Part shown: positions 1-64,000 of the stretch, in pieces
Layout of the letters: each line of letters opens with the position of its first letter
How positions within the stretch are numbered: the stretch's first letter is position 1
From: an uncultured Bacilli bacterium
GTDB taxonomy: Bacteria; Bacillota_I; Bacilli_A; RFN20; CAG-631
DNA length: 64,000 bases
Assembly (NCBI GenBank): GCA_947626825.1
Contig: CANQTM010000004.1
Location: 10,074-74,073, forward strand
Direction: 5' to 3'
Notes under the pieces: generated by a model
Seen by the model: the letters and a program-made list of their open reading frames with translations, nothing else
Database searches by the model: none
Told to the model about the DNA's origin: nothing
Program-made: the position numbers and the translations under genes

Positions 1-1415
1 GGAATATATTTTGCTTTAATATTTATTGAATGTAACCAAGCAACACAATTATCATTTTTATCTGGTTCATTTGAAAAATATACATTGATTAAAATTTGTG
101 TATCATCTACACTTGCATTATATTCTGCAATTCTTAGCCATATTCCTAATGAAAACACATCAAATTTTTGACAATTTATTTCATATATTTGAAAATATTT
201 TCCAATAGCTCCTTCAGCAGTAAATTTCCAACATTTACTTTCAGGATAATAAGGTGCCAAAAAATTTGGAGTTGGAATTAACTCTCTTGAAACATACATA
301 CTATTACAATAAATTTTAAATGGTTCTAAAACTTCACCATTAAAACTTGGATTATAACTTATCAATTTTGATATAACAAGTTTTCTATGTAATTCATCAT
401 ACAATATTGATTGTACAAGTCCTCGTTCGTCTTCACTTATACAAATTAAATTTCCTTCTTTATCACTATGATATATAGATTTTACATTTCTATAACTATT
501 AATTGTTGCACAATATGGATTATCATTCCATATATCTATTCTTGCTCCTAATTCATTTTGATAATATTCAGGTTTTAATGTAGGAGTAACTTCAAATTGA
601 ATAAATAAATTAGTTAATTTATCAATTATTTTATAAGTTACAAAACCATTATTTGTATATTCAAATTCTAGATTTTTTTCAATTATTGTTGAATTTTCAT
701 TTGGATAAACAAATATTTGTTTAATAAAATTATTAAATATTTCATCATTAGTTTCTAATATTATTTTTATATATTTTATTTCTTCAAATACATTACTTGT
801 GTTTGTTTTATAAGCTTTTATTTCTACATAATTTTCATTATAACTGAATGTGATTTTTTCAACTTTTTGTGAATTGTTTTGTATTTCAACTATTCTTCTT
901 TTTGAATCATATTTATATGATTTTATTTCTTGATTGGCCTTAACTAATTTTGATAATAATATTTTGCTACCATTAGGTTGAAATTCATAACTATCATTGT
1001 CATGAGTATGAATACGCCATCGATAACCATATCTATCATCAATTGCTGATAATGTTGAATTAGTTTCTTTATTGATATATATCCCTATATTATAAGATTG
1101 GTCAAATAAAGTTTTATCATATTTAAATAATAAACTACTGCCATCACTTTTAATAAGTAATATATCGTTTCCTTGATATTTTAATTCCATAAAATCAGTA
1201 AATCTAACTGATCTTCCTAATCCATAATCTAGTAGTTCCCCTTGTAATTGAAACAAAATAGAAAATGTTAAACCATTATGATAAGGCGATTCATATAATG
1301 GTGTTAAAACATGAACATTCCAAAATTCAGGTATTGGATTTATATATGTTGTTAATAAATCATTAAAATCATTTGTAATTAATGCTGCATAATTTGATAA
1401 TCCAATATTTTTCAT
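1..1415 (-). CDS. RHS/YD-repeat family protein, N-terminal ~471 aa; the gene continues past the window start
   Basis: Uninterrupted reverse-strand frame from ATG at 1413-1415 (RBS AAAGGAA upstream) to position 1. It is absent from the ORF track because there is no stop in the window. Manual translation begins MKNIGLSNYAALITNDFNDLLTTYINPIPEFWNVHV... and shows several YD-repeat-like segments (LLFKYDKTL, IKSYKYDSKRRIVEIQ, ITFSYNENYVEIKAY, SILYDELHRKLV). No N-terminal signal peptide. Confidence 0.4.
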   Translation of the reverse strand, partial: MKNIGLSNYAALITNDFNDLLTTYINPIPEFWNVHVLTPLYESPYHNGLTFSILFQLQGELLDYGLGRSVRFTDFMELKYQGNDILLIKSDGSSLLFKYDKTLFDQSYNIGIYINKETNSTLSAIDDRYGYRWRIHTHDNDSYEFQPNGSKILLSKLVKANQEIKSYKYDSKRRIVEIQNNSQKVEKITFSYNENYVEIKAYKTNTSNVFEEIKYIKIILETNDEIFNNFIKQIFVYPNENSTIIEKNLEFEYTNNGFVTYKIIDKLTNLFIQFEVTPTLKPEYYQNELGARIDIWNDNPYCATINSYRNVKSIYHSDKEGNLICISEDERGLVQSILYDELHRKLVISKLISYNPSFNGEVLEPFKIYCNSMYVSRELIPTPNFLAPYYPESKCWKFTAEGAIGKYFQIYEINCQKFDVFSLGIWLRIAEYNASVDDTQILINVYFSNEPDKNDNCVAWLHSINIKAKYI

Positions 1416-1469
1416 TTATTTATTTCCTTTCTATTTTTTTTAATAAAACAAAAAGAAAACAAAAGAATA

Positions 1470-3428
1470 TCAATTGTTTCCTTCATCATTATTTGTTTTA
1501 TTCATTTGCAAACCATTTTTAAATGCTTCTATTGTTGTTGGAAGATGTTCTGGTTCTAAACTATATTGATTAGTAACTTCATTTTTTGAATTATAATCAT
1601 TTACAGAAAACCAAACAGCACCTTTAATGTTTTTTACAATATCTGAACGTTCTGCAAATTCTTGAAACATACCAGTAACATATCTAGTTTGGCTATCTTG
1701 ATTTCTATAAAGTTTTCCTGTCGCCGTTCCTCCAGCACCACAACCAAATTCAGAAATTATCCAAGGATATTTATTCCAAACAGGATTATTTTTTATATAT
1801 AATTCAGTATAGTCTTCTCTAAATGTCCAAAGCCCAACTGTATTAGAATTATTATCTTCATAATATGTTAAACCTAAAGCTTGTACATAATCATTACCTG
1901 GAAAATAGCTTAAGTCTTCACCCCAAGCACTATATGGACAACTTCTAGCCATTGGATTAAAAATCCAAATAGTGTTGTTTACACCTTGTTCTTGTAAAAA
2001 GTTATATAAATAACGCCATGTGGCTTGGAAAATATCAGGATCTAATAAAGTCATCATCCCACAATAACTTGTCCAATCGGTATTCATTTCGTTATTTAAT
2101 CTAAATAATACTGGTTTACCATAAGCCTTTAAACCATTAGCTAAATTTTTAAACGCAGTATCAATAATGTTTCTTTTATCAAATAACACATCGCCACCTG
2201 GATCTGGACCTCTTAATATATCAAACATTGGTGTATAACAATCTAAAGTGTTTTCAGCAGAAACAAAATTGTTGTTATCTGTAAATTGATACGAGAATTG
2301 TAAAACAGGTAAACCATTAAAACCATTACCACCAGCAGTTGCATTAGCACCACCTAAAGCAAATTCACTATAACGTCCATGATATGAAATATGTTGATAA
2401 GTTGGTATGATATCAAAGTCATAATCCATTGCTGTTGATAATTTGTTTAATTTTTGTTTTAAATCAGTTGGTTTATCAATATTTGTGACATACATACCCC
2501 AATCAGTGCGATCTTGATTACACAACTTTTCAAAATAGTTTTTTGTTTCTTCACTCCAATTAGGATTTTCTTTCAATTCCATGTTATCAAGTTGATTTTT
2601 AGCAACACCTGCTGTAGTATCTAAAACTTCAAATGATTGAATCATTTCAACAAAATCATCACTACGATCATGTGTTGATTTCATTACAAATAAATAAAAT
2701 TCATTGCCTTTAAAATTAAATTCATTTCTTACTACACCAATATTATAAAACATTTTACGAATATTTCCTGGATCATTAATATAAATAGGAATAATTGTAA
2801 CAATATAATTTTCTAATATTTTATTACTTTCAAAAATAGGATCAAAAGATGTTGGCGTATAATATAAATTATTATCATGTAAATATTCTTCATTCATTAC
2901 ATATCTTAACAACCATTCATCACGATAAGTAATCCAACTTGAATAAGGATTTTTTGTTTCTTTTGAAACAGTTAAAGTTGTTTCAGTATTATATAAACGA
3001 TTTCTATATGCTGCTACTTTAAAATCTGCTTTAAAAGTACTATCTGTTTTTAAATTAAAAGCATATCCATCAGATCGGTTTACAAAACGCATATATTCAT
3101 CATTATAAAATAAATATTTAGCATCATCATTTTCAGTAATTTGTCCATCTTTTAAAGTTGGTGTTAGAACATTATTTTTATATAATTCTTGATATTTGAT
3201 ATTAGGAAAATGACCAAAAAGATCTTCTTCATACATTGGTTCATAATCACTTGCTGCATGAATACTATCTAATTTTTTTAAACCATCATAATATTCATTA
3301 AAAAGAATGTCATCTTCAACTTTAGGATCATCTTGATTAGATATTGATGTTTCATTGTCATCACATGAAGTGCAAGAAATACTTAATATAATGGCAAATA
3401 ATGGTAACAAAAATTTTTTCTTTTTCAT
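1470..3428 (-). CDS. Secreted lipoprotein, putative clan GH-A glycoside hydrolase (GH26/GH113 mannanase-like)
   Basis: Lipobox signal MKKKKFLLPLFAIILSISCTSC. NEM motif (LFRLNNEMNTDW) and WIISEFG segment resemble the acid/base and nucleophile strands of clan GH-A enzymes. The family assignment is by eye only. Confidence 0.45.
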   Translation of the reverse strand: MKKKKFLLPLFAIILSISCTSCDDNETSISNQDDPKVEDDILFNEYYDGLKKLDSIHAASDYEPMYEEDLFGHFPNIKYQELYKNNVLTPTLKDGQITENDDAKYLFYNDEYMRFVNRSDGYAFNLKTDSTFKADFKVAAYRNRLYNTETTLTVSKETKNPYSSWITYRDEWLLRYVMNEEYLHDNNLYYTPTSFDPIFESNKILENYIVTIIPIYINDPGNIRKMFYNIGVVRNEFNFKGNEFYLFVMKSTHDRSDDFVEMIQSFEVLDTTAGVAKNQLDNMELKENPNWSEETKNYFEKLCNQDRTDWGMYVTNIDKPTDLKQKLNKLSTAMDYDFDIIPTYQHISYHGRYSEFALGGANATAGGNGFNGLPVLQFSYQFTDNNNFVSAENTLDCYTPMFDILRGPDPGGDVLFDKRNIIDTAFKNLANGLKAYGKPVLFRLNNEMNTDWTSYCGMMTLLDPDIFQATWRYLYNFLQEQGVNNTIWIFNPMARSCPYSAWGEDLSYFPGNDYVQALGLTYYEDNNSNTVGLWTFREDYTELYIKNNPVWNKYPWIISEFGCGAGGTATGKLYRNQDSQTRYVTGMFQEFAERSDIVKNIKGAVWFSVNDYNSKNEVTNQYSLEPEHLPTTIEAFKNGLQMNKTNNDEGNN

Positions 3429-3443
3429 TTTGTCTTGGCCCCT

Positions 3444-4253
3444 TTATTTATTGTTTTTTAAATCATTTAAAATATCTTGTTTTCTTTGAAGATATTCATC
3501 TTCACTAATTTTATTATTTGAATATAATTTTTCAAGATTTGCTAATGCTTCATAAGCAGATTCTAATTTAGAATTATCAACTATATTATTATTATTTTCA
3601 GTTTCATTATTTATTGGTTCATTATTTTGTTCAATACTAACTGAATCATCTTTTATAGTTAAATTTTCTTCATTGTTATTAACGAAATTATTTTGAACTG
3701 GTTGATAATTATTTGATTGTGGTCTTATTGGCATGGCAATTGATTTTTGAAAAGTTACATGATTTACAATATATAATATTGTGCCAATTAAACCAACAAT
3801 TGAAATAATTGAATACATAACACTAATTAAATCATTTGATAAGTCAGATGAAAGATTAAAAGTTATTAACAAATAATTAATTACTAAAAATACAATTAAT
3901 GTTATATGAATTTTGTTTTTACGTTTATATGTTAATTTGTCTAAACTATAATCTTTAAAATTCAATAAAGTAAAGATAAAGACTAAAACTGATGTAATAA
4001 ATGAAAGAATTAATTGTATTAAGTTAAATAGATACATCAGTGTTGATAACTGAGCAATAGTCTCATCATTTAAAAAACTAATATCAACATTTAAATTATT
4101 TAACATATCTTTATATGTTCCAATAAATAAATCAAATGCATTTTTAAAAGCATTAGGACTAGCTAATGTTATTAAAGAATAAATTATCAAAATAATACTG
4201 ACACTTGAAAATATTAAATTCAATATATTACTTATTTTTAGGCCTTTATTCAT
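3444..4253 (-). CDS. Membrane protein with four predicted TM helices and a C-terminal SHOCT domain
   Basis: Hydrophobic segments in the N-terminal 170 aa. C-terminus LESAYEALANLEKLYSNNKISEDEYLQRKQDILNDL matches the SHOCT short C-terminal motif. Confidence 0.5.
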   Translation of the reverse strand: MNKGLKISNILNLIFSSVSIILIIYSLITLASPNAFKNAFDLFIGTYKDMLNNLNVDISFLNDETIAQLSTLMYLFNLIQLILSFITSVLVFIFTLLNFKDYSLDKLTYKRKNKIHITLIVFLVINYLLITFNLSSDLSNDLISVMYSIISIVGLIGTILYIVNHVTFQKSIAMPIRPQSNNYQPVQNNFVNNNEENLTIKDDSVSIEQNNEPINNETENNNNIVDNSKLESAYEALANLEKLYSNNKISEDEYLQRKQDILNDLKNNK

Positions 4254-4304
4254 AAGATATTCCTTCCAATCTTTGTTTTGTTTATTTTATCATATTTTGA
4301 AATA

Positions 4305-4967
4305 TTAATTAATAACCATATCATTTAATTTTTCAAAATGTTTAGAAAAAGAAATTTCTAATAAAACACTTTTTGCTTCATTTAATTTATGACGATCAAA
4401 TATAAATTGACATTTATTAATAAATAATTTATTTTTTTCGAATTTTTCTTTTATTTCTAAAAAACGAAAAGCTCTATATATTAAATATATTCTTCCTGTT
4501 TCTTTTAAATTTTTAGATAATGAAATACAAAGATTATCTAAATTTAAATGACTCTCATGACGAGCCATTGATTTATTTGGATTATTATTTTTTTCATTAT
4601 CATTTAATGATGTAAAATATGGTGGATTACTAACTATTACATCATAATAATGATTACTATCATATATTGAAAAATCATCACAAATTAAATTTGCTTTAAT
4701 ATTATTTTCTTTTAATGTTAGTTTACATATTTCTAAAGCATCTTTATTTATTTCTATGCCAGTTGCTTGTCCACCTTTTTTTATAATATAAATTAATAAA
4801 GCGCCATTGTTAGTACCAACATCTAAAACTTTTTCACCACTATTTATATGAATAAATTCTCCAAGTAAACATGTATCAGTATTAAAATGATACATATCTT
4901 CATGTTGAACAACTTTATAGTCTGGATGATTTGCCAAATAATCTATAGAAAGTTTTTTATTTATCAT
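4305..4967 (-). CDS. SAM-dependent methyltransferase with NPPY motif (TrmN6/YfiC-like N6-adenine methyltransferase)
   Basis: VLDVGTNNGALLIY SAM-binding motif followed by VIVSNPPYF. Confidence 0.6.
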   Translation of the reverse strand: MINKKLSIDYLANHPDYKVVQHEDMYHFNTDTCLLGEFIHINSGEKVLDVGTNNGALLIYIIKKGGQATGIEINKDALEICKLTLKENNIKANLICDDFSIYDSNHYYDVIVSNPPYFTSLNDNEKNNNPNKSMARHESHLNLDNLCISLSKNLKETGRIYLIYRAFRFLEIKEKFEKNKLFINKCQFIFDRHKLNEAKSVLLEISFSKHFEKLNDMVIN

Positions 4968-5367
4968 CTTCTATTTGAAGTAATTTATGAATTTGTTCTA
5001 ATGGTATTTTGGCACCACTAAAATGTGGCCAGGCATCAACTTCATCATTTTTCTTTCTAGGAACAATATGAAAATGTAAATGCATAACTGATTGTTGAGC
5101 ATCTATGCCTGAAGCATTTATTATATTGCATCCTGTATAATTACAATCATTAATATAGTGATTAGCTATTTTTTTAATAGTTTTAGTTACATGTTCTAAA
5201 GTTTTATCATCACAATCTAAAACATTATCTACATGTTTTTTTGGAATAACTAAAGTATGACCATCAACATCTTTAGCAATATCTAAAAATGCATATGTAT
5301 ATTCATCTTCATATATTTTATAACTTGGTATTTCTTTGTTTATAATTTTGCAAAAAATGCAATCCAT
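4957..5367 (-). CDS. HIT family (histidine triad) nucleotide hydrolase
   Basis: HLHFHIVPR histidine-triad motif; size 136 aa. Confidence 0.8.
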   Translation of the reverse strand: MDCIFCKIINKEIPSYKIYEDEYTYAFLDIAKDVDGHTLVIPKKHVDNVLDCDDKTLEHVTKTIKKIANHYINDCNYTGCNIINASGIDAQQSVMHLHFHIVPRKKNDEVDAWPHFSGAKIPLEQIHKLLQIEDDK

Positions 5368-5382
5368 TATTATTTGTCCTTT

Positions 5383-5985
5383 CTACTTAAATATTTTACT
5401 TATTATATTAACTATATTTTTTATTGAAGCATTTGAAGTATTTATACATAAATCATAATTTACTTTATCGCCCCATTTTAAAGATGTATAAAAGTTATAA
5501 TATTTAGCTCTATTTTTATCTATTTGTAAAATTTTCTTTTTTAATTGTTTATCTGTATAAGATTCATTTGCTTGATTTCTACTTTTACAACGCAAGATCT
5601 TATTTTCAATATCAGCATATACAAATATTCTAAAAGGTTTGTAATCTTTTAAAATATAATCAGCACAACGACCAACAATAACACAATTTGATTTTTCAGC
5701 TAATTCTTTTAAAATGTCACATTGTGCAGAATATATTTCTTGAATTTGTTTTATTTGGTATGTACTTGCAAAATTCATTGTATGACCAATAGTAATAGGA
5801 TATAATTGGTGAGGTTTTTGTTCTACGATTTGTTGAATATATTCTTCAGATAAAGAAGTATGTTTTGCTATCTCACTAATAATTTCTTTATCATAATATT
5901 CATAACCTAATTCTTCAGCCAAACGCCTTCCAAGTTCTCGACCTCCACTACCAAATTCACGACCAATAGTGATAATTTTATTCAT
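5383..5985 (-). CDS. Cytidylate kinase-like family P-loop protein
   Basis: N-terminal ITIGREFGSGGRELGRRLAEELG motif is typical of the cytidylate-kinase-like (Cytidylate_kin2) family. Confidence 0.55.
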   Translation of the reverse strand: MNKIITIGREFGSGGRELGRRLAEELGYEYYDKEIISEIAKHTSLSEEYIQQIVEQKPHQLYPITIGHTMNFASTYQIKQIQEIYSAQCDILKELAEKSNCVIVGRCADYILKDYKPFRIFVYADIENKILRCKSRNQANESYTDKQLKKKILQIDKNRAKYYNFYTSLKWGDKVNYDLCINTSNASIKNIVNIISKIFK

Positions 5986-6147
5986 AAATTGTTATTATAA
6001 TCATATTGGTATGATTATTTCCTCCTTCATAAAAATTTATTTCTTATTAATATTTTAATACATTTACACTATTTTTTCCACAAATATTTCTTTTCTAAAA
6101 AAATTATCTTGTCTTTTAACTTTAATATGATAAAATATTTTTGCAAT

Positions 6148-6221
6148 GCAGGTATAGTTTAACGGTAAAATGCGTGCTTCCCAAGCTCGAAATGGGGTTT
6201 CGACTACCCTTACCTGCTCCA
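6148..6221 (+). tRNA. tRNA, folded manually as tRNA-Gly with anticodon CCC
   Basis: 74-nt cloverleaf: acceptor GCAGGTA/TACCTGC, D arm GTTT-AACGGTA-AAAT, anticodon arm CGTGC-TTCCCAA-GCTCG with one T.T mismatch, T arm GGGGT-TTCGACT-ACCCT, discriminator T plus encoded CCA. Upstream TGATAAAAT extended -10 at about 6126. Confidence 0.65.
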
Positions 6222-6310
6222 ATGGTATACCCTAACAGATTGATACAATGTGTCAGTCTGTTTTTTATAAAGTTTGACTATCAACATCTATGTGGTTTTA
6301 AAGAAAAATA

Positions 6311-6354
6311 GGTCTTAGAAAGTGCAAAAGTTGCATTTTCTAGGGCCTTTTTTG
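6311..6354 (+). terminator. Rho-independent terminator downstream of the tRNA
   Basis: Near-perfect hairpin GGTCTTAGAAAGTGCAA-aag-TTGCATTTTCTAGGGCC followed by TTTTTT. Confidence 0.5.
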
Positions 6355-6403
6355 ATGTCTTAAATCAGGGTGTCGACGATAGGGGGACGATAGGAGATGA
6401 TAG

Positions 6404-6704
6404 ATGATGAGCTTTCAATAAAAGGATCACAAATGCAAGAACAGAAGGATTTAATAATTTAGTAAAAGTAATAAAAAGAAGTGGGTATGGATATACTAAT
6501 TTCAAAAGATTTAGAAATAGAATTTTACATATTCAAAAAAAGGTTTTAAATTAAAAAATTTATAAAATTTAAGCATTCTATTTGCGGTTGTCTTATCAAA
6601 AAAGAAGCAGGTATTTTGTCTATTTGCTTCTTTTCATAAACCCCATGATTTTGAAGAGCTTTTTTTGAAAACCCCACGCAAACCCCACTTTTTCGAGGTG
6701 AGCC
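6404..6704 (+). mobile_element. 3'-terminal remnant of an ISL3-family insertion sequence (transposase C-terminus plus right inverted repeat)
   Basis: Frame at 6411-6554 encodes AFNKRITNARTEGFNNLVKVIKRSGYGYTNFKRFRNRILHIQKKVLN*, characteristic of ISL3 transposase C-termini, preceded by in-frame stops. The reverse complement of 6650-6704 reads GGCTCACCTCGAAAAAGTGGGGTTTGCGTGGGGTTTTC, an ISL3-type terminal IR. No 5' part is present. Confidence 0.55.
6411..6554 (+). pseudogene. ISL3 transposase gene fragment (last ~47 codons only)
   Basis: See the mobile_element entry; in-frame TGA TGA immediately upstream, no start codon. Confidence 0.55.
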
Positions 6705-6926
6705 TAAAAAATTAGGTGCGACTAATAAGTCAATAAGTCGTTAGAAAATAGAAAGTGCTTACTAGATGTGGTTTTATATAAAGATTTATGTAATATTTTA
6801 GACATTACTTTAAATAGATTTTTTCTTTAATAATGTTCTTTTTATATCTTTTTACATATTTTGATTAAAGAAAAAGCACCTATCTTTTTTCGATAGATGC
6901 ATCATATTTTACACTAATTCGTTGTA

Positions 6927-8141
6927 TTACCAATTTTCCATAAGTAAAAAATCAACAATATGTACCACTTTAATTCCATTAATATTTTGCACATCGTTAC
7001 GATTTGTGGTCACCACATATTTATGATTAAAATCATTAATTGAACTTAAATTTTTTATTTCCCTTTCAGAATTATCTGGCAAGCTAACTGTTGCTTGGAT
7101 TTGAATTTCATCATCTTTTCTTTTTGCAACAAAATCTATTTCTTTATCATTATTTTTACCTACATAAACTTCATATCCTCGCCTTTTAAGTTCAAGATAA
7201 ATGATGTTTTCAAGTATAGAAGCATCCATTTTCTTGTTGTAACCAAATATGGCAAAGCGCAGTGATATATCAGAAAGATAATATTTTTCTTGTGTTTTGA
7301 GAATAGACTTTCCTTGTAAATCATATCTATTACATTCATAGATTATAAACGAATCCTTAAGCCAAGTAATATAGTTATATACTGCTTCAACCGAAATTTC
7401 TTTATGTTGTTCTTTTAAATATTTAGCTATTGAATTTGCAGAAAATGTTTTACCCATATTGTCCATTAGATACTTAACAACTCTATTAAATTTTTCAACA
7501 TCCTTTATTGGATGATTACTTAACACATCTTTTGTTATTATAGAATAATATATATCTTCTACAATCTGATATGCATTTTGAAAATTAAGTTTAGAAGTAG
7601 CAATCAATGGAAAGCCACCAAATTTAACATATTCTCTATATGCTTCATCCAAGTCATCATTGCCTATTTTTTTAAATTTTAGATATTCCTTAAATGAAAG
7701 CGTATATGTGGGCACAAGAACATATCTTCTTGACAAATAAGATGAAATATGTTCACTAGTCAATTTAGAGTTTGAACCAGTTACAAAAATATCTACATTA
7801 CAAGTTTCAAATAGTGAGTTTATTGCTTGTTCCCACCCTTCTATTTCTTGAACTTCATCTAGTAAAAGATAATATTTTTCTTTATCTTGTATTTGATTTT
7901 TAAGTTCATTATACATATCTTTTTTTGTATAACCATCATCAACTTCAACACTAGTGAACAACCTATAAATAATATGGTTAAGGTTTATACCATTTATTAG
8001 TAGTTCATCACCTATCATATCCAAAATGTAAGATTTACCACTTCTTCGTACACCGACAATTATTTTAACAATATTGACATTAATAAATGGTCTAATATAA
8101 TCTAAATAATCTTGTCTGACTATTAAATCGTTTTTAAGCAT
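6927..8141 (-). CDS. AAA+ ATPase, AAA_14 plus DUF4143 (COG1373-like), paralog A
   Basis: Walker A GVRRSGKSYIL, Walker B YLLLDEVQ, C-terminal EIDFVAKR...IQIQAT DUF4143 segment. Start chosen at internal ATG (MLKNDLIV) with AGAGGTG RBS; the track start is GTG at 8153. Confidence 0.75.
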   Translation of the reverse strand: MLKNDLIVRQDYLDYIRPFINVNIVKIIVGVRRSGKSYILDMIGDELLINGINLNHIIYRLFTSVEVDDGYTKKDMYNELKNQIQDKEKYYLLLDEVQEIEGWEQAINSLFETCNVDIFVTGSNSKLTSEHISSYLSRRYVLVPTYTLSFKEYLKFKKIGNDDLDEAYREYVKFGGFPLIATSKLNFQNAYQIVEDIYYSIITKDVLSNHPIKDVEKFNRVVKYLMDNMGKTFSANSIAKYLKEQHKEISVEAVYNYITWLKDSFIIYECNRYDLQGKSILKTQEKYYLSDISLRFAIFGYNKKMDASILENIIYLELKRRGYEVYVGKNNDKEIDFVAKRKDDEIQIQATVSLPDNSEREIKNLSSINDFNHKYVVTTNRNDVQNINGIKVVHIVDFLLMENW

Positions 8142-8375
8142 AGCATAACCCACCTCTCATTTATTTATTATTATAGAATTTTACTAAACAAGTTTTAAGC
8201 AGTTAAAACAAAAAACATATCAAATTTATTTAACTTTTTTGTTTTTAAACCAAAAAACTTTATAATGATATTATAGTATTATTTAATGTTTTCATACAAT
8301 TTGACAATAAAATTGGTAAATTTATCAAAAGTAGAAATCTTTATTGACAATGTTATAGGAAAAATAGTAAAAATT

Positions 8376-8469
8376 GAAGTTTTCGGCTTTTTGTAATAAA
8401 AACAATTTGAAATTTTCGGCATTTTGTCATGTATAAAACTTGTAATTATCGGCAACACATGATATAATG
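8376..8469 (+). repeat. Three tandem ~34-bp degenerate direct repeats (core TTTTCGGC / TATCGGC) in the divergent promoter region between paralogs A and B
   Basis: gaagTTTTCGGCtttttgtaataaaaa, gaaaTTTTCGGCattttgtcatgtataaaa and gtaatTATCGGCaacacatgatataatg. The third unit contains an extended -10 TGATATAAT about 25 nt upstream of the paralog B RBS AGGAGG. Confidence 0.5.
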
Positions 8470-8492
8470 TTACCAAAAATAGGAGGTTTAAA

Positions 8493-9833
8493 ATGACCAA
8501 AAGAATTTTTGAACGTAAAATTTATCAAAAAATGTTAGATTGGAAAAGAGATTCTAATGGTAAAACTGCTCTTTTGATAAAAGGTGCGAGGCGTGTTGGC
8601 AAGTCTACCATTGCAGAAGAATTTGCTAAAAAAGAATATTCTAGTTATATTCTTATTGATTTTTCTATTGTTTCTAAGGAAGTACATAATTTGTTTAAAG
8701 ATTTGTCTGATTTGAATTATTTGTTTTTACGCCTTCAATTAATTTATCACGTTAATTTAGAAAATAGAAAATCAGTTATTATATTTGATGAAGTCCAAAG
8801 AGAACCTTTTGCTAGACAAGCAATTAAACATTTGGTTAAAGATGGAAGATATGATTATATTGAAACTGGTTCACTATTATCAATAAAAAAGAATGTTAAA
8901 AATATTGTTATTCCAAGTGAAGAAACTAGAATTGAAATGATACCTATGGATTATGAGGAGTTCCGTTGGGCACTTGGAGATAAAGCAACAATACCGATGT
9001 TGAGATTTGCTTTTGAAAATAAAAAATCTTTAAGTGATGATGTCAATCGAAGAATGATGCGTGATTTTAGACTGTATATGTTAGTTGGTGGAATGCCGCA
9101 AGCTGTGAATGAATATCTTGATACAAACAATTTTAGCAAAGTAGATCAGGTGAAACGCTCTATTTTAGAACTTTATCAAGATGATTTTAGAAAAATTGAT
9201 TCTACTGGAAGAGCATCATTAATGTTTTCTGCTATTCCATCAGAACTTGCAAAAAATGCGTCAAGATATCAAGTGTCAAGTGTCATTGCAAATGGAAAAA
9301 ATGATCGTGTACTTGAAATTATTGCAGATATGAAAGATTCTTTGACTGTTAATATTGCATATCATGCAAATAATCCGAGTGCAGGAATGTCTTTACATGA
9401 AGACACTGCTAGATATAAAATGTTTCTTAGCGATACTGGTTTGTTTACTACACTTGCATTTATGGATAAAGATTTCACCGAAAATGTTATCTATGAAAAA
9501 CTTTTAAATGACAAACTTGATACTGATTTAGGATATTTGTATGAAAATATAGTTGCACAAATGCTTTATGCAACAGGAAACAAATTATTTTACTACACAT
9601 TTCCTAAAGAAAATTCGAGTCATAACTACGAAATTGATTTTTTGATTGCTAAAAGAAATAAGATATCACCTATTGAGGTAAAATCATCAGGATACAAAAC
9701 ACATAGATCAATTGATGCCTTCGTTAATAAATTTTCAGATAAAATAGGGCAAAGATATTTGGTTTATACAAAGGATTTAAGAAAAGATGGCGAATTACTT
9801 TGCATACCAATTTATATGACAATGTTTCTATAA
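8493..9833 (+). CDS. AAA+ ATPase, AAA_14 plus DUF4143 (COG1373-like), paralog B
   Basis: Walker A GARRVGKSTIA, Walker B IIFDEVQ, C-terminal EIDFLIAKRNKISPIEVKSSG (D...E-x-K-like). Strong RBS AGGAGGT. Confidence 0.75.
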   Translation: MTKRIFERKIYQKMLDWKRDSNGKTALLIKGARRVGKSTIAEEFAKKEYSSYILIDFSIVSKEVHNLFKDLSDLNYLFLRLQLIYHVNLENRKSVIIFDEVQREPFARQAIKHLVKDGRYDYIETGSLLSIKKNVKNIVIPSEETRIEMIPMDYEEFRWALGDKATIPMLRFAFENKKSLSDDVNRRMMRDFRLYMLVGGMPQAVNEYLDTNNFSKVDQVKRSILELYQDDFRKIDSTGRASLMFSAIPSELAKNASRYQVSSVIANGKNDRVLEIIADMKDSLTVNIAYHANNPSAGMSLHEDTARYKMFLSDTGLFTTLAFMDKDFTENVIYEKLLNDKLDTDLGYLYENIVAQMLYATGNKLFYYTFPKENSSHNYEIDFLIAKRNKISPIEVKSSGYKTHRSIDAFVNKFSDKIGQRYLVYTKDLRKDGELLCIPIYMTMFL

Positions 9834-9860
9834 TAAATTAAAAAATGAAAGATAATGATT

Positions 9861-9895
9861 AAAAGCATCTATCAGAATAGTAGATGCTTTTCTTA
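9861..9895 (+). terminator. Rho-independent terminator after paralog B
   Basis: AAAAGCATCTA-tcagaatag-TAGATGCTTTTC hairpin plus T-run. Confidence 0.5.
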
Positions 9896-9914
9896 TACTC
9901 AAAAACAAGTTATT

Positions 9915-9955
9915 TCGTAAAAAGATGGTAAACCGCAAAAATATTAAATAAGAGT
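9915..9955. repeat. Degenerate copy of the 38-bp palindromic repeat
   Basis: ggtaaaccgcaaaaatattaaataag aligns with the right half of the intact repeat (gggtacacgcaaaaaattaacataaa); the left half has decayed. Confidence 0.35.
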
Positions 9956-10082
9956 AGTAGGTGTTAAATTATTTCAAAACAATTAATATCTGTATTATAT
10001 ATTATATTTTAATTCTATGTTTGTAATAATTGTCGAAACTTAAGGCACAAATGTCACAACATTCTAATAGGAGGGCTAAATT

Positions 10083-11354
10083 GTGATTAAAAGAGATTTT
10101 TATTTAAAACAAATCATTGAAAGAATGTGGAATGGAAATATCAAAGTTATAACTGGAATTAGACGCGGAGGAAAATCAACACTTCTTTTTAATTTATTTA
10201 AAGAATATTTACTTTCAACTGGAGTTAGTGAAAATCACATAATAGAAATTGAACTTGATAAACGAAAATTTTATAAATTTAGAGACCCAATTTTTCTTTG
10301 TGACTATGTTGAAAACATCGTTAATGAAGGAAAAAATGATAAATATTATCTTTTAATCGATGAAGTTCAACTTACAAAAAAAGTCAAGGATAAAGCAAGT
10401 GATATAGAAGTAAGCATATACGATATGTTAAATGAGTTAAAGGCATATCCAAATCTTGATTGTTATGTTACAAGTTGTAATTCAAAAATGCTTTCAAGCG
10501 ATATTGCTACAGAATTTCGTGGAAGATCAAGTCAAATAAAAGTGTATCCATTTTCTTTTGAAGAATTTTATTCTTATAGAGGTGGTGGTGTAAGTGAAGC
10601 ATTAGATGAATATATGCTTTATGGTGGTATGCCAGGACTTATCAATGAATCGACTGAGGAACAAAAACGAACATATCTAAAAAATCTTTATGATGAGATT
10701 TATATAAAAGATTTAGTCGAGCACGCAAGAGTGCAAAGACAAGATGTTTTAGAAGAATTGTTAGATTATTTAGCATCTTCTATAGGTTCCTTAACAAACG
10801 CCAATAAAATTACAAGCGCTATTAACACAAAAGCATCAAGTAAAATATCTGATGATACTATAGCAAAATATCTTAAACATACAATGGATGCATTCCTTAT
10901 TTTTGAGGCAAGAAGATATGATGTGAAAGGCAAAAAATATTTTGATTATCCAAATAAATATTATTATTCTGATGTTGGACTTAGGAATATTAGATTAAAC
11001 TATCGCCAAATTGATTCTGGATACATTATGGAAAATATGATTTATAATGAGCTTATAAGACGAGGATATTCTGTTGATGTAGGAGTAGTCGAAGATAGAA
11101 GTAATAATAATAAAAAAATAAAAGAGATAGATTTTGTAGTTAATAATTTTGATAAAAAAATTTATATTCAATCTGCGTTTAGAATAGATGATCAAAAAAA
11201 GAAGGAAAAGGAACTTGATTCTTTAAAACTTACAGCAGATTTCTTTAAAAAAATAGTGATAAGAAATGATATACCAACAACTTTTTATGATGATGATGGA
11301 ATAATGCATTGTAGATTCATTGATTTTTTATTGAATAACGTTGAATTATTTTAA
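10083..11354 (+). CDS. AAA+ ATPase, AAA_14 plus DUF4143 (COG1373-like), paralog C; GTG start
   Basis: Walker A GIRRGGKSTLL, Walker B LLIDEVQ, C-terminal EIDFVVNNFDKKIYIQSA. RBS AGGAGGG 8 nt before GTG. Confidence 0.75.
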   Translation: MIKRDFYLKQIIERMWNGNIKVITGIRRGGKSTLLFNLFKEYLLSTGVSENHIIEIELDKRKFYKFRDPIFLCDYVENIVNEGKNDKYYLLIDEVQLTKKVKDKASDIEVSIYDMLNELKAYPNLDCYVTSCNSKMLSSDIATEFRGRSSQIKVYPFSFEEFYSYRGGGVSEALDEYMLYGGMPGLINESTEEQKRTYLKNLYDEIYIKDLVEHARVQRQDVLEELLDYLASSIGSLTNANKITSAINTKASSKISDDTIAKYLKHTMDAFLIFEARRYDVKGKKYFDYPNKYYYSDVGLRNIRLNYRQIDSGYIMENMIYNELIRRGYSVDVGVVEDRSNNNKKIKEIDFVVNNFDKKIYIQSAFRIDDQKKKEKELDSLKLTADFFKKIVIRNDIPTTFYDDDGIMHCRFIDFLLNNVELF

Positions 11355-11402
11355 TTAAACATATGTGGTATACATTTTTTCAAGATCATTAAATTTATAT
11401 AA

Positions 11403-11436
11403 AAGGCTACTCTAAATTAATTGAGTAGTTTTTTAT
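11403..11436 (+). terminator. Rho-independent terminator after paralog C
   Basis: AAAAGGCTACTC-taaattaatt-GAGTAGTTTTTTATTT. Confidence 0.5.
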
Positions 11437-11536
11437 TTGCATATTTAAATTAAATAAAATATTTTTGTTGTATTTTTTTAAAAAATTTAAAGCAACAAAA
11501 TAATAATGAAATGCATTTAAATATAATTATATTTCA

Positions 11537-11575
11537 ATGTTAAAAAAATTGCGGGTACACGCAAAAAATTAACAT
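11537..11575. repeat. 38-bp nested palindromic repeat, copy 1
   Basis: ATGTTAAaaaaaTTGCGggtacacCGCAAaaaaTTAACAT: outer arms ATGTTAA/TTAACAT and inner arms TTGCG/CGCAA with A-tract spacers. Confidence 0.7.
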
Positions 11576-11673
11576 AAAGGCTAATATAATTATTTGAAAT
11601 TGATAATTTTTATTGTAAAATTATTTTGAAATGCAATTTTTGACAGCGTTTTTTTTAAAAATATAATATTTTT

Positions 11674-11711
11674 ATGTTAAAAAAATGCGGGTACACGCAA
11701 AAAATTAACAT
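11674..11711. repeat. 38-bp nested palindromic repeat, copy 2 (about 10 bp upstream of the paralog D -35)
   Basis: ATGTTAAAAAAATGCGGGTACACGCAAAAAATTAACAT. Followed by promoter TTGCAA-16-TATAAT at about 11722-11750 and RBS GGAGGTG. Confidence 0.7.
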
Positions 11712-11774
11712 AAACGCGTTGCAAATTTTATTTTTTTTACTATAATAAAGATAGAAACAATTGGAGGTGTTTTT

Positions 11775-13028
11775 ATGATTTTCCCCAGAAAGAAGAATTT
11801 AGATCAATTAATTAAACATCAAAACAATGGATTAATAAAAATTATTACTGGTTTACGTCGTTCTGGTAAATCATATCTTTTAGATCCAATTTTTAAAAAA
11901 TATTTATTAGAAACTGGTATTAAAGAAGATCATATTATTAAATTCGATTTGGAAAAACAATTGAATAGTAAATATTGGGATCCTAATGAATTAGCAAAAT
12001 ATTTGGAATCATGTATTGTTGACAAAGATAAATATTATTTTTTATTAGATGAAATTCAACTAGTAAAAGGTTTTGAATTTGTTTTAAATGGATTGTTGCA
12101 CATTCCTAATGTAGATGTTTATGTTACAGGAAGCAATTCAAAATTTTTATCATCAGATATTATCAGTGAATTTAGAGGTAGAGGTGATGAAATTAAAGTA
12201 TTTCCACTAACATTTTCTGAATATTATGAATGCGTTGGTGGCAATAAACATGAAGCATTGATAAGTTATATGCATTATGGTGGCCTTCCTCAATGCGCAT
12301 CTATAGATGATCTTGAAGTAAAGCAACATTATTTAGTTGGACTTTATAAAACTATTTATCTTGCTGATTTAAAACAAAGACATCGTATTAAGGAAATGGA
12401 AGTGTTTGACAATCTTTTAGAAATTCTTTCTTCGGATATTGGTTCATTTACTAATTTTAAAAAATTATCAAACACATTTAAAACTGTATTGAATGTTAAT
12501 GTAAGTTTTAATACTATCAAAAGATATTGTGAATATTTAGAAGATGCATTTTTAATCAATCAAGCAAAAAGATATGATATTAAAGGAAAAAAATACATTG
12601 CTTCTTTAAAAAAAATATATTTTACAGATTTAGGTATTCGTAATGCTTTAATTGGTTTTCGCCAATATGAAGTTTCTCATTTAATGGAAAATCTTATCTA
12701 TAATGAATTGTGTTATCGTGGTTTTAGTGTTGATTTAGGAATTGTTATAAAAAACGCTAGTGATAAAAATAAAGGAAATATAAGAAATTATTTTGAAGTT
12801 GATTTTGTAGCTAATAAAGGATATAAAAGATATTACATTCAATCAGCATTGATTATTCCTGATGCCAAGAAAATGGCACAAGAAGAAAAATCATTAGATT
12901 GTATTTCTGATAATTTTCAAAAAATAATAATTGTTTATGATGATTTTGTAACCTATCATCAAAATGAAAAAGGCTATATTATGATGAATCTTATAGAATT
13001 TTTAGAACATCCTGAATATATAAACTAA
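11775..13028 (+). CDS. AAA+ ATPase, AAA_14 plus DUF4143 (COG1373-like), paralog D
   Basis: Walker A GLRRSGKSYLL, Walker B FLLDEIQ, C-terminal EVDFVANKGYKRYYIQSA. Confidence 0.75.
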   Translation: MIFPRKKNLDQLIKHQNNGLIKIITGLRRSGKSYLLDPIFKKYLLETGIKEDHIIKFDLEKQLNSKYWDPNELAKYLESCIVDKDKYYFLLDEIQLVKGFEFVLNGLLHIPNVDVYVTGSNSKFLSSDIISEFRGRGDEIKVFPLTFSEYYECVGGNKHEALISYMHYGGLPQCASIDDLEVKQHYLVGLYKTIYLADLKQRHRIKEMEVFDNLLEILSSDIGSFTNFKKLSNTFKTVLNVNVSFNTIKRYCEYLEDAFLINQAKRYDIKGKKYIASLKKIYFTDLGIRNALIGFRQYEVSHLMENLIYNELCYRGFSVDLGIVIKNASDKNKGNIRNYFEVDFVANKGYKRYYIQSALIIPDAKKMAQEEKSLDCISDNFQKIIIVYDDFVTYHQNEKGYIMMNLIEFLEHPEYIN

Positions 13029-13049
13029 AATAATTTGAATAATATTTTA

Positions 13050-13086
13050 ATGTTAAAAAATTGCGTGTATCCGCAATAAATTAACA
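13050..13086. repeat. 38-bp nested palindromic repeat, copy 3 (21 bp after the paralog D stop)
   Basis: ATGTTAAAAAATTGCGTGTATCCGCAATAAATTAACAT. Arms conserved, centre diverged. Confidence 0.65.
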
Positions 13087-13244
13087 TAGCATCTTCTCAA
13101 TTCATCACTTTAAAGACTTGCTTTACACTTTTATTAATGTCATTTTTATTTAAATTGTTCATTTTCAATATATTTAAACATATTGATGTTTTTTTATTTT
13201 GTGGTATAATGTAAGAAAAGTAAGAAAAATATGGAGAGATATTC

Positions 13245-13472
13245 ATGAATGATGAGCAAGATAAATTTATTTGGACAACAAAAATCACTAGTAAAGGACA
13301 AATTGTTATTCCAAAACAGGCACGTGATGTTTTTGGTTTTAAAGATGGAGACATACTTATTTTACTTGGTGATAGAAGTAAAGGTATTGCTATTGCAAAA
13401 TATGATGATTATTTAAAATTTGCTGAAGAAATTTTTAAATTAAAAGGTGATGATAAAAATGATAACAAATAA
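13245..13472 (+). CDS. AbrB/MazE/SpoVT-family small DNA-binding protein
   Basis: TKITSKGQIVIPKQARDVFGFKDGD swapped-hairpin AbrB-type motif; 75 aa. Extended -10 TGTGGTATAAT at about 13200. Confidence 0.6.
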   Translation: MNDEQDKFIWTTKITSKGQIVIPKQARDVFGFKDGDILILLGDRSKGIAIAKYDDYLKFAEEIFKLKGDDKNDNK

Positions 13473-14388
13473 TATTATTGAAATTAATCATTTAAAGAAA
13501 TATTTTAAAGATGTTAAAGCAGTTGATGATATTTCTTTTGCCATCAAAAAAGGAGAATTTTTTGCTTTTCTTGGTTTAAATGGAGCTGGCAAATCTACAA
13601 CGATAAATATTATTTGCGGACAACTTTTAAAAGATAGTGGGGATGTTATTATTGATGGTTTAAACTTAGATAATGATATTAGTAAAATTAAGCCAAAACT
13701 TGGAGTTGTTTTTCAAAATTCTGTTCTTGATTCAAAACTTACTATTTTTGAAAATTTAAAATTTAAAGCTGATTTATATGGCTTAAGTAAAGAAAAATTT
13801 AAAGAAAATTTGGATTATCTTGCGGAAACTTTAGAATTTAAAGATATCTTAAATCGTTCTTTATATAAATTAAGTGGTGGGCAAAAAAGAAGAGTCGATA
13901 TAGCACGTGCCCTTATTCATAATCCAGAAATTCTTATATTAGACGAGCCAACTACAGGACTTGATCCTAAAACAAGAATTCTTGTTTGGAAACTTTTAGC
14001 TAATTTAAGACAAACAAAAGAACTTACTATCATTTTAACAACTCATTATATGGAAGAATCTGATGAAGCAGATACAATTGTTATAATAGATAATGGGAAA
14101 ATTGTTGCTAATGACACACCAAATAATTTAAAAAATAAATATGCCAATGATTTTTTGAAAATATATAAATATGATAAACATTTAATTGAATTACTAAATC
14201 AAAATAAAATAAAATTCATAAAAACAGATAAAGCATTAGAAATAGAACTATCTAATATCGAAGAAGCAAAAAATATTATCATTAATTATGATAAATATAT
14301 TTTTGATTTTGAAGTATTTAAAGGAAAAATGGATAATGTCTTTTTAAACATAACTGGTAAGGACTTGAAGGAGGAGCAAGTAATATGA
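13459..14388 (+). CDS. ABC transporter ATP-binding protein (ABC-2 type)
   Basis: Walker A GLNGAGKST, signature LSGGQKRR, Walker B ILILDEPTTGLD. Start set at ATG 13459, 9 nt after AAAGGTG; the track begins at GTG 13447. Confidence 0.8.
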   Translation: MITNNIIEINHLKKYFKDVKAVDDISFAIKKGEFFAFLGLNGAGKSTTINIICGQLLKDSGDVIIDGLNLDNDISKIKPKLGVVFQNSVLDSKLTIFENLKFKADLYGLSKEKFKENLDYLAETLEFKDILNRSLYKLSGGQKRRVDIARALIHNPEILILDEPTTGLDPKTRILVWKLLANLRQTKELTIILTTHYMEESDEADTIVIIDNGKIVANDTPNNLKNKYANDFLKIYKYDKHLIELLNQNKIKFIKTDKALEIELSNIEEAKNIIINYDKYIFDFEVFKGKMDNVFLNITGKDLKEEQVI

Positions 14389-15293
14389 AAAGCGAAATAA
14401 TAAAACTCTTTGCTTTAATAAAAAGAAATATTAAATTATATTTTAAAGATAAAATGACTTTTTTTGTTTCTTTATTAACTCCTCTAATTTTAGTTGTTTT
14501 ATTTTTAACTTTTTTAAAAAATGTATATGCTGATACTATTATCAATATAATACCAGAAGGAATAGAAATTAATAAAAGCACAATTGAAGCTTTTTGTGGT
14601 GGATGGTTATTTTCATCAATAATATCTGTTTCTTGTGTAACAGTTTCGTTTTGTTCTAATATAATGGTTCTTGATAAATTAAATAAAACTATTGATGATT
14701 TAAATATAACACCTGTTAAAAGATCGACATTGTTAATATCCTATTTTATATCTAATTTTTTAACAACATTTTTAATTGGCATAATTGTACTTATTATAAG
14801 TTTTATCTATCTTGGATTTGTGGGCTTCTATTTAACGTTTTTAGATATAATAATGTTATTTGTTTCAACATTTTGTATGTGTTTATTTGGTAGTTTATTA
14901 GCATCAATTATTGGAACATTTATATCTTCACAAGGTGCTCATTCAGCCATATCAACACTTGTTTCTTCAATGTATGGTTTTATAAGCGGTGCCTATATGC
15001 CAATATCACAATTTGGTAGTGGGATAAGAAACTTTTTAAGTTTTTTACCAAGTACTTATGGAACTGTATTATTTAGACAATATTATATGAATGGAGTTAT
15101 CAATCAATTACAAGTGGTAGAAAATGTACCTCAAGAAATAACAGAACAAATTAGACTTTCATTTGATGGAAAGTTAATATTGTTTAATAATACAATTCCT
15201 ACTTGGGCACTTTTTATAGTTGTAATTGGAACAAGCATTATTTTATTAGGAATATATATTTTGTTATCTAATTTAAAAAGCAAAAAAAATTAA
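14385..15293 (+). CDS. ABC-2 family transporter permease
   Basis: Six hydrophobic TM segments; start overlaps the ATPase stop (ATGA). Confidence 0.65.
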   Translation: MKSEIIKLFALIKRNIKLYFKDKMTFFVSLLTPLILVVLFLTFLKNVYADTIINIIPEGIEINKSTIEAFCGGWLFSSIISVSCVTVSFCSNIMVLDKLNKTIDDLNITPVKRSTLLISYFISNFLTTFLIGIIVLIISFIYLGFVGFYLTFLDIIMLFVSTFCMCLFGSLLASIIGTFISSQGAHSAISTLVSSMYGFISGAYMPISQFGSGIRNFLSFLPSTYGTVLFRQYYMNGVINQLQVVENVPQEITEQIRLSFDGKLILFNNTIPTWALFIVVIGTSIILLGIYILLSNLKSKKN

Positions 15294-15417
15294 TAATCAA
15301 AATGATATTTTATTAAACCATTTAAATTTGAAACTTTAATCAAAAAATATTTAAAAATAAAGATGGCAATATTAAATATACAGTTCTATAATAAACATGT
15401 AAAAGGAGTTTAAAAAG

Positions 15418-16134
15418 ATGAAAAAACCATTAATGATAGCTCATAGAGGCTATTCGCAATTTGAAAAAGAAAATACTTTAATAGCATTTACTGCTGCAGG
15501 AGCAATTGAAGAATTTTATGGTATTGAAACAGATGTTCATGTAACTAATGATAATCATTTTGTTATAATTCATGATGAAGAAACAAATCGAGTTAGTGAT
15601 GGGCATGCCCAACTTAATGTTGAAAAAAATAGTTTTGAAATGGTTAGAAAAGTTAAATTAACAGATATTGATGGCTATGCAGGAAGAGTTGATTTAAGAA
15701 TACCTGAAATGATTGAATATTTTAGAATATGCAAAAAATATCATAAAATAGCTGTTTTAGAACTTAAACAACCATTTAGTGTTGAACAAGTTCAAGCAAT
15801 AATTGATATTATTAAAAATATTGATATGCTTGATAATACAATTTTTATTTCTTTCCATTTAGAAGCATTATTGAATTTAAGAAAAATATCTAAAACACTA
15901 AAAGCACAATGGTTACTTGGAGAATTAAAAGACGAACATTATGAAATTTTACAAAATAACAATTTAGATGTTGATGTATTATATACAACAACAACTAAAG
16001 AAAAAATTGATAAATGCCATTCTTTAGGAATCAAAGTAAACATTTGGACAGTTAATGATCAAGAAGTAGCAAATAAATATGCTGAATATGGAGTAGATTT
16101 TATAACATCAAATTGGATTAAGGAAACATTTTAA
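15418..16134 (+). CDS. Glycerophosphodiester phosphodiesterase (GDPD family)
   Basis: MIAHRGYS...ENTLIAF...GIETDVHVTNDNHFVIIHDE catalytic motifs. Confidence 0.8.
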   Translation: MKKPLMIAHRGYSQFEKENTLIAFTAAGAIEEFYGIETDVHVTNDNHFVIIHDEETNRVSDGHAQLNVEKNSFEMVRKVKLTDIDGYAGRVDLRIPEMIEYFRICKKYHKIAVLELKQPFSVEQVQAIIDIIKNIDMLDNTIFISFHLEALLNLRKISKTLKAQWLLGELKDEHYEILQNNNLDVDVLYTTTTKEKIDKCHSLGIKVNIWTVNDQEVANKYAEYGVDFITSNWIKETF

Positions 16135-16199
16135 AAAATTTGTTTCCTTTTTGTTTATTTTGTACATAATTATGCTAAAATATATATGGAGGTGTTATT

Positions 16200-18281
16200 A
16201 TGCAAAATAAAAGCAGACCAATAACAGATTTAAGAGATACAAATAAAATATCAAATATTTGTCATGAAGAAAATGAACCAATTTTTATTACAAAAAATGG
16301 TTATGATGACTTAGTAATAATGTCAAATGAAACATATAATTCATTAAATAATACAAAAGAGAAAATAAGTTTTCCTGAACAATCAAATTGTTTTTCTTTA
16401 ATAAAGGTGGGCTGTGCTAGTAATTTAATTAAATTAGCGTGTCCTTCTGAAAATTCAAAAAACATTATTAATATTATCAAAGAATCTAAAAAATATGATT
16501 TAGATATTTTAGTTTTTCCTGAATTATGTATTACAGGATATTGTTGTGGTGATTTATTTTATCAAAATAGTTTACTTGAATCTTCATATAGTGCAATAGA
16601 AAAAATTAAAAATGCAACTATAGGTATACAAACTTTAATATTTATAGGAGCACCTATTATTTTTAGTGATAAATTATATAATTGCGCTATTGCTATGTGT
16701 AATGGCAATATATTAGGTGTTATTCCGAAAACAAATCTTCCAAATTATAATGAATTTTATGAGAATCGTCATTTTGTTGAATATAATGGTGAAAATACAA
16801 CAATTATAATTAATAATAAACAATATCCTTTTGGAACAAAATTATTATTTTCTAATAAATATCAAACAAATTTAAAAGTAGCAGCTGAAATTTGTGAAGA
16901 TTTGTGGGCTACAAATACACCATCAACATCTCATGCTCTTGCTGGAGCTAATGTCATTGTTAATTTATCTGCATCTAATGAATTATTTGGTAAAGATGAA
17001 ACAAGAAAAACATTAGTACTAGCTACTTCTTATCGTTTAAATTGTGCTTATTTATATTCATCTATTGGCAATGGAGAATCAACACAAGATTTAGTATATT
17101 CAAGTCATAACCTAATTGCTGAAAATGGAAATTTATTAAAAGAAGCTAAATTATTTACTAACGAATTAATTATTTCAGATATTGATCTTGATTTATTGTC
17201 AGCTGCAAGACGTAAAAATAGTTCATTTAAAAGTAAAAAAGATGAAAATTATATGACAATTTATTTTGAAAAGCCTATACCTTTAAGAAATTTAGATCGT
17301 TATGTTAATCCATTTCCATTTTTACCAAGTAACGAAAATCAAACTATTGATTATGCCAAAAAAATAATATATTTACAAGCCATGGGACTTGCCAAAAGAT
17401 TAGAACATATCCAATGTCAAAATGTAGTTATTGGAATTTCAGGAGGTCTTGATTCTACATTAGCTTTAATAGTAGCTTATGAAACTTTTAAATATTTAAA
17501 ATTAAATACTAAAGGTATTCATGCCATTTTAATGCCATGCTTTGGAACTTCAAATAGAACATTTGAAAATTCTCAAAAATTAGCTAAAGCCTTTAATACT
17601 ACTACCAAAGTGATTTCAATTAAAGATTCTGTTACATTACATTTAAATAATTTAAATCATCCACTTGATGTTAATGATGTTGCTTATGAAAATGCCCAAG
17701 CAAGAGAAAGAACTCAAGTATTATTTGATTATTCTAACATGATTAATGGTTTAGTAATTGGAACTGGCGATTTATCAGAACTTGCACTTGGCTGGTGTAC
17801 TTATAATGGTGATCATATGTCAAATTATGGTGTCAATGTATCAGTACCTAAAACATTAGTTAAATTTTTAGTTAAAGCATATGCTAATAGTCATGATAAT
17901 TTAAAAAATGTTTTATATGATATTTTAGATACACCAATTTCTCCTGAATTACTTCCAACTATTGAAGGGCAAATGACACAAGTCACTGAAGATATTATTG
18001 GACCTTATGAATTACATGATTTCTTCTTATATTATCTTTTAAAATATAATTATAGTCTAAAAAAGATTTATTATTATGCAAAAGCAGCTTTTAAAAACAA
18101 ATATGATGATGAAACAATAAAAAAATGGTTAAAGACCTTTATTAAAAGATTCTTTAACTCACAATTTAAACGTTCTTGCATTCCTGATGGTCCAAAAGTA
18201 ACTGAAATTTCTTTATCTCCAAGAGGTGATTTAAGAATGCCAAGTGATGCTTCATATTTTGATTTTATAGATCAATTTTAG
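16200..18281 (+). CDS. nadE: Glutamine-dependent NAD+ synthetase (CN-hydrolase domain plus NadE PP-loop domain) with an in-frame N-terminal Phd/YefM antitoxin-like domain
   Basis: Nitrilase-like domain (VFPELCITGY...) and PP-loop VIGISGGLDSTLA. The first ~60 aa (SRPITDLRDTNKISNICHEENEPIFITKNGYDDLVIMSNETYNSLNN) align by eye to YefM/Phd N-terminal halves. GGAGGTG RBS 5 nt before ATG 16200; TGCTAAAAT -10 at about 16173. Confidence 0.8.
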   Translation: MQNKSRPITDLRDTNKISNICHEENEPIFITKNGYDDLVIMSNETYNSLNNTKEKISFPEQSNCFSLIKVGCASNLIKLACPSENSKNIINIIKESKKYDLDILVFPELCITGYCCGDLFYQNSLLESSYSAIEKIKNATIGIQTLIFIGAPIIFSDKLYNCAIAMCNGNILGVIPKTNLPNYNEFYENRHFVEYNGENTTIIINNKQYPFGTKLLFSNKYQTNLKVAAEICEDLWATNTPSTSHALAGANVIVNLSASNELFGKDETRKTLVLATSYRLNCAYLYSSIGNGESTQDLVYSSHNLIAENGNLLKEAKLFTNELIISDIDLDLLSAARRKNSSFKSKKDENYMTIYFEKPIPLRNLDRYVNPFPFLPSNENQTIDYAKKIIYLQAMGLAKRLEHIQCQNVVIGISGGLDSTLALIVAYETFKYLKLNTKGIHAILMPCFGTSNRTFENSQKLAKAFNTTTKVISIKDSVTLHLNNLNHPLDVNDVAYENAQARERTQVLFDYSNMINGLVIGTGDLSELALGWCTYNGDHMSNYGVNVSVPKTLVKFLVKAYANSHDNLKNVLYDILDTPISPELLPTIEGQMTQVTEDIIGPYELHDFFLYYLLKYNYSLKKIYYYAKAAFKNKYDDETIKKWLKTFIKRFFNSQFKRSCIPDGPKVTEISLSPRGDLRMPSDASYFDFIDQF

Positions 18282-18999
18282 AAAAAACTTCGCCAATTGG
18301 TTCATTAATTTCTAAAGTAACTTTTTGTAATGAAGGCAAATGTGTCTTATTAATAACAACTAGATATTTTCCTTTAAAATAAGATACAAATCCTGCTGCT
18401 GGATAAACAGATAAACTACTGCCTCCAACAATAAGCATTTTTGCATTTGAAATTAACTCAATTGCTTTAATAATATTATTTTCATTTAAACTTTCACCAT
18501 ATAAAACGACATCAGGTTTAATAAGATTATGGCATTCATCACATAATGGTAAATGATTATTTTTTAAAATAAAATCATAACCAGCAAAATATTTATTACA
18601 TGAAATACAATGATTATGCATTATAGATCCATGAAGTTCTATAACATTTTTACTTCCAGCTAAATAATGTAAATTATCTATATTTTGGGTGATTAAACCT
18701 TTTAGTTTACCTATTTGTTCCATTTTAGCTAATTGATAATGGGCAATATTTGGTTTTATTCCTTCAACTAAAATTTTATCTTTATAAAAGCGATAAAATT
18801 CATATGGATTTTCATAAAAGAAATCATGGCTTAATATTTCTTCTGGAGGATATTTATAATTTAAATTATATAACCCATCAACACTACGGAAATCTTTAAG
18901 TCCTGATTCTGTTGAAACACCAGCACCACCAAAAAAGACAATATTGTCTACTTCATCTATCATTTTTTGTAATAAAATTATGTCAGCACTTTTTTTCAT
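18265..18999 (-). CDS. NAD-dependent protein deacylase, Sir2 family (CobB-like)
   Basis: FFGGAGVSTESGLKDFRS; QNIDNLH; CxxC...CxxC zinc module (CISCNKY...CDEC). The 3' end overlaps the nadE 3' end by 17 bp, convergently. Confidence 0.8.
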   Translation of the reverse strand: MKKSADIILLQKMIDEVDNIVFFGGAGVSTESGLKDFRSVDGLYNLNYKYPPEEILSHDFFYENPYEFYRFYKDKILVEGIKPNIAHYQLAKMEQIGKLKGLITQNIDNLHYLAGSKNVIELHGSIMHNHCISCNKYFAGYDFILKNNHLPLCDECHNLIKPDVVLYGESLNENNIIKAIELISNAKMLIVGGSSLSVYPAAGFVSYFKGKYLVVINKTHLPSLQKVTLEINEPIGEVFSKIDL

Positions 19000-19191
19000 A
19001 ATTTTATTATAATCATTTTAATGTAATTTGTAAATGGTCCTAAAATTAGGTATTTTTTAAGACAAAAGATTATTTTCTTGTGAAAAAATTTAAGTTTTTT
19101 TTGATAATGTCAAATATTAACATATAAAAAAAAATCATTTACATTTGAAAATTATGTAATATAATAAGAGTTTGAGTAGGAGGAAATTTTC

Positions 19192-19983
19192 ATGCCAGAT
19201 ATTTTTTACGAAGTAACTAGAGACTATTGCACTAGCGTGTATCACTCAGTTGGTAAAAATAATTCTTCATTTCATTTCCATCAACAATTAGAATTACTTT
19301 ACATTGAAAAGGGAAACGTAGATGTTCAAATTAATGATAAGAAAATGACTTTATCTGCAGGACAACTTGCAATTTGTGATTCTTTTGACAATCACCAATA
19401 TAATCATATTGATGATGCTGTTAGCCGTTGTTTGATTATTCCTGTTCAATATTTAAAAAAATATTCAACTTATTTAGAAAACAAATCTTTAAAAGAACAT
19501 TTTATTTTAGATCAAACTCATGCCAAAAAAATATATGATAAAATGTTAGCTGTTGTTGATTCATTAGATAAAAATGAATTTATTTTAGATGGTAATATTT
19601 CAATTTTACTTGGTACAATTATTGATGATAATTTAATTGAAGACAACAATAAAACAAGTTATGATTTAGTAAAAAATATTTTATTATATATTGAAAACAA
19701 TCATAAAAATCCAATTACACTTGATTTAATTGCTAAAAATTTTGGCTATTCTAAATATTATTTTTCTCATTTATTTAATAAATGTTTTCAATGTAATTTA
19801 AATGATTATCTAAATTTAGTACGTTGTCGTCATAGTATTCATTATGTTTTAGATAGTCATATGTCAGTAACTGATGCTGCATTTGCTTCTGGATTTGTTT
19901 CTATGCGAACGTTTTATAGAACATTCAAAAAATATTTTAATATGACTCCAAAAGAATATTTTCATAAAAATAATGCTAAATAA
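19192..19983 (+). CDS. AraC family transcriptional regulator (cupin N-terminus plus AraC HTH)
   Basis: C-terminal HTH_AraC signature (ITLDLIAKNFGYSKYYFSHLFNK...SVTDAAFASGFVSMRTFYRTFKKYF). Confidence 0.75.
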   Translation: MPDIFYEVTRDYCTSVYHSVGKNNSSFHFHQQLELLYIEKGNVDVQINDKKMTLSAGQLAICDSFDNHQYNHIDDAVSRCLIIPVQYLKKYSTYLENKSLKEHFILDQTHAKKIYDKMLAVVDSLDKNEFILDGNISILLGTIIDDNLIEDNNKTSYDLVKNILLYIENNHKNPITLDLIAKNFGYSKYYFSHLFNKCFQCNLNDYLNLVRCRHSIHYVLDSHMSVTDAAFASGFVSMRTFYRTFKKYFNMTPKEYFHKNNAK

Positions 19984-20178
19984 CTATTAGATGATAAGCA
20001 CTAATAGTTATTTTAATTATTGACAAGTTTTTTAGATTAATGATATATTTACTCTTGCAAAATTTTATAAATAAAAGATGTCATTAAATTACTTATTTAT
20101 AAATATGATATACAAAGGATTTATTAAACCAAGTATAGCATAATGAAGTTATATTTGGTTTTTATTTAGGAGGAGCAA

Positions 20179-20763
20179 ATGAATTTTAATTTTACATTTT
20201 TCATAAATAGCATATTATTAGGAATTGGATTAGCTATGGATGCATTTTCAGTTTCTATGGCAAATGGCTTAAATGATATTAAAATGAATAAAAGAAAAAT
20301 CATTTTAATTGCTAGTGTTTTTGCTTTTTTTCAATTTGCAATGCCTATGATTGGTTGGATTTGTCTACATACTATTATTCAATATTTTGAAGCATTTGAA
20401 AATTTCATACCTTGGATTGCTTTAATTTTACTTACATTTATTGGTATAAAAATGATGGTTGAAAGTACTAATGCTAATAAAGAAAACTCAAATATAAAAA
20501 AATTAAGTTTTGGATTATTAATATTACAAGGAATTGCCACATCAATTGATGCTTTATCAGTTGGCTTTACAATTGCTGAATATAATTTATTAATGGCTTT
20601 TATTGCTAGTTTAATAATAGCTATTGTTACATTTTTATTATGTATTATTGGGGTCATTATTGGAAAAAAATTTGGTATGCATTTATCTAATAAGGCCCAA
20701 ATAATTGGAGGAATTATTTTAATAATTATCGGACTTGAAATTTTTATTAAAGGTATTATTTAA
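20179..20763 (+). CDS. mntP: Manganese efflux pump MntP
   Basis: LGIGLAMDAFSVSMANG and SIDALSVGF duplicated motifs plus C-terminal GGIILIIIGLEIF match the MntP architecture. Confidence 0.8.
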   Translation: MNFNFTFFINSILLGIGLAMDAFSVSMANGLNDIKMNKRKIILIASVFAFFQFAMPMIGWICLHTIIQYFEAFENFIPWIALILLTFIGIKMMVESTNANKENSNIKKLSFGLLILQGIATSIDALSVGFTIAEYNLLMAFIASLIIAIVTFLLCIIGVIIGKKFGMHLSNKAQIIGGIILIIIGLEIFIKGII

Positions 20764-20787
20764 AAAAACTGCATATGAAGCAGTTTT

Positions 20788-22446
20788 TTAATTATTTGTA
20801 TTTGGATTAAAAGATGATTTTAACCCACAAGTGCGATTAAAAATCAAATTAGATTTTTTAGAATCTTTATCAACACAGAAATAACCATTTCTTACAAATT
20901 GATAATGAGTTCCTTCTTTACAATCTGCCAAACTACTTTCGACATATCCATGTTTAATTTCCCATGAATTTTTATTTAATCTTTCAATAAATGATTGTCC
21001 TTTTGTTTCTTCTGTTTCATCAAAAATTAATGGATTAAATAAATTAAATGTAGCCTTTAATGAAGTTGTTGCTTCAACAAAATGGATTGTCCCATTTGGT
21101 TTTCTTTCATCAAAACCAGAGCCAGATTTTGTTTTAGGGTCATAAGTACAATGAACTAATGTAACATTACCATTTTCATCTTTTTCAACACTATTTGCTT
21201 TAATAAAATAAGCATGCATTAATCTTACTTCTAATCCTAAAGATAACCTTTTCCATTTTTTGTTTATTTTTTCTTCCATAAAGTCATCTTGTTCAATATA
21301 TAAATATTTTCCAAAAGCAATTTTTCTTGTACCAAGTTGTTCATTTTCCATATTATTTGAAGCATCTAACCATTCAATTTGATTTTCAGGATAATTATCA
21401 ATAACTACTTTTAATGGATTTATAATTGCATTTGGTCTAATGGCTTTTAATTTTAAATCTTCTCTTAAGAAATAATCAAGATTTTCGGCATCTGTTGTAG
21501 AATTGATGCGAGATAAACCAGTATATAAAATAAATTCTTTAATAGCTTCTGGAGTAAAGCCTTTTCTTTTTAAACCAACTAATGTTGGCATTCTTGGATC
21601 ATCATATCCTATAACATAATTACCTTCAACAAGTTGACGTAAATATCTTTTTGACATGATAGTATTAGTTATGTTTAAACGTCCCCATTCATATTGATGA
21701 GGTACATGTTCCATTTCACATTTTTCAACAAACCAATCATATAATGGACGATGATTATCATATTCAATTGAACATAATGAATGAGTAACTCCTTCAAAAG
21801 CATCTTGAAGAGGATGTGCAAAATCATACATTGGATAAATACACCATTTGTCTTTAGTTCTATGATGAGAAACATGTAAAATACGATACATTACTGGATC
21901 TCTCATATTAATATTTGGAGAAGACATGTCAATTTTGGCTCTTAAAGTTTTTTCACCATCTTTAAATTCACCATTTCTCATTCTTTCAAATAAATTCAAA
22001 TTTTCTTCAATAGTTCGATTTCTAAAAGGAGAATTAATGCCTGGTTCAGTTAAAGTTCCACGATATTTTGTCATATCATCTTGTGATAAATCATCAACAT
22101 AAGCTAAACCTTTTTTTATTAACAAAATAGCTTTTTCATAAGTTTTTTCAAAATAATCACTGCCAAAACAAATTAAATCAGGAGTATAACCTAGCCATTT
22201 TAAATCTTCAATAATGGCATTAACATATTCTTCGCCTTCATTAACTGGATTAGTATCATCAAAACGAAGATTAGTTTTACCATTAAAACATTTTGCAAGT
22301 TCAAAATCATTTATAATGGCTCTTGCATGACCAATATGTAAATAAGCATTTGGTTCTGGTGGAAAACGAGTAACAATTTGATTTACCTTTCCATCTTTTA
22401 AATCTTTTTCCATTATTGTTTTAATAAAATTATTAATTTCAGCCAT
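20788..22446 (-). CDS. glnS: Glutamine--tRNA ligase
   Basis: RFPPEPNAYLHIGHARA (HIGH), IMSKR (KMSKS); 552 aa, GlnRS-like length and C-terminal anticodon-binding beta-barrels. Confidence 0.8.
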   Translation of the reverse strand: MAEINNFIKTIMEKDLKDGKVNQIVTRFPPEPNAYLHIGHARAIINDFELAKCFNGKTNLRFDDTNPVNEGEEYVNAIIEDLKWLGYTPDLICFGSDYFEKTYEKAILLIKKGLAYVDDLSQDDMTKYRGTLTEPGINSPFRNRTIEENLNLFERMRNGEFKDGEKTLRAKIDMSSPNINMRDPVMYRILHVSHHRTKDKWCIYPMYDFAHPLQDAFEGVTHSLCSIEYDNHRPLYDWFVEKCEMEHVPHQYEWGRLNITNTIMSKRYLRQLVEGNYVIGYDDPRMPTLVGLKRKGFTPEAIKEFILYTGLSRINSTTDAENLDYFLREDLKLKAIRPNAIINPLKVVIDNYPENQIEWLDASNNMENEQLGTRKIAFGKYLYIEQDDFMEEKINKKWKRLSLGLEVRLMHAYFIKANSVEKDENGNVTLVHCTYDPKTKSGSGFDERKPNGTIHFVEATTSLKATFNLFNPLIFDETEETKGQSFIERLNKNSWEIKHGYVESSLADCKEGTHYQFVRNGYFCVDKDSKKSNLIFNRTCGLKSSFNPNTNN

Positions 22447-22558
22447 AAAATCAACTCCTAACCGCTAAAATTATATAATATTTAAAATGAAAAATAAATA
22501 TCAATTAAAAAAAATACAACCTATTGCTAGATTGTATCTAAAATTTAATTGTCTTTAA

Positions 22559-22918
22559 TTATTTTTTATTATCTTTGTCTTCTTTAGTGTAATCTTCATC
22601 ATAAACAGCACTAACAGTTTTTCCTGCTAAATAAGTTACAACTAAAGCTTCTACTTTCTTACCAGCATCCCATCTAGCTTCAACATCTTCAAAAGTTTTG
22701 CAGCCATTAACATATACTTCTGCGCCAGTACTTAAAATTACTAAATCTATTGTTGGAGTTCCATATTTATCATGAACTTCTTCAATTGTCCATGGTTCAT
22801 TTGCTTTAACAGCTTCGTTAATTTTATCAGCATCTTTTTGACTAACACCACAACCTGTTAAAGCTAAAGCGCATGCTAAACACAAACCAGTTAATAAACC
22901 TTTTAATCCTTTTTTCAT
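22559..22918 (-). CDS. Small lipoprotein of unknown function
   Basis: Lipobox LALTGCGVS. Confidence 0.5.
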   Translation of the reverse strand: MKKGLKGLLTGLCLACALALTGCGVSQKDADKINEAVKANEPWTIEEVHDKYGTPTIDLVILSTGAEVYVNGCKTFEDVEARWDAGKKVEALVVTYLAGKTVSAVYDEDYTKEDKDNKK

Positions 22919-23068
22919 AAATTTTTTTCTCCTTTTTTATTATTATGATATTTTTATAAAATTTGCTTTGAGAAAATTTTCTCTTTGCGTTAAGTAGTAT
23001 ACCACAATAAAAAAATAAGTAAACCAAAATACATTTTTATAAGCAATTGTTTTGAAAATAAATCAACA

Positions 23069-23938
23069 TTATTTTAAAAGTTGTTGCATATCAAAAGGCA
23101 ATTTATTTTCTATTTCTAATTGTGTTTTTAATATAGGATGAACAAACTTTAATCTAAATGAATGTAGCGCCACTCTATTTATTAATTTGGTATTTCCTCC
23201 ATATAAAACATCACCAAGTAAAGGATGATTTATATAACTTGTGTGAATTCTTATTTGATGAGTTCGTCCTGTAATTAATGTAAATAATACACTACTATAA
23301 TTTTCATATTCTTTTATTAGTTCATATTTTGTAATGGCTTTTTTACCTGTTTTAGAAATACACATTTTATTATTTATATGCCTATCTGTGGCAATGCTTG
23401 CTTTAATTTGACCATTTTTATTAGTTAATTTACCTTCAACTATGCCAATATATTGTTTAGTTATTAAATTTTCTTCTAATTTTTTTAGCATTATTGCTTC
23501 TGTTAAAAAATCTTTTGCAAAAATAACAAGACCTGTAGTTTCTTTATCAAGACGATGTAAATATCTAACTTTTCTATTAATATTATTTTGTTTATAATAA
23601 TTTGCAACCAAATTAACTAAAGTTCCATTTTTTTCTTTATTATCAGGATGAACTAACATATTTAATGGTTTATTAACTATTAAAAGATAATCATCTTCAT
23701 AAACAATATCTAATTTTTCATTTAAACATTTATAATCAATTTCTTCAGCAATCTTAAAAGACAAAATATCATTTTCTTTTAAAATAGTTTCTAAAGGTTG
23801 ATAGATATTATTAATAAAAGATGTTTTATTAACTCTTATTTCTTCAACTTTACCACGACCAACATTATTTATTTTTAAAAATTCTTTGATAGTTTTATTT
23901 TTATATTCTAAATTAATTTTTATTTTGATGTATTCCAT
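23069..23938 (-). CDS. RluA-family 23S rRNA pseudouridine synthase (S4-like N-terminal domain)
   Basis: HRLDKETTGLVIFAK catalytic motif. Confidence 0.75.
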   Translation of the reverse strand: MEYIKIKINLEYKNKTIKEFLKINNVGRGKVEEIRVNKTSFINNIYQPLETILKENDILSFKIAEEIDYKCLNEKLDIVYEDDYLLIVNKPLNMLVHPDNKEKNGTLVNLVANYYKQNNINRKVRYLHRLDKETTGLVIFAKDFLTEAIMLKKLEENLITKQYIGIVEGKLTNKNGQIKASIATDRHINNKMCISKTGKKAITKYELIKEYENYSSVLFTLITGRTHQIRIHTSYINHPLLGDVLYGGNTKLINRVALHSFRLKFVHPILKTQLEIENKLPFDMQQLLK

Positions 23939-24198
23939 TAATTATCATCCTTTTCTTAGTCATTATAGCATGTTTTTAAAGAAAAAACGCAAAATTTTCT
24001 TTACACCAGGTCAAATTTGTAGTAATATATTAAAGCGTGAAATCGCAGCACATATATACTATCTGTCATGTGGTCTTCAACAAAAAGTTTTATAAGTAGC
24101 TTAGCTGAAAGTGAAAATATTAGTGAAGATATTCGAGAATGGAATATATGCCAATAGTGATTTATTGCATAACATCAATATTAGGAGGAAAAAAGATT

Positions 24199-24810
24199 AT
24201 GTCACGTTACACAGGTTCTATATGGAAACTTTCAAGAAGAACTGGTTATTCAATTCTAGAAACTGGAAAAGAATTAGCAAAACGTCCTTATGCACCAGGC
24301 CCTCATGGAAAAGATAAAAGAAAAAAAGTTTCTGAATATGGAAAACAAATTAATGAAAAACAAAAAATCAGATATATCTATGGCGTATCTGAAAGACAAT
24401 TCCGTCGTTTATTTGCCATTGCAAAAAAATCAAATGGTGTTACTGGAGAAGAATTTTTAAAGATTCTAGAATCAAGGCTTGATAATTTAGTATACCGTAT
24501 GAGCATTGCTAGAACAAGAAGATTAGCTAGACAATTAGTTACTCATGGTCACATTCTTGTTGATGGCAAAAAAGTTGATATTTGTTCATATCTTGTAAAA
24601 CCAGGTCAAGTTATTTCAGTTAAAGAAAGTTCATCTAAAATTGTTCCAATTACTGAATCAGTTGAATTAACTGGTATTACAATTCCAGCTTATGTTACAT
24701 TTGATAAAGAACATTTAAGTGGCTCTTATGTAAGATATCCTGAAAGAAAAGAATTATCTGCTGATATCCATGAAGAATTAGTTGTTGAATTCTACAACAA
24801 AATGTCTTAA
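24199..24810 (+). CDS. rpsD: 30S ribosomal protein S4
   Basis: [37 protein letters not shown]. Start set at the internal ATG with AGGAGG RBS; the track ORF starts 60 nt upstream. Confidence 0.9.
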
Positions 24811-24822
24811 TAAAACAATTGA

Positions 24823-24856
24823 AACTCTACTTCACAATGAAGTGGAGTTTTTTTTA
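24823..24856 (+). terminator. Rho-independent terminator after rpsD
   Basis: ACTCTACTTCA-caa-TGAAGTGGAGT plus a run of nine T. Confidence 0.55.
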
Positions 24857-24880
24857 AAAAAAAATAGTGGAAAACCACTA
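24856..24880 (-). terminator. Rho-independent terminator of obg (overlaps its stop codon)
   Basis: On the minus strand, TAGTGGttttCCACTA followed by nine T. Confidence 0.45.
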
Positions 24881-26149
24881 TTCAAAATATTCAAATTCAT
24901 AATCACATATTTTTACGGTGTCACCATCTTTAATGCCTGCTTCTTTTAACATTTCCTCAACACCATTATATCTTAATAAACGCATAAATCTTAAAATGCC
25001 AAGATCAGTTGTTAAATTAGCTTTATAAAAAGCTCTTTCAACAGGGCCACCGTAAACAATATAATAACCATTTTCATATTTGATTTTGCAAAAATCTTCT
25101 TGTTTATTTAAATAAACTTTATATTCTTCACTGGCATTAACAATTGAAAATGGAGCTGTATTATCTAATAAATCAGAAATTTTATATATTAATTTTTGTA
25201 AGCCTTCATTTGATAAAGCACTTACTTCTATAATTGGAATATTTTCTTTAAATTTATTTTTGAATTCTTCTAAGAATAATTTAGCTTCAGGAACATCCAT
25301 TTTATTAGCTACAATAATTTGTGGCCTTTCAATCAAAGATGGATTATAAGATTTTAATTCATTTTTTATAATTTGATAATCATTATATGGATCTCTACTT
25401 TCAGTTGATGCCATATCAATAACATGAACTAAAACTCGACATCTTTCAATATGTTTTAAAAAATTAAAACCTAAGCCTTTACCAGTACTTGCACCTTCAA
25501 TAAGTCCTGGAAGATCGGCCATTACAAAATTTTTATCTTCATTTACTCTTACAACACCTAATATAGGATTAAGAGTTGTAAAATGGTAGGCAGCAATTTC
25601 TGGCTTTGCAGCGCTTACTCTAGAAAGTAATGTTGATTTGCCAACTGATGGAAAACCAACTAAGCCAACATCTGCTAATAATTTAAGTTCCATACGAACA
25701 GTAAGTCTTTCACCAAGTTCACCATTTTCAGCAATTTCAGGAACTTGATTTCTTGATGATGCAAAATGGCAATTTCCTTTACCACCTTTACCACCTTTAG
25801 CAACAATAACTTCTTGTCCTACTTTATTAATATCTGCAATCAAATAATTATCACTATCATCAAATACTAATGTTCCTAAAGGAACTTTGACATAACAATC
25901 TTCACCTTTATGGCCATAACATTTTTTATTTTTGCCATTTTCACCATCTTCTGCACGAATTTTTCTTTTATATTTAAATTCAATTAAAGTATTTACATTA
26001 TTGTCGCCAACAAAAATAACAGAACCGCCACGGCCTCCATCACCACCAGCTGGTCCACCTTTTTCAACACATGCTTCACGTCTAAAAGCGATGGCTCCAT
26101 CACCACCATTACCAGCTATAATTTCAACTATCGCTTTATCAATAAACAT
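24878..26149 (-). CDS. obg: GTPase Obg
   Basis: Glycine-rich Obg fold N-terminus (IAGNGGDGAIAFRRE), G domain GFPSVGKSTLL, C-terminal OCT domain. Confidence 0.9.
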   Translation of the reverse strand: MFIDKAIVEIIAGNGGDGAIAFRREACVEKGGPAGGDGGRGGSVIFVGDNNVNTLIEFKYKRKIRAEDGENGKNKKCYGHKGEDCYVKVPLGTLVFDDSDNYLIADINKVGQEVIVAKGGKGGKGNCHFASSRNQVPEIAENGELGERLTVRMELKLLADVGLVGFPSVGKSTLLSRVSAAKPEIAAYHFTTLNPILGVVRVNEDKNFVMADLPGLIEGASTGKGLGFNFLKHIERCRVLVHVIDMASTESRDPYNDYQIIKNELKSYNPSLIERPQIIVANKMDVPEAKLFLEEFKNKFKENIPIIEVSALSNEGLQKLIYKISDLLDNTAPFSIVNASEEYKVYLNKQEDFCKIKYENGYYIVYGGPVERAFYKANLTTDLGILRFMRLLRYNGVEEMLKEAGIKDGDTVKICDYEFEYFE

Positions 26150-26201
26150 AGTGTTACCTCACAAATAAAAAGCCCAAATAGGGCTTTAGTTTAATAATTA
26201 A

Positions 26202-26489
26202 TTATTCAGCTACTGGATAGCAAGAAACTTTTTTCTTATCTCTTCCTAGACGTTCAAATTTAACAACGCCAGATACTGTTGTAAATAATGTATCATCAGC
26301 ACCTTTTAATACGTTTGTACCTGGATGCATTTTAGTACCACGTTGACGATATAAAATTGATCCAGCAGTAACATATTGACCATCAGCTGCTTTAGCACCT
26401 AATCTTTTTGATTCTGAATCACGACCATTTTTTGTAGAACCAGCACCTTTTTTAGATGCGAAGAATTGTAAATTTAACTTTAATAACAT
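26202..26489 (-). CDS. rpmA: 50S ribosomal protein L27 (with Firmicutes-type N-terminal propeptide [10 protein letters not shown] cleaved by Prp)
   Basis: [24 protein letters not shown]...; start set at internal Met. Confidence 0.9.
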
Positions 26490-26490
26490 T

Positions 26491-26802
26491 TTAGACACCT
26501 CCATGAATTGTTTTTATGTTTTTTGGATAAGATTTTTCTATTGTTTCAAGTTGAACTAAAATAGTTTGTAAAATAATTTCTATTTTTTCATTGCTTTTAT
26601 TTACTATAACTCCTAGTTCATTTTCTTTTTGAATTAATTCTATATTAGATAATTCACTTTCTAAAGCATTAATACCACCAAACATAATAGCACTAACACC
26701 TGCACAAACTAAATCTTTTCCATACTTATCGAAATTGGCATGACCATTAACAATAAGTTTATTAATTTTGTTACCCATAAATGAAACATTTACAGATATC
26801 AT
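26491..26802 (-). CDS. prp: Ribosomal-processing cysteine protease Prp
   Basis: [18 protein letters not shown] with catalytic Cys-His pattern; located between rplU and rpmA. Confidence 0.8.
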
Positions 26803-26807
26803 ATTAA

Positions 26808-27119
26808 CTAGCCCTCAATACTTGTAATTTCAACTAAAGTATAAGGTTGACGATGTCCTCTTAAGATATCGTGATTAGTTTTATGTTTGTATCTAAATAC
26901 TAAAACTTTTTTTGCTTTACCTTCTTTGACAACTTTGGCTACAACTTTAGCATTTGCAATTGTTGGAGTACCAACTGTAACCTTACCATTATCTCCGATT
27001 AATAAAACTTCATCAAAAACTACTTCACTACCTGCTTCTAAACCTAGTTTTTCAACAAATAATTTAGAACCAACTTCAGCCTTTAATTGTTTTCCGCCTG
27101 TTTTAAAAATTGCGTACAT
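26808..27119 (-). CDS. rplU: 50S ribosomal protein L21
   Basis: MYAIFKTGGKQLKAEVGSKLFVEKL; GGAGGTG RBS. The track ORF starts 24 nt upstream. Confidence 0.9.
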   Translation of the reverse strand: MYAIFKTGGKQLKAEVGSKLFVEKLGLEAGSEVVFDEVLLIGDNGKVTVGTPTIANAKVVAKVVKEGKAKKVLVFRYKHKTNHDILRGHRQPYTLVEITSIEG

Positions 27120-27373
27120 AATAACACCTCCATTAAATAACATTTTAGACTCGCCAGTGAGGTGGATAATTCACTTAAAACCTTTTTTGAGCGGTTGTAC
27201 CCCAAATGTAAAAGGTGCAACACATGTATTTTAGCAAACTACAAATGCCAATGTCAAGAAAAATTACTCATTTCATTCTTAATGTTCTACGAACATTTTG
27301 AGGTTGTTTAAATATTTCATATTTAATTTATTCAATATTTTAATTATTTTTTTCATTTAAAATTAAATATACA

Positions 27374-27640
27374 TTATGAAAATTTAACATCTTTAATAAT
27401 TGCTGTAACTTTATTATCAATATAATATTTTGCTTGGGTCTTAAACATTTGATAATATTTGCCATTTTTATCTAATATAAGTTCATCATGAGAACCAATT
27501 TGAATAATGTTTCCTTTATCAAAAACATCAATTTCATCACAAAAACGACAACTTGATAATCTATGTGAAATATATATTGTTGTTTTGTTATAAGTCATTT
27601 TGTTAAACTGTTCATAAATTTCAAATTTGTCAATTGCCAA
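27374..27640 (-). pseudogene. C-terminal fragment of an ABC transporter ATP-binding protein (H-loop onward)
   Basis: TIYISHRLSSCRFCDEIDVFDKGNIIQIGSHDELI corresponds to the H-loop and C-terminus of ABC ATPases. No Walker A/B or signature motif upstream, and no extended reading frame 5' of it. Confidence 0.55.
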
Positions 27641-27797
27641 TTAAAAAAAAGAAATAATGTCATAGAATCAATAAATAAGCCAATAATATAACAAAATTTC
27701 AAATTAATAAATTAATAACTAACTGTGTTTTATATTATCAAAAAAAGTTAATTTAAACAATAATTTCTTATTAAAAAGTAATGCATATATTTAAGTT

Positions 27798-28394
27798 TTA
27801 TAACGAATCTATATTATAATTAGTAAATTTTAAATATATTTTTTTTAATTTAATTGCAATACAACCACACATGATTCCTAAAATTAAATCTTTTGGTAAT
27901 TCAAATGCCATTGTTGCCAAAATAATTTCTTTTAAAGGTAAAGATTGATTTTCTAAATAAAAATTGTAAATAATATATTTATGAATATATCCACATATAT
28001 AAATAATAATAATTCCTAACAATGAAATTAATATACTTTTAAACATATTCATGTTTTTTATTTTAGATGATAGTATAGAAACTACAAGTCCTGCAAATAT
28101 AAAACCATATATATAGCCAAAACTTGCTTTAAAGATATATGTTATACCACCACCTGCTGCAAAAACAGGTAAGCCTATTAATCCCATAACAACATATAAT
28201 AAAATAATAATTAAACTTCTTTTGATACCTAAAATAAAAGATAATAAAATAACAACCTCTAATTGCAATGTCAAATAATCATCAAATGGCATTGGAATTC
28301 TTATAAACGTGGAAACAATTAATAATGCTTCAAACATTGCACAAAGTGCGATATCTTTAATTAAATTTTTTTTATTCATAGCGTATACTTCCAA
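27798..28394 (-). CDS. bioY: Biotin transporter BioY (ECF S component)
   Basis: Six-TM membrane protein immediately downstream of, and overlapping, birA. Start is either TTG 28394 or ATG 28379. Confidence 0.65.
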   Translation of the reverse strand: MEVYAMNKKNLIKDIALCAMFEALLIVSTFIRIPMPFDDYLTLQLEVVILLSFILGIKRSLIIILLYVVMGLIGLPVFAAGGGITYIFKASFGYIYGFIFAGLVVSILSSKIKNMNMFKSILISLLGIIIIYICGYIHKYIIYNFYLENQSLPLKEIILATMAFELPKDLILGIMCGCIAIKLKKIYLKFTNYNIDSL

Positions 28395-29316
28395 GACTTA
28401 CTTCACCACTTTTTAATATTTCAATTTGATTAAATTCATTTTTTACTATTAGGTGGCCTTCATTATTTATATCAAGTGCTTTAGCATGATAAACATTATT
28501 ATTTTTAATATAAGAAATATTTTTATTTAATATTAAACAATGTTGTTTATAAAAAGAAATTGTATCATTATGATTATTTTCATTAAAAAAATTATTTATT
28601 ATAGTTGCTATTAATAAATTTTTATTGCAATTTTTTATATTTAAAGATGAAGCAATATTTGCTAACTCTTTTGGAAAATCATGCTGGTTTAAATTTATAC
28701 CTATTCCAATAATAATAGTATCAACTTTTAAACTTTCATAATCCATAATTGCTTCTGTTAAAATCCCACAAACTTTTTTATTTTGATAATATAAATCATT
28801 TACCCATTTAACTTGTATTTTTTTATGAAAAATATTTTCAATTGCTTTAATGGTGGCAACTGCAACTTTTATTGTTATTAATGATAAATCAAAATCTTCT
28901 TTAACATTAAAAGAAAAAGAAAAATATATTCCATTTAATGGTGAATAAAAACTTTTACCAGTACGACCTCGACCAGATGTTTGTTTTAAAGCAATACATA
29001 AACAAGGCATTTTATATTCATCAACTATTTTTTTTAAATATGATGATGTTGAATCAATTTCATCAAAAATATCTATATGAAAAGATTTAGTTAAATATTT
29101 TTCAAGATAAGCTTTAGAATAAATATTAATATTTTCTGTTAAATAATATCCTTGATTACTTTTACCACTAATATTGTAGCCATCATTTTTTAAACCATTT
29201 ATTGCTTTCCAAATAGCAGATCTTGAAACATGAAACATATTAGCCATATGTTCACCTGAAATTATTTCATTATTAATTAATGTTTCCAAAACATTATCTT
29301 TTAAACTCATTTTCAA
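28372..29316 (-). CDS. birA: Bifunctional biotin--[acetyl-CoA-carboxylase] ligase / biotin operon repressor BirA
   Basis: N-terminal wHTH (GEHMANMFHVSRSAIWKAINGLKNDGY), GRGRTGKSFYSP biotin-binding loop, KWVNDLY motif. Confidence 0.85.
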   Translation of the reverse strand: MKMSLKDNVLETLINNEIISGEHMANMFHVSRSAIWKAINGLKNDGYNISGKSNQGYYLTENINIYSKAYLEKYLTKSFHIDIFDEIDSTSSYLKKIVDEYKMPCLCIALKQTSGRGRTGKSFYSPLNGIYFSFSFNVKEDFDLSLITIKVAVATIKAIENIFHKKIQVKWVNDLYYQNKKVCGILTEAIMDYESLKVDTIIIGIGINLNQHDFPKELANIASSLNIKNCNKNLLIATIINNFFNENNHNDTISFYKQHCLILNKNISYIKNNNVYHAKALDINNEGHLIVKNEFNQIEILKSGEVSLGSIRYE

Positions 29317-29339
29317 TCACCTTTGAAATCATATCATGA

Positions 29340-29371
29340 TTGTAAACCAAATGCAACAATAAAGTTTACAA
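29340..29371. promoter_or_regulatory. Candidate BirA operator (bioO) upstream of birA-bioY
   Basis: TTGTAAAC-N16-GTTTACAA inverted repeat 37 bp upstream of the birA start, consistent with the Firmicutes BirA box architecture. Confidence 0.55.
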
Positions 29372-29377
29372 TCAATC

Positions 29378-29405
29378 TAAAAAAAAAGAGCAACGAATGC
29401 TCTTT
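29378..29405 (-). terminator. Rho-independent terminator of the upstream ABC exporter operon
   Basis: On the minus strand, AAGAGCAttcgTTGCTCTTTTTTTTT. Confidence 0.5.
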
Positions 29406-29408
29406 ATA

Positions 29409-31307
29409 TTAAGTATTTAAGCCTCTATATTGTGTTTGATAAAGTTTCTCATAAACACCTTTTTTAGCAAGTAATTCTTCATGATTTCCCATTTCCATAA
29501 CTCTTCCTTGATCAAGAACAACAATTAAATCAGCATCTTGAATCGTAGAAAGACGATGTGCAATGATAATTGATGTACGATTTGCCATTAATTTAACCAT
29601 AGCATCTTGGATTTTCTTTTCAGTTCTTGTGTCAACTGAAGAAGTTGCTTCATCTAAAATCAATATTTTTGGATTTGCTAAAACTGCTCTTGCAATTGTT
29701 AATAGTTGTCTTTGACCTTGTGATATATTTGAAGCGCCTTCAGTTAATATAGTTTTTTCTTTTTGAGGCAAACGATTAACAAATTTATAACAATTTGCTA
29801 ATTTTAAAGCATCTTCAAATTCTTCTTGAGTAGCATTTTCCTTACCATATTTAATATTATTTTCTACAGTATCTTCAAATAATACAGCATCTTGTAAAAC
29901 AATTGAAATTGCATCTCTTAAATCTTTTTTTGACATATCATTAATATTAACTCCATCAATTTTAATTGTACCTGAATTAATATCATAAAATCTTAATAAC
30001 AAATTAACAATAGTTGTTTTACCACTACCTGTAGCACCAACTAAAGCAATCTTATGACCGCTTCTTACATCAACAGTAAAATCTTTTAATACAGGTTTGC
30101 CTTCAACATATGAAAAGTTTACATGTTCAAAATCTATTGTTCCTTTCATATTATTTGGATCAAAAGCTACTTTACCATTAAAGTCTTCAACTTCTTCTTC
30201 CATCATTTCAAAGACTCTTTCAGCACCAGCTAAAGCTGTAATTAATGATGAATATAGTGAAGCCATTTCATTAATTGGTCTAGTAAATTGTTTAACAATA
30301 AAAACGAACATAACAACTATATCAATACTTAAAGAGGCACCAAGTAATGTTTTACCAACACCCCAATAAATAAATAAAGCGCCAAAATAGCAAACTAAGA
30401 AATGGCCAACATTACCAATAAAATTCATAATAGGGCCCATTGATCCACCCCAAATTTGTGCTTTAATACCAGTTTTACACAAACGATCAGAAAATTCATT
30501 AAATTCATCTTCTGCTATTTGTTGATGATTATATGCCATTACTGTCTTACAACCTGAAACCATTTCCTCAGTTTGTGAATTTAAAAGTCCTAATATTCTT
30601 TGTTGTTTTGTAAATAATGGCCTCATAAATTTTGACATTAAAAATGTTAATGTAGTTGATAATAATAAAGTTATTAAGGAAACAAGTGTTAATAATGGTG
30701 AGAAAAATAACATAATCACCAAACAACCTATAATTGTTAAAACTCCTGAAACTAAAGATGTAATTGATTGTGATATGGCAATAGCAATATTATCTACATC
30801 ATTTGTCATACGTGACATGATATCGCCATGTTGATGAGTATCAGTATATTTTATAGGAAATTTAACTATTTTTTTAAATAAATCATTTCTCATTTTTTTC
30901 GTCATGCCAACTGATAAATAAGCACTAAGCAATGAAGATAAATATTGAAATATTGTATATAGTAAATAAACACTAACTAAAATCAAAGTAAATGTATAAA
31001 ATTTTTGAATTGAAGGCTCACTTTCCCAAATACCTTTATCAAAATTATAAACACCTAAAGATTTTACAATTTGTTGAATAAAAACATTAGTTGATAATGA
31101 ACATGCAGTATAAAATAAAACTATAACAATTAAACTTATTAAAATTTTTTTAGAATATGAAATATATTTTAATAATTTAAATAATGTACCTTTTAAATCT
31201 TTTGGTTTTTCTTTTAAGCCACCAAAACGACTACCAGGTCCACGGCCGTTGCCTTGTTGCATTTGAATTTCTCTTAATTTTTTATCATCAAGTTTACGTG
31301 TTGCCAT
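29409..31307 (-). CDS. ABC transporter permease/ATP-binding protein (type I exporter half-transporter)
   Basis: Six-TM domain plus NBD with GATGSGKTT, LSGGQRQ-type signature (ISQGQRQLL), ILILDEATS. Confidence 0.85.
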   Translation of the reverse strand: MATRKLDDKKLREIQMQQGNGRGPGSRFGGLKEKPKDLKGTLFKLLKYISYSKKILISLIVIVLFYTACSLSTNVFIQQIVKSLGVYNFDKGIWESEPSIQKFYTFTLILVSVYLLYTIFQYLSSLLSAYLSVGMTKKMRNDLFKKIVKFPIKYTDTHQHGDIMSRMTNDVDNIAIAISQSITSLVSGVLTIIGCLVIMLFFSPLLTLVSLITLLLSTTLTFLMSKFMRPLFTKQQRILGLLNSQTEEMVSGCKTVMAYNHQQIAEDEFNEFSDRLCKTGIKAQIWGGSMGPIMNFIGNVGHFLVCYFGALFIYWGVGKTLLGASLSIDIVVMFVFIVKQFTRPINEMASLYSSLITALAGAERVFEMMEEEVEDFNGKVAFDPNNMKGTIDFEHVNFSYVEGKPVLKDFTVDVRSGHKIALVGATGSGKTTIVNLLLRFYDINSGTIKIDGVNINDMSKKDLRDAISIVLQDAVLFEDTVENNIKYGKENATQEEFEDALKLANCYKFVNRLPQKEKTILTEGASNISQGQRQLLTIARAVLANPKILILDEATSSVDTRTEKKIQDAMVKLMANRTSIIIAHRLSTIQDADLIVVLDQGRVMEMGNHEELLAKKGVYEKLYQTQYRGLNT

Positions 31308-31309
31308 AA

Positions 31310-33055
31310 TTAATCACCTTCTCTTTTCAATTGTGAATTATAAATATCTATATAAACTTCACAATTTTTCAATAAATTTTCATGAGTATCATAAGCAATA
31401 ATGGTTCCACCATCTAAAACAGCAATTTTATCAGCATTTTTAGCTGTGGCCACTCTTTGAGCAACTACAATTCTAGTTGTATCGTTAATATTTTCTCTCA
31501 TTGCTTGATATAGTTTTGCTTCGGTAACTAAATCTAATGCTGATGTTGAATCATCAAATATCAATATTTCTGGTTTTTTAACAATTGCTCTAGCGATTGA
31601 TAATCTTTGTTTTTGACCTCCTGATAATGAAGTTCCTTTTTCCTCAATAAATTCTTCATATTTATCAGGTTTACTTAATATAAATTCTTCAGCTTGAGCG
31701 ATTTTTGCAGCAAGTTGTACTTCTTCATCGCTAGCATCTTCTTTACCCCAGCGAATATTTTCACTAATACTTCCTGCAAATAACTCAGCTTTTTGTAAAC
31801 AAATAGCAATTTTATTTCTTAAATCTTTTTGATTATATTCTTTAACATTGACACCATCAATTAATACTTCACCAGAACTTACATCATAAAATCTAGTTAT
31901 TAGATTAACTAGTGTGGATTTGCCACTACCTGTTGCTCCAACAATTGCTATTGTTTCACCTTTATTTATTTTTAAATTTATGTTTTCTAAAACATAACCA
32001 TTAGCATTGGGATAAGCAAAATTAACATTTTTAAATTCAACAGTACCTTTTTCTTTTAAAGTTGTAACATCTAAATTACCATCGATAATTTCTAGTGGAC
32101 AATCTAAAACTTCATTAATACGTTTTGCTGAAGCACTAGCTCTAGCAATATTTGCAAACATCATACCAAAATTCATTAAAGCAAAACAAATCATTACAAT
32201 ATATGTTGTCGCTTGAGTTATTTCACCAATGGAAATTGTAGGAACATTTCCATTATTAAAAGCATCAGTAATATTAATTCCACCAATTGAATAAATGGCA
32301 ATTTGTGCAAGATAGACAACAATCATAAATAATGGCATTAATAGTGCAAATAATTTATTAACATATAATAAGACATTAGCATAAGCTGAATTTACGTTAT
32401 CAAAACGATTAATTTCATAATCTTCTTTAGAAAATGCCTTAACTACTCTAGCACCTGTAACATTTTCATGTACAACAGTATTTACTTTATCAAGTTTAGT
32501 TTGTAAATTTCCAAAAACTGGGAATGTTTTTCTCATAAAAATAATCATTATAATTATTTCAATTGGCAAGGCAATAGCTAAAATAGCTGCAAATCTTAAA
32601 TCAATATTAATAGTAAAAATAATACCTAAAACAAACATTCCAAACGATCTTACAAACATACGAATCATTTGAGCAATAAAATTTTGAATTTGTGTAATAT
32701 CATTTGTTACTCTAGTAACAAGAGAAGCTGTTGAAAAATCATCAGTTTGGTCATATGATAAACGCATTATTTTTGCAAACACATCTTTTCTTAAATCATT
32801 AGCATATTTACAACTTGCAATATTAGCAAAAACACCAGACAAAATACCACAAGCTACACCAATTAAAACAAAGCCTATCATTACAAGACCAATTGTTTTG
32901 ACTGCATCTGGATTACTTGACTGAATTCCATCATCAATCATTTTTTGCATTTGTTTGGTAATTAGCATATCCATTGCAACTTCACCAATCATAAATAAAG
33001 GTGCCAAAAGTGCAGCCCACCAATATTTTTTTAGATACCTTAATAACTTAAACAT
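31310..33055 (-). CDS. ABC transporter permease/ATP-binding protein (heterodimer partner)
   Basis: Six-TM domain plus NBD with GATGSGKST, LSGGQKQR, ILIFDDSTS. Confidence 0.85.
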   Translation of the reverse strand: MFKLLRYLKKYWWAALLAPLFMIGEVAMDMLITKQMQKMIDDGIQSSNPDAVKTIGLVMIGFVLIGVACGILSGVFANIASCKYANDLRKDVFAKIMRLSYDQTDDFSTASLVTRVTNDITQIQNFIAQMIRMFVRSFGMFVLGIIFTINIDLRFAAILAIALPIEIIIMIIFMRKTFPVFGNLQTKLDKVNTVVHENVTGARVVKAFSKEDYEINRFDNVNSAYANVLLYVNKLFALLMPLFMIVVYLAQIAIYSIGGINITDAFNNGNVPTISIGEITQATTYIVMICFALMNFGMMFANIARASASAKRINEVLDCPLEIIDGNLDVTTLKEKGTVEFKNVNFAYPNANGYVLENINLKINKGETIAIVGATGSGKSTLVNLITRFYDVSSGEVLIDGVNVKEYNQKDLRNKIAICLQKAELFAGSISENIRWGKEDASDEEVQLAAKIAQAEEFILSKPDKYEEFIEEKGTSLSGGQKQRLSIARAIVKKPEILIFDDSTSALDLVTEAKLYQAMRENINDTTRIVVAQRVATAKNADKIAVLDGGTIIAYDTHENLLKNCEVYIDIYNSQLKREGD

Positions 33056-33497
33056 TATTATTATCCTCCTTTAAAGCCATAACTAATTTATTTAAATATT
33101 TTTCAAGATTATTTAGTTCATTTTCTTCTAAAATAGAACTTAATTTATTTTCATTTTTTATAAAAATTTGTTTTAATTTTAGATCAAGTTTTTTACCTTT
33201 TTCAGTTAACTTAACAATTGTTAAACGATTGTCAATATCAGATTTTTCTCTTGAAATCAAATTTTCATTTTCCATTTGTTTTAATAATAATGAAATAGAT
33301 GATTTTTTTAAATGAGTTTTTTCACAAAGCTGTGATTGCGTTAAACCATTTTTATTTTCAAGCAAACTCATAAAAATAAATCTAAATGTTGGATTAATTC
33401 CTAAACTATCAGCTTCTTTTTTTATATTATTCATAAACATTTTATGAACTTCATGAAAACGATAACTTAAAGTTTTTTTATGATTTAATTTATCCAT
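33048..33497 (-). CDS. MarR family transcriptional regulator
   Basis: wHTH (LTQSQLCEKTHLKKSSISLLLKQMENENLISREKS); overlaps the first ABC gene start. Confidence 0.75.
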   Translation of the reverse strand: MDKLNHKKTLSYRFHEVHKMFMNNIKKEADSLGINPTFRFIFMSLLENKNGLTQSQLCEKTHLKKSSISLLLKQMENENLISREKSDIDNRLTIVKLTEKGKKLDLKLKQIFIKNENKLSSILEENELNNLEKYLNKLVMALKEDNNNV

Positions 33498-33569
33498 TTT
33501 TTTCCCTCCTTTAAAATTAGTTTGTTTTAAAACTAACTTTCATTATTATACTACTTTTTTAATAATATG

Positions 33570-33592
33570 CAATTACTTTTTTAAAGTAATTG
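33570..33592. promoter_or_regulatory. Perfect 10-bp-arm palindrome, candidate MarR operator
   Basis: CAATTACTTT-ttt-AAAGTAATTG located about 75-95 bp upstream of the marR start. Confidence 0.4.
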
Positions 33593-33672
33593 TTAGAATA
33601 TAAATCTTTTTTTGCATAAAAAAAGAAACAATTTTTAAGTCTTCTTTAATTGTTTCTTTTAAATTATATTTT

Positions 33673-36600
33673 TTATAGAATTGTCACTGTATTTGTATTT
33701 GGAAAATAACTAGCAGTATATGTTGAACCTGTTGGTAAACAACAAAACCATGTCAAAGGATTACCAGGATCATTATATAAATTTCTTGTCCAATCGGCAC
33801 TGTCTACTAAAACAACAGCACCTTTAAAAATAGATGTTTCTTTTGTTAAAATTGTTTGATTGTTTTCAGAATCTGTATAAAGGAATTGAACATATCCATA
33901 TTCTCTATTAATTGTAAATGTAATATCCCATGAACCTTTAAAGCCATTCCATACGGCGACATTATTAATTTTTCCATCTACTCTTGCAATAAATGATTGA
34001 CCAATTTTTGAAGCTGCAAATGTAAATTCTTCTGAATTTTCATTATGATAAATAAGTGATTTATAATTAGTTTCATCAATTGTCCATTCTATAACAAGAT
34101 AATATGAATGTGATAACAAATTATATGTTGGTACTGAAATTGTAAAGCCTGTTTTATTATCTAAAGGCGAAATTGTTGTTGTAAATGTTAAATTATCATC
34201 GGTAATTACATATGCTTCATTTGCAACATTTTTTGATGTTACAGTGATATTTTCATCTGTGGCATTTATATTAGAAAACATATCTTTATCTGTAGAACCA
34301 TATGTGGCTTCCGTATAATTTTCTAATGATTTTAATTCATTTATTTTTTCATCTTTAGAAAGATTTGTATCTACATAACTTGCTGTACCATTTACAATGT
34401 GTATTTGTGGAACACCATTAACATCTATTAATTCAACTTTAACATTGTCAAATGTTCCATTTTGACTTGCAGTATTAAAATCATTTGTTATTTTATTATA
34501 AAGATTTTTGCCAAACACTTCAGCCCATAATAATTTCATTTCTTTGCTTTCTCTTGAACCTGTGATAACAAAGCCATCTGTTGGAACTAGTGTTTCAAAA
34601 TCACCATATTGTAAATTTGGATTCCTTTCTTCATTTGTATTACCTGAAGCAAACCATTCACCGTATGTACTATAATTAGGCCCTAATGCAAAGAAATCCC
34701 CAACTATTTTGCCTTTATTTACACTTGTTGATTTTGGAATAATAACATTTCCATCTTTTGTTCCTGAATAGAAATCATCAGATGGTGTGGCATATCCTGC
34801 TCTTAATCCTGAAGATGCATATATGATTTTTCCATCATTATCTACAGCAATAACATTTTCTAAACCTTGAGTGTTAAATGTATGTCTACCTGTTGCAAAA
34901 TCATATTTTGATACATTTGGATTTTTTTTATCATCTGTATAAACTGTAATATCAGTTTTTGCAGTTAAACATGATTGATTATATGAAGCTAGATAATTTC
35001 CATCTTCTAAAGAAGGAACATAAACTTTAACAAATTTTTTATCTTTATCATAATATATTCTAGTTTCTTGTGATATAGCCAAATTTCTTGTATTAAGATT
35101 ATATGATAATTCACTAACTACATTATTTGTTATTGCCATTACTAAACTTGTAGCAGAAGTATCATAACTTGTAATTAAGAAACCACCTTCTGGTGCATGA
35201 AGTTCAAATTTTGTGTTTTCTTCTAATATATTAAATGAAGGATTATTGTGATAATCATCAGATGCATAATCTGGATGTGTATAATATTTAGTTCCACTTG
35301 GCTCTCCATAACCATTTGCAGGATTATAAACAAAATAAGCAATTTTACCTTCATTATCAACAATAAGAATTGTTCTTTCGCCAACGCCATCTATAGCATA
35401 TGAAGTAGTCCAATCTTCATTAATTACAATTGTTGAATCATCAATAACTGTAAATTTTGAATCAGTTTCTAAACTTAAAACATCAATAGTTCCTGATAAT
35501 CCCATATGAGGTGGCAAATTTTTCCATGCTGCATAATCAAACACAGCTTTATATTTAGCATCTTCTTTTCCTACTTCTATTTCAAAATCAATTTCATCTG
35601 AAACTTCTTCCCAAGTTGATTCAGTTTCATTCCATTTTTCCCAATGTGAAAATTCATAATCTTGATTAGGTATTTTAGGAGTTAATGTAACTTTATTTCC
35701 TGTTGCATGGAAGAATTTTTCTGATTCTAATTCTCCTTTATCGCCATCTACATCAACTTCAATATTGTAATATCTTGAAATATCATCAGATGTTGCAACT
35801 ATTGCTTGAACAGTAGTATTATTACATACAATAGCACATGTTACATCAACCATGTCACCAACTGTTACTGTATCAGGAAATGTTGTTTTATACAAATTCA
35901 TTGTAAATTCTTTTGAATCCTCAACTAATTTAATTGTTGATGTTCCAGTAGCATCAATTGATACTACTTTTGCGCCAACAACTTTAATTACTTTATAGTT
36001 GTTATCAACTTTCCAAACATCTTTAGCTTCATTAATTGTTTTTATAGTTGTTGCATCTTCTGGTTTTAATTGACCAAAGGCATCTAGTTTTAAAACAGAT
36101 GTTGCATTTACTGTTAAATAACCATTTGTTGTTGTTTTTGTACCATTTACAACAATTGTATCTCCAACTTTATAATCTTTAGTTATAGTTTCATCATTAA
36201 CTAAAACAGATTTATGATTTTCATCAACAATGATAACAGTATTTCCACCACTATAACTTACTACTCCTTTTAGATTTTCAAATGTTGATGAATCGTCTAA
36301 TGTAGCAATATCATCAGTTGTAATATAAGTAGTCACTTTATCATCATCTGTTGAAGTAAATGCTTTGGCATATGTATCCTTTTCTTGATAACCTGAATCA
36401 TCAACTATTTCATCTGTGGTTCTTTCTTTTACTGAAAGTTTACGAGTCCCATCAGTATCTTCAACAATTGACAAATAGAATTTGTTAAATGTTTTTGCAG
36501 GTGTTAAACCTAAGAAATTATTTGTAGCTCCTGAAGGTAAAATAGTCATTTGATCAGTTACAACATTAGGCCTTAATTGACGACATAAATCAACAAACGT

Positions 36601-37293
36601 TGATTCATCACCATTTCCTTTGATAATAAAACCATTTGTAGGAACTAATAAATCATATGCTTCATAACTAACTAATTCAGTTACCTTTTTGCCATCACCA
36701 TCAAAATGTTCATATTGAGAATCTAAAGTAATTTTAGTATAGATTTCACTATATGTTGCAAATTGTTCATGTAAAGACCAAAATTCAGCATCATCTGTTA
36801 CTGGTTTTGAACTTACATTGTAATAGAAATCATCAGATGGTGAACCATAACCTAATCCTGTTCCATATGATGCATATACAATATAACCAGCTTCATCTAC
36901 CGCAATATACCATAAATTACCACCTTTAGTTAATGGCACTGTGTGACGATTACCATTTTGTTCTGAATAAAATCTGCCACTATCTTTATTTAATGGAGCA
37001 ACAGTTTTATTTATTTCAAAATCAGTCCATATTGTTGTATTATTTTTTGAATCATCAAAATTAAATATAACATCATACAATTTTGCTTCTGGTATATATT
37101 CTTCAACACTAGATGTACTGCTACTTGTTTCTTGTGAATGACTACTTTGTCCAGAACTACTAGCAGAATTTGAAGGTGTTAAATTATCAGAACTAACTGA
37201 ATCTGAATTCTTTTTATTATTACATCCTGTTAGTGCTAATGAAAATGTACCCAAACTTGCCAAAAGTGCACTTATTACTTTTTTAAAGTTCAT
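33673..37293 (-). CDS. Large surface lipoprotein (1206 aa) with Ser/Thr-rich linker and three homologous ~250-aa modules
   Basis: Lipobox LALTGCNNKK; low-complexity S/T stretch; repeated module core (GYIVYASYGTGLGYGSPSDDFYYN / GKIAYFVYNPANGYGEPSGTKYY / GKIIYASSGLRAGYATPSDDFYSG, each followed by LVPTxGF(I/V)I(K/T)G). Terminator hairpin GAAACAATT...AATTGTTTC at about 33620-33660. Confidence 0.6.
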   Translation of the reverse strand: MNFKKVISALLASLGTFSLALTGCNNKKNSDSVSSDNLTPSNSASSSGQSSHSQETSSSTSSVEEYIPEAKLYDVIFNFDDSKNNTTIWTDFEINKTVAPLNKDSGRFYSEQNGNRHTVPLTKGGNLWYIAVDEAGYIVYASYGTGLGYGSPSDDFYYNVSSKPVTDDAEFWSLHEQFATYSEIYTKITLDSQYEHFDGDGKKVTELVSYEAYDLLVPTNGFIIKGNGDESTFVDLCRQLRPNVVTDQMTILPSGATNNFLGLTPAKTFNKFYLSIVEDTDGTRKLSVKERTTDEIVDDSGYQEKDTYAKAFTSTDDDKVTTYITTDDIATLDDSSTFENLKGVVSYSGGNTVIIVDENHKSVLVNDETITKDYKVGDTIVVNGTKTTTNGYLTVNATSVLKLDAFGQLKPEDATTIKTINEAKDVWKVDNNYKVIKVVGAKVVSIDATGTSTIKLVEDSKEFTMNLYKTTFPDTVTVGDMVDVTCAIVCNNTTVQAIVATSDDISRYYNIEVDVDGDKGELESEKFFHATGNKVTLTPKIPNQDYEFSHWEKWNETESTWEEVSDEIDFEIEVGKEDAKYKAVFDYAAWKNLPPHMGLSGTIDVLSLETDSKFTVIDDSTIVINEDWTTSYAIDGVGERTILIVDNEGKIAYFVYNPANGYGEPSGTKYYTHPDYASDDYHNNPSFNILEENTKFELHAPEGGFLITSYDTSATSLVMAITNNVVSELSYNLNTRNLAISQETRIYYDKDKKFVKVYVPSLEDGNYLASYNQSCLTAKTDITVYTDDKKNPNVSKYDFATGRHTFNTQGLENVIAVDNDGKIIYASSGLRAGYATPSDDFYSGTKDGNVIIPKSTSVNKGKIVGDFFALGPNYSTYGEWFASGNTNEERNPNLQYGDFETLVPTDGFVITGSRESKEMKLLWAEVFGKNLYNKITNDFNTASQNGTFDNVKVELIDVNGVPQIHIVNGTASYVDTNLSKDEKINELKSLENYTEATYGSTDKDMFSNINATDENITVTSKNVANEAYVITDDNLTFTTTISPLDNKTGFTISVPTYNLLSHSYYLVIEWTIDETNYKSLIYHNENSEEFTFAASKIGQSFIARVDGKINNVAVWNGFKGSWDITFTINREYGYVQFLYTDSENNQTILTKETSIFKGAVVLVDSADWTRNLYNDPGNPLTWFCCLPTGSTYTASYFPNTNTVTIL

Positions 37294-37532
37294 AATTAAT
37301 TTTTCCTTTCATAAATTTAATTTGGAATGTGTTTTTCCCTTTTAAATATACCATTATAAGAAGGGCTTAACAATGGAAAAAAACTTTAAAAATATGGAAA
37401 AAAGTAATGTGTTGTATTTTAATATTTTATAATGACAATTAATAAAAAAACATTTATTTTTTTTAGAAAATATTATATAATGTATTAGTAAACTTAAGGG
37501 ACCTTTATGGCCTAAAAAGAAAGGAAAAAAAT

Positions 37533-38081
37533 ATGAAAAAAAATGATTTAACCTACAAAATGGTAGGAAATGCTTTATTAATTGCTTTGACTGTTGTTTT
37601 TACATTGATATCTAACAATATCCCTATTGCTGGAATTTCAATCAATTTATCTTTAATTACTATAGCTGTGGCTGCTATTTTATTTGGCAAAGTGAGTGGT
37701 TTAGTTGTAGGGCTTGTAAATGGAGCCCTAGTTATGTTATCTGCTGCACCATTTTTTGCTATTAATCCTGTGGCTACAGTTTTTGTTTGTTTATTAAAAT
37801 CTAGTCTTGCTGGTCTAATTGCTGCTATTGTATATAAGTTGTTTTTAAAAATAAATGAACATGTTGGTGTTATATTAGCTACAATTTTAGTACCAATTAT
37901 CAATACATCTTTATTTATTATTGGATCTCTTTTATTCTTTAATGGTGTTTTTGGAGAATTAATAACATTATTTGTAGCTGCAAATTTCATAATTGAATTT
38001 ATAATAAATTTATTATTATCTCCAGCAATTTATTATATTGTAAGAGTTTATAAAAATAAGCATAAAGAATTAGCAAAATAA
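37533..38081 (+). CDS. ECF transporter substrate-specific (S) component, substrate unknown
   Basis: 182 aa, six hydrophobic helices, small ECF-S-like architecture. Confidence 0.5.
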   Translation: MKKNDLTYKMVGNALLIALTVVFTLISNNIPIAGISINLSLITIAVAAILFGKVSGLVVGLVNGALVMLSAAPFFAINPVATVFVCLLKSSLAGLIAAIVYKLFLKINEHVGVILATILVPIINTSLFIIGSLLFFNGVFGELITLFVAANFIIEFIINLLLSPAIYYIVRVYKNKHKELAK

Positions 38082-38188
38082 AAAACTTTATAATTTTGAT
38101 TAAAATTTTATAAAGTTTTATTTAAGTTAATACAATATTATTTTAATTAAATTTTTTATTATAGGGCACTTCTTCCAAAGTGCCTATT

Positions 38189-38764
38189 TTATTTTTTCTT
38201 AATAAATTTATTACCACTATGCCAAGCTTTTCCAACTTTTTCGCCAACAGCATAATAATTATAATTTATTTGATCAAAAACAAAAGTGTTAACCTTTTTA
38301 AAATCAATTTGACCTTTTTCATCTAAAACACTTTCATCAGCTAAAACGTTAACTATTTTTCCTAAAATTCTTAGTCCATAAGGCTCTTCTTCAAATTTTT
38401 CAACTATACATTCTAAAGTAACAGGATATTCATTAATAATAGGAGCATCAACATTTTTGCTTTTAGAAGAACTTAATCCACTAATAGCAAATTTATTTGG
38501 TTCATTATTACCAGATATAGTACCTAAATAATCTGAAGCCTCTAATGTATCAATGCTAGGAATAGCTAAAGTGAAAGCTTTTCTTTTATATAAATTAGTA
38601 ACAGTTTTATGTGTTTTTTCTAAATTTAACGCAACCATGTTATTATCACAAATGCCACCCCATGCCATCATCATAGCATCAACGCTGTCATCATCATTAT
38701 ATGTTCCTATCATATATGTTGGCATAGGAAATAAATAAGGTTTATCACCAAATGATTTTTTCAT
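38189..38764 (-). CDS. Flavin reductase-like (FMN-binding split-barrel) domain protein
   Basis: Overall similarity to flavin reductase-like domain proteins (LFPMPTYMIGTYNDD...AMMMAWGG). Confidence 0.55.
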   Translation of the reverse strand: MKKSFGDKPYLFPMPTYMIGTYNDDDSVDAMMMAWGGICDNNMVALNLEKTHKTVTNLYKRKAFTLAIPSIDTLEASDYLGTISGNNEPNKFAISGLSSSKSKNVDAPIINEYPVTLECIVEKFEEEPYGLRILGKIVNVLADESVLDEKGQIDFKKVNTFVFDQINYNYYAVGEKVGKAWHSGNKFIKKK

Positions 38765-38831
38765 TTTCTTTCATGTATTATAAAATTAATCAAAGAAATG
38801 AATAATTTTATAACCTTTTCCTTTCTCCAAT

Positions 38832-39578
38832 TTAATTATTTTTTTTATATATTTTATACAAACCATATAAAACTAAATCTGGTTCAATAATATCAATTTT
38901 TTCATAACATAATGGGGCAATGAAAGAAATTAAACCACCTGTAGCGATTATTTTGATATTATCATTGTTGATTTCTTTTTTTATTCGTTTTATTAATCCA
39001 TCAACCATACTAGCAAATCCATATAAAACTCCAGATTGCATACAAGGAATTGTAGAATTATTTAAAATTTTTTTAGGAACTACTAATTCAAAATTAGGAA
39101 GCAATGCAGCATTGTTTATCATTGCTTTAGTTGAAACAGCAACACCTGGAGCAATCAAACAACTCATAAAAGTATTTTCTTTATAATATAATATTTTCGA
39201 TGCAGTGCCTAAATCAATAACTAAACATTCATTTTCAAATTCACTTGCCCCTAAAACATCACAAATCAAATCAGCACCAACACTTTTTGGATCATCAGCA
39301 ATAATTTTTAAACCAGTTTTTAAATTATTACCAACAATTTTAGGTGTTAAATTATAATATTTTTCACACATTTTTTTTATAGCACTTGTTATTTGTGGCA
39401 CAACAGAGCATATCATAACTTCATCAAGCTTAGTATTAATAAAATTCTTAAAAAGCAAATAATATTCATCAGATGATTTATCTAAAAAAGATTTTATGCG
39501 ATAAGAAGATAAAAGTTTTAATTCATCATGTAAGCCAAAACAAATATTTGAATTTCCAATATCAATTAATAAAATCAT
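38832..39578 (-). CDS. coaX: Type III pantothenate kinase
   Basis: MILLIDIGNSNICFGL N-terminus typical of CoaX. ATG begins 2 nt after the glcK stop; the track ORF extends 39 nt further upstream. Confidence 0.8.
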   Translation of the reverse strand: MILLIDIGNSNICFGLHDELKLLSSYRIKSFLDKSSDEYYLLFKNFINTKLDEVMICSVVPQITSAIKKMCEKYYNLTPKIVGNNLKTGLKIIADDPKSVGADLICDVLGASEFENECLVIDLGTASKILYYKENTFMSCLIAPGVAVSTKAMINNAALLPNFELVVPKKILNNSTIPCMQSGVLYGFASMVDGLIKRIKKEINNDNIKIIATGGLISFIAPLCYEKIDIIEPDLVLYGLYKIYKKNN

Positions 39579-39580
39579 AA

Positions 39581-40474
39581 TTATAATGCTTGCATGGCTG
39601 CGCCTATGATTCCACAATCTTGATCATATTTTGCACACACAACTTTTATTTTTCCTCTTAAAGACATATATACATAATCATCAACTTTTTTAATAATTTC
39701 ATCTAAAAAATATTCTTTTGATTTCATGAGTCCACCACCTAATACAAAAATATCAGGTTCCATATAGGCTACAATTGAGCCAATCAAAGCAGCGATATCT
39801 TCAACAAAAGCATTTTTTATATTTAAAGCTATTTGATTTCCACTAGATGCCAATTTAAACACATCACCAGCATTTTGACATTGAAGTCCTTGTTCATTAG
39901 CTTTAATTGTTAATGCTGTTCCACTTGCTTCTCCTTCAACACAACCTTTGGCCTTAAACTCACTTGGAGCACGTCCGCCATTACGAACTATCATTGAACC
40001 CACTTCCTGAGCTAAGCCATTATAACCAACAACCATTTGTTTATTAACAACTAATCCACCACCAATACCTGTAGATAATGTTAAATATTGAACGACTTCA
40101 TAACCTTTTCCCGCACCAACTATTGCTTCAGCAAGAGCAGCTACATTAGCATCATTTCCTACAAATACTGGATAACCAAATTCTTTGGCAACCATTTCTT
40201 TTAAATTAAATGAATCTTTTATATTTAAATTAGGAATATAAATAACAGTTCCATCTTTTTTACAAGGACCAGGAACACCAATTCCAATTCCTTCAATTTT
40301 ATATTTTGTTGTTTTTAAAATTTTTCTAATTAAACTAAAAATATGATTAGTTAAAGTTTCAATTGAATTGGCATTAGTTTTTTCTTTTATAACATCAAAT
40401 AATTGACCATCACTATTTACAATACCAATACGAATATTAGTACCACCAACATCAATTCCTAAAGCATATTTCAT
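39581..40474 (-). CDS. glcK: ROK family glucokinase
   Basis: MKYALGIDVGGTNIRIGIV; ROK signature region. Confidence 0.8.
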   Translation of the reverse strand: MKYALGIDVGGTNIRIGIVNSDGQLFDVIKEKTNANSIETLTNHIFSLIRKILKTTKYKIEGIGIGVPGPCKKDGTVIYIPNLNIKDSFNLKEMVAKEFGYPVFVGNDANVAALAEAIVGAGKGYEVVQYLTLSTGIGGGLVVNKQMVVGYNGLAQEVGSMIVRNGGRAPSEFKAKGCVEGEASGTALTIKANEQGLQCQNAGDVFKLASSGNQIALNIKNAFVEDIAALIGSIVAYMEPDIFVLGGGLMKSKEYFLDEIIKKVDDYVYMSLRGKIKVVCAKYDQDCGIIGAAMQAL

Positions 40475-41895
40475 TATAATTTACAAACTTTCATTAAATT
40501 TGTATTTCCAACACCATTACCACCAGTAATAATGAAAGTATCTCCTTCTTTTAAACCATAATATACTGCAATTTCACTGGCAAATGACATAAAATCAATT
40601 TCATAAGTTTTATGATTAGCAACTACAGGATAAATGCCCCAATTTAATGTTAAAGACATACGAATATTGGCATTTGAGGATACTGAAGCGATTGGACAAA
40701 TAGGGCGATATTTTGAAATACGTTTAGCAGTTGCCCCTGATTCACTAAATGCAACGATTAACTTTGCATTAACTTCTTTAGCAGTAGTTATAACTGCATT
40801 GGCAACGGCATCATCTAAAGGAAATTCAAAAGCAGTAGATTCTAAAGAAGCATTATTAATATTTTCAAGTTCTCCTGCATGTTCTTCAGTGACCTTAATA
40901 ATTTTTGATAATTCTTTTACTGTTTTTACAGGATATAGTCCAGTAGTAGTAACATTGGCTAAACTAATACCATCAACACCATCTAAAACTAAATTAGCAA
41001 CATCTGCTACCTCAGCTCTACTTGGTCTTTTATTTCTAGTCATTGATGACAAAACTTGAGTACCAACTATAATTGGTTTACCTACTATATTACATTTTCT
41101 TATTATTTTCTTTTGAATAATTGGTAATAATTCATAAGATATTTCAAAACTTAAATCTCCACGAGAAATAATAATGCCATCTGATACTTCTAAAATTTCA
41201 TCAAAATGATCAACTGCCGATTTGTTTTCAATTTTAGCAAAAACAAAAATATTAGGATTATCTTTTTTAACAATTTCTTTGATATCTAAAATATCTTGAG
41301 CAGTTCTAACGAATGATGCGCCAACAAAATCGACACCAGAAATTGATGCAAATTTTAAAATAGCAGCATCTTCATTACTAATGCATGGTAAAGAACTAAC
41401 CATTGTAGGAACACTCACAAGACAATTGCTACATATATTACCTGATTTTAATGCTTCACATTCAATAGTTTTATCTTCATCATTTTTCCTTAAAACTTTT
41501 AATGTAACATTGCCATTATTTACAAATATTTCATCACTTAAAGAAATATCATCATAAAACTTTTCATAATTAATTGAAAAATTATGGGCATCACCAACAA
41601 TTTCTTCTTTTGTATGAATAGTTACTTTACAGCCTTTTCCAATTGGTTCAATGTCATTTTTAAAAATATGTGTTTTAATTTTTGGACCATATGTATCAAG
41701 CATTAATGATAAAGCACGATCGTGAATTAAAGATAATCTTTTGATAGTGTCAATGTATCTTTGTTGAACTGAAATTGAACCATTTGTAAGATTAAGTCTT
41801 GCAACATTCATTCCTGCAAGTAGCATCTCTTCTAAGACATTTTCAGATTCTGATTGTTGACCAATTGTACAAATAATTTTGGTTTTATTTAGCAT
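40474..41895 (-). CDS. pyk: Pyruvate kinase
   Basis: MLNKTKIICTIGQQSE...; start set at ATG with AAAGGAGAG RBS. The track ORF has a 25-codon upstream extension overlapping the pfkA 3' end. Confidence 0.9.
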   Translation of the reverse strand: MLNKTKIICTIGQQSESENVLEEMLLAGMNVARLNLTNGSISVQQRYIDTIKRLSLIHDRALSLMLDTYGPKIKTHIFKNDIEPIGKGCKVTIHTKEEIVGDAHNFSINYEKFYDDISLSDEIFVNNGNVTLKVLRKNDEDKTIECEALKSGNICSNCLVSVPTMVSSLPCISNEDAAILKFASISGVDFVGASFVRTAQDILDIKEIVKKDNPNIFVFAKIENKSAVDHFDEILEVSDGIIISRGDLSFEISYELLPIIQKKIIRKCNIVGKPIIVGTQVLSSMTRNKRPSRAEVADVANLVLDGVDGISLANVTTTGLYPVKTVKELSKIIKVTEEHAGELENINNASLESTAFEFPLDDAVANAVITTAKEVNAKLIVAFSESGATAKRISKYRPICPIASVSSNANIRMSLTLNWGIYPVVANHKTYEIDFMSFASEIAVYYGLKEGDTFIITGGNGVGNTNLMKVCKL

Positions 41896-41911
41896 GTTTT
41901 CTCTCCTTTTG

Positions 41912-42874
41912 TTAAATAAAATGTTTAAATTGTTTAACAAGCTTTGCTGGATATTTTTTAGGAAGTTCATTAGCTTTTACTATATCCATATAAGTTAATT
42001 CTTCTCCTTTAACACCTACGCAAACACCTGTTTTGCCCTCTTTTAATAATTCAACAGCATAATCCCCAAGTCGTGAAGCTAATATACGATCAAAAGCAGT
42101 TGGAGTTCCTCCTCTTTGAATATGACCTAAAACAGCAGCACGTGTTTCATATGTACCATCTTTATTTAATACATCTGCAATATGAAAAACATCTATTGTA
42201 TGTTCACAAACAATAATAATGCAATTTCTTTTATGTAATTTTTTAGCCTCTTTTACAACATTAATAATATTTTCATCAGAATAATCTTCTTTAGTTGTTA
42301 TGACACATTCAGCACCACAAGCAATACCTGCTCTAATTGCTAAATCAGGATCATGATGACCCATAACTTCGATAACCGAACATCTACCATGAGAATTAGT
42401 AGTATCTCTTATTTTATCAACACATTCAACAATGGTATTTAAAGCAGTATCAAAGCCAATAGTATATTCTGTAGATACAATATCATTATCTATTGTTCCA
42501 GGAACACCAATACATGGAACTCCCATTAATGATAATTTATATGCACCCATGTAAGTGCCATCACCACCGATACAAACCAAAGCATTAATACCATGTTTAT
42601 TTAATGTTTCAATAGCTTGTCTTCTTACGCTTTCTTCTTTAAATTCTGGGAATCTTGCAGTACCTAAAATAGTACCACCTTTATTACCAATACCACTAAC
42701 ATCAACTCTTTCAAGTTTTCTAATATTTTCAGTGATAAGTCCTTCATATCCATCATAGATTCCATAAGCTTCAATGCCTACATAGTTTGCTGCTCTAACT
42801 ATTGCTCTAATTGCAGCATTCATTCCAGGTGCATCGCCACCAGATGTTAAAATTCCAATTTTTTTAATTTCCAT
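41912..42874 (-). CDS. pfkA: ATP-dependent 6-phosphofructokinase
   Basis: KKIGILTSGGDAPGMNAAIRAIV. Confidence 0.9.
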   Translation of the reverse strand: MEIKKIGILTSGGDAPGMNAAIRAIVRAANYVGIEAYGIYDGYEGLITENIRKLERVDVSGIGNKGGTILGTARFPEFKEESVRRQAIETLNKHGINALVCIGGDGTYMGAYKLSLMGVPCIGVPGTIDNDIVSTEYTIGFDTALNTIVECVDKIRDTTNSHGRCSVIEVMGHHDPDLAIRAGIACGAECVITTKEDYSDENIINVVKEAKKLHKRNCIIIVCEHTIDVFHIADVLNKDGTYETRAAVLGHIQRGGTPTAFDRILASRLGDYAVELLKEGKTGVCVGVKGEELTYMDIVKANELPKKYPAKLVKQFKHFI

Positions 42875-42886
42875 AAATAACCACCT

Positions 42887-43747
42887 TTACATTTTTATTT
42901 CATTAATTTTTTCTATTAAATGATTGGCCTTTGTGTCATCATTATAATTAAGTTTATAAATTTTTGGTAATTCTTCTAATGAAAATTCACTACATAATAT
43001 TGTAGTTTTTTCACTTTGCAAACGATTATCAATTAGTGATAATAAAATTTCATCTCTAGACCAAGCACTAATTGCTTCATTACCAAGGCCATCTATAATA
43101 AGTATATCGCTTTCTAAAACAATTTTAAATGTGTCTTCTTTATCATTTGTCTTGAAATCACTTTTTATTTCTTTTAATAAATCAGATAATTTAACAATGC
43201 TAACTTTATATTTTAATAATAAACCATAAGATAATGATTTTAATAATTTTAATCGTATTTTAGCATTTTTTAATTGTAAAAAGGCTCCAGAAATTTTTTC
43301 ACCTTTTAATAAAGATATTATTCTTTTTGTAAAATCTTTACCAAGTAAAGCAATATTGTCATAAACAAAATTTTTCTGACTATCATCTAAAATTTCTTCT
43401 TTATCAAAAGTTGTATATAGCAAATTATTTTTACGAACATAATAATCTTTAAAATATTTACAAATAATAAAACTATCAGATAATTGATTATAAGAATCTC
43501 TTTTTATTTGATACATTAATCCTTTTGTAGAATGATTGCACTCATTTTTACTTTGACATGAAAAACATTTATTATTTATATTAAGATAATAATTAAATAA
43601 TTCATAATAAGTTTCTATTTCATCATCAGTAATTTTTAAAGAAGCTATTATAGGACTTATTAAATTATTATTTTTTATTTCTTTAATATATTCTTGAAAA
43701 TCAAAATCATCGTTAACATTAAAATTTAATTTTTCCATATTATCCAT
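42887..43747 (-). CDS. dnaI: DnaI-like helicase loader homolog with apparently degenerate Walker A/B
   Basis: N-terminal Cys cluster (CFSCQSKNECNH). C-terminal region aligns by eye to DnaI (ILIIDGLGNEAISAWSRDEILLSLIDNRLQSEKTTILCSEFSLEEL), but the Walker A position reads LQLKNAKIRLK instead of GxxGxGKT, and the Walker B DD is DG. Confidence 0.55.
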   Translation of the reverse strand: MDNMEKLNFNVNDDFDFQEYIKEIKNNNLISPIIASLKITDDEIETYYELFNYYLNINNKCFSCQSKNECNHSTKGLMYQIKRDSYNQLSDSFIICKYFKDYYVRKNNLLYTTFDKEEILDDSQKNFVYDNIALLGKDFTKRIISLLKGEKISGAFLQLKNAKIRLKLLKSLSYGLLLKYKVSIVKLSDLLKEIKSDFKTNDKEDTFKIVLESDILIIDGLGNEAISAWSRDEILLSLIDNRLQSEKTTILCSEFSLEELPKIYKLNYNDDTKANHLIEKINEIKM

Positions 43748-44912
43748 CCATTAGTTTCTTAAATTCATCAATAGTTGCTTGATCAATTGTATCATCTTCA
43801 TTTGGTTTATTTTCTTTTGAATTTAATGAAATTTCATTATTATTTTTTTGATTTTCATAATATTTTTTGATTCTTTTATTGCGATTACGAAAATAATTCA
43901 TTGCATCTAATGTAGTTTTAACTCCATTTAAAAGCATTTCTTCTATTGTCTTAACAAAATAATTTTTTGAAACACCTAAAGTCCTTTGCCCATATTTAAA
44001 ATAATAATTAATAACTACATTTAAAACACCTTCTGTTATTTTATATTGATCTAAAAGTTCATTTATCATTGCTGTTTCTCTTGGCAATAAAGTTGTCCTT
44101 CCAGATAACTTTTTATAATAAGCAATTGAACGTTCTCTATCAAAAGTTTTAGCTATCAATTCATCAGAATTATTATTTTCTTTGGAAACTTTTTCTTGAT
44201 ATTTTTGACTAATAAAATCATTTAATTTTAAAACATTCAATTTCATTTTATTGTCTATATAATCAAAACTATTTAAAATAGCATTTTCAACATCGTCATA
44301 ACTTAAATTAAATAATTTTTTTAAACGATTTATTTCTTTTTTATCACTACTTGTTATTACATCCTCATATGATGCAATCACAGGATATTTTTCATAAAAT
44401 TGTCCATAAAATTCATCTTCAGTTAAATCTTTAACTATTTTTATATCTTCTATATCTACATATTCATCTTCAATAATTGGAATTGAAAGAAAATATTTAC
44501 ATACTTGTTTATAATAATTTTCATCAACAATAACTTGTAAAGCCTTATTTAATTTTTCATCATTTAAAAATTCAGTAGCAGTTTGAGTTGATTTTAAAAC
44601 AAATAAATAGTCATTAGCTTTTCTTTGATTTGCTTTATATGTTATAAGACCATATTCTTTTAAAGTTTCTATAGCCATGTTAAATTGCTTATCGTCACAT
44701 TGTAACAATTTATGCAAACGAGCAATTGTAAAATGTTCATTACAATCTTTGTTAAGTGAAACTTCACTTTCTAAAACAAGATAGAGACTCATGGCATTGC
44801 ATCCTATAATTGGACCATAAAGTCGTACTAAAACCTTATAATCAATAACAAACTTAGTATCTTTTTTATCATGTGATATTTTATATGTATCCAAGAAACT
44901 AAATGTGTACAT
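43740..44912 (-). CDS. dnaB: Replication initiation/membrane attachment protein DnaB (DnaD-like domain protein)
   Basis: Position immediately upstream of dnaI; C-terminal DnaD-like region (YFRNRNKRIKKYYENQK). Confidence 0.55.
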   Translation of the reverse strand: MYTFSFLDTYKISHDKKDTKFVIDYKVLVRLYGPIIGCNAMSLYLVLESEVSLNKDCNEHFTIARLHKLLQCDDKQFNMAIETLKEYGLITYKANQRKANDYLFVLKSTQTATEFLNDEKLNKALQVIVDENYYKQVCKYFLSIPIIEDEYVDIEDIKIVKDLTEDEFYGQFYEKYPVIASYEDVITSSDKKEINRLKKLFNLSYDDVENAILNSFDYIDNKMKLNVLKLNDFISQKYQEKVSKENNNSDELIAKTFDRERSIAYYKKLSGRTTLLPRETAMINELLDQYKITEGVLNVVINYYFKYGQRTLGVSKNYFVKTIEEMLLNGVKTTLDAMNYFRNRNKRIKKYYENQKNNNEISLNSKENKPNEDDTIDQATIDEFKKLMDG

Positions 44913-44925
44913 TGTTTACTACCCC

Positions 44926-45492
44926 CTATGAATTTATTTTTTGAATAATAACTTCTAACTGCTTTAAATTTTCAACTTCATCATAATTACTATTAATAAC
45001 AAAATTTGCTAATTTTACTTTTGTATCATTATCAAATTGCTGTTGTTCTAATTTTATCATATTTTGATATTGTCTAACATCTCTTTTTTCTAACATTTTA
45101 TGTCTTAAATTATCATTTACACTTATTGCTATAGTATAATCAAATAAATTTGTTAAATTTGCTTCAAAAAGTAATGGGACTTCAATAAAAATTAATTCAT
45201 TTTTAGCTTTAATAGCAATATTTTTAATTTTTAAAATGACATATGGATGAATAATATTGTTAAGTTTTTGAATATTATCGTCATTTAAATTATTTTTTAT
45301 AATATCTTTATCTACTTGACCATTAATTAAACAATTAAATGATTCATCTAACTTTTTTTTAATTTCATTATCCAAATATGCTTCTTTAACAAATTCATCA
45401 CAAGAATATGTTTGATAATGAAAATGATGTGAGATTAATTTTAAAATATGAGATTTTCCAGAACCTAAGCATCCAGTTATTCCAATTAGCAT
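44926..45492 (-). CDS. coaE: Dephospho-CoA kinase
   Basis: MLIGITGCLGSGKSHILKLI P-loop. Confidence 0.8.
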   Translation of the reverse strand: MLIGITGCLGSGKSHILKLISHHFHYQTYSCDEFVKEAYLDNEIKKKLDESFNCLINGQVDKDIIKNNLNDDNIQKLNNIIHPYVILKIKNIAIKAKNELIFIEVPLLFEANLTNLFDYTIAISVNDNLRHKMLEKRDVRQYQNMIKLEQQQFDNDTKVKLANFVINSNYDEVENLKQLEVIIQKINS

Positions 45493-45495
45493 AAT

Positions 45496-46314
45496 TTATC
45501 CTTTCTGACAATTAGGACAATAATGTGTTCCCCTTTTATTAACAAATGTTTTTATTATCAATGTTTGACATCTTTCACATGGGCAATTTTCTTTACCATA
45601 TACTTTGATTTTTAATTGAAAACGACCATCAACACCATGACTACTTTGAAAACTTTTTATTGTAGAACCACCATCCAAAATGGCTTGATTTAAAATTTCT
45701 TTTGCATTATCAATAATATCTTGACAATTTTTTAAGTTTAAAATGTTAGCTTTGGTCAAAGGATTTATATAACATGCATAACAAACTTCATCAGCATAAA
45801 TATTTCCAAGGCCAGCAATGATACTTTGATCTAATAAAACACTTTTTATAGGTTTATGAATCTTAGAAAAATGATTTAATAAATAATGTGGATCTTTTAT
45901 TTCACTTGGTTCTAAACCTAAATTGCATAATGGTTCAACATTATAGATATCAACATCTTTATCAAAATACCACATACGGCCAAATTTCCTAACATCATGA
46001 TAAATCAAAACACTATTATCTTTAAAAGTAAATATTATATGTGAATGTTTATCTTTTAAAGAAAGATCAAATTTAAATTTGCCTTCCATTCGCAAATGAA
46101 TAATAAGATATCCTTTATTTAAAATTATAATCAAATATTTTCCTTTACGTGAAAAATCAATAATTTTTTGATTTTTTAAAACTTTTACAAATTCATCTTT
46201 TTCAATATTAGCTAAAATTTTAGGATATAAAACTTCAACATCTTGAATGGTTTTATTTAAATATATGGCTTGTAAGCCCCTTTTAACTGTTTCAACTTCA
46301 GGTAATTCTGGCAT
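45496..46314 (-). CDS. mutM: Formamidopyrimidine-DNA glycosylase
   Basis: MPELPEVETVKRGL N-terminus (catalytic Pro2), C-terminal zinc finger CPCERCQTLI...CPNCQ. Confidence 0.85.
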   Translation of the reverse strand: MPELPEVETVKRGLQAIYLNKTIQDVEVLYPKILANIEKDEFVKVLKNQKIIDFSRKGKYLIIILNKGYLIIHLRMEGKFKFDLSLKDKHSHIIFTFKDNSVLIYHDVRKFGRMWYFDKDVDIYNVEPLCNLGLEPSEIKDPHYLLNHFSKIHKPIKSVLLDQSIIAGLGNIYADEVCYACYINPLTKANILNLKNCQDIIDNAKEILNQAILDGGSTIKSFQSSHGVDGRFQLKIKVYGKENCPCERCQTLIIKTFVNKRGTHYCPNCQKG

Positions 46315-46315
46315 A

Positions 46316-48889
46316 TTATTTTGCCTCCAACCAATTATCGCCAATTGCTCCTGATACTTTTAAAGTAATTGGTTGATTTTCCAAAACATTTTCCATAATA
46401 TTTTGGATATTTGCTTTTATATCATCAACTTTTGTTTCTAAAACTTCAAATAATAATTCATCATGAATTTGACATATTAAATGGCAATCATCTCCAAGTG
46501 AATTTAAATATTTATCAACTTTAACCATTGCTATTTTAATTACATCGGCTGCACTACCTTGAATTGGTGTATTCATAGCAATTCGTTTAGCACCTTCTTT
46601 TGAATTATAATTACTTGAATTTATATCTAATATTTTTCGTCTTCTTTTTAAAATAGTAGTTACATAACCATTTTTTTGACAAAACTCAATTTGGTTATCT
46701 AAAAATTCTTTTATTCGAGGATAAGTTTTAAAAAATTTATCAATAACATTTTGAGATTTTGCTAAAGATAATCCAATTTGTTCTGATAATCCCCAAGCTG
46801 AAATACCATAAACTATACCAAAATTAATGGCTTTAGCTACTCTTCTTAATTCTGGTGTTACTTCATTAAGAGGAATATTATATATTTTGGCTGCTGTAGA
46901 TGCATGAATATCATCCCCCATTAAAAATGAATGCAATAAATTTTCATCATTTGATAAAATTGCTAATATTCTAAGTTCAATTTGTGAATAATCTAAAGAT
47001 AAAATTTTATAATTTTTAGGAGCAATAACAAGTTTTCTAATTATTTTTCTTTCATCATCTCTAACAGCTAAATTTTGTAAATTAGGATTTGATGATGATA
47101 ATCTTCCAGTCATTGTTGTTGATTGATTAAACATTGCATGGATACGATTATCTGCAAATATTGACTCTTCAAAAGCAGAAATATATGAATTTAATAATTT
47201 AGAAAATTTACGATATTGTAAAATTAATGGTACTACTTCATGCATATTTTCAATTTGTTTTAAATCATCAGCATTTGTAGATCTTTTCTTACTACAAGGT
47301 AATTTTAATTCATCAAATAAATATTCCGCCAATTGTTTTGGTGAATTGATATTTATAGGATGTCCAACAATATCATTAATTTTATTTTCAACTTCTTTTA
47401 TCTTAAGTGAATATTCATCATCTAATTTTTTTAATAAATCAGTATCAATTAAAACTCCATTCATTTCCATTTTGGCTAATATTATTGCTAAAGGTTGTTC
47501 AACATTAAATAAAAGATTTTCATTTTCCATATCTTTAATATCTTCTAAAACTTTATCTTTTAATAGACAAGAAGCTTTGGCAATACATAAAGCATATTTT
47601 ACATAATCATCTAATGATGGGTTTTTAATTAATGGTTCAATTGTAATATTATATTTCTCAAAAATATCAGAATTAGTTTTAAAATCTGGATCTAATAAAT
47701 AAAAAGCAAGAAGTATATCAAAACCAACATTTTCCAAATTAATACCCATTTTTCTTAACAAAATATAGGCCTGTTTGCTATCAAAAACATTTTTCTTAAT
47801 ATTTTTATTACTTAAAAAGTCAATTAAATCAAAATCAAATGTAATATAATCAGCTAAAATATATTCTTCTTTTTCTTTATTTGCTATTGCTAAGCCTTTA
47901 ATATTACCATAATGATAATTTCTATTATCAACATCAACAAAAATAAAACTTTCCTCATTTAATAAATCTTTAGAAATATAATCTACAATATTAGTTTTTA
48001 TTGCTATAGTTTGTTCACTATCTTCACTTTCAGTTGTAAATTTTAATAAAGATTTTATACCATATTGTTTAAAAAATTTATTTAAACCAACATGGTCATA
48101 ATCATCATAAGTATCATCTAATAAAGATAAATCAATTGGAACATTTCTTTCAATTGTTGCAAGTTCATAAGATAAAAAAGCCATTTCTTTATCTGCTAAT
48201 AATTTTTCTTTTAATTTACCTTTTATTTGTTCAATATTATCATAAATATTATTTAATGATTGGTAAGTATTTATAAGATCAAAAGCAGTTTTTTCTCCAA
48301 CGCCTTTAACTCCAGGAATATTATCAGAACTATCTCCCATTAAAGCTTTAACATCAATAATTTGTAAAGGTGAAATATTATAAACTTCTTTTAAATGATT
48401 TCTATCAAAAGTTTCAACTTCTGATAAACCTTTATGCATCATATTAACTAAAACATTATCATCAATTAATTGTAATAAATCTCTATCACCAGTATAAACT
48501 TCAATCATAGCATCATGTTCTTTGGCGTGTGATACTAATGTTCCAATAATATCATCAGCTTCATAACCTTCTATTTCAATAGTTTTAATATTACATATTT
48601 TTAGAAATTCTTTGATTGGTGCAAATTGCATTTTTAATTCAATAGGTACTTCTTTTCTATTTGCTTTATAATTATTAAATTCTTGGTGACGAAACTTTTT
48701 ACCTGGAGAATCTAATGCTACTAAAATATCATCAAAATTTTTTTCTTGTAGTAAACGAATTAAAATTGATGAAAATAAATAAATAGCATTTGTTGGTATT
48801 CCATCACTATTACTACTCATACGATTTGCAGTTGCATAATAGGCCCTAAATATCAAACCATTGCCATCAATTAAAACAATTTTTTTCAT
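46316..48889 (-). CDS. polA: DNA polymerase I
   Basis: 5'-3' exonuclease N-terminus (IDGNGLIFRAYYA), polymerase motifs (RRVAKAINFGIVYGIS; QIHDELLFE). Confidence 0.9.
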   Translation of the reverse strand: MKKIVLIDGNGLIFRAYYATANRMSSNSDGIPTNAIYLFSSILIRLLQEKNFDDILVALDSPGKKFRHQEFNNYKANRKEVPIELKMQFAPIKEFLKICNIKTIEIEGYEADDIIGTLVSHAKEHDAMIEVYTGDRDLLQLIDDNVLVNMMHKGLSEVETFDRNHLKEVYNISPLQIIDVKALMGDSSDNIPGVKGVGEKTAFDLINTYQSLNNIYDNIEQIKGKLKEKLLADKEMAFLSYELATIERNVPIDLSLLDDTYDDYDHVGLNKFFKQYGIKSLLKFTTESEDSEQTIAIKTNIVDYISKDLLNEESFIFVDVDNRNYHYGNIKGLAIANKEKEEYILADYITFDFDLIDFLSNKNIKKNVFDSKQAYILLRKMGINLENVGFDILLAFYLLDPDFKTNSDIFEKYNITIEPLIKNPSLDDYVKYALCIAKASCLLKDKVLEDIKDMENENLLFNVEQPLAIILAKMEMNGVLIDTDLLKKLDDEYSLKIKEVENKINDIVGHPININSPKQLAEYLFDELKLPCSKKRSTNADDLKQIENMHEVVPLILQYRKFSKLLNSYISAFEESIFADNRIHAMFNQSTTMTGRLSSSNPNLQNLAVRDDERKIIRKLVIAPKNYKILSLDYSQIELRILAILSNDENLLHSFLMGDDIHASTAAKIYNIPLNEVTPELRRVAKAINFGIVYGISAWGLSEQIGLSLAKSQNVIDKFFKTYPRIKEFLDNQIEFCQKNGYVTTILKRRRKILDINSSNYNSKEGAKRIAMNTPIQGSAADVIKIAMVKVDKYLNSLGDDCHLICQIHDELLFEVLETKVDDIKANIQNIMENVLENQPITLKVSGAIGDNWLEAK

Positions 48890-51800
48890 AGCGCAATCTC
48901 CTTTAGTTTTCTTAAAGAATTTAAATAATAACGATTGTTCTTTAAACTAATATTTGCTATAACATAATCATCTTTATTAAATTCTAAATAATTATTAATG
49001 TTTTGATAAGTTTTTAAATTTAAAATTTTACTATCATCTTCAATATTTATATTTAAATATTCTTTATTTTCTTTTGTTTTTTTAATTTCAATTAGAGTGA
49101 TTTTTCCTAAAATATTATAATATCCTGATGAATTTATATTAATTATTTCTGTTATTTTTTCTTTGACATTTTCTTTTATTTTTTTAAGTGGTGAAGTTGT
49201 CACATATATTCCAAGCATGTCATGTTCTTTTTTTATAAAATCAATGGTATTTTCACTAGCAAATAAAATTGGTTTAGAAATAAAATTATATTTTTCATCA
49301 TCATATGTATTTGGAATATAGTCAAATCCTTTAAACATTATTGCAAAATCATATAATTTATTTAAATTAGAAATTAATAAACCTCTTTTAATGTTAAAAC
49401 AATCAAGTGCACCAGCATAAATTAAATCTGATATAATTTCAACTGAAACATCATTTAAACACATACGAATAATAAAATCATAAATATCTTTAAATTCACA
49501 TTTTTCTCTTTCAAAAATGATAATTTTAGCAATATTTTCTTTAATTGTTGCAATGTTTTTTAAACCAAATAAAATATTATTATTTATTGCTTTAAATTCT
49601 AAAGAAGATGCTAATACATTTGGTTTTAAAAACTTAACATTTAATCTTAAAGCTTCATAATAAATAAGTTTTCTTCTTTCAAGATTTTCTTGATTAACAT
49701 TTAATAAAGCTTCATAAAAAATAGCAGGATAAGTTGCTTTTAAATAGGCCATAATAGACACTATTTTGGCATAGCCAACAGAATGGGCTTTATTAAAGCC
49801 ATAAGAAGCAAATTGCAAAATTAAATTAAAAATTTCTAAAGCTTTATTTTCACTTATTCCATTTTGTAAACAACCATTAACAAATTTTTGTTTTTCATTA
49901 GTTAATAAATTGATTTTTTTCTTAGAAATTGCTCTTCTAAATACATCAGCATCTCCTAAAGAATAATTAGCAATTTTTTGACAAATTTGCATAATTTGTT
50001 CTTGATAAATAATAATTCCATATGTTGGACATAATATATCTTCTATCAATGGTTCAATTTGATAATATTCTTGTTTGTTTTTTCTTTTTATATATGTATC
50101 AATCATGTCCATTGGACCTGGTCGATATAAAGCAATTAATGCAACTATATCTTCAAACTTTGATGGTTTTAATTTACTAATTACTTCATTCATTCCTTTA
50201 GATTCTAATTGGAAAATACCAATATTAGAATTAGATGAAATTAAATCATATGTCTGACGATAATCAAAATTAAGATTATCTAATGTATAATTTTGTTGAT
50301 ATTTTTCATTAATTTGTTTTAAGCAATAATCAATTATAGATAAGTTCTTTAAACCTAAAAAATCCATTTTCACTAGGCCTATTTTTTCAGCAACAATATG
50401 ATCATATTGCAAAGCAATGGTACTATCATCAATTTGAAATGTTGGTACTAATTCATCAAGGTTTTCTTGTGATAAAATAATTCCTGCAGCATGTAAACCT
50501 ATTTGTTTTTTTAAGCCTTCAATTTCACTTGCCAAAGTGCATAATGTTTTATAATTACTATGAATATCTAATAAAGATTTAAATCTTGGATTTGTTTTAT
50601 ATTCATTTTGAATGCTTGTAATATTATTTGATATAGTTTTCATCAAATAATCAACATCATCATTACTTATTTTTAATATTCTTGCCAAATCTCTAATGGC
50701 ACTTTTAGGACCAAATGTAGCAAATGTAGCAATATATGCCATCTTTTTGTAGCCATATTTTTCTTTAACATATTTAATGATTTCATCCCTTTTATTATCA
50801 GCAAAATCAATATCAAAATCAGGATAATTACTTCTTGATGGATTTAAAAATCTTTCAAAAAGTAAATCATATTTTAAAGGATCTATTGTTGTTATATTTA
50901 ATAAATATGCCACTAAAGATGCTGCACCAGAACCTCTTGCTGGTCCTACAGGTATTTTATTTTGTTTAGCATAATTTACATAATCAGATACAACTAAATA
51001 ATAATTGGCAAAACCCATTTCAATTATAATTTTTAATTCATAATTTAAACGTTTTAAATAAATATCGCTTTCAAGATTTTTATTTTTTAAACCTTCTTTA
51101 GCTAATTCTATTAATTTTTCATTTGGATTATCATTTGGATAAACTAAGGGCAATGAAAAATTAATTTTGCCAATTTTTAAAGAAACGCCTTTAGCAAAAT
51201 TCATCAAATTATTAAGTTCATCATTATCATAATATATTTTTAAATTTTGTGAATCTTTTAAATATGCTTCACAAATACTTGAATTATCTAAAAAGTCTTT
51301 ATTTGCCGGAATGTTATTTTTTAAACAATCAAGCAAATTCAAAATAATTGTATCTTTTTCATTTTTATGAATAGCATATTGCATTGCAATAGAAATGATA
51401 TTATTTTCAAATGCTATATTTTTTATTAAATTAATTAGTTGGTCATTACAATTTCGATAACGATAAATACCCAAATAGCAATGAAAAAATATATTTTTTA
51501 AAGTTATAAGATATTGATTAGCTACAAGATGATTATTATTTTGTAAACAATAAGTTAAATAACTATCTTCACTACTTATAACCAAAGCAACATCTTGATT
51601 ATATAATTTTAAATCATCTATAGTTAAATAGTTTATCTTATGGCGACTTGCTAAAGATGAAAGAATTGAAATATTTTTAAAACCATTTTCATTTAAGGCA
51701 ATAAAGTTTAATGGATAAAGCATATCATTATAAGATACATTTAACTCAACTCCAATAATGGGTTTAATATTGTTTTGCAAACATAAATCATAAAAATAAA

Positions 51801-51945
51801 TAGCTCCAGAAAGATTATTGTCAATTAAAGAAGCATATAAAAAATTGTTTTGTTTTGAAAATGAAATTGCATCATTTAAAGTTATAGTTGATGACAAAAA
51901 TGAATAGTCAGATTTCATTTTCAAACAAAAGCTCATAATAATCAC
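48886..51945 (-). CDS. dnaE: DNA polymerase III alpha subunit (DnaE type)
   Basis: PHP domain N-terminus, GPARGSGAASLVAYLLNITTIDP, PDFDIDF catalytic aspartates. Confidence 0.85.
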   Translation of the reverse strand: MIIMSFCLKMKSDYSFLSSTITLNDAISFSKQNNFLYASLIDNNLSGAIYFYDLCLQNNIKPIIGVELNVSYNDMLYPLNFIALNENGFKNISILSSLASRHKINYLTIDDLKLYNQDVALVISSEDSYLTYCLQNNNHLVANQYLITLKNIFFHCYLGIYRYRNCNDQLINLIKNIAFENNIISIAMQYAIHKNEKDTIILNLLDCLKNNIPANKDFLDNSSICEAYLKDSQNLKIYYDNDELNNLMNFAKGVSLKIGKINFSLPLVYPNDNPNEKLIELAKEGLKNKNLESDIYLKRLNYELKIIIEMGFANYYLVVSDYVNYAKQNKIPVGPARGSGAASLVAYLLNITTIDPLKYDLLFERFLNPSRSNYPDFDIDFADNKRDEIIKYVKEKYGYKKMAYIATFATFGPKSAIRDLARILKISNDDVDYLMKTISNNITSIQNEYKTNPRFKSLLDIHSNYKTLCTLASEIEGLKKQIGLHAAGIILSQENLDELVPTFQIDDSTIALQYDHIVAEKIGLVKMDFLGLKNLSIIDYCLKQINEKYQQNYTLDNLNFDYRQTYDLISSNSNIGIFQLESKGMNEVISKLKPSKFEDIVALIALYRPGPMDMIDTYIKRKNKQEYYQIEPLIEDILCPTYGIIIYQEQIMQICQKIANYSLGDADVFRRAISKKKINLLTNEKQKFVNGCLQNGISENKALEIFNLILQFASYGFNKAHSVGYAKIVSIMAYLKATYPAIFYEALLNVNQENLERRKLIYYEALRLNVKFLKPNVLASSLEFKAINNNILFGLKNIATIKENIAKIIIFEREKCEFKDIYDFIIRMCLNDVSVEIISDLIYAGALDCFNIKRGLLISNLNKLYDFAIMFKGFDYIPNTYDDEKYNFISKPILFASENTIDFIKKEHDMLGIYVTTSPLKKIKENVKEKITEIININSSGYYNILGKITLIEIKKTKENKEYLNINIEDDSKILNLKTYQNINNYLEFNKDDYVIANISLKNNRYYLNSLRKLKEIAL

Positions 51946-52109
51946 TTCTTTCTTGTAATTATATTAACATATAATTAAGGTAAATTAAAGTAAATTAAAA
52001 ATAAATTTAATTGGAAATATAAAAGATTTTATTAAAAAATAAAAATAAGATATTTACTTAAAAATGAATGTTTACTATAATTTAGTTGTATTTACGGAGG
52101 TAATTAATA

Positions 52110-53492
52110 ATGATTCAACCTATTTTAGATTCTAAGTTTAAACCAGCTATTATCGAACTTAGAAAATTTAATGAGGATGTTAAAAATTCAAAAAATTCTC
52201 AACACCTAATTATTGCTGTAGAAAGAAATAATGGATATGTATATCGTAAAGAAATTGATGTCTTTCAAGATGGAATTGATGATAAAAGAAATATTTATAT
52301 CATCGAAAGATTAATTAAATCAATTTTATGGGTTGTTGGAGGTTATAAAATCTATATTGCTGGCTCAAAAGTTATTTATGAAGCAATAAAAAGTTTTTAT
52401 ACTGATGGTGGTCTAAGAGATTTTGATTATCATTTCATGTCAAATGTTTATGAAAACGAAGTTAAAGTTATTTATGCAACTTATGATTCAATTCCTTTAG
52501 AAAAAAAATCATCAGTTCCTGCTGGTGGTCATCTAAATGGTCGTCGTATAGGTTTTGATGCTGGTGGTTCTGATAGAAAAGTATCTGCTGTAGTTAATGG
52601 TGAAACAATTTATTCTGAAGAAACAGTTTGGTTTCCAAAATTAAATAGTGATCCTCAATATCACTATGATGGCATTTATGCAGCAATGAAAACTGCCATT
52701 GAAAAAATGGGTGGCGATGTAGATGCAATTGGTGTTTCATCAGCTGGTGTTTATATTGATAACAAAGCAATGGTTGCATCTTTATTTATTAAAGTTTCTA
52801 AAGAAGATTTTGATAAAAGAATTAAAACAATCTATCTTGATGTAGCAAAACAATTAGAAAAAGAACTTGGTCATGAAATTCCTATCATTGTTGCAAATGA
52901 TGGTGATGTTACTGCTTTAGCAGGTGCTATGGATCTTAAAGACAATTGTGTTTTAGGAATCGCTATGGGTACTAGTGAAGCTGTTGGATATGTCGACAAT
53001 AATGGCAATTTAACAGGATGGTTATCAGAACTTGCTTTTGTACCTGTTGATTTTGATAAAGATGCTATGATGGATGAATGGTCATTAGATATTGGTGTTG
53101 GATGTAAATATTTTAGTCAAGATGCCGTTATTAAACTTGCTCCAGCTGCTGGTATCACATTAGATGACAATCTAAGTTTAGCTGAAAAATTAAAATATGT
53201 TCAAAAATTAAATGCCGAAGGTCATGAAGGAGCAAATAAAATATTTGAATCTATCGGTGTATATTTAGCATATGCTTTAGCCTTTTATGCTGAATTTTAT
53301 GAAATAAAACATGTATTAATATTAGGCAGAGTTACTTCAGGAAAAGGTGGAGACACAATTCTTGATGTATGTAAAAAAACATTAGCTAGCGAATTTAAAG
53401 AATATGCTAATATTGATATTGGAATGCCTAGCGAATATATGAGAAGAGTTGGCCAATCAATTGCCGCTGCTTCATTACCTGAAACAAAATAA
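52110..53492 (+). CDS. ASKHA-superfamily ATPase-like protein (ROK/BadF-type sugar-kinase fold) with an ~140-aa N-terminal extension, function unknown
   Basis: RRIGFDAGGSDRKVSAV phosphate-1-like motif; AIGVSSAGV; ANDGDVTALAG. Confidence 0.35.
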   Translation: MIQPILDSKFKPAIIELRKFNEDVKNSKNSQHLIIAVERNNGYVYRKEIDVFQDGIDDKRNIYIIERLIKSILWVVGGYKIYIAGSKVIYEAIKSFYTDGGLRDFDYHFMSNVYENEVKVIYATYDSIPLEKKSSVPAGGHLNGRRIGFDAGGSDRKVSAVVNGETIYSEETVWFPKLNSDPQYHYDGIYAAMKTAIEKMGGDVDAIGVSSAGVYIDNKAMVASLFIKVSKEDFDKRIKTIYLDVAKQLEKELGHEIPIIVANDGDVTALAGAMDLKDNCVLGIAMGTSEAVGYVDNNGNLTGWLSELAFVPVDFDKDAMMDEWSLDIGVGCKYFSQDAVIKLAPAAGITLDDNLSLAEKLKYVQKLNAEGHEGANKIFESIGVYLAYALAFYAEFYEIKHVLILGRVTSGKGGDTILDVCKKTLASEFKEYANIDIGMPSEYMRRVGQSIAAASLPETK

Positions 53493-53550
53493 AATTTAAA
53501 AATGCAATTAATATTTAAAATTGCATTTTTTAAAATATGGAGGTCATTTA

Positions 53551-54597
53551 ATGTTTACTAGAGAAAAATGCCGTAAAGTTAAAGTTGGAAATCTATTTAT
53601 TGGTGGAAGCAATTCAATAATTATTCAATCAATGTGTAATATTAAAACACAATATGTTGAAAAAGTTATTAAACAAATATTAAAACTTGAAACTTATGGC
53701 TGCCAATTAATTAGAGTATCCATTTTAGATGAAAATGATGCTTTATCCATTAAAGAAATCAAAAAAAATATTCATATACCTTTAGTTGCTGACATACATT
53801 TTGATTATAAATTAGCTTTAAGTGCTATTGCAAATGGGGCTGATAAAATTCGTTTAAATCCTGGAAATATAACTAATGAAGAACATATAAAACAAGTAGT
53901 TTTAGCATGCAAAGAAAAAAATATTCCAATTCGAATTGGCGTTAATTCTGGATCTTTAGATAAAGATCTTCAAGAAAAATATGGTGTTAGTGCTAAAGCT
54001 ATGATTGAATCGGCCAAAAAAGAAATAGGTTTACTTGAAAAATATGGCTTTAACAATATAATATTGTCTTTAAAATCTTCATCTTATGAAATTGCAAAAC
54101 AAGCTTATTTAATGGCTGCTGAATTATTTGATTACCCATTACATATTGGAATTACTGAAACTGGGCCTATAATACCTGGAATTATTAAATCCACTTTAGG
54201 ATTATCTGAATTAATTGATTTACATATTGGTTCAACAATTAGAATTTCATTATCTGATAATCCGATTGAAGAAATAAAAGTGGCTAAACAATTATTAGCA
54301 ATTAAAGGCTTAGTAAATATGCCTACAATTATTTCTTGTCCAACATGTGGAAGAACTGTAGTTAATCTAATAAAATATGTCCATAAAATTGAAGATTATT
54401 TATATAAGGTTAATAAAAATATTAAAATTGCCATTATGGGATGTGTTGTTAATGGACCAGGTGAAGCAAAAGAAGCTGACTTAGGCATTGCATTTAGTAA
54501 TAATATGGCAGTATTTTTTAAAAAAGGAAAAATATATAAAACTATAAATGAAAAAAATTTCCTAAATGAATTAAAAAAGGAAATTAATTTGTTTTGA
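53551..54597 (+). CDS. ispG: 4-hydroxy-3-methylbut-2-en-1-yl diphosphate synthase (flavodoxin)
   Basis: TREKCRKVKVGNLFIGGSNSIIIQSMCN; CPTCGR...GCVVNGPGE Fe-S motifs. Start set at ATG after GGAGG. Confidence 0.85.
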   Translation: MFTREKCRKVKVGNLFIGGSNSIIIQSMCNIKTQYVEKVIKQILKLETYGCQLIRVSILDENDALSIKEIKKNIHIPLVADIHFDYKLALSAIANGADKIRLNPGNITNEEHIKQVVLACKEKNIPIRIGVNSGSLDKDLQEKYGVSAKAMIESAKKEIGLLEKYGFNNIILSLKSSSYEIAKQAYLMAAELFDYPLHIGITETGPIIPGIIKSTLGLSELIDLHIGSTIRISLSDNPIEEIKVAKQLLAIKGLVNMPTIISCPTCGRTVVNLIKYVHKIEDYLYKVNKNIKIAIMGCVVNGPGEAKEADLGIAFSNNMAVFFKKGKIYKTINEKNFLNELKKEINLF

Positions 54598-54636
54598 TTT
54601 TTATGCCCCTAACATATTATAAATTAGGGGGATATT

Positions 54637-54882
54637 ATGGATCGTTTATATTTAAAAAACTATTTAAACAAAATTAATGAAAATGCTGTAATTGCTTTTG
54701 CCAAAAACCACAACATTTCTTTATCGTTTGAAGAAGCAAGTTATGGTTTAGCTTTTATTAGAAGTCATTTTGATGAATTTATGAACACATATGACAAAAA
54801 GGAATATATTTATTACTATTTTCAAGATCCTTTTGCCTATAAAATGTATCAATTAATAACATTAATTACAAAAAAATTATAA
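54637..54882 (+). CDS. Small hypothetical protein (81 aa)
   Basis: ORF with RBS-like GGGGGA upstream; no recognisable motifs. Confidence 0.3.
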   Translation: MDRLYLKNYLNKINENAVIAFAKNHNISLSFEEASYGLAFIRSHFDEFMNTYDKKEYIYYYFQDPFAYKMYQLITLITKKL

Positions 54883-55359
54883 TTTTATTTCTTGCCATTT
54901 TATTAATAATTGTTCTATTGAACATTTAGCATTTGCGGCACTTGTTGATGGCAATAACGTAGCCATTGGCAACAAAATATCAAAATGTTTAGCAAATAAT
55001 TGATAAGCTTTTGTGCCATTTAAAAATATTCTTTTTATCGGATATTTATTTATAATTTCTATAATATTTGCTATTTTTGGATTTCTTATACTACTATCAC
55101 TTGACTTATCAATATCGCATTCTTCAATAACATCATATAACGCAATATGATGTTTTTTTAATAATTTAATTTTGTTTGAAACATTATCATCTAAAAAATT
55201 TTCTTGATAAATAATACTTAATATTTGATAAAAGCGGTTGGTAGGATTCATATAATAAAAATTTCTTTTACGAGATATTACGCTTGGAATGCTTCCTAAA
55301 ATTAATATTTGTGAATCATTATCTATAACTATAGGAAATTGATGATTAATGTGTGTCAT
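54877..55359 (-). CDS. Uracil-DNA glycosylase superfamily protein (DNA-deoxyinosine glycosylase / Mug-TDG-like)
   Basis: HQFPIVIDNDSQILILGSIPSVISRKRNFYYMNPTNRFYQIL matches the HxFxP...ILILGSxPS...YYxxPxNxFW pattern of this family. Confidence 0.55.
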   Translation of the reverse strand: MTHINHQFPIVIDNDSQILILGSIPSVISRKRNFYYMNPTNRFYQILSIIYQENFLDDNVSNKIKLLKKHHIALYDVIEECDIDKSSDSSIRNPKIANIIEIINKYPIKRIFLNGTKAYQLFAKHFDILLPMATLLPSTSAANAKCSIEQLLIKWQEIKL

Positions 55360-56260
55360 TTTTATAATAATTAATAATATCTTCTTTAAGATTTAAATTG
55401 TTATTTTTTGATAAAATCATTTCAATTTCAAATTTATATGGTGGATAACTAATTTTATCTTTTTCATTTTCTTTAACATAAGGGGTTTCTAAAATAAAAA
55501 TGCGATCACTAATTCTTGGATTATAAATAAAATTTATTAAATTATCAAAGCCAATTTTTCCAAGGCCAATATTTTCATGTCTATCTTTATGGGCACCTTT
55601 TTCATTTTTTGAATCATTTATATGACAAACATATAAATAATTTAAACCAATTATATTATCAAATTCATTTAACACATCATCTATCTTATTTAAATCATAA
55701 CCTGCATCATTTATATGACATGTATCTAAACATACACCAATACACTCTTTATGTTTTATTTGTTGAATAATATAATTTATTTCATTAAAATTAATTCCTA
55801 ATTCACTTCCTTTACCAGCCATCGTCTCAATTAAAATAATGATACCTGGATATTTTTCTATCGCAGCATTTAAATAATATGCAACTTGATTCAAAGATTC
55901 TTCGCGATCATAACCCATTGATGCTCCAGGATGTAATACTAAATATCTACAACCCATTTTTAAAGTTCTATTAATTTCAGAAAGTAACATATTATAAGAA
56001 TTTTTTGATTTTTCTTGATCAAGATTTCCTAAATTAATTAAATATGGAGCATGAACAACAATATTGTTGATATCAATATTATTTTTTTTCATCATATCTA
56101 AAGCTTCATAAATATTTAAATTTTCAAGAGGTGTTCTAAAAGAATTTTGTGGTGCGCCTGTATAAAGCATAAAGGTATTTGCACCATAAGAAATAGCTTC
56201 TTTAACCGAGCCTAAATAATATTCAGGACCTACCATCCCAACATGACAACCTATTTTCAT
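55346..56260 (-). CDS. nfo: Endonuclease IV
   Basis: MKIGCHVG...TIM-barrel AP endonuclease 2 family; HxxYLINL and DTCH motifs. Confidence 0.8.
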   Translation of the reverse strand: MKIGCHVGMVGPEYYLGSVKEAISYGANTFMLYTGAPQNSFRTPLENLNIYEALDMMKKNNIDINNIVVHAPYLINLGNLDQEKSKNSYNMLLSEINRTLKMGCRYLVLHPGASMGYDREESLNQVAYYLNAAIEKYPGIIILIETMAGKGSELGINFNEINYIIQQIKHKECIGVCLDTCHINDAGYDLNKIDDVLNEFDNIIGLNYLYVCHINDSKNEKGAHKDRHENIGLGKIGFDNLINFIYNPRISDRIFILETPYVKENEKDKISYPPYKFEIEMILSKNNNLNLKEDIINYYKNDTH

Positions 56261-57624
56261 GAAATTTCCCCCTTATTTTTCTTTATCGCACGTTCTTTAA
56301 TTCTCTTTTTAATATCGTTTTGAATAATTGCTCTATGATATTTTTGTTTAACTTTTGCAACTTTTTCTTTAAGTTTTTTCTTGTGATTTGGTTTAACTTT
56401 ATTACTTTTATTCATACGAACTGTTTTACTTATTTCTTTTTGTAAATCACTGGCATTAGATGATGTATTTTTACGTTTTGCTCGAGCATTGAAATCTTTT
56501 AATTCTACCCATTCGTGTTTTTTCAATTCCATAACTTTAAAAACAATACCTTGTTTTTCTAATTTTTTTAGTGTCTCTTTATCACTTTTATCAAATAAAG
56601 TTATACATTGTCCAATCATATTTAGTCTTCCAGCACGACCAGCTCGATGAGTGTAGAATTCTAAATTGTTTTTAGGTAAATCCATAGAAATAACATGGCT
56701 AACTCCTTCAATATCAATTCCTCTTGCTGCAATATCTGAACAAACTATATATTTATATTGACCATTCAAGGCTCTTTTGATATTAGCTTTTCTTTCTCTT
56801 GATTGCAAATCACCATGAATAATACCACATTCATAACCATTATCTAATAAAAGTTTATAAATATCATTAACTTTTTCTTTTCGATTAGCAAAAATTAAAC
56901 ATACATATGGATTGATTTCTTTTAAAATTTCAAGCAAAATTTCATTTGTATTTCTACCACGAACTGGATAAAGGATATGTTCAATATTTTCATTGTTATT
57001 ATCATTGCTATCACTTATTGTCAAAGGTACCTTAAAATATTTTTTTATAAAATGTTTAATTCCAGCAGGAATTGTTGCTGAAAATATCATAATTTGTGCC
57101 TTTTTACATAATAAAGCTATTCTATCAACTTCATTTAAAAACCCCATTTCTAAAGTCATATCAGCTTCATCTATAACTAAACTATTAACAGTCGATAAAT
57201 TAACCAAACCACTATCAATAGCAATTTGAGTAATTTTTTCAGGTGTTCCTATTAATATTTGAGGAGTGGATGACATTTTTAATTTTTCTTTTAATGTATC
57301 AATACCACCAATTAAACAAGTTATTTTAACATCAAAATCTTTAAAAAATTCTTGAAAACGTTTATCAATCTGCATTGCAAGTTCCCTTGTTGGAACCAAA
57401 ATTATAGATTGTAATTTTTTTTGATTTTCATCAATTTTTTCAGCAATAGGTATGATAAAACAATGAGTTTTACCACTGCCTGTTTGACCTTTACAAGCAA
57501 AATTTTTACCAGCTAAAGCAGTTGGCAAAACCATATTTTGTATATTTGTTGGTGCCATAAAATTAATATTTTCTAAAGCTTTTAAAGTTTTATCTTTTAA
57601 TTTAAAATCCAAAAAAGAATTCAT
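56257..57624 (-). CDS. DEAD-box ATP-dependent RNA helicase (CshB-like)
   Basis: Q motif (FMAPTNIQ), GQTGSGKT, DEAD, SAT, HRAGRAGR; lysine-rich C-terminus. Confidence 0.85.
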   Translation of the reverse strand: MNSFLDFKLKDKTLKALENINFMAPTNIQNMVLPTALAGKNFACKGQTGSGKTHCFIIPIAEKIDENQKKLQSIILVPTRELAMQIDKRFQEFFKDFDVKITCLIGGIDTLKEKLKMSSTPQILIGTPEKITQIAIDSGLVNLSTVNSLVIDEADMTLEMGFLNEVDRIALLCKKAQIMIFSATIPAGIKHFIKKYFKVPLTISDSNDNNNENIEHILYPVRGRNTNEILLEILKEINPYVCLIFANRKEKVNDIYKLLLDNGYECGIIHGDLQSRERKANIKRALNGQYKYIVCSDIAARGIDIEGVSHVISMDLPKNNLEFYTHRAGRAGRLNMIGQCITLFDKSDKETLKKLEKQGIVFKVMELKKHEWVELKDFNARAKRKNTSSNASDLQKEISKTVRMNKSNKVKPNHKKKLKEKVAKVKQKYHRAIIQNDIKKRIKERAIKKNKGEIS

Positions 57625-57627
57625 TTT

Positions 57628-58758
57628 TTATATCCTCCACCCATTTAAATAAAAATATAAAATTACAAAGATGGTAATAATAATTGCAATAATACCAAAA
57701 ACAATTAAAAAAACTTTTAATTTTGAAATTGGATAATTACCGACAAATTTACCATTTTGACCATTACAAATAAAGTTATATGTTTTGTTTCTAAACATAT
57801 AATGCCCATTATAAATTGGAACAACAATTTGTTTAAATGTTATATTATTAAAATTACTTTGAAATTTTAAATTGCTATATGTGTCTCCTTTAATATTTTT
57901 TATACATTGCAATTTTATTTTTGAAATCATTACTTTTTTAGCTTCTTCAAAGCCAACATTTAAAGGCATTGAAGCTTTTTCTGTATAATATCCCATTAAG
58001 TATTCTTCTTGGTATTTTTCCATTTTATTAAAGTCATAATACATAATGTTATCTATCATATTTTTATATGAATTATTTGTGCCATTTACCAACACATCAT
58101 CAAAATTCAAATTAAAATTACCACTTACAGGAGTCCAATTTATATGTCTTTCTTGAACAAATCTTGTCCCATTTTTTGAATGAATTGTACGTGTTACATA
58201 ATAATAATTCCCTCTCATAGCTGTGTAATGAGTAGAGGAATTTGAATCAAAAGTATAAAAAGGAATATAAAAGCCTGAAAATGATGGCTTAGCTAAACCA
58301 CTTTTAAATTTACCAGGAGCCAGAAATTTACTTTTAATCCATTTTTTAAAACATTGCATAACATCTTTTTCATTTAAAATAAAGGGAATTACACCATTTA
58401 TTTTAATAATTTGTTCTTCTTTATTTTCTTCTATAACCTTATTTGAACCACAAAATGGGCAAGCAGTTGATATACATTTACTATTAATTAAAAACATAGC
58501 GCCACAAGATTCGCAATGAATGCTTCTTTGTAAATAATTAATTGATGTTTCTTCAGATAATTTATTTATTGTGGAAACATAATCTACTTCTTCATCTTGT
58601 AATCGACCTTGTCCTAAAGAAACAATATCAAAAACAGAGCCACAACTTTCACATTGAAGTTTATTTGTCCCAGGAAGAAATTTTAATTTTGAACCACAAT
58701 TAGGACAACTACTATCAACTGTTTCTTCAGATGTTGTATTTGATAAATTATCATCCAT
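57628..58758 (-). CDS. Multi-zinc-ribbon protein with C-terminal TM helix (YdjG-like), function unknown
   Basis: CPNCGS...CESCGS and CESCGA...CPFCGS ribbon pairs; C-terminal hydrophobic helix. Confidence 0.4.
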   Translation of the reverse strand: MDDNLSNTTSEETVDSSCPNCGSKLKFLPGTNKLQCESCGSVFDIVSLGQGRLQDEEVDYVSTINKLSEETSINYLQRSIHCESCGAMFLINSKCISTACPFCGSNKVIEENKEEQIIKINGVIPFILNEKDVMQCFKKWIKSKFLAPGKFKSGLAKPSFSGFYIPFYTFDSNSSTHYTAMRGNYYYVTRTIHSKNGTRFVQERHINWTPVSGNFNLNFDDVLVNGTNNSYKNMIDNIMYYDFNKMEKYQEEYLMGYYTEKASMPLNVGFEEAKKVMISKIKLQCIKNIKGDTYSNLKFQSNFNNITFKQIVVPIYNGHYMFRNKTYNFICNGQNGKFVGNYPISKLKVFLIVFGIIAIIITIFVILYFYLNGWRI

Positions 58759-58827
58759 ATTTTTCTTCCCTCCTTAAGCAAAATAAACTGCAACTTTTAA
58801 TGTTGCAGCATAATTAAATAAACAAAT

Positions 58828-59943
58828 TTATAATTTTTCACCACAATATGGACAAAATTTCGTTCCAGCTGGGATTGTTTTTGAGCATTTTGGACAAGTA
58901 ATTTCTTTAACTTCTTGACTTGCTCCACATTCAGGACAAAACTTAACATTTTTATTTATTAAAGTATGACATTTTACACATGGAACTTTTTCAACAACTA
59001 AAGATTTACCACATTCAGGACAAAACTTAGATGTGCTTGGAACGCTACTATTACAATGTGGACAGATAACTTTTGTTTGATTTTGATTATTTAAATTATT
59101 AGCCATCATTGATGAAACGCCAATACCAAGTCCAATGCCAGCACCAGCACCACCAATTCCATTTGGATTCTTAGCGGCCTCTTCCATTGCATTAGCCGCT
59201 TTATATTGTGTATAACTATTCATATTACCTAAGACATTAATTGAAGATTTTTGATCTATAGCTTTTTCAACTTCATTTGGTAATGATATATTTTCAATAA
59301 TAACTTCTGCGACTTTCAAACCAAGAGTTTTTAATTTTTCATTTAATTTTTCTTTAGTTCCTACACCTATTTCATTATATTTAGTTGGAATATCTAAAAC
59401 AGGTATTTTTTGTTCAGATAAGAAATCAGTAAAAGAAGAAACAAGCATTGATTTACTATATTCAGTAATTGAACTAACACGATATTTTTCAGCAGTGCCA
59501 AAAACTTCTTTTAAGAAAATAGCAGCATCTTCAACTTGTAAAGAATATGTACCATAAGCTCTTATTCTAACAACACCAAATTCTTGATCTCTTAAAGCAA
59601 AAGGATTTGAAGTTCCCCATTTACAACCTTGAAATTGTCTAGTATTAACAAAATAAACTTCTGATTTAAATGGTGAATTAAAGCCATATTTCCATGATTG
59701 TAATTTAGTTAAAATAGGTAAATTTTCTGTAACTAATTTATATCTTCCAAGACTAAAAACATCAGCAATTTGTCCCTCATTAACAAAAATTGCAACTTGT
59801 GATTCTCTTACTATTAATTGTGCACCATTTTTAATTTCTTTACCATCAACAGGATAACGATAAACCATTAAATCAAGAGCATTATCATTAGTCCATTCTA
59901 TAACATTTAAAACTTGATTTTTAAAAAATCCCATAGGTTCCAC
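58828..59943 (-). CDS. SPFH/band-7 domain protein with three C-terminal zinc ribbons (YdjI-like)
   Basis: N-terminal SPFH-like region; C-terminus CPHCNS..CPECGK, CVKCHT..CPECGA, CPKCSK..CPYCGE. Confidence 0.5.
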   Translation of the reverse strand: MEPMGFFKNQVLNVIEWTNDNALDLMVYRYPVDGKEIKNGAQLIVRESQVAIFVNEGQIADVFSLGRYKLVTENLPILTKLQSWKYGFNSPFKSEVYFVNTRQFQGCKWGTSNPFALRDQEFGVVRIRAYGTYSLQVEDAAIFLKEVFGTAEKYRVSSITEYSKSMLVSSFTDFLSEQKIPVLDIPTKYNEIGVGTKEKLNEKLKTLGLKVAEVIIENISLPNEVEKAIDQKSSINVLGNMNSYTQYKAANAMEEAAKNPNGIGGAGAGIGLGIGVSSMMANNLNNQNQTKVICPHCNSSVPSTSKFCPECGKSLVVEKVPCVKCHTLINKNVKFCPECGASQEVKEITCPKCSKTIPAGTKFCPYCGEKL

Positions 59944-60088
59944 CTACCTTCTTGTCAAAATAATTATACTTAAAAAGTATAAAATTAGCAACTATAACAA
60001 AAAATGGATTTATTTTTTTATTTAAAAACTAAAAAGGATATCACATTTATCAAATTAAAGTGACATCCATTGTTTAGTAAGTTAATAA

Positions 60089-60694
60089 CTAATTTAAACT
60101 TTTATTAATTTTTTTTGATTTTTCTGATTTAACTAAATATTTAAACAAAACATTAACTAGACTAATAAAAATTGCAAAACCATAAAGTATATAGATATGT
60201 TTTTTATTATCTGTTGTAGCTGTTATTAATTCAGTTTGAGAAAATTGATTAATTGCATAATTAGTATAAATTGCAAATAAAATGATATTTATTATTACTA
60301 ATCCTAAAGTTGCTTCTAGCCTAAATGGAATTAATTGAGCAATTAAAACTAAAGATAAACATATTATCATAACAATGACTAAAACTTTTAAATTTTTAGC
60401 TGCAGCTAATGTGGCATCAGTAAATATATTAGCATCTAAAAAGGCACTAGATTTATTAGATGTTTCAATAAAATTATTGCCAAATCGATAAATTCCCATT
60501 AAGTTTGTATCAAATGGTTTTCCGCTTGTCATCTTAAAAATTTCAATTTGAGCATTTTCACCAATAAACATTGCATTTTTAAATAAAAATATAGTTGCTA
60601 CTACTAATAAAGTTAAAGTTATTATATGTAAAACTACTTTAATAACATTAGAAAAATTTCTTAAATATTGCATAAATGCACCATCTTTCCTCAA
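60089..60694 (-). CDS. Hypothetical membrane protein
   Basis: Four hydrophobic segments; no motifs. Confidence 0.35.
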   Translation of the reverse strand: MRKDGAFMQYLRNFSNVIKVVLHIITLTLLVVATIFLFKNAMFIGENAQIEIFKMTSGKPFDTNLMGIYRFGNNFIETSNKSSAFLDANIFTDATLAAAKNLKVLVIVMIICLSLVLIAQLIPFRLEATLGLVIINIILFAIYTNYAINQFSQTELITATTDNKKHIYILYGFAIFISLVNVLFKYLVKSEKSKKINKSLN

Positions 60695-60723
60695 TAATAT
60701 CGATATAATTATAAATTATTCCC

Positions 60724-61395
60724 TTAAGTTTGTAAATCAATACTATTTATATTTTGATCTTTGTCAATTGTATAAATTTCATAAGTACAATTACCAATAA
60801 AATCTAAACATATTAAAACAATATCCTTTTTTCCTTTTTTAAATATTGTTTTTGACATAATCTTTTTAATATAAAATATCGGATTAACAAAATTGGTTAT
60901 TGTTCTAAAAATTTTATATGATTTATATAAAAATCTCACAATTTTTTTATTATAAATAGTCATTACAGGTTTAGCAATATTTTCTTCAATTGATAAAATA
61001 GTAGATACATGTACATTTTTTAAATTATTACATAATGGATGGTTAATAAATTTATTTAATTTGCCATGTAAAATCATAATGCCACCCAATATTTCATTTA
61101 TAGATAATTCATAAAGTGGAAATTTTTTATCAGGATAACATTGTGAAGAAACTTCATTAATTTCATAAACTAAAGAACTAATAATTTTATCTTTCATATG
61201 TTCTTGTTTTAAATAGAAATCATTATAAGCACGTTTAGATATTTCTCTAATTTTATCATCTTTATTATATTTTGATAAAACATGAGCTAAAATGGCACTT
61301 GCTATCATGGCCATTAAAATAAAGCCAAAAAGAATGCCAAACAATAAATTTATAACATTAAAAAATGTTAAACCAAATGTTAGGTTATTATTCAT
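60724..61395 (-). CDS. Hypothetical protein with N-terminal TM helix
   Basis: ORF overlaps the upstream gene by 8 nt (operon). Confidence 0.35.
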   Translation of the reverse strand: MNNNLTFGLTFFNVINLLFGILFGFILMAMIASAILAHVLSKYNKDDKIREISKRAYNDFYLKQEHMKDKIISSLVYEINEVSSQCYPDKKFPLYELSINEILGGIMILHGKLNKFINHPLCNNLKNVHVSTILSIEENIAKPVMTIYNKKIVRFLYKSYKIFRTITNFVNPIFYIKKIMSKTIFKKGKKDIVLICLDFIGNCTYEIYTIDKDQNINSIDLQT

Positions 61396-62227
61396 CTAAA
61401 TCACCTACCATTTCTTTATGTTTATTTTTGCTTAAAGCCTTTTTTTGTTCTTTTGAAATCTTTTTTAATTCTTTTTTTGTCAAATCATTAAATGTTAAAT
61501 CTTGACCACTATATAAACGATTAATGTCTTCTCCTATAGCATCAATTATTTCTTCAAATTCATTATTTATAATATTACCACCTATTTTAGAAGCCATCTT
61601 TTTACTTGCTTTAAAAATTTTTCCTTTCATTTTAGTAAATAAATTTGTTTTTTGAACTTTTTTTTCTTCTAAATTTTCTGGTTTTTTATTTTTCTCAATC
61701 ATTTCAAAAATGAAAGAAATTTTTTTGTCTTTTAAAGAATAATTCGTCAAAGCATTGACAAAATGAAATCTTTCTTCTAAAAGATTATCAATGATGAAAT
61801 TGATTCTAGCTGTCGCATAAGATAAAAAATCAACCAATCTTTCTAAAGATATTTCAAACATTGGATCTTTTGAGGTTGGAAAATATAAAGCGGCTATAGA
61901 ATTCATCATATCTAAAATTATTTTACCCATTCCAGTCATTTTTTCTTTAATAGGTAAACTTTTATATACATGAATAAAAACATCTTTATTAGATTGCACT
62001 ACCCCTTTATATTCATCTTTAATCACAATATTTTTTTCAATAATTTTTTGTTTGATTTTTTTCTTTGGTCTAGAAAGTAAAGCTATTATTAAAATAATAA
62101 GCAAAAATAAAATAATTCCTATTCCTAAACCTATTGCAAAGAAAATAAGATTAGGAATTGAACCTGAAAATTTATCATTTAAATAATTTAGAAAATCAGA
62201 AAATATTGATAATATCATTTTGCCCAT
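61388..62227 (-). CDS. Hypothetical protein with N-terminal TM helix and Lys-rich C-terminus
   Basis: ORF; no motifs. Confidence 0.35.
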   Translation of the reverse strand: MGKMILSIFSDFLNYLNDKFSGSIPNLIFFAIGLGIGIILFLLIILIIALLSRPKKKIKQKIIEKNIVIKDEYKGVVQSNKDVFIHVYKSLPIKEKMTGMGKIILDMMNSIAALYFPTSKDPMFEISLERLVDFLSYATARINFIIDNLLEERFHFVNALTNYSLKDKKISFIFEMIEKNKKPENLEEKKVQKTNLFTKMKGKIFKASKKMASKIGGNIINNEFEEIIDAIGEDINRLYSGQDLTFNDLTKKELKKISKEQKKALSKNKHKEMVGDLDE

Positions 62228-62364
62228 CCATTATTTTAATCATTTTTATTATACACTTAGAGAAAAAAAGTATAAAGTAAATTATTTATAATATAATTTA
62301 GTTAGTTCAATTGACTTGATAAAAAATTTGTTTTAATATTATTGATGTAAAGGACGTGTTCATT

Positions 62365-63204
62365 ATGGAAAAATATACTAAATTATATCCAAATTTTAAG
62401 AAAAAAGCAGTTACATTTAGTTTTGATGATGGTGTTTATCAAGATGTGGAAATGATTAATATTTTAAACTTTTTTCACATGAAAGGAACATTTAATTTAA
62501 ATTCAAAAATAATGCATGATAATAGTGCATTTACTATGAATAATTGGTTAAAAAATTGTCGAATTTCCAAAAATAATATTAATTTTGTTTATCAAAATCA
62601 CGAAATTGCTGGTCACACTTCAACACATACAGATTTTAAAAATCTAAATGATAAATTACTAAAAGAAGAAATTGATGATGATATTAAAAATTTAAAAAAA
62701 ATCACTAAAAGAAACATTATTGGTTTTGCATATCCTTATGGAATTTACAATCAACAAATTATTCAAAGATTAAAAGATAACAATATTTTATATGCACGTA
62801 GTATTGAATCTACTTTTAATTTTAACCTTCCAACCGATTGGTACACTTATGGAGGAACATGTACAATTTCAGATAATAAATTCCCATCTTTAGTTAAAAG
62901 ATGGTTAAAACTACAACCAAAAAATTTAAAAATATTTTATATTTGGGGACATTCATATGAACTTGATATGTTTCATGAACATGAAAAAATTTTTAAACTT
63001 TATGAAATGTTAGCTAACAAAGAAGATACTTGGTATGCCACAAATGGCGAAATAGTTACATATTTAAAAGCTTTTGAAAAATTAAAATATTCAAATAAAA
63101 ACCACACTTTTAAAAATAATTCAAAATATGATTTATATATTAATTATCATAATCAAAATTATATTATTAAAAAAGGAAATTCTTTAAAAATATGTCAAAA
63201 TTAA
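62365..63204 (+). CDS. Polysaccharide deacetylase (CE4) family protein
   Basis: VTFSFDDGV motif; HSYEL. Start set at ATG after AAAGGACG; the track starts at GTG 62356. Confidence 0.55.
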   Translation: MEKYTKLYPNFKKKAVTFSFDDGVYQDVEMINILNFFHMKGTFNLNSKIMHDNSAFTMNNWLKNCRISKNNINFVYQNHEIAGHTSTHTDFKNLNDKLLKEEIDDDIKNLKKITKRNIIGFAYPYGIYNQQIIQRLKDNNILYARSIESTFNFNLPTDWYTYGGTCTISDNKFPSLVKRWLKLQPKNLKIFYIWGHSYELDMFHEHEKIFKLYEMLANKEDTWYATNGEIVTYLKAFEKLKYSNKNHTFKNNSKYDLYINYHNQNYIIKKGNSLKICQN

Positions 63205-63914
63205 AAAAAATAAAAAACAATGTTAAAAAAACTAGATTTTTTTGGTTATATTATATTTTGGGAGCTATTGCTATAATAATTTCTATTTTATTTGCCCCAT
63301 TTTGGAAAGAAATAAACACTAATATTCCTATGGCATATTGGTATGAATATTGTTTAGGCCTTTTAATTGGAATCAGTATTTTTATTTATATTTTTACTAT
63401 TTTACTAAGGCGAATTAAAAGCCCAGGTCATGGGAAAGTTATTAGAGTATTAATGGGATTAGAATTTGCATTTATGGTAGTTTTAGCTACATTTTGCATT
63501 TTAGAATCTGTTTTACATGAAAATGAACAATTTAGATTCTTTAATACTTTAGAAATTTTATCATTTGTTATTTGGATAAGAGGATTTGTTGAAATTATAA
63601 ATGCTTATTATTATGAAAAAGAAAGTCAACAAAAATATCCAATATGGTTTTTGATGATTAACATATTTTTGATTTCAGTTGGGCCAATTTTATTTGTAAT
63701 AGGCTTTAAATATCATACAACTATAGATTTAGTTGTTTCATATATTTTTACATTTTTATTATTATTTTTAGGATCATTTTTAATGATTTGGGGCTTTTTA
63801 AGTAGACCAATTAAAATTAATGAAGAAATAGTTGTGGAAGAAACAAAAAATACTAATAATGATGAAGCATTATTAGTAGATGATAAAGAAAAACTACCTG
63901 AAATAAAAGAATAA
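63192..63914 (+). CDS. Hypothetical integral membrane protein
   Basis: Six hydrophobic segments; overlaps the upstream gene (operon). Confidence 0.4.
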   Translation: MSKLKKIKNNVKKTRFFWLYYILGAIAIIISILFAPFWKEINTNIPMAYWYEYCLGLLIGISIFIYIFTILLRRIKSPGHGKVIRVLMGLEFAFMVVLATFCILESVLHENEQFRFFNTLEILSFVIWIRGFVEIINAYYYEKESQQKYPIWFLMINIFLISVGPILFVIGFKYHTTIDLVVSYIFTFLLLFLGSFLMIWGFLSRPIKINEEIVVEETKNTNNDEALLVDDKEKLPEIKE

Positions 63915-64000
63915 TTTAAATTATTTATATTTTATTAAAATAATTAATAGCTTAAATAATATCTTTTTATTTTTAAAAGAAAGCCTATTAAGATTTGCTA

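Follow-up and report, generated by a model that had tools for sequence, protein, structure and literature searches.

Four PDC-S01 family genes beside a tRNA-Gly gene in an uncultured Bacilli bacterium: putative nucleic-acid-sensing conflict ATPases

Introduction

In an uncultured Bacilli bacterium of the gut (assembly GCA_947626825.1, contig CANQTM010000004.1), four genes of one protein family are packed within 6.1 kb next to a tRNA-Gly gene, which raises the question of what their products might do and by which route four relatives came to lie side by side. The original prediction, made from the letters of the analyzed DNA stretch (64,000 nucleotides, hereafter the window), had regarded them as tandem, rapidly diverged copies of a candidate defence ATPase; this interpretation is partly supported by the present analysis. 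We hold with moderate confidence that the block consists of four independently acquired PDC-S01 single-gene cassettes encoding putative ATP-dependent, nucleic-acid-sensing conflict proteins.

Family assignment and sequence motifs

The four genes (paralogs A to D) belong to the PDC-S01 family (Pfam AAA_14 plus DUF4143, COG1373). In agreement with the predicted architecture, both domains exceeded the Pfam gathering thresholds in all four proteins (AAA_14: 77-104 bits, cut-off 27; DUF4143: 57-66 bits, cut-off 28.1), and the designation as defence candidates is corroborated by full-length PADLOC matches of each protein to PDC-S01 (E 1e-97 to 1e-138). The best PDC-S01 model was PDLC04787 for A, C (E 1e-108) and D (E 6.3e-110); for B, PDLC04792 (E 1.6e-96) and PDLC04786 ranked best. 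PDC-S01 is a phage-defence candidate of PADLOC (Payne et al. 2024, bioRxiv 10.1101/2024.01.29.577857), nominated on account of members lying within R-M, BREX or DISARM loci, and its architecture has been described as the fusion of an ATPase with a PD-(D/E)xK superfamily domain (PMC12988326); the defence candidacy thus precedes this work and is not new.

The Walker A (GVRRSGKS/GARRVGKS/GIRRGGKS/GLRRSGKS), Walker B (LLLDEVQ/IIFDEVQ/LLIDEVQ/FLLDEIQ) and ExDF motifs (EIDFV/EIDFL/EIDFV/EVDFV) of the four proteins were found as originally described, as were the genes themselves, the tRNA, the terminators and the ISL3 3' fragment. The same holds for the residues following the ExDF block, i.e. IEVK in B only, IQAT in A and IQSA in C and D, and B alone contains the canonical PD-(D/E)xK triad. 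This difference had been taken for diversification of the C-terminal domain at the locus; sequence comparison places it instead at a split between two ancient clades. The glutamine was present in 144 of 147 diverse A/C/D-type representatives, in which the lysine position is occupied by A, T, C or S and lysine is absent, and ExK was kept in 78 of 80 B-type relatives (47-91% identity) as classified by an approximate motif rule. The B clade has an intact E...D...ExK nuclease site; in the clade of A, C and D, much the larger one as sampled, ExK is replaced by a near-invariant Q and small residues without lysine. All four lineages are under strong purifying selection (dN/dS versus orthologs 0.06-0.19).

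The four genes and their flanking elements

Paralog A (6927-8141, minus strand; 404 aa, AAA_14 plus DUF4143) is of the Q-type clade (E..ExDF..IQAT). Its reading frame extends upstream to a GTG at 8153; the start is most likely the ATG at 8141, since the resulting 404 aa equal the homolog length and AGAGGTGG is positioned 9-10 nt upstream. Its terminator lies at 6900-6876. The other three genes are encoded on the plus strand. Paralog B (8493-9833; 446 aa, AAA_14 plus DUF4143, ExK-type clade with E..EIDF..IEVK) is preceded by a conserved 5' block on the same strand (8349-8492; sequence, promoter scan and ortholog comparison), which comprises three direct repeats, TTGAA(A/G)TTTTCGGC / TTGTAATTATCGGC, at 8374-8387, 8407-8420 and 8440-8453 (33 bp spacing), an extended -10 promoter detected by the promoter scan (TTGTAA-17-TGxTATAAT, 8440-8468) whose -35 element is overlapped by the third repeat, and the RBS GGAGG at 8481-8485. 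The triple repeat was also found 5' of the B orthologs in L093, L119, L126 and L129. A terminator-like hairpin 3' of B (9861-9890), seen in the sequence, is missing from the terminator-scan list.

Paralog C (10083-11354; 423 aa, Q-type with IQSA; Pfam, PADLOC) has a GTG start preceded by GGAGG; a hairpin near 11403-11432 past C, noticed by eye, is likewise missing from the scan list. Between C and D, two copies of a palindromic element of about 50 nt are situated on the plus strand (11527-11576 and 11663-11712; repeat search, family D1; core ATGTTAA-N-TGCG-GGTACA-CGCA-N-TTAACAT). They bracket the D promoter, a perfect consensus in the promoter scan (TTGACA-16-TATAAT, 11640-11667), and their site corresponds to a 136-bp tandem duplication in the window, of which strains L013-L017 appear to carry one unit, as judged from overlapping BLAST segments against the window. 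Paralog D (11775-13028; 417 aa, Q-type with IQSA; Pfam, PADLOC, pairwise BLAST) is directly followed by a third copy on the plus strand (13039-13088; repeat search), within whose position the BLAST homology of relative L113 to the window stops (13044); no copies were found elsewhere in the 64-kb window.

Terminator-like sites were more numerous in the region than expected (8 versus 1.3; terminator scan). The proposal that each gene has its own promoter is favored by the conserved upstream blocks; it leans on these, since the promoter-like hits were no more numerous than expected by chance in DNA of 25% GC, as found here (64 versus 58.9; promoter scan).

Horizontal transfer and strain variability

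Orthologs of B were found in 16 contexts (78-84% nucleotide identity, GC 0.23-0.45). The gene 5' end is included in 15 of the 16, and homology to these began at 8349-8433; the end of homology fell at 9833-9842, again in 15 of 16. With a GC content of 35%, a B-lineage gene was inserted in flanks of 42-53%, and a C ortholog (84%) was found on a contig of 40% GC. The B lineage therefore moves horizontally as a single-gene "promoter + ORF" cassette across genomes of 23-45% GC.

The anticipated variability of the locus was confirmed by the synteny comparison: The 98%-identical strain L003 departs exactly at the ISL3 remnant (6368), and the 93%-identical relative L113 shows the order C-D-X-B (X: AlbA_2/HATPase_c_4). 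C and D are adjacent in L113 and in L013-L017, L129 has tRNA-Pro followed by B and C, and L108 and L109 differ in the presence of one paralog. In L091, a 94% B ortholog adjoins another paralog and a type I R-M system; in L120, HsdM and HsdR are located near the B-lineage gene. Most B-type relatives (76/80) are solitary, and ordinary genes surrounded the PDC-S01 member in the two contexts examined gene by gene.

Such mobility would also be expected of selfish single-gene elements or addiction modules, whose ATPase-nuclease would help the gene to be passed on or retained, by a homing-like process or by post-segregational killing, while the host gains nothing on balance. This explanation, which we consider unlikely, would fit the tight cassette borders ending at the stop codon, the spread without a linked recombinase, three other contexts (8/80 loci) in which the B lineage lies directly 3' of a tRNA gene, one presence/absence polymorphism bordered by a direct repeat of 39 bp with an internal palindrome, the palindromic copies flanking D, and the frequent presence of the family on plasmids (235 plasmid records). 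However, no common target sequence was found in the heterogeneous insertion contexts, and the surroundings of B showed neither terminal inverted repeats nor target duplications. Members of the Q clade are also present in other genomes and contexts although they have no canonical nuclease site. In addition, the B ortholog P0135 keeps its position across many samples, which, like the strong purifying selection, resembles the behavior of ordinary resident genes.

Predicted structure

Each protein consists of a P-loop ATPase, a helical domain with GG-x-P (conserved to 96-100%), a winged helix (FUR-like Pfam hit) and a C-terminal PD-(D/E)xK-type domain. The structural argument is carried by the AF2 model of A (pLDDT 89.6, pTM 0.90), because the model of B was poor (pLDDT 51.9). 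According to this confident model, A combines an NLR/CED-4-like ATPase-helical-winged-helix module with an alpha-beta-beta-beta-alpha-beta core of nuclease type (H303-320, E324-330, E333-341, E344-351, H360-366, E373-378). The module is structurally closest to the archaeal ATPases 2fna, also matched by the family profile (E 3e-7), and 2qen, and to STAND/NB-ARC proteins (plant NLRs, CED-4, Avs); the two archaeal proteins are SSO1545 (2fna) and PAB2304 (2qen), AAA+ ATPases of the Arch_ATPase/PF01637 family. The top Foldseek hits were Orc1/Cdc6 (E 1.6e-7 to 2.5e-7), with further similarity to RFC and DnaA; NACHT, NB-ARC and Avs HMMs of Pfam and PADLOC gave no hit in the four proteins. Searched alone, the C-terminal domain of A matched Mrr_cat (E 5.9e-4, 20.4 bits, cut-off 21) and PDDEXK_5 (E 0.044), and that of B matched NERD (E 5.5e-4, 20.9 bits, cut-off 22.1). 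The fold assignment is inferred from these sub-threshold hits and the order of secondary structures and is in line with the placement of DUF4143 among the PD-(D/E)xK families (Steczkiewicz 2012, PMC3424549), as stated in the original prediction.

The similarity to Cdc6/Orc1, RFC and DnaA and the winged helix might alternatively indicate DNA-transaction or regulatory ATPases outside of any conflict, whose multiple copies would be coincidental; repair factors and DNA-binding switches akin to Orc1/Cdc6 are examples. The operator-like conserved repeats in the B promoter, suggestive of DNA-binding autoregulation, the purifying selection and a negative phage test (see below) are compatible with this role. 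We nevertheless regard it as quite improbable, considering the patchy, strain-variable and horizontally transferred distribution, the many paralogs per locus with presence/absence variation, the R-M adjacency in relatives and the lack of a pathway with conserved synteny.

Left border and origin of the block

The tRNA-Gly gene (anticodon CCC; 6148-6221, plus strand; ARAGORN; Rfam tRNA, 57.1 bits) is the fixed left anchor of a variable segment that is bounded on its other side by an AbrB/MazE-like gene and an ABC-2 transporter operon. Two terminator-like hairpins follow the tRNA on the plus strand (6234-6262 and 6310-6348; terminator scan), and this stretch (6234-6348) is the final DNA common to the window and the divergent strain L003, with the alignment homologous to about 6368. 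The ISL3 remnant (6369-6662, plus strand; frame translation, Pfam, L003 breakpoint) encodes in frame +1 (6411-6554) the C-terminal 47 codons of the transposase, AFNKRITNARTEGFNN...KKVLN*. As the match is limited to the last 38 positions of DDE_Tnp_ISL3 (203-240 of 240, E 1.1e-11), it represents a 3' remnant, at whose truncated left edge the strains diverge. Near 6647-6660, a sequence ending ...TTTTGAAGAGC was noticed by eye as a candidate ISL3 terminal repeat.

The tRNA adjacency, the IS debris and the many same-species metagenomic contigs terminating at 6204-6256 could be explained by a prophage or integrative element whose entry point was the tRNA-Gly gene and of which, after decay, only cargo genes are left. 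This scenario is very improbable: no integrase, phage or conjugation gene was present among the listed ORFs of at least 60 aa in the segment, the tRNA 3' end has no second copy (att repeat) anywhere in the window, the GC content of the block (25-29%) is close to that of its flanks (24-25%), a homolog occurred in just 14 of 50,697 phage records, mostly short virome fragments, and the strain breakpoint lies at the ISL3 edge rather than at the tRNA. Since, moreover, no other PADLOC-recognized defence system was detected among the window proteins tested and the neighboring genes are housekeeping, the proposed layout typical of defence islands is not supported.

Tandem duplication of one ancestral gene at this site with rapid arms-race diversification, chiefly of the nuclease domain, as implied by the original prediction, would agree with the dense packing of four family genes, three of them co-directional, and with C and D being mutually closest in the window (44% identity; pairwise BLAST) and adjacent in relatives, but is already contradicted and scarcely credible, given amino acid identities among A-D of 23-44% (B versus the others 23-28%, in partial alignments only), no nucleotide similarity beyond 36-38 nt at Walker B (pairwise BLAST), much closer matches outside the locus (among the copies searched, 90% for A, 94-100% for B and 96% for C; for each paralog, over 100 cluster representatives with ≥80% identity), the low dN/dS, the clade-wide ExK/Q difference and the differing gene order in relatives.

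Proposed function and comparison with known systems

For the favored reading as independently acquired conflict proteins, the following mechanism may be envisaged. By analogy to Avs/NLR immune ATPases, the winged helix and/or the nuclease-like domain would bind a nucleic-acid cue, ATP would be exchanged or hydrolyzed and the protein would oligomerize, by which the clustered C-terminal domains might be activated. For the ExK clade, the outcome could be cleavage of DNA, either invading or of the host; the site of the Q clade would more likely bind or hold a nucleic-acid structure, or form a non-canonical catalytic arrangement. For A, C and D, in which both the catalytic lysine and the catalytic glutamate are missing, a nuclease step is unsupported. 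The net role might be phage defence or the exclusion of other mobile elements, with several specificities side by side and separately transcribed. A defence role is favored by the R-M adjacency in L091 and L120 and the plasmid-borne family members. It is opposed by the sole published phage test of a PDC-S01 member, which was negative (cold-seep gene in an E. coli B host; T4, T5, T7), by the lack of a separate sensor domain like that defining characterized STAND immune proteins, by the solitary position of most B-type relatives, and by the housekeeping neighborhood in the window.

The proteins resemble the Orc1/Cdc6 replication initiators in the succession of an AAA+ fold and a DNA-binding winged helix. 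Avs3/Avs4, which have PD-(D/E)xK effectors, Avs5 and NLR/CED-4 proteins differ from them in several respects: The proteins described here comprise only about 400-450 aa, contain no TPR, LRR or WD40 sensor, carry the putative effector at the C-terminus instead of the N-terminus, and lack the catalytic lysine in three of four cases. With the Mrr/NERD nucleases they share near-threshold matches, the same secondary-structure order and the positions of E on helix 1, D on strand 2 and ExK on strand 3; in contrast, the matches fall under the curated thresholds, ExK is replaced by Qx[A/T] in A, C and D, and the fusion partner of the domain is an ATPase switch, not a DNA-recognition domain. Compared with PDC-S01 itself, there is no difference in kind, although no R-M, BREX or DISARM system surrounds the genes and the co-occurrence of four members is unusual, a second member being present in only 4 of 80 B-type loci. 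Since PDC-S01 is very common, uncharacterized and already published, the locus clearly illustrates a known candidate and does not constitute a new kind of system.

Organization of the locus and its flanks

The four AAA_14/DUF4143 paralogues (A to D) lie beside a tRNA-Gly(CCC) gene (6148-6221) in a window of approximately 25% GC; ARAGORN found no other tRNA and Rfam agreed, the tRNA being its only find (a sau-19 match at 9847-9896 was far below threshold). The tRNA is followed by two terminator-like hairpins (6234-6262 and 6310-6348), and the terminator scan returned eight such sites in the interval 5900-13500 against 1.3 expected. A 47-codon fragment of an ISL3 transposase is located at 6411-6554 (single-frame translation AFNKRITNARTEGFNNLVKVIKRSGYGYTNFKRFRNRILHIQKKVLN*); since its Pfam DDE_Tnp_ISL3 match (E 1.1e-11) comprises only positions 203-240, i.e. 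the last 38 of the 240 profile positions, it is the 3' remnant of an ISL3 element, and a complete element with DDE transposase and both inverted repeats is not present at the locus. The long-ORF call placed A on the minus strand (6927-8153) and B (8493-9833), C (10083-11354) and D (11775-13028) on the plus strand. For A the mechanical call begins at GTG 8153; because nearly all A homologues have the length of 404 aa that ATG 8141 would give, and because a ribosome-binding site (AGAGGTGG) is positioned 9-10 nt upstream of this ATG, the latter is probably the true start. The inventory of the original prediction (tRNA, terminators, ISL3 remnant and four paralogues with Walker A, Walker B and ExDF motifs) was thus confirmed.

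The left flank encodes a GH26 enzyme, a membrane protein, a methyltransferase, a HIT protein and a cytidylate-kinase-like protein; the right flank comprises an AbrB/MazE-like gene overlapping an ABC-2 transporter, followed by GDPD, NAD synthase, Sir2, AraC, MntP, Glu/Gln-tRNA synthetase and Obg. The 75-aa AbrB/MazE-fold gene (13245-13472), a Pfam MazE_antitoxin match at E 8.8e-9, and the start of the ABC-2 operon (13447-15293) overlap by about 26 nt. In every strain recovered this gene forms the conserved right border of the block; for its product, a role as a small SpoVT/AbrB-type transporter regulator is more likely than one as an antitoxin.

The layout had been regarded as typical of a defence island, a view that found no support. 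PADLOC matched none of the flanking proteins tested save generic ones (a polymerase-like protein and an ABC ATPase), and the flanking ORFs tested included no R-M, BREX or DISARM genes. No integrase was found by the tRNA: the ORFs of at least 60 aa listed in 6222-13244 are the four paralogues and short antisense ORFs, and the ISL3 fragment is the sole recombinase trace in the block. The 3' end of the tRNA (23 nt), searched for as a distal direct repeat, occurs once in the window even with three mismatches allowed, and the composition of the block is no outlier. The locus is therefore not a multi-system defence island and gives no sign of a classical integrase-mediated island.

Divergence and selection among the four copies

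Pairwise amino acid identity amounts to 32% for A-C and A-D and 44% for C-D, and B shares just 23-28% with A, C and D in partial alignments; similarity at the DNA level is confined to 36-38 nt at Walker B. Each paralogue searched (A, B and C) has closer relatives elsewhere than its neighbours in the window, with at least 120 representatives of clusters at 90% identity for each (identities of 56-90% for A, 85-100% for B and 79-96% for C). The dN/dS ratios versus orthologues ranged from 0.06 to 0.19 in all four, with dS up to 1-2 (Nei-Gojobori). As judged from these alignments, each of the four lineages is old and under strong purifying selection. The view of rapidly diverged tandem copies is contradicted by the identities of 23-44%, the lack of wider DNA similarity, the closer relatives elsewhere and the low dN/dS values, and tandem duplication with rapid diversification at this site can be effectively excluded.

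ATPase module and fold of the C-terminal domain

All four proteins exceeded the Pfam gathering scores for AAA_14 (77-104 bits, cut-off 27) followed by DUF4143 (57-66 bits, cut-off 28.1), the order expected for the proposed COG1373 architecture; NCBIfam gave no match. Walker A (GxxxxGK[ST]) and Walker B (hhhDE) are intact, with G, K, S and D, E invariant in A-D and the Walker residues 88-99% conserved among 150 diverse relatives; judged by their sequences, the four proteins carry intact P-loop ATPase motifs. A search of the PDB with a single sequence gave no match; the family profile matched 2fna by sequence (E 3e-7).

The AlphaFold2 model of A (100-sequence alignment) reached a pLDDT of 89.6 and a pTM of 0.90; the model of B (pLDDT 51.9) was not used, its poor quality being attributed to an alignment without enough diversity. 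Structural comparison of the A model gave the highest scores for the archaeal AAA+ ATPase SSO1545 (2fna; 17.9) and PAB2304 (2qen; 17.8), followed by a TIR-NLR tetramer (16.7), CED-4 (16.6), the wheat NB-ARC resistosome (16.5), Cdc6/Orc1 (13.0), Avs5 (12.4) and Avs3 (11.1); Orc/Cdc6, RFC and DnaA took the top ranks in Foldseek. According to the model, the comparisons showed the ATPase module to be a STAND/Orc-like switch.

The approximately 100 C-terminal residues of the A model are arranged as H303-320, E324-330, E333-341, E344-351, H360-366 and E373-378 (H, helix; E, strand), and the residues E311, D336 and Q349 fall on the first helix, strand 2 and strand 3, respectively. This succession of helix, three strands, helix and strand would correspond to the core topology of PD-(D/E)xK nucleases; the fold assignment is well supported, if not proven, the full-length structure searches with A being dominated by the ATPase. 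DUF4143/COG1373 is listed as PD-(D/E)xK family number 100, function unknown (Steczkiewicz et al., PMC3424549). No curated nuclease family exceeded its threshold when the C-terminal domains were scanned alone: the closest matches were Mrr_cat for A (20.4 bits, threshold 21) and NERD for B (20.9 bits, threshold 22.1), followed by PDDEXK_5 for A (E 0.044) and SfsA for B (E 0.15).

ExK-type and Q-type subfamilies

The catalytic D...(D/E)xK signature is satisfied by B (EIDF...IEVK) and missing from A (IQAT), C (IQSA) and D (IQSA). Mapping of the nuclease residues thus gave a complete site in one paralogue, as had been noted by eye in the original prediction; the accompanying suggestion of a C-terminal diversification at this locus failed, as the split is clade-wide. 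The profile of A, C and D matched 22,579 representatives of clusters at 50% identity (E ≤0.001), and conservation was examined in an alignment of the best 150 matches of at least 380 aa. The helix glutamate (E-N) is kept in 98% and E-x-D-F in 95-98% of this alignment; the column of the catalytic Glu of B is occupied by Q in 144 of 147 sequences and that of its Lys by A, T, C, S or V, with Lys appearing once, in B itself. ExK is kept in 78 of 80 metagenomic relatives of B (47-91% identity; called by an approximate motif rule). The PADLOC models divide the paralogues likewise, with full-length PDC-S01 matches to PDLC04787 for A (5.8e-138), C (1e-108) and D (6.3e-110), and to PDLC04792 (1.6e-96) and PDLC04786 (1.7e-95) for B. 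On this residue pattern, the ExK/Q difference marks two ancient subfamilies and not a diversification at the locus.

Three of the four proteins, and likewise every one of the 150 top-scoring diverse A/C/D relatives examined, lack the canonical nuclease site. With Glu and Lys replaced by Q and a small residue in the sampled A/C/D relatives, the label "nucleases", when applied to the PDC-S01 family as a whole, may not fit a large share of its members. Exactly one ExK member is present in each of the four multi-gene clusters seen (the window and the relatives L091, L108 and L113). Obligate partnership of ExK-type and Q-type members was considered and rejected: 76 of the 80 B-type loci are solitary (a second family member was found in only four, in 636 kb of flanks), and the ExK member is missing from L109.

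Strain variation and cassette structure

Many metagenomic contigs of the same species end at 6204-6256. A strain contig with a 98% identical flank (L003) crosses the tRNA and both terminators and departs at approximately 6368, the edge of the truncated ISL3 remnant, in place of which it carries a Sel1-repeat gene absent from the window. A-B-C are contiguous in L010, and C, D, the MazE-like gene and the ABC genes in L013-L017. In a 93% identical relative (L113) the order is C, D, an SLFN/AlbA_2-HATPase_c_4 gene and B, and homology to the window stops at 13044. This 416-aa gene (L113 3836-5086), with nothing comparable between D and B in the window, is a further cassette-like accessory gene of the same array. 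Another relative (L129) shows tRNA-Pro, then B, then the start of C; in L091 a 94% orthologue of B adjoins a Q-type paralogue and a type I R-M system (HsdM, HsdS, HsdR) in otherwise unrelated flanks; and an 81% orthologue of A (species of L108/L109) lies within 7 kb of two further paralogues. As proposed, the content around the tRNA differs between close strains (L003, L113): the locus is a variable spot that has undergone a rearrangement associated with an IS and has gained several cassettes.

No empty site was recovered among the strains compared. A scan of genome contigs with the flanking cytidylate-kinase-like protein yielded 68 loci (best identity 69%), with HIT, methyltransferase, ABC operon or AAA_14 genes near none; these loci are too distant to judge conservation of the block. 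Exact-protein look-ups for the ABC ATPase and for D gave no match.

Orthologues of B in 16 independent contexts (78-84% nucleotide identity; contigs of 23% to 45% GC) lose homology to the window at 9833-9842, i.e. at the stop codon, in 15 cases (that in L116 reaches 9934), and homology begins 60-144 bp upstream of the ATG in the 15 contexts containing the 5' end of the gene. In L116-L118 the B orthologue has 35% GC within flanks of 42-53% GC, its protein being 90-91% identical to B; likewise, an 84% orthologue of C (33.5% GC) is situated between flanks of 38% and 41% GC. The comparison of these contexts showed that the B lineage spreads horizontally as a self-contained cassette of predicted promoter plus ORF; members of the PDC-S01 family can pile up in one spot. 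A tRNA is found up to 1.2 kb upstream in 8 of the 80 B-type loci (Leu, Thr-Val-Gly and Pro).

The 5' block of B contains three direct repeats (TTGAA(A/G)TTTTCGGC / TTGTAATTATCGGC; unit TTGAAATTTTCGGC) at 8374-8387, 8407-8420 and 8440-8453, exactly 33 bp apart, the third overlapping the -35 element of an extended -10 promoter. They are retained upstream of orthologues in four unrelated contexts (L093, L119, L126, L129), and so look like a putative operator travelling with the gene, possibly for autoregulation by the winged helix of B. The D promoter (perfect TTGACA-16-TATAAT) is bracketed by two palindromes of approximately 50 nt (11527-11576 and 11663-11712), and a third copy (13039-13088) lies right after the stop codon of D, where homology to L113 ends. 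All three copies of this element (ATGTTAA-A5-TGCG-GGTACA-CGCA-A5-TTAACAT) in the window surround D; one belongs to a 136-bp tandem duplication, for which L013-L017 appear to be single-unit. Possible roles of the palindrome are those of an operator, a bidirectional terminator or a recombination site; JGI metagenomes, scanned for its pattern, gave no match. An integron-like cassette array was rejected: no intI is present, attC sites have the polarity RYYYAAC...GTTRRRY, and ATGTTAA...TTAACAT is of opposite polarity to the attC core sites. A likeness of the palindrome arms to XerD half-sites, noticed by eye, was dropped as it is not conserved across the three copies.

L108 carries a 1.96-kb segment that L109 lacks; it contains an ExK-type AAA_14/DUF4143 gene, which is one of the two further paralogues near the A orthologue, and a 195-aa gene. 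The segment in L108 is bounded by a 39-bp direct repeat (ATCTAGTAAAATTTACAATTGAATTGTAAAAAATACT..) at 14013-14051 and 15972-16010 that holds the perfect palindrome TTTACAATTGAATTGTAAA; L109 has the repeat in single copy near 13055-13093. The polymorphism indicates either an insertion at the hairpin site or a deletion between the repeats. Furthermore, 90 bp 3' of B (9860-9948; hairpin GCATCTATC...GATGC and sequence beyond) are 79% identical to L108 9230-9319, downstream of the A orthologue, so that 3' flanks are common to cassettes whose proteins are just about 23% identical; the terminator of A in the window has the same GCATCTATC..GATAGGTGC hairpin. In L119, the hairpin region directly after tRNA-Leu (8857-8905) recurs approximately 660 bp further on (9513-9560), just before a B-type cassette, and may be the scar of an earlier insertion at this tRNA.

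Interpretation and rival explanations

The suspected defence affiliation was borne out in so far as PADLOC assigned all four proteins, in full length, to the known candidate PDC-S01. At this locus, members of a very abundant candidate family that is already catalogued are clustered with unusual density; the category is unchanged. PDC-S01 proteins consist of an ATPase fused to a PD-(D/E)xK domain and rank as the fourth most common defence in prokaryotes, with 29,494 bacterial and 9,986 archaeal hits; most PDCs await validation (PMC12988326). In rumen genomes, no other single locus is as frequent as PDC-S01. One PDC-S01 gene in E. coli B gave no protection from T4, T5 and T7 and was not among the four protecting candidates of the same study (10.1101/2024.09.26.614923). 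A functional study of DUF4143, COG1373, AAA_14 or PF13173 was not found in the literature. The family is thus counted among the commonest "defence systems" without demonstrated activity, and the present results bear on the reading of such counts. Homologues occur in 14 of 50,697 phage records, mostly virome fragments, and homologues of A in 235 of 72,556 plasmid records (175 from Acinetobacter), all below 60% identity.

By analogy, we favour with slightly better than even confidence that the PDC-S01 proteins of the locus are conflict proteins with a putative defence role. In response to a nucleic-acid cue that they sense, they would switch state through ATP-dependent oligomerisation, as in Avs and NLR proteins; B-type members would then cut DNA, and Q-type members may use the conserved E/D/Q pocket for binding or a non-canonical reaction. 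Two main alternatives remain: that the genes are selfish single-gene elements is judged unlikely, and a role as DNA-transaction ATPases outside any conflict is rated as improbable. It is also improbable that they are autonomous single-gene mobile units whose own protein would catalyse or direct insertion of "promoter plus ORF" into palindromes of hairpin or terminator-like kind, in many cases directly downstream of a tRNA. The tight cassette borders in 16 contexts, the transfer across genomes of 23-45% GC, the tRNA genes that precede 8 of 80 loci by no more than 1.2 kb and represent three different sites, the presence/absence polymorphism flanked by the 39-bp palindromic direct repeat, and the 50-nt palindromes flanking D, one at a rearrangement breakpoint, are compatible with such units; if true, PDC-S01 would represent either a mobile element of a new, recombinase-less class or a defence gene that brings its own mobility.

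For experiments, the window provides a natural set in which a single ExK-type gene stands beside three of the Q type, each under its native control. The analysis also yielded useful by-products: the loss of the nuclease Glu and Lys throughout a clade, an NLR-like switch module, the putative triple-repeat operator and cassette polymorphisms flanked by palindromes.

Comparison with known systems

PDCs were nominated via "guilt by embedding" in R-M, BREX and DISARM loci and entered PADLOC as untested candidates. The flanking ORFs tested gave no sign of such an embedding of PDC-S01 in the window, in contrast to the relatives L091 (HsdM, HsdS, HsdR) and L120 (HsdM, HsdR).

The proteins resemble STAND NTPases (NLR/Apaf-1/Avs) in their nucleotide-binding domain, helical domain and winged helix, a succession resembling NB-ARC/NACHT. 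The ATPase core is followed by GG-x-P (G179 99%, G180 96% and P182 100% in 150 diverse relatives; invariant in A-D); a GxP motif in the helical domain is reportedly a signature of STAND proteins. They differ from STAND NTPases in the repeat-type sensor (TPR, LRR, WD40): Pfam found none in A-D, the A model contains no extra domain, and the proteins end 60-70 residues past the nuclease-like core. Compared with these systems, the ATPase module resembles a minimal STAND/NLR-type switch, which provides a concrete, testable activation model for PDC-S01.

Follow-up and report, generated by a model that had tools for sequence, protein, structure and literature searches.

The window, i.e. the whole 64-kb stretch of DNA that was analyzed, encodes four paralogous ATPases, A to D, of which paralog D is accompanied by three copies of an imperfect palindrome. 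In the direction of transcription, copy 1 is followed by a predicted promoter (P1), copy 2 at the position +1, gene D and copy 3. The following features are located in this region:

9909..9952, forward strand: solo copy of a sister element, ATTTCGTAAAAAGATGGTAAACCGCAAAAATATTAAAT, between the terminator of B and the promoter region of C
11527..11578, forward strand: palindrome copy 1, with a core of 39 nt at 11537-11575 (ATGTTAA-A5-TTGCG-GGTACA-CGCAA-A4-TTAACAT)
11640..11667, forward strand: predicted promoter P1, TTGACA-16-TATAAT, 12/12 matches to the sigma-70 consensus
11664..11714, forward strand: palindrome copy 2, with a core of 38 nt at 11674-11711
11719..11746, forward strand: P2, a second, predicted promoter-like site, TTGCAA-16-TATAAT
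11775..13028, forward strand: paralog D, an AAA_14 + DUF4143 ATPase matching the PADLOC candidate defence family PDC-S01
13040..13090, forward strand: palindrome copy 3, with a core of 38 nt at 13050-13087, oriented like copies 1 and 2

Three intact copies had been recognized in the first-pass annotation, and this count is borne out by two measures. The pattern ATGTTAA-N18-30-TTAACAT matches three times in the window, compared to 0.10 expected matches, and three or more matches were reached by 0/100 shuffles. With a profile derived from the copies, each copy is found at E ~1e-14, and the best other same-strand score in the 64 kb has an E-value of 0.29. Both results support a specific cis element over a chance likeness among AT-rich sequences. 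The palindrome copies are 85-95% identical in DNA and have about 10 nt on their 5' side in common (ATAATATTTTW), which extends the repeat to about 50 nt. In copy 2, one T is missing, leaving TGCG/CGCA as inner arms. The earlier description is partly confirmed: the A-runs are indeed not self-complementary, but the TTGCG/CGCAA arms are 6 nt and not 7 nt apart, and copy 3 ends at 13087 instead of 13086. A reading of the palindrome as a short peptide (MLKKLRVHAKN) was dropped since the frame differs between the copies.

The palindromes had also been described as bracketing the ATPase genes in general. Only D is framed, and nothing comparable lies beside A, B, or C. A supposed decayed copy at 9915-9955, between B and C, gives no hit with the copy profile up to E = 100. 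The site near 9912 matches a distinct conserved element, ATTTCGTAAAAAG-NCGGTAAACCGC-AAAAATTCTAAATG, at E = 4e-10, and two other genomes have this element directly 5' of an orthologous pair of ATPase genes, indicating a sister variant rather than a decayed copy. B carries its own TTTTCGGC-type repeats, and other paralogs likewise bear upstream repeats of their own that differ from the palindrome. Direct repeats flanking the ATPase genes A and B, or those of the loci L018, L021, and L026, were not found.

P1, which had been overlooked, is sited in the 98 nt that separate copies 1 and 2, both of which lie between C and D. Its -10 box is located 6 nt 5' of copy 2, so that the predicted transcript begins with the first bases of copy 2, which spans about +1 to +38. 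Copy 1 is 64 nt away from the -35 box and is itself preceded by a hairpin and T-run belonging to gene C. The earlier placement of copy 2 just upstream of the -35 box of D is correct with respect to P2, which follows at a distance of 7 nt and has a ribosome-binding site, GGAGG, on its 3' side at 11763-11767. Copy 3 begins 21 nt past the TAA stop codon of D, as had been stated. P2 is conserved in L013 and approximately so in L014, and the spacer between copies 1 and 2 has homologous counterparts in L013 and L008. The spacer in L006 matches that of the window only in the opposite orientation with respect to the palindrome core (score 46, reached by 1/1000 shuffles). This raised the idea of an invertible promoter; the promoter is not conserved in L006. 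Regarding the adjacent genes, the earlier view that the element is not a terminator is supported: read in the sense direction of C and D, the hairpin leads into A-runs and not into the U-run of an intrinsic terminator, and a terminator scan passes copies 1 and 3 on the antisense strand only.

The structure model of D (pLDDT 89.8) consists of an AAA+ domain, a winged-helix region at about residues 205-285, and a PD-(D/E)xK-like C-terminal domain, and it is most similar to SSO1545 and to DNA-bound Orc1/Cdc6 proteins. A PDB sequence search with D gave no match, and exact look-ups of the window proteins D, C, and the ABC ATPase matched no record. The family PDC-S01 (COG1373; AAA_14 + DUF4143 PD-(D/E)xK) has been reported as the fourth most common candidate prokaryotic defence system and lacks experimental validation (PMC12988326).

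The arrangement around D recurs in other genomes. L013 encodes a D ortholog with 95% identity and has copies 1 and 2; copy 3 is absent and synteny breaks at this point. The D orthologs of L014-L017 (76% identical, with unrelated neighbour genes) have a single copy on either side of the gene, as seen in L014 with its only upstream copy and with copy 3 after the D ortholog. A two-copy unit without D is present in L008 and three units are present in L006. In one relative, the ATG of the palindrome was taken by the gene caller as the start codon of a NUDIX gene. The description of D as cassette-like has held up, since its orthologs are also flanked in a second context and an empty site in a distant lineage joins the flanks in one copy (see below).

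A core-only pattern scan of metagenomes yielded 52 loci, and in five of these an ATPase gene of the D clade (phmmer E 1e-130 to 1e-142) follows the core at a distance of 8-93 nt. On the other side of the promoter region, 73-78 nt away, a second copy is complete in four of these loci, and in the fifth (L046) the start of a second copy is visible 3' of its promoter. The order in L078 is element, TTGACG-17-TATAAT, element, ATG. In 80 IMG/VR loci that were picked by protein alone, the architecture was counted 13 times in 17 kb of upstream and three times in 9.5 kb of downstream DNA, compared to three times in 289 kb of sense and three times in 316 kb of antisense DNA elsewhere. The exact core is present in only seven of these 80 loci, several of which are related, leaving a modest number of independent lineages. 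Near D-clade genes of unrelated metagenomes and of IMG/VR, copies are found at about -105, -28, and +13, always on the sense strand. A pair flanking the promoter was encountered at P1 of the window and in L078, L046, L108, L097, L113, L121, L131, L153, L157, and L119. In other lineages, the layout is kept with a different element sequence, in keeping with a recognition partner that the cassette itself encodes, and copy 1 is 5-10 nt away from the -35 box, compared to 64 nt in the window. Solo copies remote from ATPase genes are present in L059, L061, L067, and L076.

An outer stem of free sequence, unpaired A-rich runs, an inner stem TGCG/CGCA, and a free loop make up the element. Its conserved core comprises an A-run, TGCG, the loop, CGCA, and a second A-run, and the outer arms are lineage-specific yet complementary; those found elsewhere are unrelated in sequence (TGAAA/TTTCA, CTGAA/TTCAG). 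Even at a single locus, the outer arms vary from copy to copy while complementarity is kept. In the outer helix, all five pairs show changes on both sides, 97% of cells are paired, and the covariation score is 0.181 compared to 0.054 in shuffles (reached by 0/500), whereas the inner helix shows no variation. TGCG and CGCA are 5 or 6 nt apart, resulting in hairpin loops of 3-6 nt, and across lineages the A-runs measure 3-6 nt and the outer arms 3-10 bp. The fixed half-site spacing of a dimer on B-DNA was not found, and the two-fold dimer site suggested earlier is a poor fit, as the loop, A-runs, and outer arms vary while pairing is kept.

The reading favoured here, which is given about an even chance of being correct, is that the palindromes are the form taken in this lineage by a conserved, strand-specific nested stem-loop of one clade of AAA_14/DUF4143 (PDC-S01) ATPase genes, which, in the form of DNA, of folded RNA, or of both, serves as recognition site through which the cassette-encoded ATPase controls its promoter. 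A complete unit would comprise three direct copies, one before the promoter, one at the transcription start, and one past the stop codon. The core would be bound by the Orc1/Cdc6-like AAA+ ATPase of the cassette with its winged helix and PD-(D/E)xK nuclease-like domain, and occupancy of both promoter-flanking copies would hold down the promoter in the sense of an autoregulation. The transcribed copies may fold as 5'- and 3'-UTR hairpins, the former of which would pair with the ribosome-binding site in some lineages. As the copies are direct repeats, they also mark where the promoter unit or the whole gene is deleted or duplicated, as seen in L048/L053, L008, and L006, and such losses and gains would be a by-product. 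The architecture, its conservation across lineages, the strand specificity, the complementary outer arms, and a presence/absence polymorphism with its junction in the element are directly visible in the compared loci. The binder, the active form of the element (DNA or RNA), and the direction of regulation are deduced, and it is linkage alone that points to D as the putative partner protein. Some observations fit this recognition reading less well. Regulation has no evident need for a copy past the stop codon, and the variable length of loop and A-runs is unusual for a dimer-read site on B-DNA. In addition, the distance of copy 1 from the -35 box in the window, the position of P2 between copy 2 and D, the single upstream copy in L014, the solo copies remote from ATPase genes, and the few, partly interrelated IMG/VR loci with the exact core are at odds with it.

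Of the alternatives, the one that survives best, although it is considered improbable, regards the copies as true recombination sites of a small mobile defence cassette, att-like and maybe active as a folded single strand. The unit of promoter and gene would be excised or inserted between the copies by a host recombinase or by its own ATPase-nuclease. It is supported by the empty site of L048/L053, in which the left and right flanks of L097 are joined exactly inside one element copy and the two homology blocks overlap in this copy. A junction within a single copy indicates that the gene is a cassette delimited by the repeats, and the sequence comparison suggests that this distant relative has lost the gene exactly at the element repeats. 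However, the L097 group has six occupied relatives and one empty one, which points to loss rather than insertion, and direct repeats of 32-50 bp delete without a dedicated enzyme. A search for an empty site in the L014 context via the NUDIX neighbour led to a sole close contig, which starts 38 nt upstream of the gene. Mobility is further suggested by the direct copies flanking D in two unrelated contexts, with homology stopping at the element, by the varying number of units in L008 and L006, by the solo copies at other loci, and by the strand-specific structure with its unpaired central region and free loop. L014/L015 have a tyrosine recombinase gene immediately 5', which, however, is joined or next to a fragment of hsdS from a type I restriction locus, and the ORFs of the 64-kb window include no homolog of a tyrosine or serine recombinase (best E 0.08). 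Moreover, the loops of the two D-flanking copies differ at three of six positions in the window as well as in L014, unlike what a recent exchange across the loop would leave, and the precise bracketing of the promoter by two copies is left unexplained.

Somewhat less probable again is an element that functions as RNA only, with hairpins in the 5' and 3' UTR that set mRNA stability or translation or restrain the nuclease in the manner of a cis-encoded antitoxin RNA. Such a function would agree with the confinement of the A-runs to the sense strand in all copies, the covarying stems with their free loop length, and folding z-scores of the elements of -3.8 to -4.0. Furthermore, copy 2 begins 4-8 nt past the -10 box in most lineages, which would make it a 5'-terminal hairpin, and in several lineages CCTC in its outer stem pairs with the GGAGG of the ribosome-binding site. 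In L097 and L108, copy 3 is found past the stop codon and ahead of the terminator, but in L131 and L153 the downstream copy is located beyond the terminator. Copy 1 is also difficult to reconcile with an RNA-only role, as it is upstream of the promoter in every lineage and, in the window, follows the terminator-like hairpin of C and is thus not obviously transcribed. Across phyla, the core is conserved in its primary sequence, suggesting that the sequence is read and not the shape alone.

A related proposal, ranked slightly lower still and thus doubtful, combines folded-strand recombination sites of a so far unrecognized type of minimal mobile defence cassette with its single protein, an Orc1/Cdc6-like ATPase fused to a PD-(D/E)xK nuclease, which would recognize the stem-loops around its own gene and itself catalyze or direct excision and insertion at solo copies. 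If true, it would explain the abundance of PDC-S01/COG1373, its frequent multi-copy state, and its wide transfer.

It is very unlikely that the copies are one-directional terminators or insulators, in which a GC hairpin and T-run would halt antisense transcription into the ATPase gene. The minus-strand hits of the terminator scan would fit, and the orientation follows convergent genes in L008 and L006 (a formate/nitrite transporter-like gene and a Fic gene), an arrangement repeated in L061. However, there is no converging gene in the window, in L013, in L014, or in any IMG/VR locus, and the promoter bracketing, the conserved outer stem, and the fixed positions would remain unexplained.

The possibility of a generic repeat in intergenic DNA, selfish or neutral and of the REP/BIME or MITE type, can practically be dismissed. 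The element is a short, imperfect, intergenic palindrome and at times occurs in tandem, but in the window its three copies lie within 1.55 kb and the other 62 kb contain none. A species-genome scan returned 12 loci, ten of which are perfect but unrelated hairpins matching the pattern by coincidence, and the species collection contains two related genomes with one element locus each. No copy was found in about 150 kb of DNA of relatives; the relatives reached via the ABC ATPase (L019-L033) have none, indicating that copy 3 is not part of the mazE-ABC operon. The strict element pattern has no match in JGI metagenomes or in IMG/VR, and a BLAST search of plasmid and phage sequences with the C-D intergenic region revealed no palindrome and only generic promoter/RBS similarity to bacteriocin genes of Staphylococcus. 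The tight link to one gene clade and the fixed positions also contradict a generic repeat. Equally improbable are the two options of the first-pass annotation, a shared operator for A-D or leftover duplication units of gene plus palindrome: the elements are clustered inside the paralog array, but the promoter regions of A, B, and C contain no copy and B has the repeats mentioned above, the paralogs are only 32-44% identical in protein compared to 85-95% identity in element DNA, so that the repeats are not relics of gene duplication, and the architecture moves with D alone to another genomic context. From that interpretation, the non-terminator, the specific element, and the cassette-like D are retained, and the shared operator and the duplication footprint are given up.

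As a conserved element at fixed positions, the palindrome provides the first concrete handle on PDC-S01. It suggests a probable ligand or recognition site of the protein, together with a predicted regulatory circuit. In addition, it gives the cassette defined boundaries, accounts for gene loss at such loci, and is a simple sequence signature for annotating these cassettes.

With Rfam 15, no family was detected at the elements of the window, L046, L078, L086, and L108 at gathering or permissive thresholds, and no Rfam family or paper was found that describes the element. Xer/dif-like recombination sites have an 11-6-11 layout with conserved XerC and XerD arms; TTATGTTAAA may resemble the XerD arm, and the element has a 6-nt centre, but the arm sequences vary between lineages. 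A likeness to BirA, PrfA, cre, and dif sites was rejected as spacing or half-sites do not fit.

Among known systems, the attC sites of integrons share several traits with the element: both are nested palindromes of imperfect symmetry whose central region is unpaired and whose terminal loop is free, structure is kept above sequence, and one strand is special. In both cases, direct repeats flank single genes, and a gene can be present or absent at a site, as in L097 and L048/L053. In attC sites, the inverse core RYYYAAC is located at the 5' end and the core GTTRRRY at the 3' end. The element of D lacks this core, as its arms ATGTTAA...TTAACAT place GTT and AAC in the opposite order, and no IntI integrase is encoded nearby, consistent with the absence of recombinase homologs from the window ORFs. 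Its conserved parts are the inner stem and the A-runs, it is shorter (32-38 nt compared to about 55-140 nt), and the cassette has its own promoter that is bracketed by two copies. The REP/BIME sequences of enterobacteria are also intergenic and imperfectly palindromic, measure about 35-40 nt, frequently lie 3' of genes, at times in clusters, and can likewise act as mRNA hairpins. REP sequences are, however, present in hundreds of scattered copies and linked to RAYT transposases, whereas the element of D is low-copy and bound to one gene clade at fixed positions. In type III toxin-antitoxin systems, a repeated structured sequence is also cotranscribed with a nuclease-type defence gene, but ToxI is a tight tandem array of units of about 36 nt 5' of the toxin gene, and D has single copies in three separate places, ahead of the promoter and at both the 5' and the 3' end.

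The paired operators gal OE/OI and lac O1/O3 resemble the arrangement at D in having two identical sites around the -35/-10 region, one of which overlaps the transcription start, and autoregulated operators of defence and toxin-antitoxin systems share the linkage to a potentially toxic gene. The element of D differs from them by its third copy past the gene, the variable inner spacing, outer arms that covary like a stem, and a binder that is putative. Compared to archaeal Orc1/Cdc6 proteins, D has an additional PD-(D/E)xK-like domain, there is no sign of a replication origin, and its elements are direct repeats framing the gene. The likeness lies in the succession of AAA+ domain and winged helix in the D model and in the fact that, as with origin recognition boxes, repeated elements adjoin the gene of their putative binder.

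D-clade PDC-S01 gene units have as an integral part a conserved, strand-specific nested stem-loop. Its copies are found ahead of the promoter, at the start of the transcript and past the stop codon, and they delimit a unit that can be lost. ATPase D is one of four paralogs (A-D) in the window, all four of which match the PADLOC candidate defence family PDC-S01. The genes, the three palindromic copies and a promoter-like site termed P1 are arranged as follows:

6927-8153, minus strand: ATPase A (AAA_14 + DUF4143)
8493-9833: ATPase B (AAA_14 + DUF4143)
10083-11354: ATPase C (AAA_14 + DUF4143)
11537-11575: copy 1, pattern ATGTTAA-N18-30-TTAACAT
11640-11667: P1, a perfect TTGACA-16-TATAAT
11674-11711: copy 2, same pattern
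11775-13028: ATPase D (AAA_14 + DUF4143)
13050-13087: copy 3, same pattern

In the window, which has a G+C content of about 25%, the pattern has three matches against 0.10 expected, and none of 100 shuffles gives three. Each copy reaches E ~1e-14 against a profile made from them, and this profile finds no further match below E = 0.29 on the same strand of the window. The three intact palindromes reported in the first-pass annotation were thus confirmed, and the shared sequence continues for about 10 nt upstream, resulting in a whole repeat of about 50 nt. Every copy folds into the nested stem-loop described there, with an outer stem of 7-10 bp, an internal loop of about 5 x 4 A, an inner stem of 4-6 bp and a loop of 6 nt (folding z-scores of -3.8 to -4.0 as RNA and -2.6 to -4.3 as DNA). 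The inner arms TTGCG/CGCAA, of which copy 2 is one T short, are separated by 6 nt and not by 7 nt as originally stated. The earlier dismissal of a terminator is supported, and two placements hold: copy 2 ends 7 nt before P2, the second promoter-like site of D (TTGCAA-16-TATAAT), and copy 3 starts 21 nt beyond the stop codon. P1 had been overlooked. Its -10 box is separated from copy 2 by 6 nt, so that copies 1 and 2 flank a consensus promoter and copy 2 forms the beginning of the predicted transcript.

Two proposals on the role of the palindromes in the paralog array did not hold. The protein identity among A-D is just 32-44% whereas the palindromes are near-identical, and therefore the latter are not relics of the duplications that built the array; a shared operator for the paralogs is not supported either. 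The stretch at 9912-9942, formerly regarded as a decayed copy, is undetected by the copy profile and matches a distinct conserved element, ATTTCGTAAAAAG-NCGGTAAACCGC-AAAAATTCTAAATG. In the comparison loci L006 and L026, an orthologous ATPase pair (82% identical) has this element directly 5' of its ribosome-binding site, and L006 has a second copy of the element downstream of the operon of this pair. The element shares the plan of the palindrome: a short GC hairpin between two A-runs, with ends that are weakly complementary. The stretch is a sister variant, present as a solo copy in the window. In L006, the 3' end of a DUF4926 gene and the sister element are duplicated on either side of the ATPase operon (1195-1275 and 3050-3170).

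Other repeats are found near PDC-S01 genes. Three copies of a TTTTCGGCNTTTTGT-like motif lie upstream of B (8340-8470), the last one within the spacer of its promoter TTGTAA-17-TATAAT, and paralogs in related loci have upstream palindromes or repeats of their own (GTGTCACAAATTC...GAATTTGTGACAC in L026; three CACAAATGTGTG-like repeats in L021). The region 6250-6900, adjoining tRNA-Gly(CCC) (6148-6221), has no ORF of at least 60 aa and its translation resembles a C-terminal transposase remnant; together with the four PDC-S01 genes it marks a small variable island next to the tRNA gene. An ordinary feature of the window is a ribosomal protein L21 leader (RF00559, 49.9 bits; 27137-27206, minus strand) upstream of the L21/L27 operon.

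Of 185,579 species scanned, each represented by one genome, just two have the palindrome, L006 and L008, both uncultured rabbit-gut Bacilli; the other ten loci were unrelated perfect hairpins. The three palindromes of L006 are spaced by 137 nt and the two of L008 by about 137 nt. Copies 1 and 2 of the window also have a spacing of 137 nt, and the intervening DNA is homologous in L006 and L008. No copy was found in about 150 kb of DNA from further relatives or in plasmid and phage collections. Thus, as judged from these collections, the element is low-copy and not a dispersed repeat of the generic genome-wide kind considered in the first-pass annotation. L013, with a D ortholog of 95% identity, has the same order as the window (C, copy, copy, D) without the copy after D, and synteny stops about 20 nt past the stop codon, at the start of copy 3. 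L014-L017 (D orthologs of 76% identity) have one copy before the promoter of D and one directly after the stop. Their neighbours are unrelated to those of the window, comprising a type I restriction locus with a tyrosine recombinase on the upstream side and a NUDIX gene on the downstream side, and there is no homology outside the copies. Among 11 distinct copies, the outer arms, A-runs and TGCG/CGCA stem are invariant, and the 6-nt loop occurs in eight versions.

Further differences were noted in these relatives. Between the window (11549-11564) and L013 (1685-1699, 1819-1835), the flanks of orthologous palindromes are kept and the loops differ: GGTACA of copy 2 corresponds to TGTACC, its exact reverse complement, and GGTACA of copy 1 to TGTATC, the reverse complement with one change, as if the loop had been flipped within the inner arms. 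The spacer of about 98 nt in L006 (611-921) matches the window (11576-11673) solely when inverted relative to the palindrome core (score 46, reached by 1 of 1000 dinucleotide shuffles, against a noise-level 24 in the same orientation), suggesting an inversion that would be bounded by the outer arms. L006 also has about 110 nt of a Fic gene 3' end duplicated beyond its palindrome array (400-515 and 1060-1175). In L014 (2911-3474), the NUDIX gene is called from the palindrome's ATG, which gives it 187 aa where relatives have 150-153 aa; its true start lies about 105 nt downstream, past a TGCTACAAT promoter, and the annotation is an artefact of the element. Downstream of D, where the window has a mazE-ABC operon, L013 has a SLFN_AlbA_2 + HATPase_c_4 gene preceded by four TTGCAACGAT / ATCGTTGCA repeats (3700-3830).

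The same layout occurs in distant lineages. A scan of public metagenomes with the core only (AAAAA-N1-2-TGCG-N6-CGCAAAAAATT) yielded 52 loci, in five of which (L041, L043, L046, L078, L086; 41-52% G+C) the core lies 8-93 nt upstream of a D-clade ATPase gene whose product is 46-49% identical to D (phmmer E 1e-130 to 1e-142). In four of the five, a second complete copy stands at a distance of 73-78 nt and the pair flanks the promoter region; L078, for instance, runs element, TTGACG-17-TATAAT, element, ATG. In L046, the second copy starts just past the -10 box and a variant copy directly follows the stop codon. In a sixth locus, L075, the element precedes a truncated ATPase remnant. Independently of the motif, 80 IMG/VR loci taken by protein similarity alone were searched for a GC hairpin with an A-run on each side:

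A-run/GC hairpin/A-run elements in 80 IMG/VR loci
Upstream of the gene, sense strand: 13 in 17 kb
Downstream of the gene, sense strand: 3 in 9.5 kb
Elsewhere, sense strand: 3 in 289 kb
Whole loci, antisense strand: 3 in 316 kb

Their placement is constant, at -105 and -28 from the start codon and +13 past the stop. L108 has an element, 5 nt, TTGACT-17-TGgTATAAT, 6 nt, an element, GGAGG and ATG on its 5' side, and a stop, an element and an intrinsic terminator on its 3' side. A motif-agnostic comparison of the flanks showed that other lineages combine this layout with element sequences of their own (GAAGTTCGGACGGTTTCGTCC in L128-L154; others in L093, L111, L119, L121, L153, L157, L158). The three palindromes of the window are therefore one case of a general arrangement around the D gene clade. 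L139 and L141 are two inverted copies of the same ATPase locus at both ends of a 41.6-kb contig (IMGVR_UViG_3300045988_104411). Solo cores with well-paired outer arms and no ATPase gene nearby were seen at L067 2307-2334, L076 3471-3497, L059 4698-4749 and L061 4404-4453. One of them precedes a bpMoxR AAA ATPase gene, another adjoins an AbiEii gene and the remaining two separate convergent housekeeping genes; they could be scars, landing sites or unrelated hairpins.

The remark that D is flanked in a cassette-like manner is borne out by L048/L053, where an empty site joins the flanks of L097 in one copy. Two homology blocks (1-636 with L097 779-1413, 91% identity; 601-1242 with L097 2813-3454, 90% identity) overlap within the single element copy, so that a 1.4-kb unit made up of the promoter, the second copy, the gene and one copy is absent, with the junction exactly in the element. 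L097 and five relatives carry the unit, and six occupied relatives against a single empty one make loss the simpler explanation. Analogous states in the rabbit-gut lineage are two copies with spacer and without D (L008), three tandem units (L006), and the absence of copy 3 with a synteny break in its place (L013). These states would also be expected if the copies were true recombination sites of a mobile cassette, the main rival explanation, which is regarded as rather unlikely; tyrosine or serine recombinase homologs are not encoded in the 64-kb window.

Across lineages, the core sequence is kept and the outer arms vary yet stay complementary (ATGTTAA/TTAACAT, TGAAA/TTTCA, CTGAA/TTCAG, CCGAA/TTCGG, CGAGAA/TTCTCG, CATTT/AAATG). 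In a model-based alignment of 50 distinct copies, which is fitted to the structure so that its figures lean towards it, the outer helix has both-sided changes in 5 of 5 pairs, 97% of cells are paired against 25-57% with the partner column slid, and covariation scores 0.181, with shuffles at 0.054 ± 0.009 (reached by 0 of 500); the inner helix is invariant. Differences between outer arms are evident in the raw sequences too. Even copies of a single locus can differ in outer arms that nevertheless pair in each copy, as in L046 (CTGGAA/TTCAG and CATGA/TCATG). Hairpin loops range from 3 to 6 nt, as do the A-runs, which lie on the sense strand of the gene in every copy, and several lineages have a longer outer stem in copy 2, in which CCTC pairs with the GGAGG ribosome-binding site. 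Together, these sequence features speak for a folded strand rather than a rigid duplex site. A purely RNA role is nevertheless improbable, even more so than recombination sites. Against it, one copy is always upstream of the promoter, which argues for a role on DNA as well.

With roughly even confidence, we propose that the core is recognised by the winged-helix ATPase, the sole protein travelling with the element, and that the copies flanking the promoter restrain expression. Occupied copies would hold down the expression of a potentially harmful nuclease, transcribed copies may add control at the RNA level, and deletions and duplications would arise because the copies are direct repeats. For the flanking element itself, neither a description in the literature nor an Rfam family was found. 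PDC-S01 has been described as ranking fourth in frequency among defence candidates of prokaryotes and as still awaiting validation (PMC12988326), and DUF4143 has been placed in the PD-(D/E)xK nuclease superfamily (PMC3424549). The structural model of D (pLDDT 89.8) has three parts, an AAA+ domain, a region of three helices and a beta-hairpin at about residues 205-285, and a C-terminal domain of mixed alpha/beta structure. Among solved structures, the model comes closest to the archaeal AAA+ ATPase SSO1545 and to DNA-bound Orc1/Cdc6 proteins, with NTPases of the Apaf-1/CED-4 type next.
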